A DNA stretch of 64,000 nucleotides from Nymphaea colorata. Its lineage: Eukaryota. Position 1 is the stretch's first letter. Each line of letters begins with the position of its first letter. The notes beneath the pieces were generated by a model. The model was not told the origin of the DNA. It saw only the letters and a program-made list of their open reading frames with translations, and ran no database searches. The stretch is taken from positions 35,898,001 through 35,962,000 of the forward strand of contig NC_045138.2 in assembly GCF_008831285.2 (NCBI RefSeq), in the 5' to 3' direction. The translations under genes and the position numbers were made by a program. Below are positions 1-64,000 of the stretch, one piece after another.

Positions 1-2827
1 TCTCTTCATCAATTTCTTTTTCTAGAGCAATTTGCTGCAATTTCTTTCTTTTATAATGCCACTTGCCATTCTTATTTCTTGGAGTGGACATATGCACTTG
101 CGCATTTAGTTTCCATACTTCATATGGGGTTTAAACGGTTAAGAACTGAATGTCCGACCGGTAAATAAATATAAACATGCAGATTCGACAAGAAATTTTT
201 TTTAGTCTGAATTTGGTTTCTGATCTAAAGATATGCCCAAAAATATAATTCCAAATGGGTGCAAAATGTTGGATTCCAGATTTGCCCAATTAGGGTTTAC
301 AGTTTATCTGGTTCACATCCAACTCTTGAATCAAAGTCCCAGTCTGATTGTGCTGTGGTTGAGTTCAATTTTGTATCCCCGAAAATGACAGTCGTATTCT
401 TGGTAGCAGCGCCACCAGTTCCCCCTTTAAACCAAATGCAAGAGAAGCGGCGCAGACACATAAAGAGAAAAGAAGGGGCCTGATGGCTTCTGCAGTTAAC
501 TGGAAAAACATTCTACCACCACCATGAAAGGAGTCTGGCAGAAATGATGTGTTGCTCCTGACTGGAAAGAAGGGCTACTGTGATCTGTTCACTTAGAGCA
601 ATGACAGAGGTGCAGTACAATGCAACCCAACAAAGCATCAGGATGCCATTATTTCTGTTGAAAGCGAACTGCGCACCTCTCTTTTATGTTCAAAAGGGGA
701 ATAAGAGAGAAAAGATGTCGAACGAAAAAAGGAAAAAGAGAAAGAAAGCTTAGGCATGGCAATAAGAGTACTCTGTTTAGGAGTTGGACTTCCAAGACAT
801 TGAAGTTGGATTGAAGAAAGTCAAAAGTTCAATAATTGCTGCTGAATGCCCATCTAAAAACAAGGCTAACACGTACTTCTGCCATCTTGGTACAACTTAA
901 CAATCATAGCCAACTGAAAACTAATAAAAATTGAAGTTCCTGTTTTCTCCAACTGCCAAAATACCCATTTTAATTGTTACGGCTCCAGTGACGTGAAGCT
1001 TGAGGTTCAGCTCCAAGGTCATGATGCCCGACAATTCTCAGAAGTGGACATCGACTATGTTTAACATGCATGAAAGAATCACGTAGTCGGATACAAACAA
1101 GTAATCTCAAGTAGCAAAATTTTGCAAACTATTATCAATGTGGTTGCTGGTTAGAGTTAACCTTCGAAGAAATGGCATTTCCTAAAAAGAAGATGAAATT
1201 TTAACCACCGACAGAGAGGTGCTGAGTTTTGAAAAATGAGAAAGAAATGAAAGAGAGTGTAGATGAAACGAAATGATTCAGGTTGACAGCATAATATGAA
1301 ATATAAACAGCCGAATATCCTAAAAATTAAAAAGATTATTAGGAGCAGGCTCAGGCAGGCAGCAGCACAAGCGGTAACCCAATTTATGAAATAATGATTC
1401 AGTCACGGTTTCCATGATTTCTATCTAGATTCTTATAGCTTTTAATTAAAGTGACTGAATTGTTTCTGGTCAATGTACGATATCCATCTACAACCATCAA
1501 TGTTGGGATCACATAGTTAATTTTCCTAGCAATAGAAGTAGCCAATAAATACATGCAATTATTACAGCTGCAACTTTTAAAAGCTTTTCCACAGTTGGTG
1601 GACTCTCGATTTCAGCATTGACTCATGCAATAGCCTATGGGCGCATCATATCACCAGTCATATATATGACTGCCTAACACTTTCTTCCCCTATGAAGTTT
1701 TCGTCATTTCTATCGACAATCTTCGGATATGTGAAGCTAACAGAGGAAGCAAAAAAGGATTACAGATGACAAAATTAAAATTGCAGAAACATTTTGTACC
1801 ATCGCAGTGTTATTCCCTTTAGGTTTCTGAAAACGCATGTGGCCCAGGGCGCCCAACTCCTCCTTTACAAGCAAATATGACCAACCTGAAAGTTCATTCA
1901 TATGAAAGACAGAGAACAGCAAACTGTTTGCTGAAGACCATGCTTTCATGTTCCAAACTGAAGGACAGATAAATTTTGTCCATGAAGTGTTTTTCATGCA
2001 TTCAAACTCAGTGGTTATCCAGATTTTCGATGGTTCGTTTTTCTCATTTTCCAATGTAGATGCTGAACAGAGGCGGATGTCAAGTTCCACTCCTGTCGTT
2101 GAGCACATCTAACTGGAGTTACTGCACTCACCATAGAAACTTTGTGTGAGTGCATGTGTGGAGAGATTGAGACTTTTCAAAAATTTCCAGTCTGAATTTT
2201 CTTTTACAGAAACAAAAGAAGGTTTTCCTTTCCCCTGTCGATCATCTCATGTCACACAAACAGGGAAAGGTTTGTCCTTGAGAAATTCTGCGAAGAGCAA
2301 CTTGGCAAGGCAAAATTTTCCTTCCCACTTGACAAATCTGATTCAAATTCACTTTCAAGAGTGACAAATCTAGTTTCACTTCCTACACCGACTCACCGAG
2401 CAGAAAAGTCCCAATTCAAAGGGAAAGCAGACAAAGACCAAGATTAGCTTTTCATTCCCAGAATCGATCCCGAGCAACCAAAGAATCTAACGCGGGAGCA
2501 GTTACAAAAGAAACATGAAAAGGAAAAACCAAGAAAACAGTTCGGAAAAGATTTCCTAGACCCAAAGTCAGAAGAACCATCCTCAAAGAACACAATTCCA
2601 AACGGAACGAAATCGTGGATCGGGGTCAGCGGACAGGGGAGGGGAGGATGGAGATCGGTGATCCGAGCGACAACGCTATCGACGAACCAACTCGCTCCGA
2701 GTTTCTACTTTCTACCAGGAGGATCGCTACCAATCCGATTTGGGTGCCGGTGACCCAAATTGGTGAGAATCTAATCTAAATTTCTTTTCGGTTCAAACCA
2801 TTATACATATCCTTTTATTTTCTAGAA

Positions 2828-2859
<32 letters not shown>

Positions 2860-3986
2860 ATTTTTTGACAATTCACAATCGATTCAGTGAAGCGGCTGCC
2901 AAACAGTTTCAGTTCGATTCCTCGCTGGATTTTTACCTCTTCTTTCAAGAGCAAGCAGGTTCAGATTTACCTTGAACCTCATTTTAAAAGTAGAAAACAA
3001 AATAAGAAAAAGATGTAAATTGGGTGATAATACACCAGAAAAGTCAAAATTTTCTTGCATTGGATTCCGTCATTGATTTCATTTAACTTGTCCGGAAGTG
3101 CATGCCAATCAATATCCATAAATGGACCAAGGACTAAAAGGACGAATGCCCGATACAGCTCCAATTGGATCTCCCAAGGGACCACAACAAGAGCTATTTG
3201 TTTGCACATCAAAAATCACATAACCGAATCGGATCCAAGCATGAACTCACCCAAAACCTCAGTACTTTCTCCCTCGCATAGAAGAAGAGGGAGGTGAAAC
3301 AAACAATGTCCCAGATACCAAGAGCATTCTGAGAATATCAACAAATTTCACACAATTTTTTACAGAGAATCCTCCAAAAGGTTGAATGAAATTCTGACGC
3401 GATTGTAGCTCATTACCAAGATAAAGATTCTTACCGTGTCTTTGTATTTGTATATTAGAGATCTCGCATGATACTATGCAATTTCACGTTGAATTTTTAA
3501 CTTCTTGCTAGTCACATCTAGTAAAAAAAAAGGAAGAAAATGTCACCACCAAGAAGTCCCTAGGGAGGAGGTCCTCAAGCAAGTGGTCGTGTGTTAACCA
3601 TGACGACGCAGCAAAAGAGGAAAAGAAAATGAGAACAGAAAAGCATGCCAGCCTTTGATTTGAATAGAGCAAAAAAAGAAAAGGAAAGCAAGCCAAGAGG
3701 ACAAATCAATACCACCACTCAACTTCAATTAATCTGCATCCAGTTCCAAACCCCACAATACCACCAACGAGGCGTCACCCAAACAATAAATCAATTGCAT
3801 GGAAAGAAGAAAGAATGGAGGGTTAGAGCACAGACTCAAAAAAACCCAGGGAAAGGAAGACTGGCATCTGAAAGCTGAGACCATCTAAGATACATGGCCT
3901 TCCCATGGCTCCGCAAAGAGATTGCTCTTCAGTTACGCTGAATCAGTAGATAATGTACATGCGAATCTGCACATCTGTTCACAGTC

Positions 3987-6900
3987 TCATAGCACCACAG
4001 AGTTCAGATCATCAAAGACCATCCTGATATTGGGTCTTTCAGATGCTGGAAGAATGCATCTGAGAGAGACTTCAAGCATGGTCTCCAGCCCTCTCCGATG
4101 CTCACCAGGGCTTTCAACCCCAGGAATTAGCTGGTCGAAACACTCACTCCTTCGATCTTCAGTAGCCAACAGTTTGACCCAGTCGGTGAGATCAACAACC
4201 CCAGAGTTTGCAGATATTATCTCTCCAGCACATTTTCCAGTCAAGATCTCCATTAGGATCACACCAAAAGCATAAACATCCGCTTTTAGAGATGGGAGTG
4301 GCTTTTCTGCAAGGGCCAGTTCAGGGGCTCGATACCCAAGTGCACCAGCATTTAGTATCTGTTCTGCTGTGCCAGCAGGTGACATCAGACGGTGAAGGCT
4401 GTAATCAGTCAGGACAGCATTCAAGCTGGGAGGTTCAAGCAAGATGTTTGTCGCTTTAAGATTTCCATGTGGAAGGCCTCCCTCATTGTGAAGGTAGTTG
4501 AGACAGCAAGCAACATCAATAGCCACCTTGAGGCGTTGATTTGCAGAGAGTGGTGGAAGCTTCCTAGACTCAGGCTCTGTGGATAAGGTGTACAAACAGA
4601 ATACAAAAAGGAGTTAGTCTGCCTGTTGACAGTAATACCAACACCCAGGACAACGGAAATTGAGATCCAAGGATTTGGCTGACACAGCCCACTCAAAGGC
4701 ATTTTAGAAGTAAGATCAAAGGCAACTAGAATCTAATGCAACCAAGTCCAAAGAGCACTTCAGATGTTCATACTACATTCCCTCCAATCGTAAAGCATCA
4801 GAAACCAAATAAGTAAATACTGGAATGGAACTAAAGGTTAAAACATAAAAAGATTCCGGAAAAAATGAGGAAATATGATCTGGTGATTTTGAGATCTCAA
4901 CGAGCAAAAAATGTTTAGCACGAGAGACATCTTACCAAAAAGGTAGTGAGCCAAAGTATGTGCACTGATATAATCTGACACAATGAGCTTCTCGTGTTCC
5001 TTTGGACCCCAATAGTAGCCCCTAAGGGAAACAATATTTGGATGCCTGATGCTTCCAAGCTTCTTTGCTTCCCTAGCAAATTCCTTCCTGCGTTTAGCAA
5101 GACCTTCTCGGAGCCATTTTACTGTCAGCATATGGCCATTGTCAAGTGTAGCTTTGTAGGATGTTCCATGGCTGCTTCTACCAAGGACTTCTGCAGGTGC
5201 ACGTGAGAGTTCCTCAGCAGAGAACACGAAAGAGGTATCAAAGAAATGCAGATCCCCAGCCAACCTATCAGGTGAGGGCACCTTCAAGCTAGCAGGATTC
5301 TCAGACAATGATGAGGCATCAGCAGACGGTGAACATGAAAAGCCAAGAGATGTTCTCTTCGAACTGCGAGGAGGCAAACTTTCCCCTGCACAAGATTTTG
5401 CAGTTTGGACAGGTCCTTTTGTTGACTGGGAAAATCCTTGTTCAACAGGTTCACTTACAGCCAGAGCAACATCCCCAAGTGCAGACAGTGATCTCCCTTC
5501 AGAAGAAAGAAGGTGATCAGTAGAAAAGCTTGAAGACGTTGGCATAGCCTCTGCATTTTTCTGAAATCCGAAAGCATGTGGCCTAGAAGATCTGTCAATA
5601 TTGACATCCCTCCCACTGATTTTATTGTTAGAATTCTGTTGATCATCCCTTCTGTAAGGTCTAGGCTTGTAAGTAATAAGCAGAAACAATATTAGTATAA
5701 CAATTGCTCCACCTATTGAGCCTGCAATCAGTGCCTCCAAAACCACACGCTTCAAATGGTTCTGATGTTTTCCCTTGTCATCATGATCTGGTCCATCTTT
5801 GGGTGAAGGAGACAACAAAATTAACAAAGGGTTTCCTGGATGAAATGAGGAATCAGGAAACTTCAACAAATTATCAGGAACATTGCCAGACAAGTTATTG
5901 TAAGACACATTGAATTCTTGAAGTCTTGGAGAAAAACCATCAGGGATGCTACCATTTAGATGGTTGTTAGACAGATCAAGATAGACCAAGTTTTTAAGCA
6001 TACTTATTTCACTGGGAATTGGTCCTGAAAAATCATTCTTGTTAAGATCCAGTACTTGTAGATTGACAAGGCTACCAATATCAGGAGGCAACAAGCCACT
6101 CAGCAAGTTATTAGAAAGGTCAAGAACATCAAGGCTTGAATTTTGGCTAGGAAGCAAAGGTGTATCTGATGGTGCAGAAATATATGCTTGGGAGCTCAGG
6201 AAAGTGATTGATCCAGTAAAGTGGTTTCCAGAAAGATTTACATAGGTCAATGTTGATGATGTGAAGATGCCTGTCAGAAGATGTCCGGTCAGTTTGTTAT
6301 GACTAAGATCAACATGATTTAGCTTTGGGTAAGTTTCCATTACGTTGGGAAGTTCTCCTTCCAGTGAATTGTTGGACAATTTTATGGTGGTCAACCTCAA
6401 AAATTTAGAAGTTTGATTTGGCAAGGTTCCTGACAATGAATTTGAACTGAGATCAACAAATTCAACATAGTTCCCCCATGACTGAATGCCAGTTATATTG
6501 CCTGAGAGCTTGTTATTACTTAAATCCACAACAGCACAATTTCCTATTGACTTGGGCAAGGTGCCTGCCAGCTCATTTGAGGAAAGATTCAGCACCTTTA
6601 AGGTTGAAGATGTAATGCTAGAAACAGGGCCTGCAGAATGGGAAACAGAAATTTAGCCAATCAACATAGTAGGCAGTCTATATCAATATAGTAGATTATT
6701 AAACATAACACTGCCATAATAATTCTGCACGTAGAAAATTAGATATTCTTTGGTAGATTGGTCTTAAGGCTTTTTTGCCAAACTATAATGCAACAAAGGA
6801 ATGCTTTTTTTTTTCCCATTCAAAGTGAGGGATCAAACAAGTCAAAATGATATTAAAGAACAAAGATGAGAACCACACACGAATAGTCCAGTGCAAGGTA

Positions 6901-9549
6901 ATTCCAACCGAGCTTCTGATCTACCATAGACCAACAACCATATCGCTTCATGATTTCATCAATTTCCTTTTTGTACATTACGATCAGTTTATGCAAAACC
7001 AAGACAGTTTCGTCCAGATGGTGGAGTTGGACCTACTTTAGAAAACTGACTACCAGCGATTGAGCTTTGAACAGTAGAAAATCAGCAGCATATGGATCTT
7101 GGATAGAAACGTGTGCCGTTAACAAGTTGAACAAACAAACCACCATAAGGGTGCTGCATTGGGTTAAGAAAGCCCGCAGCCAGCTTGAAGCTCACTCGAT
7201 GATGAATGACATAGAAAAATTTATGTTAGTATGTGTAAAACATTTTCTTACATATAAAAGAGTAGGCCATGTTTGAACTTGTAAGCAGAAGCAGAAGCAG
7301 AAATAAGCTTACTAAAACGTCAACAGTTAATTGAATATTCTTACTCTTGACACATAAAAGGAGTAATAAACTTACTAAAAATAAATGTGACTATTCCTAC
7401 AAAAACTGTGAAGATAGGTATCTAAAATATGCTTTAATTTATTAGAAAATAAAGTCTAAAGCTAGATTAATGCAGTATATATATACGTCAATGCACAACA
7501 TGGGGAGTGTTTGAGAGTCTCCCCTTTGGCCGAGCTACAATAATTTCCCAATAAATCAGTATAACTTTGGAGTAATGTTAACAAAGTTCAAAATCAATTT
7601 TTTTGGAAAGAAGGATTTAAAAAGTTGTTCAACACAATTAGAAAAGGAACTTGCTTTTGGCACCAGGGAAACTGCATAGTAACATGCATGTCACATAGGA
7701 ATGCTATCTCTAAATGTCATGTGAAAAAAATTAATGACCAACAGCAAACTTGTTCTAGTTCCCCAAGAGAAGAGTCCTAAAAATATCAGCAATTTTCATT
7801 TTCATCATGCCAATCCTCTAATGGTTTCAAAGGCAAGAAGTATAAAACAATGTAAAGATGACACTAAAAAGCAAAAACACAACCGACTGTTCAACTAGGG
7901 ATAGCATGACATATCTGGTAAGAACAGCTATTAAGACCTCATAGTTCAATCTGATCTCCACCTTTTTCAATTACCCATACTGGAATGCAAGCACCTTAAT
8001 TGTAATGAAGATGAATGCAATTATAGTTTTTGAAAAGGAAATCACATTGAAGTCTTTATGAGATCCAGATAGTATGCCTATATTTGTAAACATACAAGGT
8101 TGTGATAAATGAAGAATTTCATGGCATGACTGTCAAGCTTTATTGATTCGCGGGAAGTTTCACTATTCAACTAGGGACAAAGTGCCAAAGCAAGTTATGA
8201 AAATCTATGTGCAAAAAAGAGGTGAAGCTAAGTTGTGAGAGGACCCTATAAGCATTCTCATCCTACGGATTAACATATATGATCATCAGTGGAAGTGGAC
8301 CCTACATTACAAGACTCAATTACCCCCTCACACTTACCAATATCTTTTATTATTTCTCATACAACTCAAGGACATAAATATGGTTCCTAATTGTCATGCT
8401 GACAAATACATTTGTAACTGTCCTAAGGCTGGCACAGAGTAGAAATAAACGGGATTCAAGAAAGAACGAGTAAAATGGTATATGCATAAATTTTCATGGG
8501 TCTAAAATTTCTTTCCACAGAGCTGAACTGAAGCAATAATAGTTCTCAAATACACTATGCCAAGAAACGCAAAAGCAAGCACCATCAAGACTAAAGGAGC
8601 ACAGACAGTCACCTTGGAACCGGTTGAGGCTAAGATCCAGTTCACTCAAGACCATAGAATTTTCTTTAAAGAGTACTACGGGCAGATCCCCCGAAAATAG
8701 ATTACCCTGAAGCCGCAGAACTTGAAGAGCAAACATGGAACTAAAAGCAAGGATGTCACCAGAGAGCTGATTAAAACTTGCATCAAACACTTGCAAGTTG
8801 TCAAACAACGGCTTCACATTGGGAGTGAAAAGCGACCCAGACAACAAATTGTGGCTCATATTCATGTGCCCGATTGACCTAATAAACGTGAGATTGTTTA
8901 TATTTTTTGGAAATGATCCACTGAACTTATTGAAACTGAGATCAACAAGAACCACATTCTGCAACTGCGAAAACCAACTGCCTATATCACCCTCTAAGTT
9001 GTTCGCGTGCAGATCAATGTACGTCAATCGGTGAAGCTTCTCAAAGCCAGAAGGGAGGTTTCCACTGAGGTTATTTGATGACAGATTCAGATAAGCCAAA
9101 CTCTGCAGGTTGGACAAGCTGCTAGGCACCTTCCCATCCAAGAAGTTACCAGATAGATCCAAGTACTCTAATGATGCCATCGACCCAATGTCTGGTGTAA
9201 GTCCACCACGAAGAAGGTTGTTCGGCAGCGAGAAATTGCCGAGAGTTTTCAGTTTACTGATCATCGAGAAGTTCACAGTCCCCACCAAACCTGCACCGGG
9301 CAATGTAATCTTGGTGACTGACCCATTTTGGCATTCGATCCCGAACCAATTGCTGGGGCAACCATTTGAATCAACTGAATCTTTTTTCCAAGAATCCAAA
9401 TGACCAAACGGGTCCTTCTCAATCCCTTTCTTGAACTCCAGCAAATAATCCAGTTCAGACTGCCCCAGTGAAGAATCCAAAGCACAGAAAACAACCAACA
9501 AAGCCACCCACCAGAAGAACTGCATCCTAAAACCCGAGATCCCAACCAT
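3987..9549 (-). CDS. LRR receptor-like kinase, probable inactive kinase (At5g10020/GHR1-like group), 3 coding exons, ~1073 aa
   Basis: Exons 9549-8613, 6630-4936, 4576-3987 with GT..AG ends and matching phases (3222 nt). Signal peptide, LRRNT (CPSNWFGIEC), many LxxLDLSxNxLSG repeats, TM (ALIAGSIGGAIVILILFLLI), kinase domain with GRSSHG, HGNLK, DYS, GYRAPE. Confidence 0.95.
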
Positions 9550-12500
9550 ATGAAACCCCCAAAGAAGAACACACCCTAGCCCTAACCCTTATCACGCCCA
9601 CCCAAAAAATTTCATTCACACCAAACCAATAGAAAATACATACCAGAACAGACTCGCTGGAAAGAAAACAAAACCCATGGCAGGATGGCTAAAAATTCGA
9701 TCCACCAACAACCCCAGTCCTGAAATTGCTCATGGATTCAAACCCCTGACTGAATCCAGCGTAAATGGCCGCCGCATGCAGCATTCAATGCATATGATAA
9801 ATGCAAAAAATAACTAAAACATCAACAATCAATCAAAGACATCACAATTCCGGACCCAAAGAAGGCAATAAATACAAAACTGTTCACTGCCTTACTTTTT
9901 GTCACAACAAAACCCACCAAGAAGCTTCTCGACCATGAAGCGTTCCACTCTCTCTCTCTCTCTCTCTCTTTCTTCCCAAGCTTCTCCCCGCACAACAGAA
10001 GCTAAACCCATCTCACTTCCACTCATTTCAGGCAGCTAAGAAAAGTACTTGGGCAAGATGGAATACTATGAAAGAACTGTGCAGAGTGTGTGTGTACTGT
10101 GTACAAGAAAGAGAGAGAGAGAGAGAGAGGAAGCAGAGTTGTAGAGGCCCTTGACGGGGAGAGTTCTACTTCTACCTCTCCCTCCGATGGAATTCATGAT
10201 GCGAGAAGTACGGCTGGCTCTAAAATCTTTTATTTTCTTGTTCTTTTCTCTCTCTGTCGCCTGTATATACGTTTTCTTTTGTAGATTTACTGGAAAAGCA
10301 ACCTTTATATGTCCGAATACGTTGTTGCATAGTTAATGTAGGACCTAATCTGTCAAAGCGTTGTCCTACGGTCGAAGTCAACGCCGGAGATGGCAAGATT
10401 CCGGTCAAAGAAATCGGTGGTGGTGGAGGTGGGGATGGCCATGGATGAAAGCATATGGGATGTGATTGCTCATGAAAAAGCTCTTGCGTTATTCTCAGCA
10501 GTGCGGTTTTCTTCAATCAACGTACCTACCGACCAAACATATGAATTAAGATACATAAACATACGGGGGAGTTTGAACAAAGTACAGAAGCAACGAATAA
10601 AATATATTTGAGAGCACCGCCGGTAATATGACCGCATACTCCAAAAGCCACCGATTTTCTCCCCTCGCATCAAAGCCTTTGTTCATCGCATCTTTGACTT
10701 CCAGTGAGACTCCACAAGAGGTCATACAGCCACGCTTAAACAGTCAATTTTAAATTCACGTTACAAAATAGCTAAACGTACGCAGGCAATTTCGTGTCTA
10801 TTGATATATTTGAGATTTTACAAAAAGGCAAGAAATATTTAAAAAAAAAATAAATGTGGTGGTAAAATCATATATGCCTATTGAAATAAAACTTTTTAAG
10901 ATAAAATTCTGTACAGCTCATCTACACGGTTAAAATTCAAGACGTAAACTCAGAAAATTCTATTTCTAAAATGTAACTGGAGAGTGGGGATGGCATTGCA
11001 CATGGTCTGATATTGCCTGAGCCCAGCGCAGACCCCCCTTTTTTCCCCTGCTGGTGGCCAGTGGGCCCCATCAGGCGAGGGCAATTAAGTCATTTCATTT
11101 GAGTGAAAAAGCTGCAGGCATGATATTGCGTCTGAGCGCAATGACCGGAATGCCCTTAACGTATGAGCTTTCCTTTTTTTCTCCTCCAAAACGTTAAAAT
11201 ACTTTTGTTTCGTATGGTCGCCGGACCCGTCGATTACCTAACCCTTTTGCGAACGTGGCGGGCTATTGACGTGTTGCCTTGACGGTTACGTGTTTCCCGG
11301 CGAGGGCCGCCAAACGGATCGAATCGCGACGTGTGATTGGAAGCACGTTGGATCCGGACAAATCATCAGATCGAGACAGGAGGATCCGAAGGTGTTGCTT
11401 GCTCCTCGACTTGTCCAGTCCAGCCCGAGGAGTCGGAGAGGGAGATGCCAAGAGAGGTTTTCATCGGATCTGGGTTTCTCAAAGGCCAACTCAATTAATG
11501 GATCAATCGGATTCACTTTTGGACCCAAATTACATTGAATTGAAAGTCAGAACTCAGTTCCATTACCGGATCGTATTCAAATTCCGTCAGACATTACTAG
11601 CTTTTCACAAAGTTGGTTTAGACTGTCAGTTCATATGTTTTAAATGCAATCTTTTGTGGTGCTTAAGTGTATCAATTATCCAACCAATTCTACAGAAAAG
11701 AAGAGAGATTTTAACTTATGTTGGATTCAGACTGTAGGCTACCAAATTGGATCCTAATCGATAACTATGTCTTACTTTCAAGATGCTTACCAAGGAGGAC
11801 CGTAAGAGCCTTTTGAAAAATGTTGATCCCGGTTCTCGAATTTCATAATAAATGGAGGGGTCCTCGGAAATTTTTCTTGTTTTTACTCGGACTACTAAAA
11901 TAAAAGACGCGGTTGAACCTCCGATACATTCTTAGGGGTAAATTGGTCATTGTGGGGGGCATGTGGGAGTACAACCTACAAGGTGCTGTTTTTCAACCTC
12001 GGGAAAGATTAAAGAAGAGAAGAATACTATCTCCAAGGTGTCGTTTACTGCGTGTCAGATTCCGGCGAGTCGCCGGATTCCGGTGGACGCCATGAACCGT
12101 GAAACAGTTTTTGGCCCACCTGTCCCTTCTGAATAATGAATTAAATGATGGATGGGAATGGGATCCACCTTCCCATCAATGTTGTTTTTCTTCCCACTCC
12201 TTTAAATGAGGTGGAGCGAGAGACGTGCTTGAACTTTCCAGATTCTCTTCCTCCAATCATGGCCTTTGACGGTTAAGTTAAATGCTTGAACTCGTCTTCC
12301 GCCAATGACACGACCCCACTTCAAGTTGTGGGCTCGAGCCTGGTCAATGATCCCTTCGACCAACTTCTTGGCTCGGCCATCAGGGTTTTAGGTTCAACCC
12401 CAAAGTATATGGCACATGCATTGCTACGGATGCAACATTTATCAAATTCAATTTAATCAACTTTAATCGGATTTGGATTCGGACTCATCCGTCTAGGAGA

Positions 12501-13280
12501 AGACCACAAATAAACCTATATATGAAATGGGGTTGAATCTTTATGATATCATAGTTCGATATCAAAACTGAAGTCTTAATTTGGTTGTAAAATTGCACAC
12601 TAAATTTGAATTTCATTAGTATCAGATACCTTCTTTGTTTTAACCAAATCTAACTAAATGAATTTCAAATCAGATCATTAGTCGATCCATTTGTATTCCT
12701 AGATAGGCTTGAGGAGCATGTCTTTCTACATGTAATCACATGCATGTTTTGCCAAAGGCAAAATCGCCATCTCCAATGTTTGAGAACTTCATCCGATGCT
12801 TCCGTAACTACCATTCAAAGTAAGACTGCCAACCGGGAACTCGGTCACGTTTCAAGGTGAAAACAAACAGGCCCTTGTCCAAAACAAGCTAAGCTTCGAT
12901 CATGGTGAAGTACGCTTACATTGGTCGATTAAATTATATTTCGGGCTACGTGCCCCACTGATAAATGACATGAACTCGACAAAATTCCAATTTTTTTTTA
13001 AGTGGAACAAGAGAATAAAAAATTTTCTTTTATTAGTAATAAAATTTTTTTTTTATCTTTTAAATCCGAAAAAAAAGCTACATTTTTTTTTGGGGGGTCA
13101 GGTTATTGCAAAATGGCCGTACGTGTCAGCGCTCTTGCCAACTTGCACGTGATCGACACGAGGGATGCATGGCCAGAATGGCGCCTTGAAAATTATTAAA
13201 CTTCTGCCGGAGCATCTCCAAATTAATGCAGAAACTATTGGAAAGAGATAACAAGTTTTTGAAATTTCACATATACTACG

Positions 13281-13316
<36 letters not shown>

Positions 13317-13863
13317 CAAGTATATGTTCTTTTAAAGAAGAGGATCTGCCATTGGAGTCATGTGATGCTACATGCTCCCAAAGATCAGAGTCAACTATTA
13401 AAGAATGTGTATATGCTTTTAAGAATACAAAATTGCAAGTTTTTTGGGCCATGGGATCACATGAGATGCGTCCAAGTGGGCAGTGATCGGATGTTAAGTC
13501 CATGACAGGACATATCCAGACGTTTAAACAAACTACAATGATAAAAAAAAAAAAAAATAGTAATTGATGTTACCATAATCTTCTTAAACAGGATGATCAA
13601 AGATCGAAGGCAGAAGAAAAGCAATACTTAAAGCAACAAGTGGAAGATAATCCTTATACAAGTTCTTGGAGATGAAATAAGAATTTGAGCAAGCTGCCAC
13701 GTTACAGATCATGTCTCCTTTTAGAAGCAGTAATGGTGTCTCCTTAATGGGCTCCACTAGATGCGTTCAGATTCTGAGAATGGTGGGATGGGGTGACCTA
13801 AGGACGATAAATAAGTTAGAGATAGTCTATTTATAAAAGCTTGTGCGAAGGAGAAGTCACAAG

Positions 13864-13937
13864 TCCGTTGTCGTCTAGTCCGGTTAGGATATCTGGCTTT
13901 CACCCAGGCGACCCGGGTTCAAATCCCGGCAACGGAA
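13864..13937 (+). tRNA. trnE: tRNA-Glu (anticodon TTC)
   Basis: Acceptor stem TCCGTTG/CAACGGA; anticodon arm TCTGG-CTTTCAC-CCAGG (TTC at 13899-13901); T arm CCGGG-TTCAAAT-CCCGG; TATA-like TATTTATAAA about 30 nt upstream; TTTTT Pol III terminator near 13946. Confidence 0.95.
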
Positions 13938-14569
13938 CTCTTCCCTTTTTGCGAGTTGCGACCACCTCGTCGCTTTGATATTTTTGGGCTGGAGCCTCTC
14001 ACGGTCCAATTCCAGACCTTCCATTGTCCTTAATCATTTAGTAGCATTTTCTTTCTTTTTTCTTTTTTCTTTCCCCACTTCTCAAATTAGCGATCATTCA
14101 TCAATTTCATTGGGTTAGTATTCTTCAAACTGGTGCCATTCTAAGAGTATAACTCAAACACCTTGTCATGAGATAACAATGCCGAAACTCGACCTCAATG
14201 GGCTGAGTTTTCAGACTTGATGCACGCGTTTCCAGCTTGACACGCCTTCACGCCCGTGTTTTACTTAGTATGGGGTACGGTGGAACCATTATATGTAGAT
14301 GCACCCAGTCGTTACATAGACGCAGATGCCCAGTTCAATGATTTTCGGCTTCTGGTTATCCAAGTCAGTCTGCGTTTATCATTGGCCTAAAGTAGTGGAC
14401 ACAATCAGATGACGAACGAACGAGCAGAACAAGCGAGGCTGGACCTGAGTTAGGATTGAAACTGGTTCGCCAGCAAATGTTTCCATGGCAACTGCTACTC
14501 TCCAACATAAACACTACAACAAAGCTCCAAAAAGCAGAAAACAAATATATTTTTGCCGTAGCCAGCCTC

Positions 14570-14605
<36 letters not shown>

Positions 14606-14905
14606 AAGATAGACTTAAAAGCATTACAGAACAGGTAGACGCATTCTCTATTCACTGTTCCATACATGTCCTAGTTAACTGCCCGTGTGCCCATGGACGT
14701 TTGAGCTATAAGAGAACACAACGCTGCATTTCCTCCCCAATACATTCAGAGCATGTCAGTCCTGACTTCAAATAGAAAAAGGGATAAAACATTGGGATGC
14801 TGCAGAAATACAAAATCCTCGTAGCCAAACAGCAAAGGAGACAGATGTACATCGTCAAATGCTGCAAGAGTGAGAACAATGGCAAAATCCGAAGGGCTAT
14901 GCCTT

Positions 14906-17900
14906 TCAAGATTGTCCAGGAACTGGCACAATAGAATCTGATTCTGATCCATGGACCCTCAAGCGATAGATGCATGTGTGCAATGAATTCCCGTGGTTAG
15001 ACAAAACGTCAAGCCGGATCACATCAACCACGCAGCTTGCAGCAGTGCATGGATTGAGATGGAATGTCTGCACAAAGCTTCTTTCAAGATCATATACAAA
15101 TTCACCCAGCAAAACCATCTTGTCTGGTTCAGGAGATGCTTCTTCCAGCGAACCACGTATCCAGCCAGAAACCCTGAACTCCTTGGGGGCACTCGTCCTG
15201 TCATAAGCAACGCTCTGCACAATAATTGCACGAACAAGCAAACTGATTAACTTGGACATGCATAGACAAATATGTGCTTAAAAATCTTTAACACTTAAAC
15301 CATCTTGCAAGAGGAAAATTCTTTTGTTAACAGACTGCAAATGGTTAACATTTTTAACCTAAACTTTCTTCCCAATAAAGCATCACATGCAGCAGCTTCA
15401 TAGCACAGGAAACCTTTCTTGATTTGGTATTCCTATACAGTACAAGCAGCCAGCATTCAGAGGATTGTTAAATCAAAGGCAACCTTAGTCCAACTAAAGA
15501 CAAATTCTCTTGCTTTAGTGCAACAGTAGCACATGCATTTCACTTTGGATGGTATTTCAAGCTCTCGGAAAAAAATTGCAGTAGCCAAACCAAAAGCAGT
15601 GTTCTTCAACATTTCCACTCCATTATTTCCAGTATCATTCACACATCAAAGGCCATCCCAATAAATTCCTCAGACTAAAACATCCTCACAAAGCTTTCCC
15701 CAGGTCAACGTTGAGGCTGTATGGTGATACAGCACCAACAAATTTCACTCACCAAAAGAAGGAAGTTAACCAATAAGTGCCAGAGACAACTAAAAAAAAT
15801 GGAAACAAGAATCCTCACCATGAAACGATAGCACAATGGGATTATCAGATCGGCCAGAGTTTAATAACTTAATTAGACAAGAAAACCGGGCATGAAATTG
15901 AGTGAAGAGTCTAGAAAAATTTTAACTTTTTACTGTCACCCATTATTTATTGCTAGGTTCCTTATTCGTGCAGATTGGTGCCTATCCCCATATAACCCTT
16001 TTCTCTGGCCTAGCTAGAAGATGATATTCCCTTCCGGCTAAGACTTTTCCTGCCCTTAGACTTAGAGAAGGATAATCATGGAATTGTCTTTTTTTTCATT
16101 TATTCCTGGTACAATTTCGAAAGAGCAGTAGGGAGGTGACCTTTCTTTTATGTTTTCAATAGAACAAGGCTTCCACAATTAAAGCATGAACATGATACAA
16201 CGAAACCTCCACCAGAAACCTCATGCCATAACGGAATGAATTCTGGAGACTTGAAACAGCAACAACAGACCAAAGTGATCAGTTATTTCCAAGTTGATAA
16301 CTGAGTTGAGGATTCGACTTTTTGACCCTCTGTTGGTTTTACACAAGTTTGCTTCAAAGGAGGATAGACAACTTAGATGCTGTATCTAGCTAGAAGGACT
16401 AAAACAACTGAAATTATGAAGGCAACACATGATAAATTAACTTCCACCAGAAACATTACGCAAAGTGAAATTGAATATTGAGAACTTGAGACTTAAATCG
16501 ATCAGTTTCTAAATTCTATGTTGATCTTACGAGAGTTTATTTTGTGGTTTGAGGAGAAACCTTTGATATCTGTTCTAATTGTTAGTCGTCGTTTTTCGTG
16601 ATGGACTTTCCTATGGCTAAGCAGAATCTTGAATATTTTTTTCAGGCCAAAGCTTCCAAGTCAGGATTGGCATCTTCATGCCATATGCTGCTGGATGCAA
16701 CCATATTTCTCTATCTCCAAGCTCTGAGATAAATTATTACGTTTATTTAAAAAGAAAATTGTGTTTTCCAACCATATCCATTGAAGGTAAGTTCAGTTAG
16801 TGTGAAAGATAATCCCTAATACAGTTCAAAAGTGATTAACATTTTCTCAGCCTTAAAAACATTGAGTTACTTGGGCAGACCATTTCTTGATATGCTCAAA
16901 ACATAGTTAAATCTTCAGCAATGTAGAAAAATATACAATAATGGACAAGGTGATGAACTGACTACATCTGACCATGTCCAGATTAGCAAACAAAAATTGT
17001 TTAGATGTGATTTAAACATTTGGTTAGTATTCAGAAGAATCAGAACAACATACATACTGCTACAGTGATATTTCATCATCATTTTAGTGCCTCAAAATCT
17101 TTCAACTTCTGAAATGAAAAACAGCAATATTACATACAACCAACATATAAAGGTAACATAAAGGGGTGTCCAAATGTAATTTAACATTATAGCAATAAAA
17201 TATTTAAAACTTACAAAAGCAAGTTGAGGAAAAGAAAATGACCTTTGCTACATGTTCCAGAGTGATTGCTTCAGGTATTATGGCAGTCCTCAGCTTGATC
17301 TCAACAAATCCACTGCTTCCCTTCAGTGGGAAACACTGACCAGGCTCTCCAAAACTAGGTTCAAGCATCTTGTCTGCCCTTGGATGAACTCCAGCGCCAC
17401 CTTTAGATGAAAACCAATTGTTCAGCTTAGCAGCATAATATGGCTCTGAATGCTTAATTATCTTTCCACCTCCAGAAGCTAATGCATAGTCCACCTTCCC
17501 AAGCCCATCAGCTGCATGCTTTTCAATTTCTTTCATGACAATATCCCTAGCAACAGTCCTAACTTTGTCCCAGTTCAGTTCTTGGTCACCAATCTCCGAG
17601 TTTGTATTGTTAACCAATTCCTTCAGAAATTGTGAAACTTCTTCCTTTGACAAAAATTCCATTTCCTTCAATTTCTTTTCAAGAGACTCCCCTTTATCCT
17701 CCAACTTTTTGATCTTATGACCAAGCAATACACTTTGCTCCTCTACTTTTCCAATGACCTCCTTCCTAAAACTTCCTAACTGGCCCTCAATCTTTCGGTC
17801 AATGGCCTCAACCTGAACTTGCATCATTTTTGTTGTAGCCTTCAGTGAGCCCTCAATTTCAGCAAGCTTATTTTCATAGTCCAGCAAGCCAAATGGAGCA

Positions 17901-18310
17901 CTGTCATTGGTGTGCCATGACAATAATTTGATCAAACCAACAATCCCAAGGATCAGCAGACTGAGCTTCGCAGTGACACTAATGCATCGCTCCCACCCTG
18001 GTTGCTCAGTTCGCATAACAACTTTCCTTCGCCTAGGTGTAACAGCTGAAGCTGGCACACCTTTTCTCGACGGTGTCTCTTTTGATCTATCAAGAGCTGT
18101 CTCTCCTCTAATTACATGGTTCGTATCCTTACCATCTGTGACGTTTACTGCATTGGAGCCATGGATCCCTCTATCTGACAAGAGTTCGACATGAGTAGTC
18201 CTTTCTGTCTGGATCACGGTCCTCCTCCTTGGAGTAGGCAGCGAATTAGAATTATGACCTGTTGAAGGGTCAGCAGCAACCGGAGTTGGGGCAGCTTCTG
18301 ATGCAGACAT
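14906..18310 (-). CDS. SUN1: C-terminal SUN-domain inner nuclear membrane protein (SUN1/SUN2-like), 2 coding exons, ~458 aa
   Basis: Exons 18310-17243 and 15214-14906 join in phase 0 (EHVAK|SVAYDRTSAPK). Basic N-terminal clusters, one TM segment, coiled coil, SUN motifs DYALASGG, PGQCFPL, TCIYRLRVHG. Probable 5' UTR intron (acceptor ~18323, donor near 19454). Confidence 0.93.
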
Positions 18311-19418
18311 GAGGCCTTCACTCTAGAAAAGCTCCCCTATTTTTCAGTTACCAAAAGCATCAGAATAACGGGAGAATTTCATACTTAAAAAACATGAACC
18401 CGTGAGAAGTAAGAAAGAACGTCCAAAAAGAGGAACTAAATAGGAAAAACAAACATAGGTATTCAATCAATGTATAGAGAAAAATATCCTAGACACGTCA
18501 AAAGCCAAACCAAGATAGGAGAGACAACCATATGACGAACAACATCAAGAAGAATTTGTTACTTTAAGCAACCAAACAACAAACTACTCCAACCGCCATA
18601 ACCAAACGGCGTCCTCAGAAGAAAGCCAGAAACCCACATTTCAAACTTTCAAGAACCACAAATTAATACCATGGAAGACCCAACATGGATGGCAGATCAA
18701 GATGGTATCAGGAACCAAAAAACACCGAAGGATGACGAAATAAGCACATAAGAAGAAACTATGAAGCGGCCAACCATGAGTATCTGGAAGAAACCAAAGT
18801 GCTGATCTGCCAACAAGTCGGGGATCGTAAAAGAACAAGTAGACCCAAGTATTACGCGGCAAAGTAACTCGTTTATGAGAAAACGGTTAGAAGCCCGTTC
18901 AATTATCAATAATCTCCAAACATCCAAACAATGAGGGTTTCGTAACAACCAAATCCAAGCCATCACAAGAACAGCAACCACCAAATACTATAGCTAATTT
19001 GCAGGATAGAGAGAGAAAAAAAAAGAGAGCCATAACATAAGATCTTTAATCTGCAAAAACCCAAAAAAGGAACAAAAACGAAAAAAAAAAAGGATACCAG
19101 CTTCAGGAATCGAATGAAGGAGGTACAAACGAACAAGAGAAAAATACTAACTTGAAGAATCGATTTGCAGAAGGCAAAAAAGGAAACGCCTCGAAAAGGC
19201 GCGTAACAAAGACGCGACGTTTGAAAGCCGCGAAAAAACCGCCAGAAGCGACGAGACTCAAGTTGGGGGCTTCATCCAGGGAAAGAACGGAGATAAGAGA
19301 TGCAACCACAATAAAACCCAAATTACTTACATACCAATGTGGATTAAAAATATAAACTCATGAAAGAAGACATCAGTCTCAAAAAGTTACAAACCGATAG
19401 CATTTTGAAATTCAAAAT

Positions 19419-19455
<37 letters not shown>

Positions 19456-20964
19456 CGGGAACCGAAAGTCTGCGGCTTCAAAAGAAAGCCCGTCACCTTC
19501 TCGATGTCTTGCGAGATGTCCCTATACGCTATCTGGTCAGAGCACCCATTCATATGATCCTGCACCCCACCACCCACAGAGAGAGAGAGAGAGGAACCGC
19601 CGGAATTCAGATCCAGCGCGGCGCCATTCCATGAGAGGAATTAGGAGGGTCCGATGCGAAAATCGGCGTGGTCGAGCAGAGAGTCCCGAAATTGCTGAGA
19701 CCCGATTCGTCTCTTTTGGGGACACCCGATGGAAATTGGAATGAAACTCGATTCGGCTACGCTCGAAACTGTTCCGGGTCCATCTTGACCGTCCCGATAA
19801 TCAAAATGGCTCGTAGTCGGATCATCATGCACATCAGAAACAGGTCTTCTCCATTGTACATATTTAAAAAAAAAAAAGATTTTGGTGGGTTGAATATTTT
19901 TTTTAATTGATAATAAGACCAAGAGGAGCGCCAATTCAAAAAATTTTAGACTTTTAAAGACACCAATATTTATTATAAATGAGAAAATAATTGATGGCAA
20001 TAGCAGGGGCTTTGGCTAACATTTGAAAAAATTCAAAAATTTATATGTAAATTTCAAAAACATTAGTTTAACATATATAAAAAATTTGAAAAATTTTATT
20101 TTCGCCTTTGTTAAAATTTTAAAATTATATTTTAGCTTCTTAGTTCTGCCCCTATACGATCGTATGGGCAAGTGCCCACATATGGCTCCACCACTAGCCT
20201 AAGTCCGGTGCACCTAAGTCAAGTTGTCAACGTATGTACCCATGAAAACACACAGAGAAGGGTGGTCGACAATATAGTTCTTTTGCTTGAAAAGGGCTGG
20301 CAGGAACCGCTAGTTTCTTTTAAACTCAGCGAAGTTCCGATTGATAAGATTGGAAAAGTACCTAAGACTGCATGATTTGGCGCCATGAGGAGTCAAATGG
20401 TTGTGACATTTTTTACAAGCATTTCTTGGTTCGACTCAAACACGTCCTAAACCTAAACAGCATGCTTGAATCAATTGTTGACATCGAGTCATGAGACAGT
20501 TTATCTCTCGCACGCTCAAAATAAGCGCGCTCCCATCAGTGCAGCCGTTTTGTTCTAGATTTTTAAGTCGTGCCACAAGTCCCTCCAGTCACTCTCCTAC
20601 GTTCTGGTTGACTAGGCTCTCAGGATACTCTTCCGAATGCAAACCACATTTACGGCATCTTTACACTGTTTAGGAAAAAAAAATCTTAGCCCATTCAAAC
20701 ATACTTTTTAGTTTTAACAGAACAGAGGTCGAAAGTACAGTGCAAGAGTAATGTTTTCTGTATAATTTGGCAATGGTCTAACTATCCCAGATTATTGATT
20801 GGCCCTGATCAAGAGATGCCGGTATTGGACTTGGATTCGGATCCTATCAAATTCAAATGTTTCATATGAAAAACTATGCATAACTTAATGTAGTTAAGAA
20901 ACCAAACACGCTCACACAGAGAAAAGTAAACATAAGCAAGCTGGGCCCAAGAAGAGTATTATAA

Positions 20965-21090
20965 GGGGTCGTTTGGCAACCATAACATACTGTTATTGTA
21001 TCATAAATGTGCCCCAAAAAATGGAGTAGGTTCATAGAGTACTTTTGAGGCGCATGGGACTAATCGCATATTAATCTTCCCAAAGACCCC
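20965..21090. mobile_element. Tourist-like (PIF/Harbinger) MITE
   Basis: Imperfect TIR GGGGTCGTTTGG / CCAAAGACCCC flanked by TAA on both sides. Confidence 0.6.
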
Positions 21091-21496
21091 TAAAAGGATG
21101 AATATGATTATTGTTACAATTTTAGGCCTCTAGTTCAGTGTTCACATCCATACATGCCAACAAAAAAGAGAGTAAAAAACATGGGTTTAAGCTATAAGGT
21201 TTCAAAGTAAATTTGCCTTCTCTAAAATTGCCAGCTTCCATAAGGTAAACGATCTGATACTGTGTTCAAATAATGGCAGAAGAATACATTGAGTACCATC
21301 ATAAGAAGGTGTGAGGTAGGAGTTGATGTTACGTGATCATATAATTTACATAGGAACCATTATTATTTTATCAAAAAATTCAAGATGGGCCACAAATTGC
21401 TCGTCCCCAAAAGCACAATGGAAACCATAAGTTGCGGTCAATTTTCAGTTTTCAGAATGACATTCGTTCATGGTGTCAGGTAAGAAACTTGAGACT

Positions 21497-21706
21497 GGGG
21501 TGTTTGATTACTTTATATTTTAGATCCATGGCCTTGTCAAAACATGCACACTGCTGCTGATGTGACATGCACCCTAAGATCTGTAATTCACCAAACATTT
21601 TGCTTTTAGCATGGGTAAAAAGTCCAACACAAGTTTGAGGGAGAAAGTCAGATATTAAATCCATGGATTTCAAATCTTGATTATATCAAAGGTAACTAAA
21701 CACCCC
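21497..21706. mobile_element. Tourist-like MITE, degenerate
   Basis: GGGGTGTTTG ... TAAACACCCC termini; TTA on the right, left TSD not conserved. Confidence 0.45.
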
Positions 21707-22636
21707 TTAGTTTCTCACATTCGAAACCAATATATGTTACCAGCATATCACGTATCGGCCTTCACCACCTTGCCAAAATGAATTTTAAGTTATTTAAGTT
21801 GAAATACGTGTAGTAATAACTGAAAAAAAAACAAGGAATATGATTAAAGACATTTCATGGAATATTCTTTCACTTGGAGGGCGTTTGAATCGTCTCTGTA
21901 ATCATAGAACAGGAACTTCATCCACAGAATATGTTGTAAACTTCCGATCGAGGAGGGCCTCAACCTTCGCGACACCGAAGAAGAACGTATCCTGTAATTC
22001 CTAATGATCCGGAAAACAGGAGTAATGGCGCTAAGGCTAGAGAAGGCCAGAACGGGCCGAAACCATCCATATATTGCTCAAATGAAGCTCGACTACAGGT
22101 AGGCAAAGCAGCAGATAAACTTTCCAGACGCAGGTACACACGAAGATGATTAGTGGTGGTAGTGCATCTTCTCGTTCGATCACATTTTCAATGAAATTTT
22201 AAGTTAGGAATGAACGTGCATGTTTTCCAATGCTGAGATCAAGAAAGGAATTGACTTCAATGATCAAACCCTCGTGTTTCCAGCCTTTTCTCTTGTTCGA
22301 AAAGCAGCTGCATGCTGTCTGGCCACGATAGTGTACTCGCTCTTTATGTGGTGACAACATGACGTATATATTAATCAATGCATGAGACATGTTCCTTATT
22401 TCCTTGAATGCTAATTGCTTCGCTCTTTTATATATATGGTAGTACAATAAATATATAGAGGAATAGATGTGAATGATCCTAAGCTAAACAGAGGATGAAT
22501 TTGAAGCATTCTTTTTTGTGAAGAAAAAATTGAAGGGAACTACCTTCATGGTTACAATAATGATACAATGCGGCAATAACTTATACTTTTCTTAAGTTTA
22601 CAGATATGTGGCTTGGTTGAAATCTAGCAATAATTC

Positions 22637-22685
<49 letters not shown>

Positions 22686-22706
22686 GGAGATTAGGAATTT
22701 GCAGAT

Positions 22707-25700
22707 CTAGATGCGATCGACTAGAAGCATTTTGATGTGTTCTTCCAAGTCCAAGAGGCGACCATCCTTCTCACATTGGTACATGACCGGACAGGCCCGA
22801 GCTGCATTGAGCGCTACCCTTGCGAAGGAAGGAGGGAAAGGGTTAGGGTTGGTAGGCAGCACAAGGCACTCCCTGTTCATCTTCTCCCATGCGCTGCTGA
22901 TCATCTGCTTAACGTGTTTTCTTGCTTCTTCTTCTGTTGCGCCAAACTCCTTCATGTAACAGTCTATGTATGACGCATCGTATCCCCTCTCTTGCTCATC
23001 CTGTACATGCATGTAATTGCCAACATTAATCGTGGAACTCTTAGCAAGGTTGAAGTAATCCGAAACAGGGAGGTGGAGAAATTAAAAAAAAAAAAATTGT
23101 TTTCTAATAAATATATCAACCTTGTTTTATCAGAACTTTAGGAGGGAGACACATTAAAGAGTTTCATATATCAAAGTGTATTTGTTTCATTAATAATGTG
23201 AAAGGAAAGGTGGGGGGGGGGGGGGGGGGTCGATTATAAATCATTAGTTCTCAAATCCTAAGAGTCTCAAATCTGAGGCTATCAAATGCTGCCTACATGT
23301 TTGACAGCCTGATACCTGAGATTTGAGGCCACAACTGATCCATGGGGATTTGTAAGCCATAGATCAGTAGCTGCATCCACTGTTTGCTTCACCTAATGTT
23401 AGTTTGTGGCCGTCAGACATGGGCATAAGGTCCTCTAACTGAAGCAGTGATCTTAAAAATACTTAAACAAAAGGGATGGATGAAGATACATAAGATGAAA
23501 GACATACCATGGTGCTTCCCCAGTCATCCCACAATCTAAGAATCATGGCAGAGTACCAAACGAGCCCTTCCCTTTGGTGCAACGCATCCACCGGCCCATC
23601 TTTTGGCTCAGAGAAGCCCATGAGATAATAGACGTGAACCAAAGCAGCAGGCAGCCCTGTGCTCACAACTCTGTTTCTAAGATACTCTTCTGTTTTTGGC
23701 ATAAACCTTGTACTTTTCCACTTGGCTTCCTCCATGTATGCTTGAGTCAACGTCGCCCACTATACAACATATCAAACACAAAAACAATTGTTGATTTAAA
23801 AACATTAATAACTAAAGGAGTAAACTGAAACTCTAATAGAGCGTTTGATAAGAATATTGTATCTTTTGGAACCCCATGTTTCCAAATACATGTTTCAGGA
23901 GCACCATCCATGATCACACTATGTTTCTTAAAAGAAAAACAAGGTGCCCTTAGAATATGTTTTATAAGAACATGTATTTGATGAACAAGAGGTTTGTTCT
24001 TCTTCTTGTCAAACGAACAACCAAGAGAAAATAAAGATATTAAAGATAAGCATGTATATAAGTAAAGTATTGTATGAAGGGAATTAGGAAGAGTAGGGTT
24101 TATTATCATGCGGTTTCACCTACCACTTGTTTCAGTTTGTCATAGACATTGTGCCCGTGCCTTTTCTGTACGTGGCTTTGGATCTCGATGGTGACATCAC
24201 GTAAGGCCATGAAACATGTCCTGAGGTAGGCAGGAAGTGTATGCACAAACCCTAGGTCCCACCTGAATTAAAAAAGCAATGGAGTACTTAGCAGACCACA
24301 AAATTAAGAGGTGCATTTGTTCTTCACAAATTGCTAGGAATGCTGAATTACATGCATAATCAAATCATATTAATATGATCTTAGTAATGCTTGGATGAAA
24401 ATCATATGCCAAGTCATTTTTTCAGTTTAACATGTTCTTATAATAATAATTAAAAAATGAATGGCTCTTATGACATCAAATTTTCAATGGTAAAAAAATA
24501 AATATTTTTCTTAAAAACAACTTCAATTAAAACATGGTAGAATGTTCATATTTTCTTTAAAATAATTTTTGTCAAGAATTTAGGAGGCCTAGCTTTTGTC
24601 GGTAGTCAAAATGGTCTAGGAAGAACACTACTTCATAAAATGTAGCTCAGAGGGTAGATCCTCGACAGGACAGAAGGAAAGATATTTAATTGATAGGACG
24701 AAAAGGGACAAAACGAACGAAAAAAATGTGCCTCCCTCTTTAAACGTCACACGAAGCAAATTAACGGCAGGTTTGAATCAACGTCGTTTTCCTGAATTTA
24801 ATTTATAGGCTTTAAGCCCATGTGATGGAAACACTGTACGTAGCAATGAAAGGAGAAGAAGAACAGAAGAGAAAGGGTGATGATCAGTTCACCCTCACCT
24901 GGCAACTGCTTCTGTGAAAAGATGCAGCTCCTCCATCGATCCGCGAACATCGTAAATGTCATCGATTGTGTAGATTAAGGCAACTACCTTTGTAATTTTC
25001 AACCTACAATCCGAGAGGTGTGGCTCTGGCAGCATTGAGAGCGGGAACATAAACCACACCAGCACCTGGTCTCTAATAAATCCCAGCTCTTCCGCCAATC
25101 CCAGTCCTTTCCACCACCTAGCAAGCACGGAGCCATGATTGACATCGTTATATATAGAAATACAAAATTATGCCATAAAGAATATAAAGAAGAAACGGAA
25201 GCTTCCAAATAGGTCACCGAATGTTTTTTGCATCCTCAAATTATTGGTAAGCACTTTTTACTTTCAACCTTTCTGCTCCGATAATTGTTGAAAATAAAAG
25301 TTCTTGAAAACAGATCTACTCGTGTTTCTGACTGTCATAAAGACAGAGATTGGGCTTTGTTAATTAATTCTATAAAACTTTTCTCAGAGTATCTGAAATC
25401 TTTAATCAGGAGATCAGATCGACGCGCTTACTTGGAGACCTCCCACAGCTCCTTCCGGTACAAGGACTGTGTGTAATCGCAATCCAACTTCGCTAGCTCT
25501 ATCAGGATATCATGCTTGCAGTCCTCTCCATCTTGGCAATCTTGAATGTAACGCCTGGCCTGAAATCCGGCCAAGCTGTGGTGGAACGGCTGCTCCAAGG
25601 CCCGGGCCACCTTAGTCGAGGCCTCCAGGAAGGGCTGCAGTTGTGAAGTAGCGAAGGATCTAGCTTCATGTAGCGACACTTCACCGTCTATCCCAAGAAA

Positions 25701-27056
25701 AGAGGCCTCATATAAACTCAGCAGCCCCCTCACATCTTGTTCCAATTCATGTTTGAATGATCCTTTCCTATCTTTGAAACTTTCAAAAACTCCTGCAAAT
25801 GGACCGTGATCACGATGATAAATTCCAGCTTCATTCTAAAGAACGGAAAATGAAGGAAAGAAAGTTTTTCTTTTAACTGTTTTCGTTTCAAGTTTACCTG
25901 GGGAGACATAGCAACCATGTTGTCTCAGCAGTCTGAATGCAAGACTCACATCATGGAGATCAAGCTCTTTGATCATACCATCATTCAATAAATTACCACG
26001 AACGCAGCTCAAAATGTTTCCAATCTCTTCTTCGAAATAATAAGCGACCCCTAGCTGCTGGATGGCATCTACCAAACTCAACATCTCCGACGTGTTTGCA
26101 GCAGATCTGAGAATCAACCTCACTTTGTTCTTCAACGCCTCCATCCTTTGTAAGGACACAACCTGTGTATCAATGCTGGCAAATTTTAACAATAACTTTA
26201 CTTATTATTGCTTAAAAAGACACTGATTTCATAAAATTAAATTGAGCCATTGGTTTTAGTTTGTTTGATGAATTTAAATGGTAAGACTCCTCCCTAACTT
26301 CTATTTAATCTCTAGTCTGGTTTAGTGTTTGAGCCCCAAACACAGACACCCGTGTTGGAGAGCCTTAAAGACTGAAGAACCCAACCGTGGAACCAAAGAA
26401 AACGGGATAACAAATAAAAAAAATGGCTCCCCAGCTAGAGCAAAACGGGGATCATGACAAAAATATGTGCTTCTTTTTGTTTGATCACTCAACCAAAAGT
26501 GAGTGGTCTGTTTTCCGAGGGGTCAAAGATATAAACGGTGGGACGTTCGGTTGACTCCAGTAGAAGGAGAATGTTCGATTTCCCTTTCCGCTGGATGAAA
26601 CAGACGGGAACTGAGGAACAAAAATAATCACACTCTCCCAACACAGCCATGAACCATGCGTCTGATCATAGATAGTAACTGTGCCTCGGGAGCAGCCTAT
26701 GGATCCGATCAGGACGACAGTGTTCATCGATTCAGCGACCTGTTAATCCCCACTTGGGTACGCGATCCCAATGGTAAATCTGACGGACGATCGAGCATGC
26801 CCAGGACACCAGAATTCACTTGATATATACTTGCCTTCCTCTCTCTGGCTAGCGAAGAGACCAAGTTGTGCTCCGAAGTGCTGCTCCGATAGTTGGGACT
26901 CAAACGAGGGACGAGCGGAAGGTTGCCGTTTAATTGGGTGGCGGAGGAAGTAGAGTTGCTGACGTTCTTATTCAGTGCCTCTCTCTGCTGCATCCTCGGT
27001 GGGCGCTGGTCGATGGTTGCGGAAGGCAAAAGGCAAAAGCAGGAAGTAGTTGACAT
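22707..27056 (-). CDS. TPS: Terpene synthase, TPS-g-like (linalool/nerolidol synthase type), 7 exons, ~583 aa, apparently intact
   Basis: Exons 27056-26835 (GC donor; alternative GT donor at 26820), 26162-25898, 25792-25432, 25117-24899, 24262-24124, 23759-23508, 23000-22707, all in phase. Motifs LGVAYYFEEEI, FRLLRQHG, LLSLYEAS, DDIYD (DDxxD), RLWDDWGSTMDE; RRx8W degenerate. Confidence 0.9.
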
Positions 27057-27174
27057 GGTACTGATAAAAGAGAGAGGATGATGAGATCAGAACTGTTCTT
27101 CCCTTGCCGGCGAGTGATCGAGAAACGGAGAAGAAGGATGCCGGTCGACGGTCGGACCACAACGTCGATGTAGC

Positions 27175-27181
27175 ATTTATA
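27175..27181 (-). promoter_or_regulatory. Candidate TATA box of the - strand TPS
   Basis: TATAAAT on the - strand about 120 nt upstream of the ATG at 27056. Confidence 0.5.
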
Positions 27182-28679
27182 GAAGGAGCCGGCCCATTCT
27201 TTTCTTCCCTTTCCACGGCTACCCTTTGCTTGTCGACAAATTCACGAGAGAGAGAACCTAGCTCGTACCAGTTTGGCAGCTTCATCGTTGCACAGCACAC
27301 TGAAACCTACAAAAAGAAAGTGTTGTTATGAGCAATGGTGTCAGAACCGATTGGGTGAATCTGTGAATCAATCGGAATCGGGATCGAAATAAATTTGTGG
27401 ACAGGAAAATTAACTTTTAATTATGAAAAAATATCAAAAAATAAAAAAATAATTTAAAAGCTCCTGACAAAGTGAAAAAGAAACGTTTCAAAGCCCAAAA
27501 AATATCAAGAATAAAGGATTGGACTAATGGCATGCGGCTCTAACAGCACAAAATAATTGTGGATTATGAAGGTTCGAAGAAACTAAAAGGAGGTTGGTTC
27601 TCCAAAATAATTGCCGTGTGGCTTTGCAAATTAGTCATTTACGTCTCCTTTGCATTATTAGTTCAATGAAGAAGACACCGACCTTTCTCCACATGAGGGT
27701 ATTGGAACTATATTATTTAATTAGACCCTACATCTCGCTGTCAAGTCAACGGACCAACCATTCCAGTCAAAATTGACTGCAAAGTGCAACTTATATTTGC
27801 ATGTGTAAAAGGTAATTTTGCAAAACAATTCTTTGTATTTATTTTGTCCAATTTCACATCTATAGATAATTGATTTCCCTCCAGTCAAGATTGACTGCAA
27901 TGCAACCTGAATATGCATGTGTTAGAAAAGCAAAAATAAATAAAGGCGGGTACTTTTGCAAAACAATTCTTTGTCCAATTTCATATGCCTTGCTTACTTA
28001 CCTACATATAATAATTGATTGCCCTCCCATCAGCTATACAAACATTTTTAGCTAGGAATTCTCATTTTTAGCTAGAGAATATTGCATTGCAAACTCTTCT
28101 TTCCCTTTCTTTATAACTTACTAGAAAGCAAATCAATCATCCGTACTTTGCATTATTAGTGCATACAGACAGTAGTTGTATTTACAAAAACCGTCCACGT
28201 GACTATATTTATTTAGGCAAAGAAACTCTCAAAAACGCCTCTTGTGCCATAACACAAGAACCGGCCCTTAGTTTAAATTAATTAATTTATTTGATTGTTG
28301 GTGAAATTTATGCAATTTAGTGTACTTTTTCTGACCCAATACAAGCACACACTTTCTAGGTTACCAGATATCATAAAATTAGAGGCGCTATTAAAAAGTT
28401 TTCCAAGGGAAAAAGCTTTTCCTTTTAAGTTTCAATAAAATTAATTGAGATTATTCAGATTTTCAAAAGATTCAAGCACTCATTGACGACGCAACTGGTC
28501 GGTCATAATTTAATTTTTTGAGAATGAGGAGTTAAAAAATTTCTGGTTAAAGGAGGAGCACTACTGGTTAAGAACATTCACATCCAAAAAATTTAAAACA
28601 ATAAATGAAATATCAATATATAAATGAAGTAAATTTTGTGGGTTGGTGTGAAAATATACTTAAAGCTCCTGCTGCTGCC

Positions 28680-28739
28680 CAGGGGCGGAGCCAGGATTTT
28701 TTCTCAGGGCGAGCCGAACGGTCCAACTAACTGTAATAC

Positions 28740-28782
<43 letters not shown>

Positions 28783-31700
28783 TCACACACTTTAGACATT
28801 TAAAAACCATAGTGTATTAAAAGTGAGCATATGTCGTATAAAATTGCCCACGTCATGAACGTGAAGCGCGACCTGTCCTACGGCACATTTTAATAATTGT
28901 TTGTGTCATTAGCACAAAACGCGATCTATCCTAAACAGATAAGGTGCTCTATTTCTATTACAGTGACGTAGGTGTGGACATAAAGTGCACATACAAACAT
29001 CACAACAAAAATATAGCAAACAAAGACATCTACAAACTAGAAAACCAAAATAAATATTACTTACCTAAAACAAGCAATTTTGCATTCTTTCTATACAATA
29101 CAATCTGTTTTTGCCTTTATTTTTATTGAAAATAGTTCCATATCATCATTCATTCACCTGCACAATAAAATGTAAATAAAAAATATACCATTTATTATTG
29201 CAACTAAATAATAACTCAAATAAACATTAACATAAAAAGGATGCAACAAAATACTTTACCTATTGTAATTGTGCTCTACGGCTTTTCATCTTGTAAAAGG
29301 CATCAATGATATCATCTGAATCATACATTTGAGCAATTTCTTTTTCAATATACAAAAGTAGACAATCTGCAAAGAATTCATCCTCCATTTTGTTACGCAA
29401 CCTTGTTTTAATAAGTTTCATAGCAGAGAATGCCCTTTCTGTGGTTGCAGTGGAGACAGGAAGTGTTAGAATGAGACTAAGCAACCTGTATACATAAGGA
29501 TATTCTTCACTTTTTCTACTTCGTATCAATACTTCACATACATCTGATAGTGTACCCAAATTTTGAAAACTTGGATGATGACAAATATCATTCTTGTAAT
29601 GTCTCAACTGATAATTTAAACTCATAAAATCTGAGTCAAGAAAATCTTCAGGATAGAACTTCTGTGCAAGAGTGTATGCATCTTGTGCATTAAACGACTC
29701 ATATTGATCTCTAGGGTTGAATGTCGACATCAAACGAAGTATTTCCATAGAATTCTCATTAAATCTATTATTCAACTCTACCAACTGAGAATCAATGGAA
29801 GCAATAAAAATATCAACATGATAATGATGTCTCACTGTAATGAAATTATGTTCACGACGAGAACGTGATCCTCTTACAAAATATTGAGCATCTATATCTG
29901 GAATAGGGATATCATGTGTCATACAAAATGCTCTCACAGTATCTATAAATGAATCACAACTAGTCTCTCTAAGTTCTTGTAGAAACTTTTTTGAATTACA
30001 AACCAAAACCATTGCATTTAGAATGTCTTGTCTTTCTCTCTGTAATGCCTGACAAAGAATATCACTCTGTCCCAAAATTTCTTGTACCAAATGCAAAATA
30101 AATTACAAAGTCAAATGATATTATCATTTTGTAAGCTGAATTACCTTCACCCCGTATTTGATATGTTGATCCATTATCTCTTAAATTTTCCAATACTACA
30201 CATGCTACATAGAACATTTTTATCAAACTACACACAGACGAAAAATGAGATCCCCATCTAGTATCACCAGACCGTTGTAGTGATCCAATTTGATTAAGTC
30301 CTCTTCCTGTCTGAAGTTCATCTGTAGCAATTCTAAATGCAATTTCGTTTGCTTGAGCTTCGTGCAATTCATCATTGCGTTTACTGCTTGCACTAACAAC
30401 ATTAATTATATATGTCAACTGTTCAAAAAAGCTATGAACATCAACAACTTCTCTTGAAGCTGCCACAAGTGCAAGTTGTAATTTATGAGCAAAACAATGA
30501 ACATAATATGCATAAGGACATTCATTCAAAATTAATGCTTGCAATCCATTCCATTCACCTTGCATATTACTGGCACCATCATATCCTTGACCTCGTATAT
30601 CTTGAATACTGAGATTATGTTGAGACAACAAAGTGAAAACTGCATTCTTCAATGTAATTGCTGTAGTATCCCTCACATGCACAACATCAAAAAATCGCTC
30701 TTGAACTTGACATTGCTTATTAACAAATCTAAGAACAACAGCCATTTGCTCTCTCTTGGTCTCATCTCGAGCTTCATCAATAATAATACAATATTTAGCA
30801 TCACCAATTTCTTCTATAATTTTAGATCTCACTTTACTTGCAAAAACATGTAAAATTTCTTTCTGAACTGTTGGTGATGTATATTTAGCATTTTTGGGGG
30901 CATTATCCAAAACAACTTGTGCAACTTTGTCATTATAATTAGCTAAAATTTTAATGAACTCAATAAAGTTACCTTGATTTAATGAACTTGAACTTTCATC
31001 ATGGCCTCTAAAAGCACAAGCTTGGAACGCCAACCAACGAACTGTGTCCACAGATGCCTTCAATCTCAAACGATTGTTGTAAACAAGCTCTGAACTTTGC
31101 TTTTCAATCATTTTATCTATGTGTACGCTTTGACGACTTAAGTCATTAAATGCTCGCACATTCATATTATGAGGCGAATTTTGACTTGTCCCTTCATGAC
31201 TACGAAAAGCACATGTTTTCTCACTACCACCCACCCTCTTCCAAGCTCTGAATCCTTCAGTAATAAATGGACTGTCATTTGAATGTGGAGTACAGAAAAG
31301 ATAACATGGTAAACAATATGCACTATCTGTCTTTGGAGAATATTCTAACCATGGAAATCTTTGAAACCAAGAACTTTGAAATTTACGAGGATGACTTGAA
31401 GAACCTGACACTGGATATCTATGAAGCTTATGCTGATATAACCCATAATTGATATATGCTCGCCTAACTTCATCTCTCTTATTTATTGGTATCTCCCATA
31501 TAGGACGTCGCAACCTTGGATCACGCACGATGCTTTCTACAGTTTCAATTTTTGAATACTTAAAAGGTGGAGAATCTGAGTAAAAAAGAACCACATCAAG
31601 AGCTTTTGGACTAGAACAACCAGCATTTTGGTCTTCTCCCTCCTGGTTTTCTCCCTCTTGGTTTTCTCTCACTTGATCAATAACTTGTTTCTTTTTGAAA

Positions 31701-33923
31701 TAATCTTGTATACTTTTCTTCATTTTCTCAATAAGCTAACACAAAAAATCTGAAATTTAAAATAGACAATAAGATTTATACACAACGAAGAAAGTACTCA
31801 AATTTTAACTTGTGAAAAGCAGGAATTTAAAATCAACCACCTTATAAACAATAGATAAAGAAAATTTACCTGTTGAACCTCTTGCACTATGTAGAACAAT
31901 GAAGAGTTGTTTTCTCCCCTCGCTAACTTGCTTTTCGAATTACCACAAGTGAAGTAAAGTCTGAAAAATAAAACAAAGAATGATTTTAGGCCTTTATGAA
32001 GCTACTTTTATAAATTCCTACAGATGCCATTTAACTTTTTTCACTTCTCATCAAATCGCCATTTAACTTAAAACATTTAAGTGAAATGACGGATGCCAAT
32101 CAACAAGTTCTTTCGCTGCTACTCTCCTATTTCACCAAGTTCTCCTACTCTACTAAGTTCATCTTGATGTGTTGATCATATTGCTGACTGGTGCTTCATT
32201 TTCTCATCTTTAAGACTACTAATGTCAGATAGTGTGCCTAGTGTATCACTAAATCCAAGGACAAAATCTTGATGATGTGGATCTGGGTTGTCCTGCAACC
32301 TTGTGCTTCTTTGAGTAATACTATGGACTCCTCTATGATTCATCCACACACATCATTAATCAAGTTGCAGTGTCATGTAAATGCATTATGTCACCAACAG
32401 GGCAGATATCACTACTCCATGAGAACAACACCAACAGGTTATACTGTGAAAAGAGTCATAAAGATCAAATTGTTGTTCTGTAATATAGCAAAAAGTCTGT
32501 CCAGCATTTACATGTGAAATCTGCCAATTTGGAGTTTTCCCTTTTCGTTAAAACAAGAGACAAGGAAAATCGAACAGTATTTTTGATGCCATTGATTTGG
32601 CTTATCTTTCTTTCTTCATTGTGGTCCAAACTCCAGAGAGATTAGATACAAGATTCAACACACCCACCAACTCTTCTAACTGCATGTATTCCCTTTTAGA
32701 GAATTGAACTCAATTGGTTGCCTCTGCAGTGAATGATTTTTTTTTAAAATTTTGTGTTGCAAAAATCCGTTGTGAAAGGTTCAATAGTGATGACAATTGC
32801 TTGCCTATGATTTTTTTAGTGACAGAATACATATTTTATAACAATTTTTAGAAACACAAACTAAAAAGAAAAAAAAATCATGTTCGACTAGAGAGGCAGC
32901 CTGCTGATTTGTCTTCCTCCTGAAATTTCAAGCAACTTTTCTTCCTCCTCAATTCACAGAAGTGGAAAATGCAACGTTTCTTTTTCCTTTGACTTAAAAC
33001 AAATTGCTGCAAGTCCCATTTATAAGGAAGTTCCAATGTTAATTTTATCTATTTATGTGAGTGATTGTATGGGGTATCCCAAATCCCACTTAAAGTAAAA
33101 AGAATGCCGTGGGTACTGGGTACTGAAAACATGACTGCAAAGTAAAAAACATGTGAGAACGGCAGCCATCAATGAAGCATTGAAGCCCATAAACAGTTCG
33201 TGGATGCAGAGAAAAATCTGCCAAGCCACGTTAAGATTGTGTTCACAAAACGTCAAAATCTTAGAAATTAAGACTAGGAAAAATAAATCACGGCAGGAAA
33301 AGTCATGGAAAACGATGAAACTGTGAACGATTAAGATTCAAAGTTAAAAAATAAATAATGTGCATAATAGAAATTAGAAACCCACGGTCCACCATAGACA
33401 AAAGAAAAATGACAGACAAGGTTAACAAAAAAGAAACACAAAAACTAAATGAAAAAAACGGCCCCACCATATTTCACTAAGCAACAAAAATGAACAGAGA
33501 AGAAAGTCAGGAAATGGCCCCACCTCTTCTTGAAGCTAGCAGGCAGCAGCGACCAGCGTGCTCGTGCTCAGCGCCTCTTGTCTCTTCCTTTTCGTCACGC
33601 TGCAGACCTTCTTCAGTGCGGTAGTCGGTGCTCCCTTTTTCTCTCACTGGTTTTCTTTATCACTCTCAGACCCTCTTCTTCTCTCTTTATCTCTCGTTTT
33701 CTCTCCCTCGTGCGTTTTTCCTTTTTTGAAAACCTAGGGCAAACAAAAGTGGGGCGGGCCATGGAGTTGGAGTTGGATCCAGGTAGGGGTTGGGCCAATT
33801 TGAACCCGGATATGAATACTACATAAAATTAATAAAATTTTTAAATTTTTATAATTAATTTTTTTTTTCCTCCACTTGGGGTAGGGCCATGGCCCAAGCG
33901 GGCCCCCCCTCCCTCCGCCACTG
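28680..33923 (-). mobile_element. hAT DNA transposon, 5244 bp, full length
   Basis: TIRs CAGGGGCGGAG / CTCCGCCACTG; 8-bp TSD CTGCTGCC at 28672-28679 and 33924-33931; empty paralogous site near 53310-53330; internal transposase. Confidence 0.93.
29260..31723 (-). pseudogene. hAT transposase (ZMYM1-like: TTF zinc finger, DUF4371, hAT dimerisation domain) with one frameshift
   Basis: ORFs 31723-30062 and 30096-29260 overlap out of frame; removing 1 nt near 30103 restores SFDFVFILHLVQEILG. Motifs WLEYS..DSAYCLPC, AFRGHDE, IDEARD, GQGYDGA, HCFAHKL, TRWGS, PVSTATTERAFS. Confidence 0.9.
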
Positions 33924-35282
33924 CTGCTGCCGATCATGAAGGTCCATCAATGGTATTGGCGTATCATCGAAAAAAACCAACATAGAGTAAGTATTTTATG
34001 GATGGCAAACCCCTGCCTATATAAATAAAATAATGGATGACATGAAGCCCCACCCCAGTGGCGTGAGCAGCAGAATGACAAGTTCATGTTGTTGTCATTG
34101 TTTCTTTATATATGTGGCGGGCGAGGCATGAGGAAAAGAAGAAGCACGTTATTTATTTTGCTACTTTTTTATTCAATATCATCAAGATTTGCCTTTGACG
34201 AATGAACATGTTTGATGAGAAGTGACATTCTGCACCTGGAAATACAATTTCACACATGGTACCACTACTTTAACTTCACCTGCTTTATGTCCTCACTACC
34301 AAGCAACCGGAGTTCAGGATTTTTAATTAAAAAAAGTTGAATTATAGTTTCTAAATTTTGATAAGGACCAAATTATCAATTTTGTAAATTTTTTATATAT
34401 AATAAATGAAAATTTTCAAAATTTACATGTACTTTTTTTTTTTAAAAAGAGGGGTCAAGGCTCTTGCCAGCCCTTTCTTGGCTTCTCTCCTACCTATACA
34501 TCATTTTCACTAGGCAACTGAAATAATTTCCATATGAAGAGAATCTGATCCTTGTTAATTTTTGTGTGTGCAATTGCCCACACAAACTGCAAACATTACA
34601 AATAAATTGAACTTCGTCATCACAAGTTCATTTTTAGTGATAAAAGGATATATCAGTTGATTTTTGATATATTATTAAAAGAATAAATAATTACAGCAAT
34701 ATTCGCAGCAGCTAAACTCCAAGCAGTTTATATGTTATGTTTAAAAGGACAGGGCATAAACCCTATCTTCAAACCCTGTTGTCACAAACCGGAGTCGTGC
34801 ACACAACGTATATGAAAAAAAAAAGAGGTAGTTGAGGTATTTTAAAGATTTTTTTTTTTTTAAACTTTTTTCATTACATTTCGAGGTATTTTACATGTTC
34901 TGATTTACTAATATAAGTTTGGGCTCAGATATGATTCTCTTAGTAGGGTCCAACCCGAACAAAACTGTTAGCTTCCTATTAGTTAAAGCCTTGGAAAAGA
35001 AGGGCTGTTTTGATGACCTTGGCAAATCAAGTCTATAATGATCCACTGTAGTTGCAACATCACTATATCGAAAACCAAGTACAACTTTTTTCCTTTTTCC
35101 ATTTAACAAAAATGAAATACCTTATATTGTAGTGTATCATAGATGAGAGTGGGCACCGGGCTAGTTGCGGCCTATAATTTTATTAATTAGAAATATATAT
35201 ATACATATATATATATTTATATATATATATATATAAAGTAACCTTTTTACTAACATTTAACAGAGCAGTGCCACGCTGAACC

Positions 35283-35376
35283 GATAGGGTCGGCCGAGCC
35301 TGAGCCCAAGCCTCCAAAATGGGGTTGGGGATAGGGTCGGCCGAGCCTGAGCCCAAGCCTCCAAAATGGGGTTGGG
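35283..35376. repeat. 47-bp tandem duplication
   Basis: GATAGGGTCGGCCGAGCCTGAGCCCAAGCCTCCAAAATGGGGTTGGG present twice head to tail. Confidence 0.85.
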
Positions 35377-36935
35377 CCTGCCTAGGCTAGACTTCAAATC
35401 TGGTGGAAGCCAAAACTCTAATGAAAATGAAAGAAATGAGGAAACAGGAAGCACATGGTTTGGTTCATCAGGAACCTATCCACCAAACGAAAGGAAAACC
35501 TCTCTCTTCCTCACTTTCTTTGTTCAATAGCAAATAAAAATTTAAGTACAAGAATTTTTTTCTTCCCATTCTCTTTCTATAGTTATCATGGAGTTGCTTG
35601 TGAGTTGTGACTATAAACAAAGTTTGAACAACCATTTCTTTAACATATAAACAAGGGAAATGTGTCTAGATGTGTTAAAGTGTCCAATGAATTTAACTAA
35701 TTTTTGGGTTAGATGCATGTATCCATATATTATTGTTCTCAAACCACCCCTTATGAAACACTATATTTCATTTTTTGTCACGTAGTGTGTGCTTAAATTA
35801 TGAAGTGCCATAGCTAGGGGCCTGGCCATCCGCACACCCCTTTTGAGATTTTAAAATTCAAGATTTACGTATTATATTTTCAAAAAACTTTGTTTGGCCC
35901 TTGTGAAAGTTTTGAAAACTATAATGAACCCCTTTCAAAAAAAAAAAAAAATTGTACCCCCTCCAACAAAACAAGAAAATCTCAGCTCCACCACCGGATA
36001 GGATAATGTGAAACTTTTAATTCCAATATATATCTTGGAAAACTCAAATTAACAAGGCCAATTCTGTTGAAGTGGACTCTATGGAGAAATAAATGTTCAG
36101 CCTTTTACAATAGATCTACATACTCGTTTTTTGCTTCTTGAAGTTCTAAGATATGCACAATGTATAACTGAAAGTGGATCCTTTGGAAGTTCATTCTTTC
36201 TTCTTCACTGCGTCCCGCGTTAGACACCCAGTGGCTGGAGACTGGAGACTAGTGATTGATGTTTGGGGACCAGCGACGGCAGAAATGGCTGTCACCAACC
36301 AACCACCACGTGTGACTGACTGAAATGTTTTGAGATGATGGATATTTTTATCTATTTCTTTTTTGTTTTAGGTTTTATTTTTATTTATCAACAGAAAAAT
36401 CAGTGGCCAGCGATTTCTAGTTATCTCTCTTTCTGCATTGAAACCCTTTGTCGTGATTGTAGGTTCCTGAGAACCTGAAAAAGAGGGAGCTGAGACTGTC
36501 GTCGTCATCTTTAGGAGGTCTTGCACATCGTTCTTTCTTCTTCACTGCGTCCGGCGTTAGACGACCTAGAGACTAACGAATTGTGGTTGGAAACTGGCAA
36601 TTAACGTTTGGGGACCAGCAATGGAAGAAATGGCTGTCACCAACCACCGGTGACTGATGAAATGTTTTGACATGATGGGTATTTTTTTTTTAGGTTCTAT
36701 TTTTATTTATCATCGAAAAGACCAGCTGCCAGCGATTTCTAGTTATCTCTGTCACCATTGGCATTGAAATGAAACCTTTGTCGTTATTGTAGGTCCCCGA
36801 AAACCCAAAGAGAGGGGACTTTTGTTGATCGGTTGGTGGCTGAGATGTATTGTCTGGTTAGGTTGAAGCTTGGGAGGAGGGCTGCTGACATCTGTTAGTT
36901 ATATTTACTTTAGAGAGAGGAAATATGAAACTGAC

Positions 36936-37168
36936 CTATGTCACTTTAGTGCTCGGTTCCGTGTTGATGCGGGTGCTGGTGCCAGTGTTGGTACAGGTGC
37001 TGGAACGGTGCAGTGATGGTATTTTATTATTATTTTTTTTCAATTTATTATATATATAACAAAATAAAATTTAATAATATGACATTTTAATTAGGCTCGG
37101 ATGTGAGTTGGAGCTGCACCCATGTCCGGCACCCGACTTAATGACTTAATGCGGACTCCCGTGACTTA
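36936..37168. mobile_element. hAT-type MITE (CTATGTCAC termini), degenerate
   Basis: Starts CTATGTCAC, ends GTGACTTA; near-TSD AAACTGAC/AAGCTGAC; absent at paralogous positions ~55050 and ~57020; same family as 51342-51667. Confidence 0.65.
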
Positions 37169-37202
37169 AAGCTGACTCTAAACAGTGGGGATAAGTGGTC
37201 AC

Positions 37203-37428
37203 CTGGTGCGAGTGACCGAATGAAATCATCAGTCCATTCAACGGTCTTAAAATCGGCAGTCTGCCTTAAAACTCTCGAGCATCTTTCAACTGTGGAGAAC
37301 ACTTTGTTTAAGGGAAGACGGTATGGCCGCAGCTGGTGTGGCTTGCTTTCCGAAGCAAACGACAAACTTACAGAACTAGTTCCCTGACGGAAGCACAAAA
37401 AGGGTTCCATCGAAACGAAACTTCCCAT
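37203..37428 (-). pseudogene. Orphan TPS first exon (transit-peptide-like plus RRx8W), copy A
   Basis: Ser/Arg-rich N-terminus, then RQTADFKTVEW-TDDFIRSL, then donor CAG|GTGACC; no adjacent exon 2 in this orientation. Confidence 0.75.
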
Positions 37429-38488
37429 TCTGCGACAGTTGTTGTGCTCTGCTTACTGGGGTAGAGCCCTTGGACTTGCCGCTGCTACAGTCTGGAAAAT
37501 TGATAAGCTTCTTGCCAATTTTGTTTGGGCTGACACTGATCACCAGCGGCGGGGTCATCAAGCTCAGTTGGACATATGGGCGGAGTAGAAATTTTTTAAG
37601 AGAGAACAAGTTTTTAACAGAGAAAATATCATTTTTGTAGTTGGACAACCTTGTGTAAGCCGGTTGGTGAAAGGGGAATCGACATCCATACTCTCAATAG
37701 GGCTGTGTTGATCCGATGGCCATTAATGGTGGAAGAAATACCTCCCTCTTAACAGCCTTTGGGTACCAAGTCTGATGACTGAAATTATTGTCAGAAGACA
37801 AAGAACCGCATCAACGTCCCTTGCCCACACATGAGGGCACGCACAAACTCCACGCCAGGAAAAAAAAAAAAAAAAAGCCTCAGCAAAAAAAACTTGGTGC
37901 ATGCTTGTCACATGGAAAAGTACGTCTGATCAATTGTCATACTTTCCGGATGTTTCTAAAATTATCATGCATAAGATCAATTGTCACATGGAAAACTTTA
38001 TTTCGGTCTTTATTAAAGTTATCATACTTTCTGAAATTGTTGTGAATCTCCGTTTCCTGATCACCAACTTCGCAAATTAACCTTTGAAATTAACATATAT
38101 TTTAAAACGAACCAACGTGTGTATATAGGCTATAGAAAAAACTTAAATTTAAAATGATTTTCAATTTGTTTTTTATTAGTATGTTAGCCGGATATGGAAT
38201 TAATGCACGTTTTGGCCGATCACATGGTTTGATTCAATCTCCTATATTCTGATTTTATAAACCTGCCGATTGGCAGTGTATCTGCCTATACATTAACGTT
38301 CTATATTTTCCTCATTTCGAATTGATGTCTGACGTTGGGATGCGGGTCCAAATTGTCTAGCTAAGGAGAAAAGATATGCACATGCTTTTCTATGATTGCC
38401 TACAACGAGGTTCCAAGAAAGCGGGGATCATCACGAGAATCACATTTTCCGGATCCTGCAGTGCAGACGAAGGTTGGTCGTCTTGTTC

Positions 38489-38496
38489 TATATAAA
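38489..38496 (+). promoter_or_regulatory. Candidate TATA box of + strand TPS (paralogous TATAAA at 58691)
   Basis: TATATAAA about 110 nt upstream of the ATG at 38604, conserved upstream of the ATG at 58804. Confidence 0.5.
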
Positions 38497-41400
38497 TGAA
38501 TTAGAGGCTCGTTCCTCCAATTCATTGGGAATTGGGCTCTAGTTCCACACAACCGACGCCCGCCTTTGAGTCTTTTCATCGAATTGGTTCTTCTGTTGCC
38601 AATATGGTTCAAGGTTTAGGTTGCAACATCTCCATCCTTAAAACTGAGGAACTCAAGGAGAAAGTAAGGAGGAAGTTCAATGATACCAACGACGAGTCGG
38701 AGCTCTTGAAATCTATCGACTCTCTCCATCGCCTCGATGTTGCTTACCACTTCTCTCAAGAGATGGAAACTAAGTTGAGCTCCATCTACCATAAATTTAT
38801 GGAAGATTCGACACTGACGATCATGACTTGCATTCAGTAGCCCTTCGATTCAGACTCTTACGGCAGCATGGCTTCTGCGTCTCCCCAGGTGAATCCAATC
38901 CAAGCCGGATTGTTCTGACCCGTCTTCAATTTCCACCACTCCCTTGGTCATGTTTTCCTCCCCTGCATTGTGCATTAAAAAATACAGAGTTTCATGCAGT
39001 TAGCCTCAGGTGAATAGCATAGGTGGGCAGGGTAGGAGGCGCACGCAACTTACACACGCAGTAAAAGTGGACGGACGTTTGTGAAATTTTTTTAAAAGAA
39101 ATATTCTTTCTTGTCTTCATCCTTTTTTTTTTTTTACTGAACGTATTTAACCATACTAAAATCATGCACCAATATTATGCATATAACCAACTTCGAGCTG
39201 TCATGCGTCTTAGTTAGATTTTCATGGACACTATACCTCTGCATTTAAATGGCGGGGGTACACTACATAACTAAAAAGGGAGTATCAGTGTGATCCTTAA
39301 AAGAGAGTATCACTGCGATCCCTAACAGCCACCTAGCTCAAGACCTTCAAAGCAAAGAGAATGGAGAGACTTCGAGGTCTCATTAGGATGGTGGGTCGTA
39401 ATCTTCTCACTTGCCTGTCAAATAGCAGCAGTCACAGCTTTAGGAGTCATTAACCGTCAAAATTTAATACTAAAGAATTTTATAGCTCTGTATGTGATTT
39501 TAATGGCAGATCTGTATGTACAACAAATTGATGTGGGGAAGTCTGGTTGATGGACACGAAGTAACAGAAAATATTGGACAATCGATCGTTATCAAGATGC
39601 ATTCAAGAAAAGATAGCATGCATCACACTCGCAACTTTTTCCTTCCCTTTCGTAGCGGGCTAGTTGAACTAATTCTTTCTTATTTTACGACGTAGATGTA
39701 TTTCAAAGGTTCAAGGATGAGGAAGGGAGATTCGACCTCGGTTTGGCAAAAGATGCAAGTGGTTTGATGAGCCTGTATGAAGCTGCACAGCTTGAACATC
39801 CAGGAGAAGACATCCTCGAAGAGGCCAAAAACTTTGCTACATCACACCTTCAGGCATTAGTTCCATTTCTTGAACCCTCTCACGCCAAGCAAGTAGAGCA
39901 TGTGCTAGAGCACCCTTTCCATAAGAGCTTGCCTAGGGTTGAGACAAGACGTTGGATAGACATTCTCCGAGATGGCTGCGAAATAGATCGAGATATGGTA
40001 GATCTAGCGATATTGGACTTCAACCACGTCCAGTCCATTCACCAAACAGAGCTTAAAGAATTTTCTCGGTAAACCTTTTTCATTCTTTCTTTGGATCTTA
40101 CACTCTCGTCTTCTCATCGCTTGTTTTGAAAAAAAAAATAATAATAATTGATGTGCTGCGGTTAACATATATTGCACGATCTAATATACTCGAGGAATTC
40201 TTGAAGGTGGTGGGAAGAGACAGGAATAAGTAAGGAAATGGGATCTCTTGTAAGGAACCAACCTATGCTTTGGTTCATGTTATCCTGTTTGGCGTTGCCA
40301 GAGCCACAGTTCTCAAGGTGCAGGATTGAACTTGCCAAACTTACAGCGATGGTCTTTGTAATTGATGATTTCTTTGATGTTTGTGGAGAGTTTGAAGATC
40401 TGGTCCTCTTCACTGAAGCTGTCGACAGGTAAACCATTAATCTTGTAAGGCCAACATATATATTCACATCGATTAGTTGCATTCGTCTCAATTAGACCAG
40501 GTGAAATTTTCACTTATGGGTAATAGTACTCTTCAAAAATGGACTTGTGTGAAGCCCACAATGTAGATCGGTGGTCCATGTGATGAAGTCATCGATCAGT
40601 CTCATTAAGTTTGTCATTGTTCATGTTCCTTAGCACTGGTTGGCCATCCTGGCTCTGTAAAATTCAGACACGGATCCAAGATGTAAATTTGGTGACACCA
40701 AACAGATCTAACATGCAACATGATCAAGCGGCTAATTATTTCTAGATATATATTTGATATTGCATTTACTGACTGTTTTCACTGATGAATCACAATTGGA
40801 TTTTCAGTTTGGACCCAACATCTGTGGAGCCGCTTCCCAACTGCATGAACTTGTGCTTCGTGGCTTTAATGAACGTAGTGAAAAACGGAATTGGATTTTT
40901 GGCCCTTAAACCGCAGGGCAGCGTCGACATACTCCATCGTTCCAATGCAATGGTATGGCTGCCAATTCTTTCATGTCTTCTACAATGCGTTTGTTTGGTC
41001 ATGTCCACCAGTCTTCATGTTCCATTTATTAAGTTTACCCATCAATATTTCTTCGTCCCGATACTTATGTTTAGGCATTGGAAGGGACGTGTAGCAAATT
41101 CCTTCAAATCAACAAGCAATAGTTACCAATTAAAGCACATCAATTCAGACACCCAAGTGTTGATGCTTTTAGTTGCAAAAAATTTGAAGAGAAACCCAAG
41201 TGTTGTGATGCTTTTAGTTGTTCCATACAATTCAAACACCTTTACGGGTCTCTCTTTTCGTGTGGCAAGTATTTAACTTGTCGAGTACGCATTTAACTTG
41301 TCAAGTACGCGTTCTTGATGTTAGAAAGAAGGCTTTTTTGATCTAAGAAAAAAAAGATGGAAAAGAAAAAGTGATCCTACGAGAATGACGGTATGAATAG

Positions 41401-42756
41401 ATCGATGGGACCACAAATGAAATGAATGAAACGTGCGAGAGGAAAACAGCGTTTTCTTGAATACGCAAAACAGGCTTTCCACGTTCAAGGAGTTGCTTTT
41501 AATGTTTATATATTCATCAACATTTCATCTATTTCGTTTGAACATAACAAAGGGAGTCACTTCACCAAATTAATTTCTCTATAAATTGTCATCAATTATT
41601 GAGCACGAGGTTTAATTGTAAATATGGGGATTTTGCTTCTAAATATTCCTTTTTATGCAAGTTTGTGCAAGCTACAACTGCTATTGATTAGTATCCCCAA
41701 AAGTGAAAAACGTAAATAAGCATTTTGTCACGTAGCATTAACGTTACACAGAACACCAATGTCTTTGCATTTTGCCATATGATTGTATATCTTAAACGAT
41801 GAATATATGTCACAGTCGTTTGATGCAGATTTATAATAATCTTAGAGCTTTTACACCAGCTGATTGTTGATGGCCCCAAATCACCAGCACTACTAAGGTG
41901 GTTTAATTTTGAAACTTGCAGTGGGGGTCTCTCTGCAATGCTTTTCTGCAGGAGGCGAGATGGTTGAGATCGGAGTATGCACCAACTGCAAACGAGTACC
42001 TAAGGGCCCGTTTGATGGGCAGATGAAATTTAACGCGGTAAATTTACCAAGGTAAATTTTTCTAGAAAAATTTAGTGGATGAAATTTTACCCTCTTCCAA
42101 AACGAGGCCCTGTTTGATTGTCGGGTGAAATTTAACGTGGTAAATTTAACCATGTTTGATGAACATGAAGAATTTAACGTGGTAAATTTAACCATGTTTG
42201 ATGCACAGGGAAAATTTAACCTGGAAAATGTTGTTTTTTTTCTCCTCCCCAATTCCACTTTGGAAGGAGTAAGAATGCTAACTTACAAAACAACAAAAGA
42301 TCACCACTCAAATAAATGCCACAAAAGCTTGTGTTTCGAAGTAGAAACATCTAACGAGAAAGATCATCACCTCATCACCGATTCTTATATGTACAGATTA
42401 CCCAAGCACACCACCAAACGAGAAAGATCATCACCTCATGAAACCACCACCAAGCCAAAACCAATAAACAAAAAATGGACTGTAGAACCCATATATTTCT
42501 TCATCAATCATCCCAAAACAAATCACCATACAGCCAGTTCATTAAAAGACACGGCCATTCACACGATATATATAACAAAAGGCAAAAAAAAATATCTAGC
42601 AACACATTACAACAGAAAACACCTTCTTAACTTAATCTACAACTGCAAAAGTTATATATTTGTTCCTAAAAACATTACACAGAAAGTGTCCACAAAAGTT
42701 ACATGAGTACGAATCCACAAAATGGTGTACTTTCTACTAAGAAGAAAAAACAAAGT

Positions 42757-43083
42757 TCAATGAGTACATATCCAACAAAGAAAACATGTAATCACAAAAC
42801 AAGTAATCCAACATTTCTGGCTGCACTTTCGTTCTTCAAACTTCGTGTCTTCTATATCTTGTTTTGCGATGACATCTTCAATGAGTGGAGACCTACGTAC
42901 TTGCACACCATATTTGTTCTGGAGATACTCATGCATGTGATTTTCTGCTACTTGTAATGAATCAAATGATCTGAAGATGGCACCCTTGTACCGATAGACT
43001 AATGGTTGGCACCGCTCCCAGCTGTCATATATGCCTCGCTCACGTCCTTCGAAAACCACATAGTACTTTTGGCGGGGCATCAT
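42757..43083 (-). CDS. 108-aa protein: RNase H1 N-terminal hybrid-binding (Cauli_VI-like) domain plus hydrophobic Cys-rich C-terminal tail; third ORF of the Harbinger element
   Basis: KYYVVFEGRERGIYDSWERCQPLVYRYKGAIFRSFDSLQVAE matches the YYxVxxGRxxGIYxxWxxCxxxVxxxxGAxxKSFxxxxxA pattern by eye; tail CWITCFVITCFLCWIC; no RNase H catalytic domain. Confidence 0.8.
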   Translation of the reverse strand: MMPRQKYYVVFEGRERGIYDSWERCQPLVYRYKGAIFRSFDSLQVAENHMHEYLQNKYGVQVRRSPLIEDVIAKQDIEDTKFEERKCSQKCWITCFVITCFLCWICTH

Positions 43084-44503
43084 CTTCGTTGTCCTGTTGA
43101 AAAGAAAACAAATGTCAGACAATCAAACAGAAGAAGTTGTCAACATTTATAAACAAACTTACTATTCAATTGATAATCTGTAAACATTTGAGATGATATA
43201 GCTGCTCTCAAAGCATTGTTGCTTCATCGCTGATGTGTTTGGCTTGCAATTTCAGGTTCGCTTAAGACGAAGTTATCAATCGAAGGTGCATCTTCATCAT
43301 CAAATTGCTCGGCATTTGGATTGTGTTCAATTATGAAGTTGTGCAGTACACATGTAGCAAGAACAATTTGAGCTTGTTTTTGGAAAGGATACTGAACTTG
43401 CATTTTCAATATTGGAAAACGACCTTTCAACATGCCGAAAGTTCTTTCTACTGTATTTCGGAGTGATGAATGCCTATGGTTGAATAATTCTTCTTCTGTT
43501 CTAGGTGAACGTGCTCCCCGAGTGTTAAACTCAGACATATGATAACGATGTCCTCGATAAGGTGTAAGCAAACCAACAATGTTTGGATACCCCCCATCAG
43601 CCAGATAAAATTTGCCTACAATTGAACACAATTTATTTATAGATTGATACATGCTTCTTAATAAAAGACTGAACTAGTTGGTGGAACTACGTACCTTCTG
43701 GGACAACAAATGGGTCTGTTTCATGATCTAGTGCATTGTACAATACTCTTGAGTCTGTTGCACTTCCTTCCCATCCAGCCAAAACGTAGTGGAATCTAGT
43801 ATCTAGACCGACTACACTCATGACGTTTTGAGAAACAAAACCTTTTCTATTGCGAAACCTTGCTTGATCTGAAAAAGGGACCCAAGCAGGTATATGTGTG
43901 CCATCGATTGCTCCTAAACAATTCTATATGACAAGGCAACTAGTTAGTCATGTTGTAGTTTGTCATGTTGTATGTGTCATGTTGAGTTCAAGATGATGAA
44001 ACTACCTCAAAATATGGAAAGAATCGTTTAGAATGTCGAATATGTGCTGGCATCATCTCATCATTGGGCCGGCGAACGTAATCCTTACCCAGTATACATA
44101 TCGCTCGTAGCACTAGGCTGACATATTTACTTATTGTTTGTCCGGAATGTTGAAACGTATTTTAAACAGCACGATTCCGTTCATTATGTCCAATTGTCAA
44201 AAGCAATATAGCTACTTGTTTTTCTACTGTAATGTCACGAGCATCCTCCAACAAATTTCTATTCCTTAGAATGTTATATAGTCTCATATATGTATGTCCT
44301 TCCATACAGAGTAAGTCCAAACAATTTCTAGGATGACCGCGAAGCATTAGTTGGACAAAAGATGTACCAGCATCTCGAAATGGATGAACAATCCTCCTAG
44401 ATGATGGTCGGTCTTTCAACCAAAAGAAGATGAAGACAAAAACCATTCGAATGATGAAAAGCACTCGTTCATCGTCGTCATCGAACATGTCAAAATCAAT
44501 CAT
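43080..44503 (-). pseudogene. Harbinger/PIF DDE transposase (DDE_Tnp_4, HARBI1/ALP1-like), ~397 codons, two in-frame stops
   Basis: Exons 44503-44006, 43923-43695, 43615-43163 and probable 43093-43080. Motifs CLGAIDGTHI, GWEGSATD, YLADGGY, FNHRHSSLRNTVERTFG. In-frame stops TAA 44164-44162 and TGA 43226-43224. Confidence 0.9.
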
Positions 44504-44680
44504 TTCGACTAAACTGCATATACATGTAAGGTACTTGAATAACAAAATCAATCATTTCGACTAAACTGCATATACATGTAAGGTACTTGAATAACAAAAT
44601 CAATCATTTCGACTAAACTGCATATACATGTAAGGTACTTGAATAACAAAATCAATTATTTCGACTAAACTGCAAATACA
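44491..44680. repeat. 52-bp tandem repeat, ~3.6 copies
   Basis: Unit CAAAATCAATCATTTCGACTAAACTGCATATACATGTAAGGTACTTGAATAA at 44491, 44543, 44595 and a partial copy at 44647. Confidence 0.9.
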
Positions 44681-44796
44681 TTGCAACAATTTCTCACTAC
44701 ATGGATGTTCATGGAATAAAAAGAAAAACACACAACAAATGTTATTGTGCCAAATGAAACATACAAATAATTAAACTAATAGACATGGAATCTTAC

Positions 44797-45753
44797 CTAC
44801 AAATCACCAAGTCTACGCGACAACCATGTCAGCCGGTCTTCAGGTGGAACGTTGAGAAAGATCATGGAATTGGTTCCCTCTCCTAACAGGTCCAGACTCA
44901 TCAGTCTCGTATGACTATCTAGTAGCCCTGTGTCCACCATCTCTTGTAAAATTTTACAACATTTGACATATTGAAACCCTCTAGAAGTATGTGTGAGGGA
45001 GTCCACATTTTTAGCTATACCGTTCAACAAATTGTAATACATGTCATTATTGGTAGACTTGTTCCGTTTTGACCTACGTGTACTTGTATTGGTTGTCGGA
45101 TTCTCAGTTGTAGGAGTTGTAGGTAGTGGCGACTGTGTAAATGACTGTTCACTATCAGGCTGCATGTACGAAGGTGATGTCTGAGATGCAGGTGTACATG
45201 GGAGTGGTTCAGTCTCAGCTTCAAGCACGTTGTTTAATGTGACTGCGTTTTGCCCAGTTGCATGAGATTCGCCATATACCTCGGCGAACTCATCATAGTA
45301 TCTCCAGACTTTTGGACCTCTGTACTTTTTCCTATTCGGATATTTCTGAAAAAATTCATGTGTTCAAATATTGCAGAAGCAAATACATGTGAGACAAAAC
45401 CTAACAATATTAATTTTATAATTTACCTCAATGTAGTCGTTCCATACTTGGGGGTCGACCTCAATGCATTTGTTAATTGGGTCGTAGCCAAACCCACTTG
45501 TGTTCAACATTTCCTTCATCACTGTCAAGTTGGGTTTGAAATACTTCAATTTGTTTTTTATTTTGTCTTTCGTGAATTCTGGACCGAATCTATCCATCAT
45601 TGCTTTTTCAATAGCTGTGTATGCTTTGGGCTTCAAACCTCCGCCGGATTTCATGCCAGGGATGCGTGACTGCTCCACAAGAAGCTGGACTAAGTAATCC
45701 ATTTGTGGTTCAGTCCACGTAAGATTTTCTCTTGAAGGACCGTTGTCTTCCAT
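44797..45753 (-). CDS. Harbinger ORF1, Myb/SANT-like DNA-binding protein, 2 exons, 291 aa, intact
   Basis: Exons 45753-45427 and 45345-44797 in phase 0; motifs NLTWTEPQMDYLVQLL, IKNKLKYFK, SGFGYDP, WNDY, YGESHATG typical of plant Myb_DNA-bind_3 Harbinger proteins. Confidence 0.9.
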
Positions 45754-47236
45754 GTTAACGTTTTGTATAATAATTCTTCACAGTAACAGTAATATAAATC
45801 TAGCATGAAGAACAGTTGTACGATAAAGAACGACAAAGGAGCATCAGAAACCAAAAGAAAAAGCATGACATAAAGTTCCCACCATTGCCAATGTGGTGCA
45901 TAAGTAGACCTTTCATACACAGAAAAGAAAGGAAATTCATCTCAAGCTATGCTAATTACGCAATTATGATCTTACAATCCATATGTGCAGAAAATGGGTT
46001 TCCAATAACTAAACTTCACTCAAGCTATCTCAAAATTACCACCACATTCAGAAATTTGGAGTTCAGAAATAGATTCCCAATGAGGCTCCATGGCAAGAAG
46101 TTGATTCAAAAATTATTCTGCTCGCCACATTTCAAAGTTCACAACCACTTCGGCAATTCACAGAAGTTTAGAGAAAAATGCATGGCATTATCTTCAACTA
46201 GATAACAATGGACAAGCTCAAAGACACTTTAAACAGAAGCACATGGTATTAACTCCAAACAGAACTTCAAAATATGCAATCAATAGGGAGTAAATATGCT
46301 GGAGAACAAGATTGACCACATTCAAATGTTGAATCAACCATACAGGGAAATGTTCGCTCAGGAACCTAGAAAAATAACACAATGATTTGCCTGGAAGACG
46401 ACAGACATTTATAAAATAACAGTTATCCTGTGGGCAGCTACACATACCCACTTCCTATAATTTTTGAATGATGAGGTAAATTAGCACAAAAAATTTAATA
46501 AGATCCTCTGTTACTTTATATAAATGAAAAAGAAAGGACATAGCAGCAGCAAAACCAAGAAGACATAAGCTTCAGATAAAACAAGATAGATCCCAGCACC
46601 TACATTCACAATATTCCAGCTTATCTAGTTTTCTTCATGAGAAGACGTCCCCTTATTCACTTACAAGGCCCCTTGATCACACTATAATGCTTTAGTGCTC
46701 AAGATTGTGAATGTTGGTTTTCAGACAGAGACAGGGACTATCGCAGGTTTCAAGAAAACTGAAAATCACTCGGCACTGTTACAAATATTGGTAATACCAG
46801 GTTCCACATTAGCAATATGGCGAGCATGGTTTTTGATCTCAAAATCAACACCCCACCACTCCTGCCAAACATAATCAATGCCCACTGTATACAGATATCT
46901 CACCAAGAACAAAGAGTGAAAAGGCGTGGGGTCACAGAGCAGAAACAGCAAGAAAGATGAAATTGTTCTCCATTTCCATTCTCTAAATAAAATAACACCA
47001 AGATCAAAAACTTCGAAGTAAACTGCAGAACCTCAAGAACGATAAGGATAACTACAATTCTTCTATTACTTAGCAGCTCGTTTACACAGACAGCCGCAAA
47101 TAAGAACGATAAGAAATGTGAACACCCAACAAGAGAAACAAAACATGAAATTAAAGAAAAAAACACAAAAGAACCACACAAATCAAAGATACAAAAAGCG
47201 GAAATGGAGGAGTGAAGATTATGGCGTCTGAGGGAA

Positions 47237-47303
47237 CTACCCAGCACAGAGAAAGGGGGGAAATGTGCGGAAGAAAGGGGGGAAATGTGGGCAGCTAGCG
47301 ACG

Positions 47304-47339
<36 letters not shown>

Positions 47340-47554
47340 CAGAGAGATATACCGGCATAAAAATGTCCGACGGCGGCCGGTTGAGGGTGTTGCGACGGTC
47401 GACGGTGAGACCTGGCAGTGAGAAGGCACGAGGGAGGAAAAAATGGGGGCGTTTGAGGGGGGAAAAAAATGGGGGCATTTGAAGGTGCTACCCAGCACAG
47501 AGAAAGGGGGAAAATGTGCGGAAGAAAGGGGGGAAATGTGGGCAGCTAGCGACG

Positions 47555-47600
<46 letters not shown>

Positions 47601-47695
47601 TATATATATACCGGCAGAAAAACCTCCGACGCCGGCCGCTTGAGGGTCTTGCGACAGTCGACGGTGAGACCTGGCAGAGAGAAGGCACGAGGGAA
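47237..47695. repeat. ~250-bp tandem duplication with (GA)n microsatellites inside the Harbinger right end
   Basis: CTACCCAGCACAGAGAAAGGGGG... unit starts near 47237 and at 47488; both copies contain (GA)n and GTCGACGGTGAGACCTGGCAG. Confidence 0.85.
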
Positions 47696-48634
47696 GAGGA
47701 GTTGCGGAGGGAGGTCGAGCGTTGCGGAGACTTCGAACGCTGTGGAGGGAGGTCGAGCGTTGCGGAGGGACTTCGAGTGCTGCAGCAGAATAGCATGATG
47801 GGTATATTTCGAGCGGGTGGAATTCCACCCGCTCCCTCTTCGGTTAAACGGGTGGAATTCCACCCCGTTTGATGGCTTCTCAACCGGGGGGGTGAAATTT
47901 CACCCGCCCGTACAAATTTTTCCTCCCCCGCCCACTTTCACCTGCCCATCAAACGGGCCCTAAAGAACGCGACCACCACCAGCGGCTTGATTCTTTTTCT
48001 AACCTATGCCTTCTTCATCTTGGGCGGCCAGCAGATGTCAATTATGAAGCCACTCAACGCCACTCCAAGACTCATCCACCTTCCCGCAGCTATATTTCGA
48101 CTGTGGGATGATCTTGGTACCTCCCAAGTATGATGGTGCCCATCTCTTTGAAATATATCTCTCTCTCTCTTTCTCTAATGTAATCTTCTTGTGGTGTTTT
48201 TATCAGGATGAAAAAGATCGAGGATATGATGCTTCCTACATAGAGTTCTATATAAAGGAGAACGACGTTTAGGAAGAATGCGCACGCAAGGAAACTTTGA
48301 ATTTGATTGGCGATGCGTGGAAGAAGCTGAACCAGGCGAGCTTGCAAAGTGGTCTTCATGATTTTCCTCCTGCCTTCATCAGGCTTGCCCTTAATTGTGC
48401 TCGCGTGGGGCAGCTGTTATATGCGTTTGGCAAAGACGATCGGCAAACAACCATCAAGGAACACATTAGGAAGATGCTTATTGAAAAAATTCATGTTTGA
48501 CGGCGGCCACTAGCGTGTCATGGATAGAATTTTTCATCAAACATAAAACGAGAAAATTGAGGACCTGACAGCAACTTGGTTGGCTTCATGTAGACCGTCT
48601 CCCAAGGCCATGACACTGTGTTCCATGTAAGCCC

Positions 48635-49470
48635 TGTTGAAAAAATAAAAAAAAGTAAAACAAATAAGAACAAGCTTAAAAAACTTGTTTTTGCATGGTT
48701 TTTCACCAAGGCCATCGTAGCCTTAGTTACATAGACCAGCTTAAATTGTTAAAGTTCCTTTAATCTTGACAATGATAAATTTAGGAAATTAAATTTGATT
48801 TTTGTGGAAAGATTCCTTTATCATTAATTTTGATTGATCTTGTTGTGATTCTCTTCTTTAATCTCTCTAAAACGGTTGCTTTTCAACCTTATCATTAACA
48901 TCTTCTCTAAAAAAACTGGACGATGAATCTAAAAGTCCAAGTTTGCTGCAGAACTTTGTAAAAGGTAACCATGTCATCTTTTTGGTAGTGATTGGACGAA
49001 CCCAAATTTGCTTCATGAAGTTTTTGTGAAGGTAGATCGTGCTTTGGCAGAGATTCAGAAATCACAAGTTTGACTCCTCAATATTTTCTCTACATGATCG
49101 TGTTCTTGTTTTGGTGAAGAAGGCAACGAGGCATTTTGTCATATGTAGGCCAAGACTTCATTCTTCTTCATCAAGCATTCTACTACTCTGATAACATGTT
49201 GAAAAAATAAAAAAGAAACAGAACAAATAAAAACAAGCAATCAAAAACTTATTTTCATTAAATGTGCATGGTTTTTCACTATGGAAGGCCATCACGAGCC
49301 TTGGTTAAATGATACCTAGAACGAGCTTAAATAGTTGAAGTTCCTGTAATCTTGACAAGAATAAGCATGAGAAGCTAAATCTGATTTTTGTGAAAGTGTT
49401 TTCATTTTCCTTTATCATTAATTTTAATTGTTCTCTTTTGAACGGTTACCTTTAAACTTTATCGTTAACA
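48635..49470 (-). mobile_element. TRIM (miniature non-autonomous LTR retrotransposon), 836 bp
   Basis: Direct repeats 48635-48900 and 49197-49470, each TGTTGA...TTAACA. On the - strand a PBS-like TGTTATCAGAGT (tRNA-Met consensus TGGTATCAGAGC) follows the 5' LTR and a purine tract AGAGAAGA precedes the 3' LTR. Decayed TSD AGCCC/AACTC; empty site near 61940. Confidence 0.82.
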
Positions 49471-49822
49471 AACTCATACAGTACTTCATGATTAGTACAT
49501 ATTTAATATGATCAATCATTCCCAACCACTTCTTTAGAGCAACCTTCTCTTCCATATCCGGGCCATCTGTGCAACTTCGCCAAATAGATATGCTTACTTT
49601 GAGTCAATACAAATCAACATGTCTCATTGGGGTGAAAAGATGAGAAGAGGCAAAGGATAAATGTATGCCAATTAATTGCTCACTTGAGTAATCTTCCGAG
49701 ATCCTCTTTCTGCCTCATTAGGGTAGAGAAAGAAAGAGCAGCACACTGCACACACTTATATATCCAGCTTGAAGTTTCTTATTATTTTTAGTCAACTTTG
49801 TGTGTGTATATATATATATATT

Positions 49823-51004
49823 ACATCTGTGGAGCCGCTTCACCACTGCATGAACTTGTGCTTTGTGGCCACAAATTAATGAAACGTGCGAGAGGAAAAC
49901 AACGTTTTCTTGAATACGCAAAACTAGCATCCCACCTTCGAGAAATTACTTTTAATGTTCATGTATTCATCAACATTTCATCAATTTAGTTTGAACATAA
50001 CAAAGGGAGTCACTTCACCAAAATTAATTTCTCTATAAATTGTCATCAATTAATGAGTGACCAATCCAGGAGGTTTAATTGTAAATATGGGGATTTTGCT
50101 TCTAAATATTCCTTTTTATGCAAGCTTGTGCATGCTACAACTGCTATTGATTAGTGTCCCCAAAAGTGAAAAACGTAAACAAGCATTTTGTCACTTCGCA
50201 TTAACGTTACAGAGAACACCAATGTCTTTGCATTGAACGATATGATTGTATATCTTAAACCATTTACATACGTCACAGTCGTTTGATGCAGCTTTATAAT
50301 AATCTTAGAGCTTTTATTCCAGCTGATCGTTGATGGCCCCAAATGACCAGCACTACTAAGGTGGTTTAATTTTGAAACTTCCAGTGGGGGTCTCTCTGCA
50401 ATGCGTTTCTGCAGGAGGCGAGATGGTTGAGATTGTAGGATGCTCCAACTGCAAACGAGTACCTAAAGAACGCGACCACCACCAGCGGCTTTGATTCTTT
50501 ATCAAACCTATGCCTACTTCATCTTGGGCGGCCAGCAGATGTCAATTATGAAGCCGCTCAACGCCACTCCAAGCCTCATCCACCTTCCTGCAGCTATATT
50601 TCGACTGTGGGATGATCTTGGTACCTCCCAAGTATGATGGCACCCATCTCTCTGAGATATCTCTCTCTCTCTCTCTCTCTTTCTCTAATGTAATCTTCTT
50701 GTGGTGTTTTTATCAGGATGAAAATGATCGAGGATATGATGCTTCCTACATAGAGTTCTATGTAAAGGAGAACGACGTTTCGAAAGAATGCGCACGCAAG
50801 GAAACTTTGAATTTGATTGGCGATGCGTGGAAGAAGCTGAACCAGGCAAGCCTACAAAGTGGTCTTCATGATTTCCCTCCTGCCTTCGTCAGGCTTGCCC
50901 TTAATTGTGCTCGCGTGGGGCAGCTGTTATATGCGTTTGGCAAAGACGATCAGCAAACGACCATCGAGGAACACATTAGAAATACATTAGAAATAAGCTT
51001 ATAG
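49823..51004 (+). pseudogene. TPS 3' fragment (piece of exon 4, exons 5-6)
   Basis: Exon-4 remnant near 49823-49870 fused to intron sequence; exon 50385-50631 with a +1 frameshift near 50490 (RLWDDLG); exon 50717-51004. Confidence 0.88.
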
Positions 51005-51341
51005 AAAAAATTCATGTGCCGGCGTGTCATGGATGGCATTATTGATGAATATTATACATAGTTTGGAAAGACAAAATCTTTTCTTTTACAAATTAGGGTT
51101 CTTTACCTCCTGGCCACAGAAAAGCACCAGATTTGACCCATACCAGATTGTGCCCTTCCTCCTCAGCAAGACAAAAATCCAAATCTGCCCAATTAACAAT
51201 GGTAAGGTGCTGAATTGACGATGGTATGATTGATGCATGACAAAGCTAGTGAGATTATATTGGCCAGAGGTCCAAGACACTGGTGTCACACACCAAAATA
51301 TCAAATTTTTCGTTTTCTTTCTTTAATTGTCAGCATACGAG

Positions 51342-51667
51342 CTATGTCACAGCATACTAGCTATGTCACATGGTATGGGATGTGAGTGCGGGTGCCACCG
51401 GAGCGGGATGCGGCAAGTTCTAAAAAAACATTGGGTACGGGAGCGGCATATATATATATATATATATATTATTTGTTATATAAATAATTTTATTTGTTCA
51501 TATTTTAAACTTTTTTTTTAAAGGTTACCTTGAATTGTTATATCGATGAAAACTTGGCCAAAACATTTTTTAAAATGACCAAAACACATTTAACACCGCC
51601 AGCACCCACACCAATGTTGGTGCGGGTGGAGGTGCGCCACCATAGTTGGTGCACCCGTGTGACATAG
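51342..51667. mobile_element. hAT-type MITE
   Basis: TIR CTATGTCACA / TGTGACATAG; perfect 8-bp TSD CATACGAG (51334-51341, 51668-51675); 19-bp duplication at the left end. Confidence 0.85.
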
Positions 51668-52251
51668 CATACGAGAGACTGAGAGAGGCCAGTCATGTAT
51701 CAGCCTTTTGTTGAAGATGATGTCTGCTCTTGCTCTTACTGTTTTCCCATTGTTTTTTTTTTGAACTCTTTATGTTTTTTTAATGCTGCTCTATCTTGTC
51801 TTGTATTTTCCTTTTTCGAACGTTTTAGGTAACCGATTCTCGGTTTTTTTGGATGATCGGGTCCGATCCGATCGGTTTACATCCATACACAAAGAAGCCA
51901 TTGTTATGTTCACCCACCGCCTTCTGCGACAGATGGACTCCCTATACATACAAGAGAAGCTGTTTGTTTGGGGTACTGGTTACGTTATATATAGACATCC
52001 AATATCCTCATTTCGATCACCACCCGGTACTGTCGTTATTTCGCCTCTCCTTCCACAGTACTCTCTCCATTTCACTGAGCTTCTTTTGCACTTCGATCCT
52101 CACAGCCCAGGCCAGCCAAAAAGCCTTTTGATCCCTTACTTCTCCTGTTGATAAAATGAGTCGCTTCTTCTGCATTTCCTCTCCTCAAACTAATTACCAT
52201 CTTTCAAGTCCTTTATCAATTACTTCTCCTCCTCTTAATAAGAGGCCGCCA

Positions 52252-52380
52252 ATGGCTTGCAACTTCCCCATCACCAGAAATGAGGAATTGAAGGAGAAAG
52301 TAAGGAGAAAACTCATGGCTACGAACAATGCGTTGGAGCTCATCAAATCTGTCGATTCCCTCCACCGCTTCGACATCATT
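52252..52380 (+). pseudogene. TPS N-terminal relic
   Basis: MACNFPITRNEELKEKVRRKLMATNNALELIKSVDSLHRFD aligns by eye with the start of the 38604/58804 genes; similarity then ends. Confidence 0.75.
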
Positions 52381-55073
52381 TTATCAACAACTCAATGGAA
52401 AAAAACGCAATTTATTCACTAATTCAGCACCCAATTTGGTACACTTTTGGATGACTACAATTTATTCACTGAAATACAATTCTTTTTTATTTTTTATATA
52501 CATTAACTAATTTTTAAAAAACTTTTACATATAAATTAAATTTTTAAAAGCTAAAAAGACAGGGTGCAGCAAGGCCCTCACGGACCCCCTGCCTCTGCCC
52601 TTGTCTTATGTCAATTTTAAAAAAAAAATAAACTAGTTATTTTTTTATAAGCATTCTCACGCGTAACATTATGCAGATCAACAAAATTATTTGTTTACAT
52701 TTTATAAAATCTTAATCACACACCCAACAAATATTTGTACTGATTTTTTTTCATGAAAAGGGTTCGATGTTTTAAATTGTAGCTGGCGACTGAGGATTGA
52801 CGGCTGGGGACCAGTGAAAGAAGAAATGGCAGTCACCAACCACCAGTGACTGACGAAATGGTGTGAGATGATGGGTTTTGTTATCTATTTATTTTTGTTT
52901 ATATATGCAACTTATAAATGCATGTGTTAGAAAAGCAAAAATAAATAAAGGCGGGTACTTTTGCAAAACAATTCTTTGTCCAATTTCATATGCCTTGCTT
53001 ACTTGCCTATACATAATAATTGATTTCCCTCCCATCAGCTATACAAACATTTTTAGTTAGGAATTCTCATATATTACTACACGTAAACGGTATTAAGTGG
53101 ACACTGTCTAATGAAAACTCTTCTTTCCCTTTCTTTATCCACTGTTGCAAACTTACTAGAAATTAAGTTAAAAATTTCTGGCTAACGGAGCAGTACTATT
53201 TAAGTTTTAAACTTTAAAGGACATTCATTTCTAAAAGTTTTAAAAAATAAATGAAATATCAATACATAAATAAAGTTAATTTTGTGGGTTGGTGTGGAAA
53301 TATAATTAAGCTCTGCTACAGATCATGAACGTCCATCAATGGCATTGGCATATATTTTATGGCAAACCCCGTGTTTTTCTGCCTACAGAAATTGTGGATG
53401 GCATATTGAGGGTGACCCCTCAGTGGCGTAAGCAGCAGAATGACAATTCTTTATATATATGTGGCGGGCGAGGCATGAGGAAAAGAAGAAGCACGTTATT
53501 TATTTTGCCATTTCTCCACCTCCTCGCGCCATCTCATAAACTCTGCTATCCATACACGGGTGGAGTTCAGAATTTTTAATGAAAAAAAAAAAAGTTGAAT
53601 TACAGCTTTAAAATTTTGATAAGGGTTAAATTATTATTTTATAAAATTTTTATATATAATAAAATTCAAAATTTACATGTAATTTTTTTTTTCTTTTGAA
53701 TAAGGGTCAAGGCTCTTGCAGGTCCTTTCGCTCCTGCCTATACATCTTTACCATTAGGCAATGGGAGTAATTTCCATACGAAGAGAAGCTGATCCTTGTT
53801 CATTTTTGTGTGTTCAATTGCCCACACAAGCCGCAAACATTACAAATAAATTGAACTTCGTCATCACAAGTTCGCTGATAAAAAGATATATGATTTGATT
53901 ATTGATATACTATTCAAAGAATAAATATTTACCGCAATATTCACTGCTAAACTCCATGAGTTTATGTTACGTTTAAAAAGGACAGGGTCTAAACTATTAG
54001 AATTTAGACCCCCATTCAAAAAAAAAAAAAAATCCAGCCCCACAACAAGAAAATCTCAGCTCCACCACCGGATAGGATAATGTGAAACTTTTAATTCCAA
54101 TATATATCTTGGAAAACTCAAATTAACAAGGCCAATTCTGTTGAAGTGGACTCTATGGAGAAATAAATGTTCAGCCTTTTACAATAGATCTACATACTCG
54201 TTTTTTGCTTCTTGAAGTTCTAAGATATGCACAATGTATAACTGAAAGTGGATCCTTTGGAAGTTCATTCTTTCTTCTTCACTGCGTCCCGCGTTAGACA
54301 CCCAGTGGCTGGAGACTGGAGACTAGTGATTGATGTTTGGGGACCAGCGACGGCAGAAATGGCTGTCACCAACCAACCACCACGTGTGACTGACTGAAAT
54401 GTTTTGAGATGATGGATATTTTTATCTATTTCTTTTTTGTTTTAGGTTTTATTTTTATTTATCAACAGAAAAATCAGTGGCCAGCGATTTCTAGTTATCT
54501 CTCTTTCTGCATTGAAACCCTTTGTCGTGATTGTAGGTTCCTGAGAACCTGAAAAAGAGGGAGCTGAGACTGTCGTCGTCATCTTTAGGAGGTCTTGCAC
54601 ATCGTTCTTTCTTCTTCACTGCGTCCGGCGTTAGACGACCTAGAGACTAACGAATTGTGGTTGGAAACTGGCAATTAACGTTTGGGGACCAGCAATGGAA
54701 GAAATGGCTGTCACCAACCACCGGTGACTGATGAAATGTTTTGGCATGATGGGTTTTTTTTTTAGGTTTTATTTTTTTTTATCATCGAAAAAACCAGCGG
54801 CCAGCGATTTCTAGTTATCTCTCTCACCATTGGCATTGAAATGAAACCCTTTGTCGTGATTGTAAGTCCCTGAAACCCAAAAAGAGGGGAGCAAAGGCTG
54901 TCGTCTCTGACATCATAATGATCGTCTTTCTTTTGTTGCTTCAAATGGTCGGTTGGTGGCTGAGATGGTTGAAGCTTGGGAGGAGGGCTGCTGCTAGTAA
55001 TATATATACATCTGCTAGTTATATTTACTTTAGAGAGAGGAAATATGGAGCTGGCTATAAGGATAAATGGTCA

Positions 55074-55285
55074 ACTGGTGTTTGAGTGACCGAGTGAGGT
55101 CTTAAAATCGGCAGTCTGTCTTAAAACTCCCGAGCACCATCTTTCGACTGCGGAGAACACTTTGTTTAAGGGAAGACGGTATGGCCGTAGCTGGTGGGGC
55201 TTGCTTCCGGAAGCAAACGACAGACTTACAGAGCTAGTTCCCTTGATCTTGATGGAAGCGCGAAAAAGGGTGAAACGCTATGAAC
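55074..55285 (-). pseudogene. Orphan TPS first exon, copy B (internally deleted, donor lost)
   Basis: Homologous to 37203-37428; RRx8W region partly deleted and CAG|GT changed to CAG|TT. Confidence 0.65.
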
Positions 55286-57050
55286 GAATTGGCCTGGGCA
55301 TCCGGCCGGATAAGGGCCGGCCTGATCCAACCAGTCGAGCCACTCAGCTCGACCCGGCCAGTCGAGCCGCTCAGCTCGACCCGAACCTGGACCCAGCCCG
55401 GCATGCCCTCCTGACCCCCTTTCCCGCCCTCCCGACCCCCGCCTTCCCGTCACCCTCTGATAGAGGAGGAGGGGGACAGAGAAGGGAGGGGGAGCGGCGA
55501 CGAGGAGGAGGGGCCGGCCTAGGCGAGACTTCAAATTTGGTGGAAGCTAGAACTCTAATGAAAATGAAAGACAAAGGAGGAAACAAGAAGCACATGGTTT
55601 GGTTCCTCAAAACCTATCCACCAATGGAAAGGAAAACCTCTCTCTTCCTAGAAAGTTCATTAGCAAATAAAAAGTTTAAGTACAAGAAATTTTTTCTTCC
55701 CATTCTCTTTCTGTAGTTATCATGGAGTTGCTTGTGAGTTGTGACTATAAGCAAGTTTGAACAACCATTTCTTTAACATATAAACAAGGGAAATGTGTGT
55801 GTTAAAAGTGCCGAATGAATTTAACTAATTTTTGGGTTAGATGAATAAGACAATATCCATATATTATTGTTCTCAAACCGCCTCATATGAAACACTATAT
55901 TTCATTTTTGGTCACGTAGTGTGTGCTTAGATTATGAAGTGCCATGGCTAGGGGGCTGGCCATCCGCCCACCCACTTTTGAGATTTTAAAAATTCAAGAT
56001 TTACGTATTATATTTTCAAAAAACTTTGTTTGGCCCTTGTGAAAGTTTTGAAAACTATAATGAACCCCTTTCCAAAAAAAGAAAAAAAAAATTCTAGCCC
56101 CCCACCAAAAAAAATCCCAGCTCCACCACCGGATAGGAGCAAGTGAGACTTCAATTCCAATATATATCTTGAAGTTGTTAAATTAACAAGGTCAATTCTA
56201 CTGAAGCGGAGTCTATGGAGAAATAAATGTTCAGCCTTTTACAATAGATCAACAAACTCTTGTTGTTGCTTCTTCAAGCTCTAAGATATATGCACAATGT
56301 ATAACTGAAAGTGGATCTTTTGGAGGTTCATTCTTTCTTTTCACTGCGTCCCGCGTTAGACGCCCAGTAGCTAGAGACCAACAAATTGTGGCTGGAGACT
56401 GACGATTGACGTTTGGGGACCAGCCACGGAAGAAATGGCTGTCACCAACCACCGGTGACTGACGAAATGTTTTGAGATCATGGGTATTTTTGTTTAGGTT
56501 TTATTTTTATTTATCATAAAACCAGTGGCCAGCGATTTCTAGTTATCTCTCTCTCTCTCACCATTGGCATTGAAACCCTTTGTCGTGATTGTAGGCTCTG
56601 AAAACCTAAAAAAGAAGGAGCCGGGGCTGTCGTCATCGTCTTCCTTTTGTTGCTTCAAATGGCCGGTGGCTGAGATGCACTGTCTGTCTGGTGAGGTTGA
56701 AGCTGGGGAGGAGGGCTGTTGCGATGGACGCTCATGCCCAACGGGTATTGTTTTTCCTTCCTTCTTCTTGAAATTATGTTTATAAAATTTTCCAAAAAAA
56801 GTTTTCAAAAATCAACCCAACGGCCAGTTTTTTTCATCAAAAATTTTTTAAAAAATTGAATTTTATTTTCAGCGCTATAGGATATTTTCTGCCCATCAAG
56901 CGTACACTAGAGGACTCAAGTAAATAGAGTTAAAACGCTATTATTGAAATTTGATGCGCATAATAAATTATACGTATACATCCGCTAGTTATATTTACAT
57001 TGAAGAGAGGAAATCTGGGCTGGCTATAAACAGTGGGGATAAAAGGTCAC

Positions 57051-57240
57051 CTGGTGTTTGAGTGACTGAATGAGATCATCAGTCCACTCGGGGGTCTTAA
57101 ATCCCGCAGTCCGTCTTGAAAAACTCCCGACTGTCTGAGAACACTTTGTTTTGGGGAAGGCGGTAAGGCCGCGGCTGGTGGGGCTCGCATCCCAATGCGA
57201 ACAACGTACTTACAGTTCCGAACCCAACTTCTCGTTCTGC
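57051..57240 (-). pseudogene. Orphan TPS first exon, copy C
   Basis: Encodes SRRTAGFKTPEWTDDLIQSLKHQ (canonical RRx8W) followed by a phase-0 donor CAG|GTGACC; upstream part frameshifted and ATG changed to ACG. Confidence 0.75.
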
Positions 57241-57553
57241 GACATTTGTTGTGCTCTGCTTACTCAAACGCCCGCTTAGATCCACAGGCTTTACAGATGA
57301 AGTGTAATACATCAGTTCTCTCAACACGTAGCTCCACATTGGGGTGGGCATCAAAGATGCTTTTTAGTTGGGTTTCCCCCTTTTTTTCACGGACCTTTCT
57401 GGAAGCCTTTTAATTGAAAAAGTGAACATGTTCTCTTACTCCTCAAGAGCGTCGTCGTCCAGAGGCCCTTAGACTTCCCGCTGCTACAGAGTTTAGAAAC
57501 TTGATAAGCATTGGACATTGATCACCAGCCGCGGCATCACCAACCTTTGGACA

Positions 57554-57757
57554 CAAAGGTGGAGCTGAGCAGAAATTTTTTTTTTATGAGGGGGAAAATT
57601 TCTAAATTTTGACATTTTTCAAAATTTTATGTAGGATAAGTGAAATTTTATAAAATTTACAAGCAAATTTAGCCCTTGAATTTCAAAATTTTTATATAGA
57701 ATAAGTGAAATTTTATAAAATTTAGAAGCAAATTTAGCCCTTGGAGCTCCGCCTTTG
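57554..57757. mobile_element. hAT-type MITE
   Basis: TIR CAAAGGTGGAGCT / AGCTCCGCCTTTG; TSD TTTGGACA/GTTGGACA; a deleted remnant flanked by GTTGGACA repeats sits at the paralogous site ~37567-37647. Confidence 0.75.
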
Positions 57758-58803
57758 GTTGGACAGTCTTAATGACTCTCAATAGGTCTGTGTTGATCCA
57801 ATGGGCATCGATAGTGACTACCTCCGTCGTAACAGCCTTTGGGTAGCAAGTCTGATGACTGAAATTATTGTTGGAAGACAAGCAATGCATCGACGTCTCT
57901 TCCCCATACATGTTGGCACGCACAAACTGAAAAAATACCTGACCAAAAAACAACAAGGTGGTGCACAAGGAAAAGTAAGATCAACTATCATACTTTCCAG
58001 ATGTTTCTAAAATTAACATGCATTGTCACATGGTAAACTTAATTTGCTTCTTTACTAAAGTTATCATACTTTCCGGATGTTTTTCATGAGTTCGGAAGGT
58101 CAATTATCAAGTCCATGTCTAAGATTTTCATACCGAAGGCGATTGATGGGATATTATGAAATTGTCGTGAAGCTCGGCTCCTGACCACCAGCTTCGCAAA
58201 TTAACCTTTGAAATTAATATGTACTCCAAAGCGAATCAACATGTGTATATAGGCTATAAAAAATTTAAATTTAAACGGATTTTCAATTTGTTTTTTATTA
58301 GTATGTTAGCTGGATAAGGAATTAATGCATGTTTTGGCCGATCATATGGTTTGATTCAATCTCCTATATGCTAATTTTCTAAGGCACCCGATTCGCAGTG
58401 TATCTGCCAATACATTAACGTTCTACATTTCCCTCATTTTGAATTGATGTCTGCGGTCCAGATTGTCTGGATAAAGAGAAAAGAAGATGGTACTATGTGC
58501 ACCATGCACATGCTTTTCTTCCAACTGTATTTCTGGCCCACTTGCATTCGGTTCCCAGCCCACCAGCTTTACGTAAGCAAAAAAGAAAACGAGGATCATC
58601 ACCCTTTACCCGTGGAATTAAATAATGGATCATCACGAGAATCACATTTTTCGGATCCTGCAGTGCAGACCAAGGTTGGTTATCTTGTCCTATAAATTAA
58701 TTAGAGGCTTCTTCCTCCAATTGATTGTGCTCCAGTTCCACACAATCGACGCCCGCCTTTGAGTCTTTTCATCGAATCCATAATTGGTTCTTCTGTTGCG
58801 AAT

Positions 58804-61800
58804 ATGGTTCAAGGTCTAGGTTGCAACATCTCCATCCTCAAAACTGAGGAACTGAAGCAGAAAGTAAGGAGCAAGCTCAATGATACCATCGACGAGTCGG
58901 AGCTCTTGAAATCTATCGACTCTCTCCATCGCCTCGATGTTGCTTACCACTTCTCTCAAGAGATGGAAACTAAGTTGAGCTCCATCTACCATAAATTTGG
59001 AAGATTCGACACTGACGATCATGACTTGCATTCAGTAGCCCTTCGATTCAGACTCTTACGGCAGCATGGCTTCTGCGTCTCCCCAGGTGAATCCAATCCA
59101 AGCCGGATAGTTCTGACCCATCTTCAAATTCCAGCACTCCCTTGGTCATGTTTTCCTCCCCTGCATTGTGCATTAAAAAGTAAAGAGGCTCATGCAGTTA
59201 GCCTCAGGTGAATAGCATAGTTTCGCAGGGTAGAGACGCACACAACTTACACACGCAGTAAGAGTGGAGCGACGTTTGTGAAATTTTTTTAAAAGCAACC
59301 ATGCACCAATATGACGCATATAACTAGGTTCGGGCTGAAATGTGTCTTAGAGATTTTTATGACATGCCTCTGCATTTAAATGGCGGGGGTACACTACATA
59401 AAAGGGAGTATCAGTGTGATCATTAAAAGGGAGTATCGCTGCGATCCCTGACAGCCACCTATCTCAAGACCGGTCTTGGAAGCTAAGAGAATAGGGAGAC
59501 TTCGAGGTCTTGTTGGGATGGTGGGTCGTCATTTTCTCACTTGCCTGCAAAATTTAATCGTCAAATTTAATACTAAAGAATTTTATAGCTCTTATGTGAT
59601 TGAATTGGCAGATCTGTGTATACAACAAATTCATGTGGGGAAGTCTGGTTGATGGACAGGAAGTAACAGAAAATATTGGACAATCGATCGATATCAAGAT
59701 GCATTCGAGAAAAGATACCATGCATGACACTCGCTACTTTTTCCTTCCCTTTAGTTGCTAGATAGTTGAACTAATTCTTTCTTATTTTATGACGTAGATG
59801 TATTCCAAAGGTTCAAGGATGAGGAAGGGAGATTCGACCTCGGTTTGGCAAAAGATGCAAGTGGTTTGATGAGCTTGTATGAAGCTGCACAGCTTGAACA
59901 TCCAGGAGAAGACATCCTCGAAGAGGCCAAAAACTTTGCTACATCACACCTTCAGGCATTAGTTCCATTTCTTGAACCCTCTCAAGCCAAGCAAGTAGAG
60001 CATGTGCTAGAGCACCCTTTCCATAAGACCTTGCCTAGGATTGAGGCAAGACGTTGTATAGACATTTTCAATGATGGATGCGAAATAGATCGAGATATGG
60101 TAGACCTAGCGATTTTGGACTTCAACCACATCCAGTCCATTCACCAAACAGAGCTTCAAGAATTTTCTCGGTAAACCTTTTTCATTCTTTCTTTGGATCT
60201 TACACTCTCGTTTTCTCTTCGCTTGTTTTCAAAAAAAATAAAAAAATAATTTCTGTGCTGCGATTAACATATATTGCACGTTCTAATATATTTGAGGAAT
60301 TCTTGAAGGTGGTGGGAAGGGACAGGAATAAGTAAGGAAATGGGATCTCTTATAAGGAACCAACCTATCCTTTGGTTCATGTTATCCTGTTTGGCGTTGC
60401 CAGAGCCACAGTTCTCAAGGTGCAGGATTGAACTTGCCAAACTTACAGCGTTGGTCTTTGTAATTGATGATTTATTTGATGTTTGTGGAGAGTTGGAAGA
60501 TCTGGTCGTCTTCACTGAAGCTGTCGACAGGTAAACTATTAATCTTGTAACGCCAATTCTGATCGATTAGTTGCATTCGTCTCAATTAGATCTGGTGAAA
60601 TTTTCACCTATGGGTAAAAGTACTCTTCAAAAAAGGACTTGTGTCACGCCCACAATCTTGATCGGTGGTCCATGTGATCAAGTCATCGATTAGTCTCATT
60701 AAGTTTGTCTTTGTTCATGTTCCTTAGGACTTGTTGGCCACCAAGTAGTCTCTCCTGGCTCTGAAAAATACAGACACAGATCCAATATGTAAATTTGGTG
60801 ACACCAAACAGATCTCACATCCAACATGATCAAGCGGTTAACTATTTGTAGATATGTATTTGATATTACTGACTGTTTTCACTGATAAATCACAATTGGA
60901 TTTTCAGTTTGGACCCAACATCTGTGGAGCCGCTTCCCAACTGCATGAACTTGTGCTTCGTGGCTTTAATGAACGTAGTGAAAAACGGAATTGGATTTTT
61001 GGCCCTTAAACCGCAGGACAGCGTCGACATACTCCATCGTTCCAATGCAATGGTATGGCTGCCAATTCTTTCATGTCTTCTACAATGCGTTTGTTTGGTC
61101 ATGTCCACCAGTCTTCATGTTCCATTTATTAAGTCTGCCCCAGTTCATTGTTGATGGCCCCAAATCACCAGCACTACTAAGGTTGTTTAATTTTGAAATT
61201 TCCAGTGGGGGTCTCTCTGCAAAGCGTTTCTGCAGGAGGCAAGATGGTTGAGACTGGAGGATGCTCCAACTGCAAACGAGTACCTAAAGAACGCGACCAC
61301 CACCAGCGGCTTGATTCTTTATCTAACCTATGCCTACTTCATCTTGGCCTGCCAGCAGATGTCAATTATGAAGCCGCTCGACGCCACTCCAAGCCTCATC
61401 CACCTTCCTGCAGCTATATTTCGACTGTGGGATGATCTTGGTACCTCCAGAGTATGATGGCACCCATCTCTAGATATCCCTCTCTCTCTCTCTCTTTCTC
61501 TAATGTAATCTTCTTGTCGTGTTTTTATCAGGATGAAAAGGATCGAGGATATGATGCTTCCTACATAGAGTTCTATGTAAAGGAGTACGATGTTTCGGAA
61601 GAATGCGCACGCAAGGAAACTTTGAATTTGATTGGTGATGCGTGGAGGAAGCTGAACCAGGCAAGCATGCAAAGTGGTCTTCATGATTTTCCTCCTGCCT
61701 TCATCAGGTTTGCCCTTAATTGTGCTCGCGTTGGGCAGCTGTTATATGCGTTTGGCAAAGACGATCGGCAAACGACCATCGAGGAACACATTAGAAAGAT

Positions 61801-61825
61801 GCTTATTGAAAAAATTCATGTTTGA
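58804..61825 (+). CDS. TPS: Terpene synthase, TPS-g-like, 6 exons, 520 aa, apparently intact, no transit peptide or RRx8W
   Basis: Exons 58804-59086, 59798-60170, 60309-60530, 60908-61052, 61206-61451, 61532-61825 join in frame (1563 nt). Motifs FRLLRQHG, LMSLYEAA, DDLFD, RLWDDLGTSRDE. Confidence 0.9.
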
Positions 61826-63492
61826 CCGCGGCCACCCGCGTGTCTTGGATGGCATTTTTCATCAAAGATAAAACGAGAAAAGTGAGGTCCTGACAGCATG
61901 TAGACTGTCTCCGATGGCGATCAGGCTCTGCTCCATGTAAGCCCATGGAATGCTTCATGGTCCGGCATAACTGACCGTCTTATTCAAGACGAAGAAATGT
62001 CGAAAGTCTAATTACAATATGAACGTCTGAAACTTCTGTATTAGATGATCGCTTCTCTTATCTGTAATAGACGACTAGTCTACTTACTTTTTGGGGATGT
62101 TCGATCGAGGAATAAAACTGTGGACAGAAGTTGCTTTCAACTTTATTGACAAGCGCCTACTGAAGTCACTCCAATCCTAGTCCAAGACTAATTTCTGGCT
62201 GCTAAATGGAGATTTAATATGATCAATCTTTCACAACCACTTCTTTAAAGCAACCTTCTCTTCCATATCCGGGCCATCCGTGCAACTTTGCCTAATACAT
62301 ACGCTTACTTTGTGCAAATACAAATCAACATGTCTCCATGGGGTGAAAAGAGGCAAAGGATAAATGTATGCCAATTAATTGCTCATTTCACTAATCTTCC
62401 GTGATCCTCTTTCTGCCTCATTAGGGTATAGAAAGAAAGAGAGGCATACTGCACACGCTCATATATCCAGCTTGAAGTTTCTTATTATTTTTAGTCAACT
62501 TTGTGTGTGTGTATATATATATGTATAAGGTTAAGAAAGTAAAAAAGAACTAGTAGTTTCAAGGATAAGCCATACATTATTAAGGTTAAGAAAGCTGGTA
62601 TAAGCCAAACATAAAGGCAATTTAAGTTTAATTGTGTTAAGGAAAATACCAAAGTGTTGTTGCTCATTCATGGGCATGCCATCTAGAAAACAGTTACTGC
62701 AAAGAAAAAAAAACAATTGGTAAAACCTTTTGCCCTTCTTTAATCTGCCTTTAGAAAAATTACGATAGGATTATGATTAAGAAAAAAAAAGAACAACAAA
62801 TTTGAAAGGAATTTCTAGCTTTCTTTGTTGATTTTCCGTCGTGTGGATGATGTTCTATGATTACGTGTTAGAATGCTGGACACCAAAAATCAAGTCGTGT
62901 TTGTTGAAATTTCTTGGTTCATGAAAAGTGAACCGTGAATGTCATGGCTTAATAGTCATTCGTACGATGGATTTTTCTGCAACTTGGAAGGCCAGCTTAT
63001 GCATATATACTGTTCCCTTAGAGGCCGTTTGACAAGACACGCGTGTCCTGTTTAGTAAATTTTTTCATCAAACATTGGACACAGGACAGACTGGATAGAA
63101 CGGACAGCTGAAAGAAGGTATAAATAATTTTTTTGTTCCGTTCTGTTTCGAGCTAACCCTCAGAACAAACAGGACAGAAATTCATCTCCTCCCCCCTGAC
63201 CCCAACCCCGAGCCCTCGACCTCTGCCCCCATCTCCTTCTCCTCCACCTCCGCCTCCATCTCCCCTGCCTTTCTCCTCTTCCCCCATTTTGTTGTCCCAT
63301 ACCAGAGCAGGATCTCGGCGAGCGCATCGCCTGCAAGAACGTGGCTGCATCGTCCTCCTCCACTCTGTCGTCTTCATCGCAGTCCCAGCCCGACCTTGAT
63401 CCCTTGGAGACGAGGTTCCGATCCGTTCTCCCGACCCTCCTCCGCTCCTCTTTTTAGGGAAGGACAGAGAAATAATCGCCATACTGAAGCTA

Positions 63493-64000
63493 TTGACGAT
63501 AGTTTACAAAATTGATGGCGAGATGTTGCGTAACTCCTATGTTTGTGCTGAACTCATCCACATGTACGGTGGTCTGGGCTGCATAGACTCTGCTCGCCAA
63601 GTATTTGACGAAATGTCTGCAAGAAACGAGGTGGTTTGGTCTTTGATGATCTCCAAATACATCCATAATGGATATGTTGGGGAGGCTATGAGTTTGTTTT
63701 CTCGGATGCGATATGAGGAATTCTCTTTTAATTCATTCGTCATGGTCAGCCTGATTAGATCTTCAGCTCGCCTTATCGATTTGAGTCTTGGTTCTTGCAA
63801 CCATGGTTGCGTTATAAAAAGTGGTTTGGCAGGCGATTCTTTCGTAAGGACCTCTTTGGTGGACATGTATGTGAAATGTGGATGTATTAATGGCTCTCAT
63901 TGAGCTCTTGGGGAAGTTCTTGAACCTAATATAGCTACATGGAATTCCATTATCTCTGGGTTAGTGAATCGTTGCTTGTTTGGTGATGTTGTGCGATTGT
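63493..64000 (+). pseudogene. PLS-class pentatricopeptide repeat sequence with an in-frame stop; runs off the window
   Basis: ARQVFDEMSARNEVVWSLMI, HGCVIKSG, SLVDMYVKCG; TGA at 63901 followed by in-frame EPNIATWNSIISG. Confidence 0.8.

Follow-up and report, generated by a model that had tools for sequence, protein, structure and literature searches.

A PIF/Harbinger transposon of Nymphaea with a very probably maintained third gene for a hydrophobic-tailed hybrid-binding domain of RNase H1 type, located in a last exon common to Myb and transposase transcripts

The stretch of DNA analysed here, called the window, comprises 64,000 nucleotides of Nymphaea colorata contig NC_045138.2 (35,898,001 to 35,962,000), and all positions below are counted from its first letter. 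It holds a PIF/Harbinger element of 5,957 bp (42004-47960), whose genes follow one another on the minus strand in the order Myb/SANT, DDE transposase and a third open reading frame, ORF3. The features of the element are listed here, with the evidence for each in brackets.

42001..42003, no strand: left target-site duplication TAA (letters; empty-site joint in DNA runs)
42004..42028, no strand: terminal inverted repeat at the 3' end of the element, 25 nt, beginning GGGCCCGTTTG (repeat search)
42006..42229, no strand: four subterminal repeats of ~38 nt, 76-100% alike (repeat search)
42757..43083, minus strand: ORF3, 108 aa (list of open reading frames and translation, which reads as originally quoted)
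42763..42813, minus strand: Cys-rich hydrophobic tail, predicted membrane anchor, ORF3 residues 91-107 (hydropathy, low-confidence helix)
42940..43068, minus strand: RNase H1 N-terminal or hybrid-binding domain (PF01693), ORF3 residues 6-48 (Pfam, matches to 1qhk and 3bsu, model)
43080..43093, minus strand: start of the shared last exon; the transposase stop TGA (43082-43080) overlaps the ORF3 ATG (43083-43081) as ATGA (RNA joints, RefSeq models)
43094..43162, minus strand: GT..AG intron of 69 nt, from transposase exon 3 to the shared last exon (X21 RNA joints)
43163..44503, minus strand: DDE transposase, exons 44503-44006, 43923-43695 and 43615-43163 (Pfam, gene model)
44797..45753, minus strand: Myb/SANT gene, 291 aa, intron 45346-45426 (Pfam; 12 RNA reads across the intron)
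47936..47960, no strand: terminal inverted repeat at the 5' end of the element (repeat search)
47961..47963, no strand: right target-site duplication TAA (letters)

The element bears the marks of PIF/Harbinger transposons, namely the TAA duplication, short terminal inverted repeats of the GG(G)CC/T..GTTTG type, DDE_Tnp_4 and a Myb/SANT ORF1. Both inverted repeats are 25 nt long, with one mismatch between them, and in each of the DNA runs X1, X2 and X5 a contig links the two flanks across the empty site (joint 41998-47959), which indicates that the ends are correct and that the insertion is polymorphic. Other plant PIF/Harbingers (ZmPIFa, OsPIF1/2, AtPIF2, DcMaster, PePIF1, Pifvine and Ping/Pong) share the 3-bp TAA duplication; the inverted repeat of ZmPIFa starts with GGGCCCGTTTG, the same first 11 nt as here (PMC6327408, in excerpt), and PePIF1a likewise has a Myb/SANT gene followed head to tail by a three-exon DDE transposase. 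They differ in that no third conserved ORF has been described for them and that their two genes, in the accessible parts of PMC2836001 and also of PMC6327408, are described as apparently independent, whereas the element studied here has a shared last exon. Likewise, the accessible text of the grapevine (PMC2528002) and Medicago (PMC2213677) PIF surveys contains no third ORF and no RNase term. The canonical layout of two independent genes, which is a descriptive rule of the family and no criterion of the superfamily, is hence not what is found here, the element having a third conserved ORF and an exon common to its transcripts.

Several further observations concern the element and its surroundings. 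In the DNA runs, its ends (42107-42313 and 47696-47902) are covered far more deeply than its non-coding interior and show loose ends bearing the inverted-repeat motif; they likely mark a family of MITE-like derivatives. The 5' region contains a duplication of ~250 nt with AG microsatellites (47223-47697) as well as a stretch of ~74 nt on the minus strand (46792-46865) where RNA depth is ~65 versus 0-6 in the adjoining bins and where reads end loosely on either side; this stretch, for which no Pfam match was found, probably stems from an exon of an expressed host gene that the element captured. A terpene synthase domain (PF01397) lies at 39767-40069, and repeats 89-100% alike extend across the insertion (38400-41000 versus 48000-55000), so it looks as if the element inserted in a tandem terpene synthase cluster.

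ORF3 is an intact frame of 108 codons (43083-42757, minus strand) inside the inverted repeats, on the same strand as the transposase and downstream of it, just as the original prediction had stated. The predicted Cauli_VI or hybrid-binding domain is borne out by profile PF01693, which matches residues 6-48 at E 1.3e-16 and 61 bits (cut-off 21), and the closest solved structures are RNase H1 N-terminal domains, 1qhk (E 2e-7) and human 3bsu (E 0.005). An AlphaFold model built on an 11-row alignment reaches pLDDT values, averaged in blocks, of 84-95 over residues 1-60 and is unreliable over residues 64-90. By Foldseek, this model adopts a three-strand, two-helix fold that matches 3bsu at E 6.8e-4 with an rmsd of 0.8 Å over 46 columns, and viral models labelled P6 or viroplasmin in a viral fold library match it at E 1e-3 to 1e-5. 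PF01693 is the only Pfam family in ORF3; the RNase H catalytic families PF00075 and PF13456, whose absence had been foreseen, are missing both from it and from three longer relatives, and the "Ribonuclease H" label on Nymphaea database records reflects the N-terminal domain only.

In the alignment with 1qhk and 3bsu, human W43 corresponds to W22 of ORF3 and K59 to R38, and the place of K60 is taken by a Ser, which is also frequent there in RNase H-linked domains. W43 and K59 have binding-surface roles in the human RNase H1 domain, and replacement of K59 and K60 by Ala lowers its affinity ~10-fold (PMC6846478, in excerpt). Altogether, ORF3 resembles the RNase H1 hybrid-binding domain in sequence, in predicted fold and in its equivalents of W43, F58 and K59, and is unlike RNase H1 in lacking a catalytic domain, in the Ser at K60 and in its C-terminal hydrophobic tail. 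The domain would probably bind RNA:DNA hybrids or dsRNA. The tail, too, is present as predicted (residues 91-107, mean hydropathy 2.1 over 17 residues); it is short for a membrane span, its helix sits in the low-confidence part of the model, and on its composition we somewhat favour a role as membrane anchor.

Transcripts were examined in four RNA runs of 2026, ~6% of each, which yielded 745 (X21), 9301 (X22), 199 (X23) and 0 (X24) aligned reads, splice joints being accepted from 3 reads upwards. Of the data sets listed as containing the stretch itself, none is registered as RNA. The Myb gene matches PF12776 (E 7e-16), with PF24769 slightly below its cut-off; its frame is open and its stop codon directly adjoins a donor at 44796. 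The transposase matches PF13359 (DDE_Tnp_4) at E 3e-17, and its two internal introns are taken from the gene model, where they are matched by database proteins, and are absent among the listed RNA joints. This copy carries premature transposase stops at 44164-44162 and 43226-43224, which render it defective; the Myb gene and ORF3 are nonetheless open. The TGA 141 nt upstream of ORF3, originally read as the end of the transposase, is GGA in all covering RNA reads (11/11 in X21 and 135/135 in X22) and is hence a premature stop of this copy and not the transposase end. Instead, the transposase frame continues past the 69-nt intron into the exon of ORF3. The transposase of the RefSeq N. colorata model P0272 is 96-97% identical to that of the window and open at both premature-stop places.

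Two observations were made around the transposase start. Between the Myb stop and this start (44491-44681) lie three to four tandem copies of 52 nt, which overlap the first codons of the transposase. Furthermore, X22 shows a minus-strand read peak over the transposase start (43970-44590, depth up to 1320), which could reflect polyadenylation of transcripts with Myb alone or initiation at an internal site.

In X21, three donors are spliced to the acceptor at 43094, which precedes the ORF3 ATG by 10 nt: 43162 at the transposase end with 6 reads, 43694 within the transposase with 3, and 44796 directly behind the Myb stop with 7. X22 has joints of all three kinds, with slightly different letters and 39+5, 3 and 3 reads; since most X22 reads are less than 95% alike, they come from other copies, of a more distant subfamily. 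No splice joints are listed for X23 (199 reads). The RNA joints are absent from the 15 joints listed for the DNA runs, a partial control as 106 further joints exist beyond those. The earlier view of a stand-alone gene packed against the transposase therefore holds as to strand and downstream position and fails as to separateness, because the last exon is shared by Myb and transposase transcripts.

In all six junction forms, ORF3 is out of frame with the preceding sequence; stop and start lie within about 20 nt in four of them, and three have the exact AUGA stop-start overlap. In the window-type transposase and exon-skip forms the stop TGA overlaps the ORF3 ATG as ATGA, and the RefSeq N. colorata models P0272 and P0274 end in ...QLNRQRR, that is, at exactly this overlapping stop. 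The X22-type Myb form has its stop overlapping an in-frame ATG as ATGA (3 reads), and in the window-type Myb form the ORF3 ATG follows 10 nt after the Myb stop. In the two X22-type transposase forms, computed with window letters, the upstream frame enters ORF3 by ~40 nt.

Myb and transposase transcripts both end in the ORF3 exon, and the frames would suit a mechanism in which ORF3 is made as a second cistron, by ribosomes that restart at its ATG after the upstream stop. Known reinitiation after long ORFs uses AUGA or UAAUG, with stop and start within 20 nt, and needs an upstream RNA element, the TURBS type tolerating ~30 nt; caliciviruses, influenza B and SART1 have an out-of-frame AUGA after a long ORF, as here (PMC10275272, in excerpt). 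The ~40-nt overrun exceeds this limit and counts against reinitiation, and the overlap is not constant among isoforms. Unlike in those systems, the overlap in this element is created by splicing and varies with the isoform, and a TURBS-type element was not found, the Rfam scan of the element being without a match. A UGGGA motif, which we take to be the TURBS core, lies upstream of one of the three donors. Weighing the arrangement of stops and starts against these points, we give translation of ORF3 by termination-reinitiation an even chance.

Proceeding from the domain, the element, the splice joints with their frames and the conservation in two subfamilies described below, we tentatively propose, at a little less than even confidence, the following as the best explanation of the whole. 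A conserved ORF3, placed out of frame in a shared exon, would be translated by restart into a small tail-anchored protein that binds dsRNA or RNA:DNA hybrids; its anchor would leave the domain facing the cytosol or nucleoplasm, where the protein might protect transcripts of the element against silencing. In plants, small RNAs are processed in association with polysomes on the ER. The counter-silencing role is nevertheless the weakest step of this proposal, and we regard it as somewhat unlikely. The argument for it that had originally been taken from caulimovirus P6 is weakened, as a review describes the dsR of P6 as dispensable for RNAi suppression and as serving the binding of TOR, eL18 and eL13 (PMC5902531, in excerpt). 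P6 hence gives no support to a counter-silencing role, and its binding partners make a reinitiation helper the first rival, to be taken before the readings of ORF3 as a passenger, as part of a fusion or as the product of its own mRNA.

According to this first rival, ORF3 would be a miniature P6/TAV reinitiation factor that binds TOR or 60S proteins and aids translation of multi-ORF mRNAs. The dsR sits in the mini-TAV and itself binds TOR, eL18 and eL13 (PMC5902531, in excerpt), it belongs to the same domain family as ORF3, and it likewise occurs in a selfish element with multi-ORF mRNAs, such as the Harbinger makes. ORF3's model matches several P6 proteins of the viral fold library at E < 1e-3; yet these matches (20-35% identity), which set the 108 residues of ORF3 beside proteins of 420-530 residues in the matches listed, are rivalled by equally close ones to domains from phages, giant viruses and humans. 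In a domain tree on 44 columns, with host plant RNase H1 and caulimovirus P6 left out and the plant labels of ENA and metagenome sequences inferred, 24/24 plant-labelled domains fall into one group together with 14 non-plant ones of the YYVV(F/W)xG type (support 95/92). The latter mostly resemble bacterial RNase HI N-termini and include the stand-alone Alteromonas gene L089; a single origin of the plant domains is neither supported nor rejected on these 44 columns (p-AU 0.52). To our knowledge, P6 has no counterpart to the membrane tail. We therefore consider this role quite improbable for ORF3.

The close protein relatives all come from Nymphaea thermarum or N. colorata. The ORF3 domain is carried by 23 of the 26 Nymphaea records examined, and in ten of these 23 the gene model also includes Myb or transposase sequence, in agreement with the original prediction of a third Harbinger gene, here a trait of the family. 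The tail stands at the end of seven of the 23 domain records, the remaining gene models stopping earlier or running into unrelated sequence. W22 is present in all 23, and R31, F37 and K/R38 in 21 (one record is truncated and one misses a residue). A second subfamily (P0006, P0012 and P0173) keeps 32-33 of 43 domain residues versus 7-8 of 26 linker residues and still has a hydrophobic C-terminal end; in P0173, the ORF3 domain lies behind a transposase piece 88% identical to that of the window.

Read depth shows a similar pattern. At 80% likeness, where depth is no copy number and can be used as a conservation pattern only, the median depths of ORF3 and transposase bins are 3435/3924 in X1, 756/586 in X2 and 836/789 in X5, and across these three runs the ORF3 bins are 3-14x deeper than the 3' non-coding bins and 13-105x deeper than the 5' non-coding bins. 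The RNA reads differ from the window at 10 or more coding places, and five of the ten listed are silent versus 22% expected (p = 0.05), which is a weak test. In all covering RNA reads the ORF3 stop TGA is changed to TAA, which preserves the stop. The homologue listings revealed no host source gene for ORF3, and neither they nor the Pfam scans contain an RNase H domain in any Nymphaea match. The three outcomes named beforehand as telling against the gene were all examined: the Cauli_VI match is significant, the frame is kept in related elements, though by a test of neutral decay that is indirect, and ORF3 is not a near-identical fragment of a host RNase H1 gene. ORF3 is thus very probably a maintained third gene, and it is apparently family-wide in these Nymphaea Harbingers and under selection.

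A domain kept while its linker eroded between subfamilies, an open frame and hydrophobic end retained, a stop-preserving TGA to TAA change, a coding-like depth profile and the failure to find a host source gene all argue against ORF3 being a passenger, i.e. a module captured once in a common 3' UTR, rarely or never translated and spread by recent amplification. The passenger reading, to which we assign a low probability, can nonetheless point to the fact that no transcript with ORF3 first was seen, to the weakness of the silent/replacement test and to the second apparently captured piece of the element at 46792-46865. It also has precedents in the capture of host fragments by grapevine PIFs, with transduplication in Pifvine-3 (PMC2528002, in excerpt), and in a captured PF01693 gene of a fungal Helitron (PMC4289320, in excerpt).

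ORF3 might otherwise be a real protein made from its own mRNA, by way of a leader splice, an internal promoter or deleted copies, the overlaps being incidental. The N. thermarum models P0007 and P0009 indeed have in common a stretch that precedes the ORF3 exon and is joined to it, but their N-terminal stretches have no tblastn match to the leader of the element. Similarly, the RNA reads of X22 and X23 cluster on ORF3, a pattern that equally fits 3'-biased libraries. As no ORF3-only transcript, with ORF3 as first ORF behind a leader-to-ORF3 joint, is among the listed RNA joints, we hold an mRNA of its own to be rather doubtful. The least probable product is a transposase-ORF3 fusion that, for example, aims insertions at R-loops: a donor 4 nt further on would yield ...QLNSKTTKMMPRQ, as in the N. 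thermarum models P0260, P0273, P0275, P0276 and P0008, yet the +4 joint is in no RNA run's list (threshold 3 reads, ~6% of each run), the reads instead use a donor with the consensus GTAAGT, the N. colorata models in RefSeq terminate after RQRR, other models of N. thermarum join unrelated upstream exons to the same acceptor in what looks like gene-predictor behaviour, and a nuclear transposase would be hampered by a membrane tail.

Beyond water lilies, one or two such domains with a hydrophobic C-terminus occur in many paralogous records of Nicotiana attenuata, N. tomentosiformis, N. sylvestris and N. tabacum. The same design is found in ENA contigs, the tails of distant relatives having a hydropathy of 2.5-2.8, and Atlas clusters of 86-124 short Streptophyta proteins bear PF01693. 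The Myb and transposase of the window gave no tblastn match at E 1 against 96 loci from viral, metagenome and prokaryotic collections, and none of 143 Pfam-scanned proteins has Harbinger transposase or Myb families. A search for longer relatives among 7043 candidates returned three Nymphaea models only, which is weak evidence of absence, and three further scans of viral contigs found nothing. The 31 loci whose ORFs were read are mostly microbial RNase H-like genes, with L080 and L088 looking plant-derived; no Harbinger gene was found in L088.

In metagenome contig L080, a 101-aa ORF combines domain and tail (PF01693 E 2.5e-18, tail hydropathy 2.8), and an AG precedes its ATG by 2 nt; ahead of it lies an ORF whose final 33 residues can be aligned to the C-terminus of the window's Myb protein. 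This link to a Harbinger is not significant (BLASTP E 0.03; 52/2000 shuffles score as high) and serves as a lead only; a three-sequence profile did not place this preceding ORF in the top 15 of 8637 ORFs, and Pfam gave no match for it. Two other genes with such domains were noted. The Alteromonas contig L089 encodes at 1104-1445 a hybrid-binding domain on its own, in a gene of ~105 aa whose neighbours are small and of unknown function, and P0092 of Senna tora (KAF7801666.1), with two PF01693 domains and GRF zinc-finger matches, is possibly from another plant mobile element. That an angiosperm-wide PIF/Harbinger lineage has carried a membrane-anchored duplex-binding third protein for >100 million years, with restart cistrons built by splicing and a use in anti-silencing or polycistronic translation, we consider unlikely.

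Extra genes in Harbingers have precedents, in the SET methyltransferase of HarbingerS in oomycetes and the TET/JBP dioxygenase of PHISTA in rust fungi, and these, like the VANC anti-silencing proteins of MuDR VANDAL elements, are cases of a DNA transposon with an accessory gene, as here (PMC12730594, in excerpt). Those genes encode enzymes or DNA binders acting on chromatin marks, whereas ORF3 has a catalytically empty fold of the putative RNA-duplex-binding kind, together with a hydrophobic tail, in a downstream cistron and in a flowering plant. In capE of the Pleurotus ostreatus Helitron HELPO1.3, PF01693 likewise lies inside a DNA transposon, but this is a captured gene in one long copy, not a family trait, and in a fungus (PMC4289320, in excerpt). 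We found no paper on a Harbinger with a PF01693 third gene in a search whose scope excluded most subscription journals and Repbase Reports, such that an earlier curated note is possible. The third ORF of this element is real; it is conserved within the genus and unusually organised.

In summary, our study reveals a third ORF in a type of transposon that is taught and engineered as a two-protein system with independent genes. If ORF3 is maintained, this third protein and its RNA-binding fold would represent a novel sort of accessory factor among plant DNA transposons, and its exon would make it possible to test whether splicing builds a site of termination-reinitiation on an mRNA from the plant nucleus. 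Part of the large set of small plant proteins wrongly labelled "ribonuclease H" would be explained as well (Atlas clusters, 86-124 members). Should the lineage-wide reading be true, many small "ribonuclease H-like" proteins of plants in the databases would be unrecognised transposon genes.
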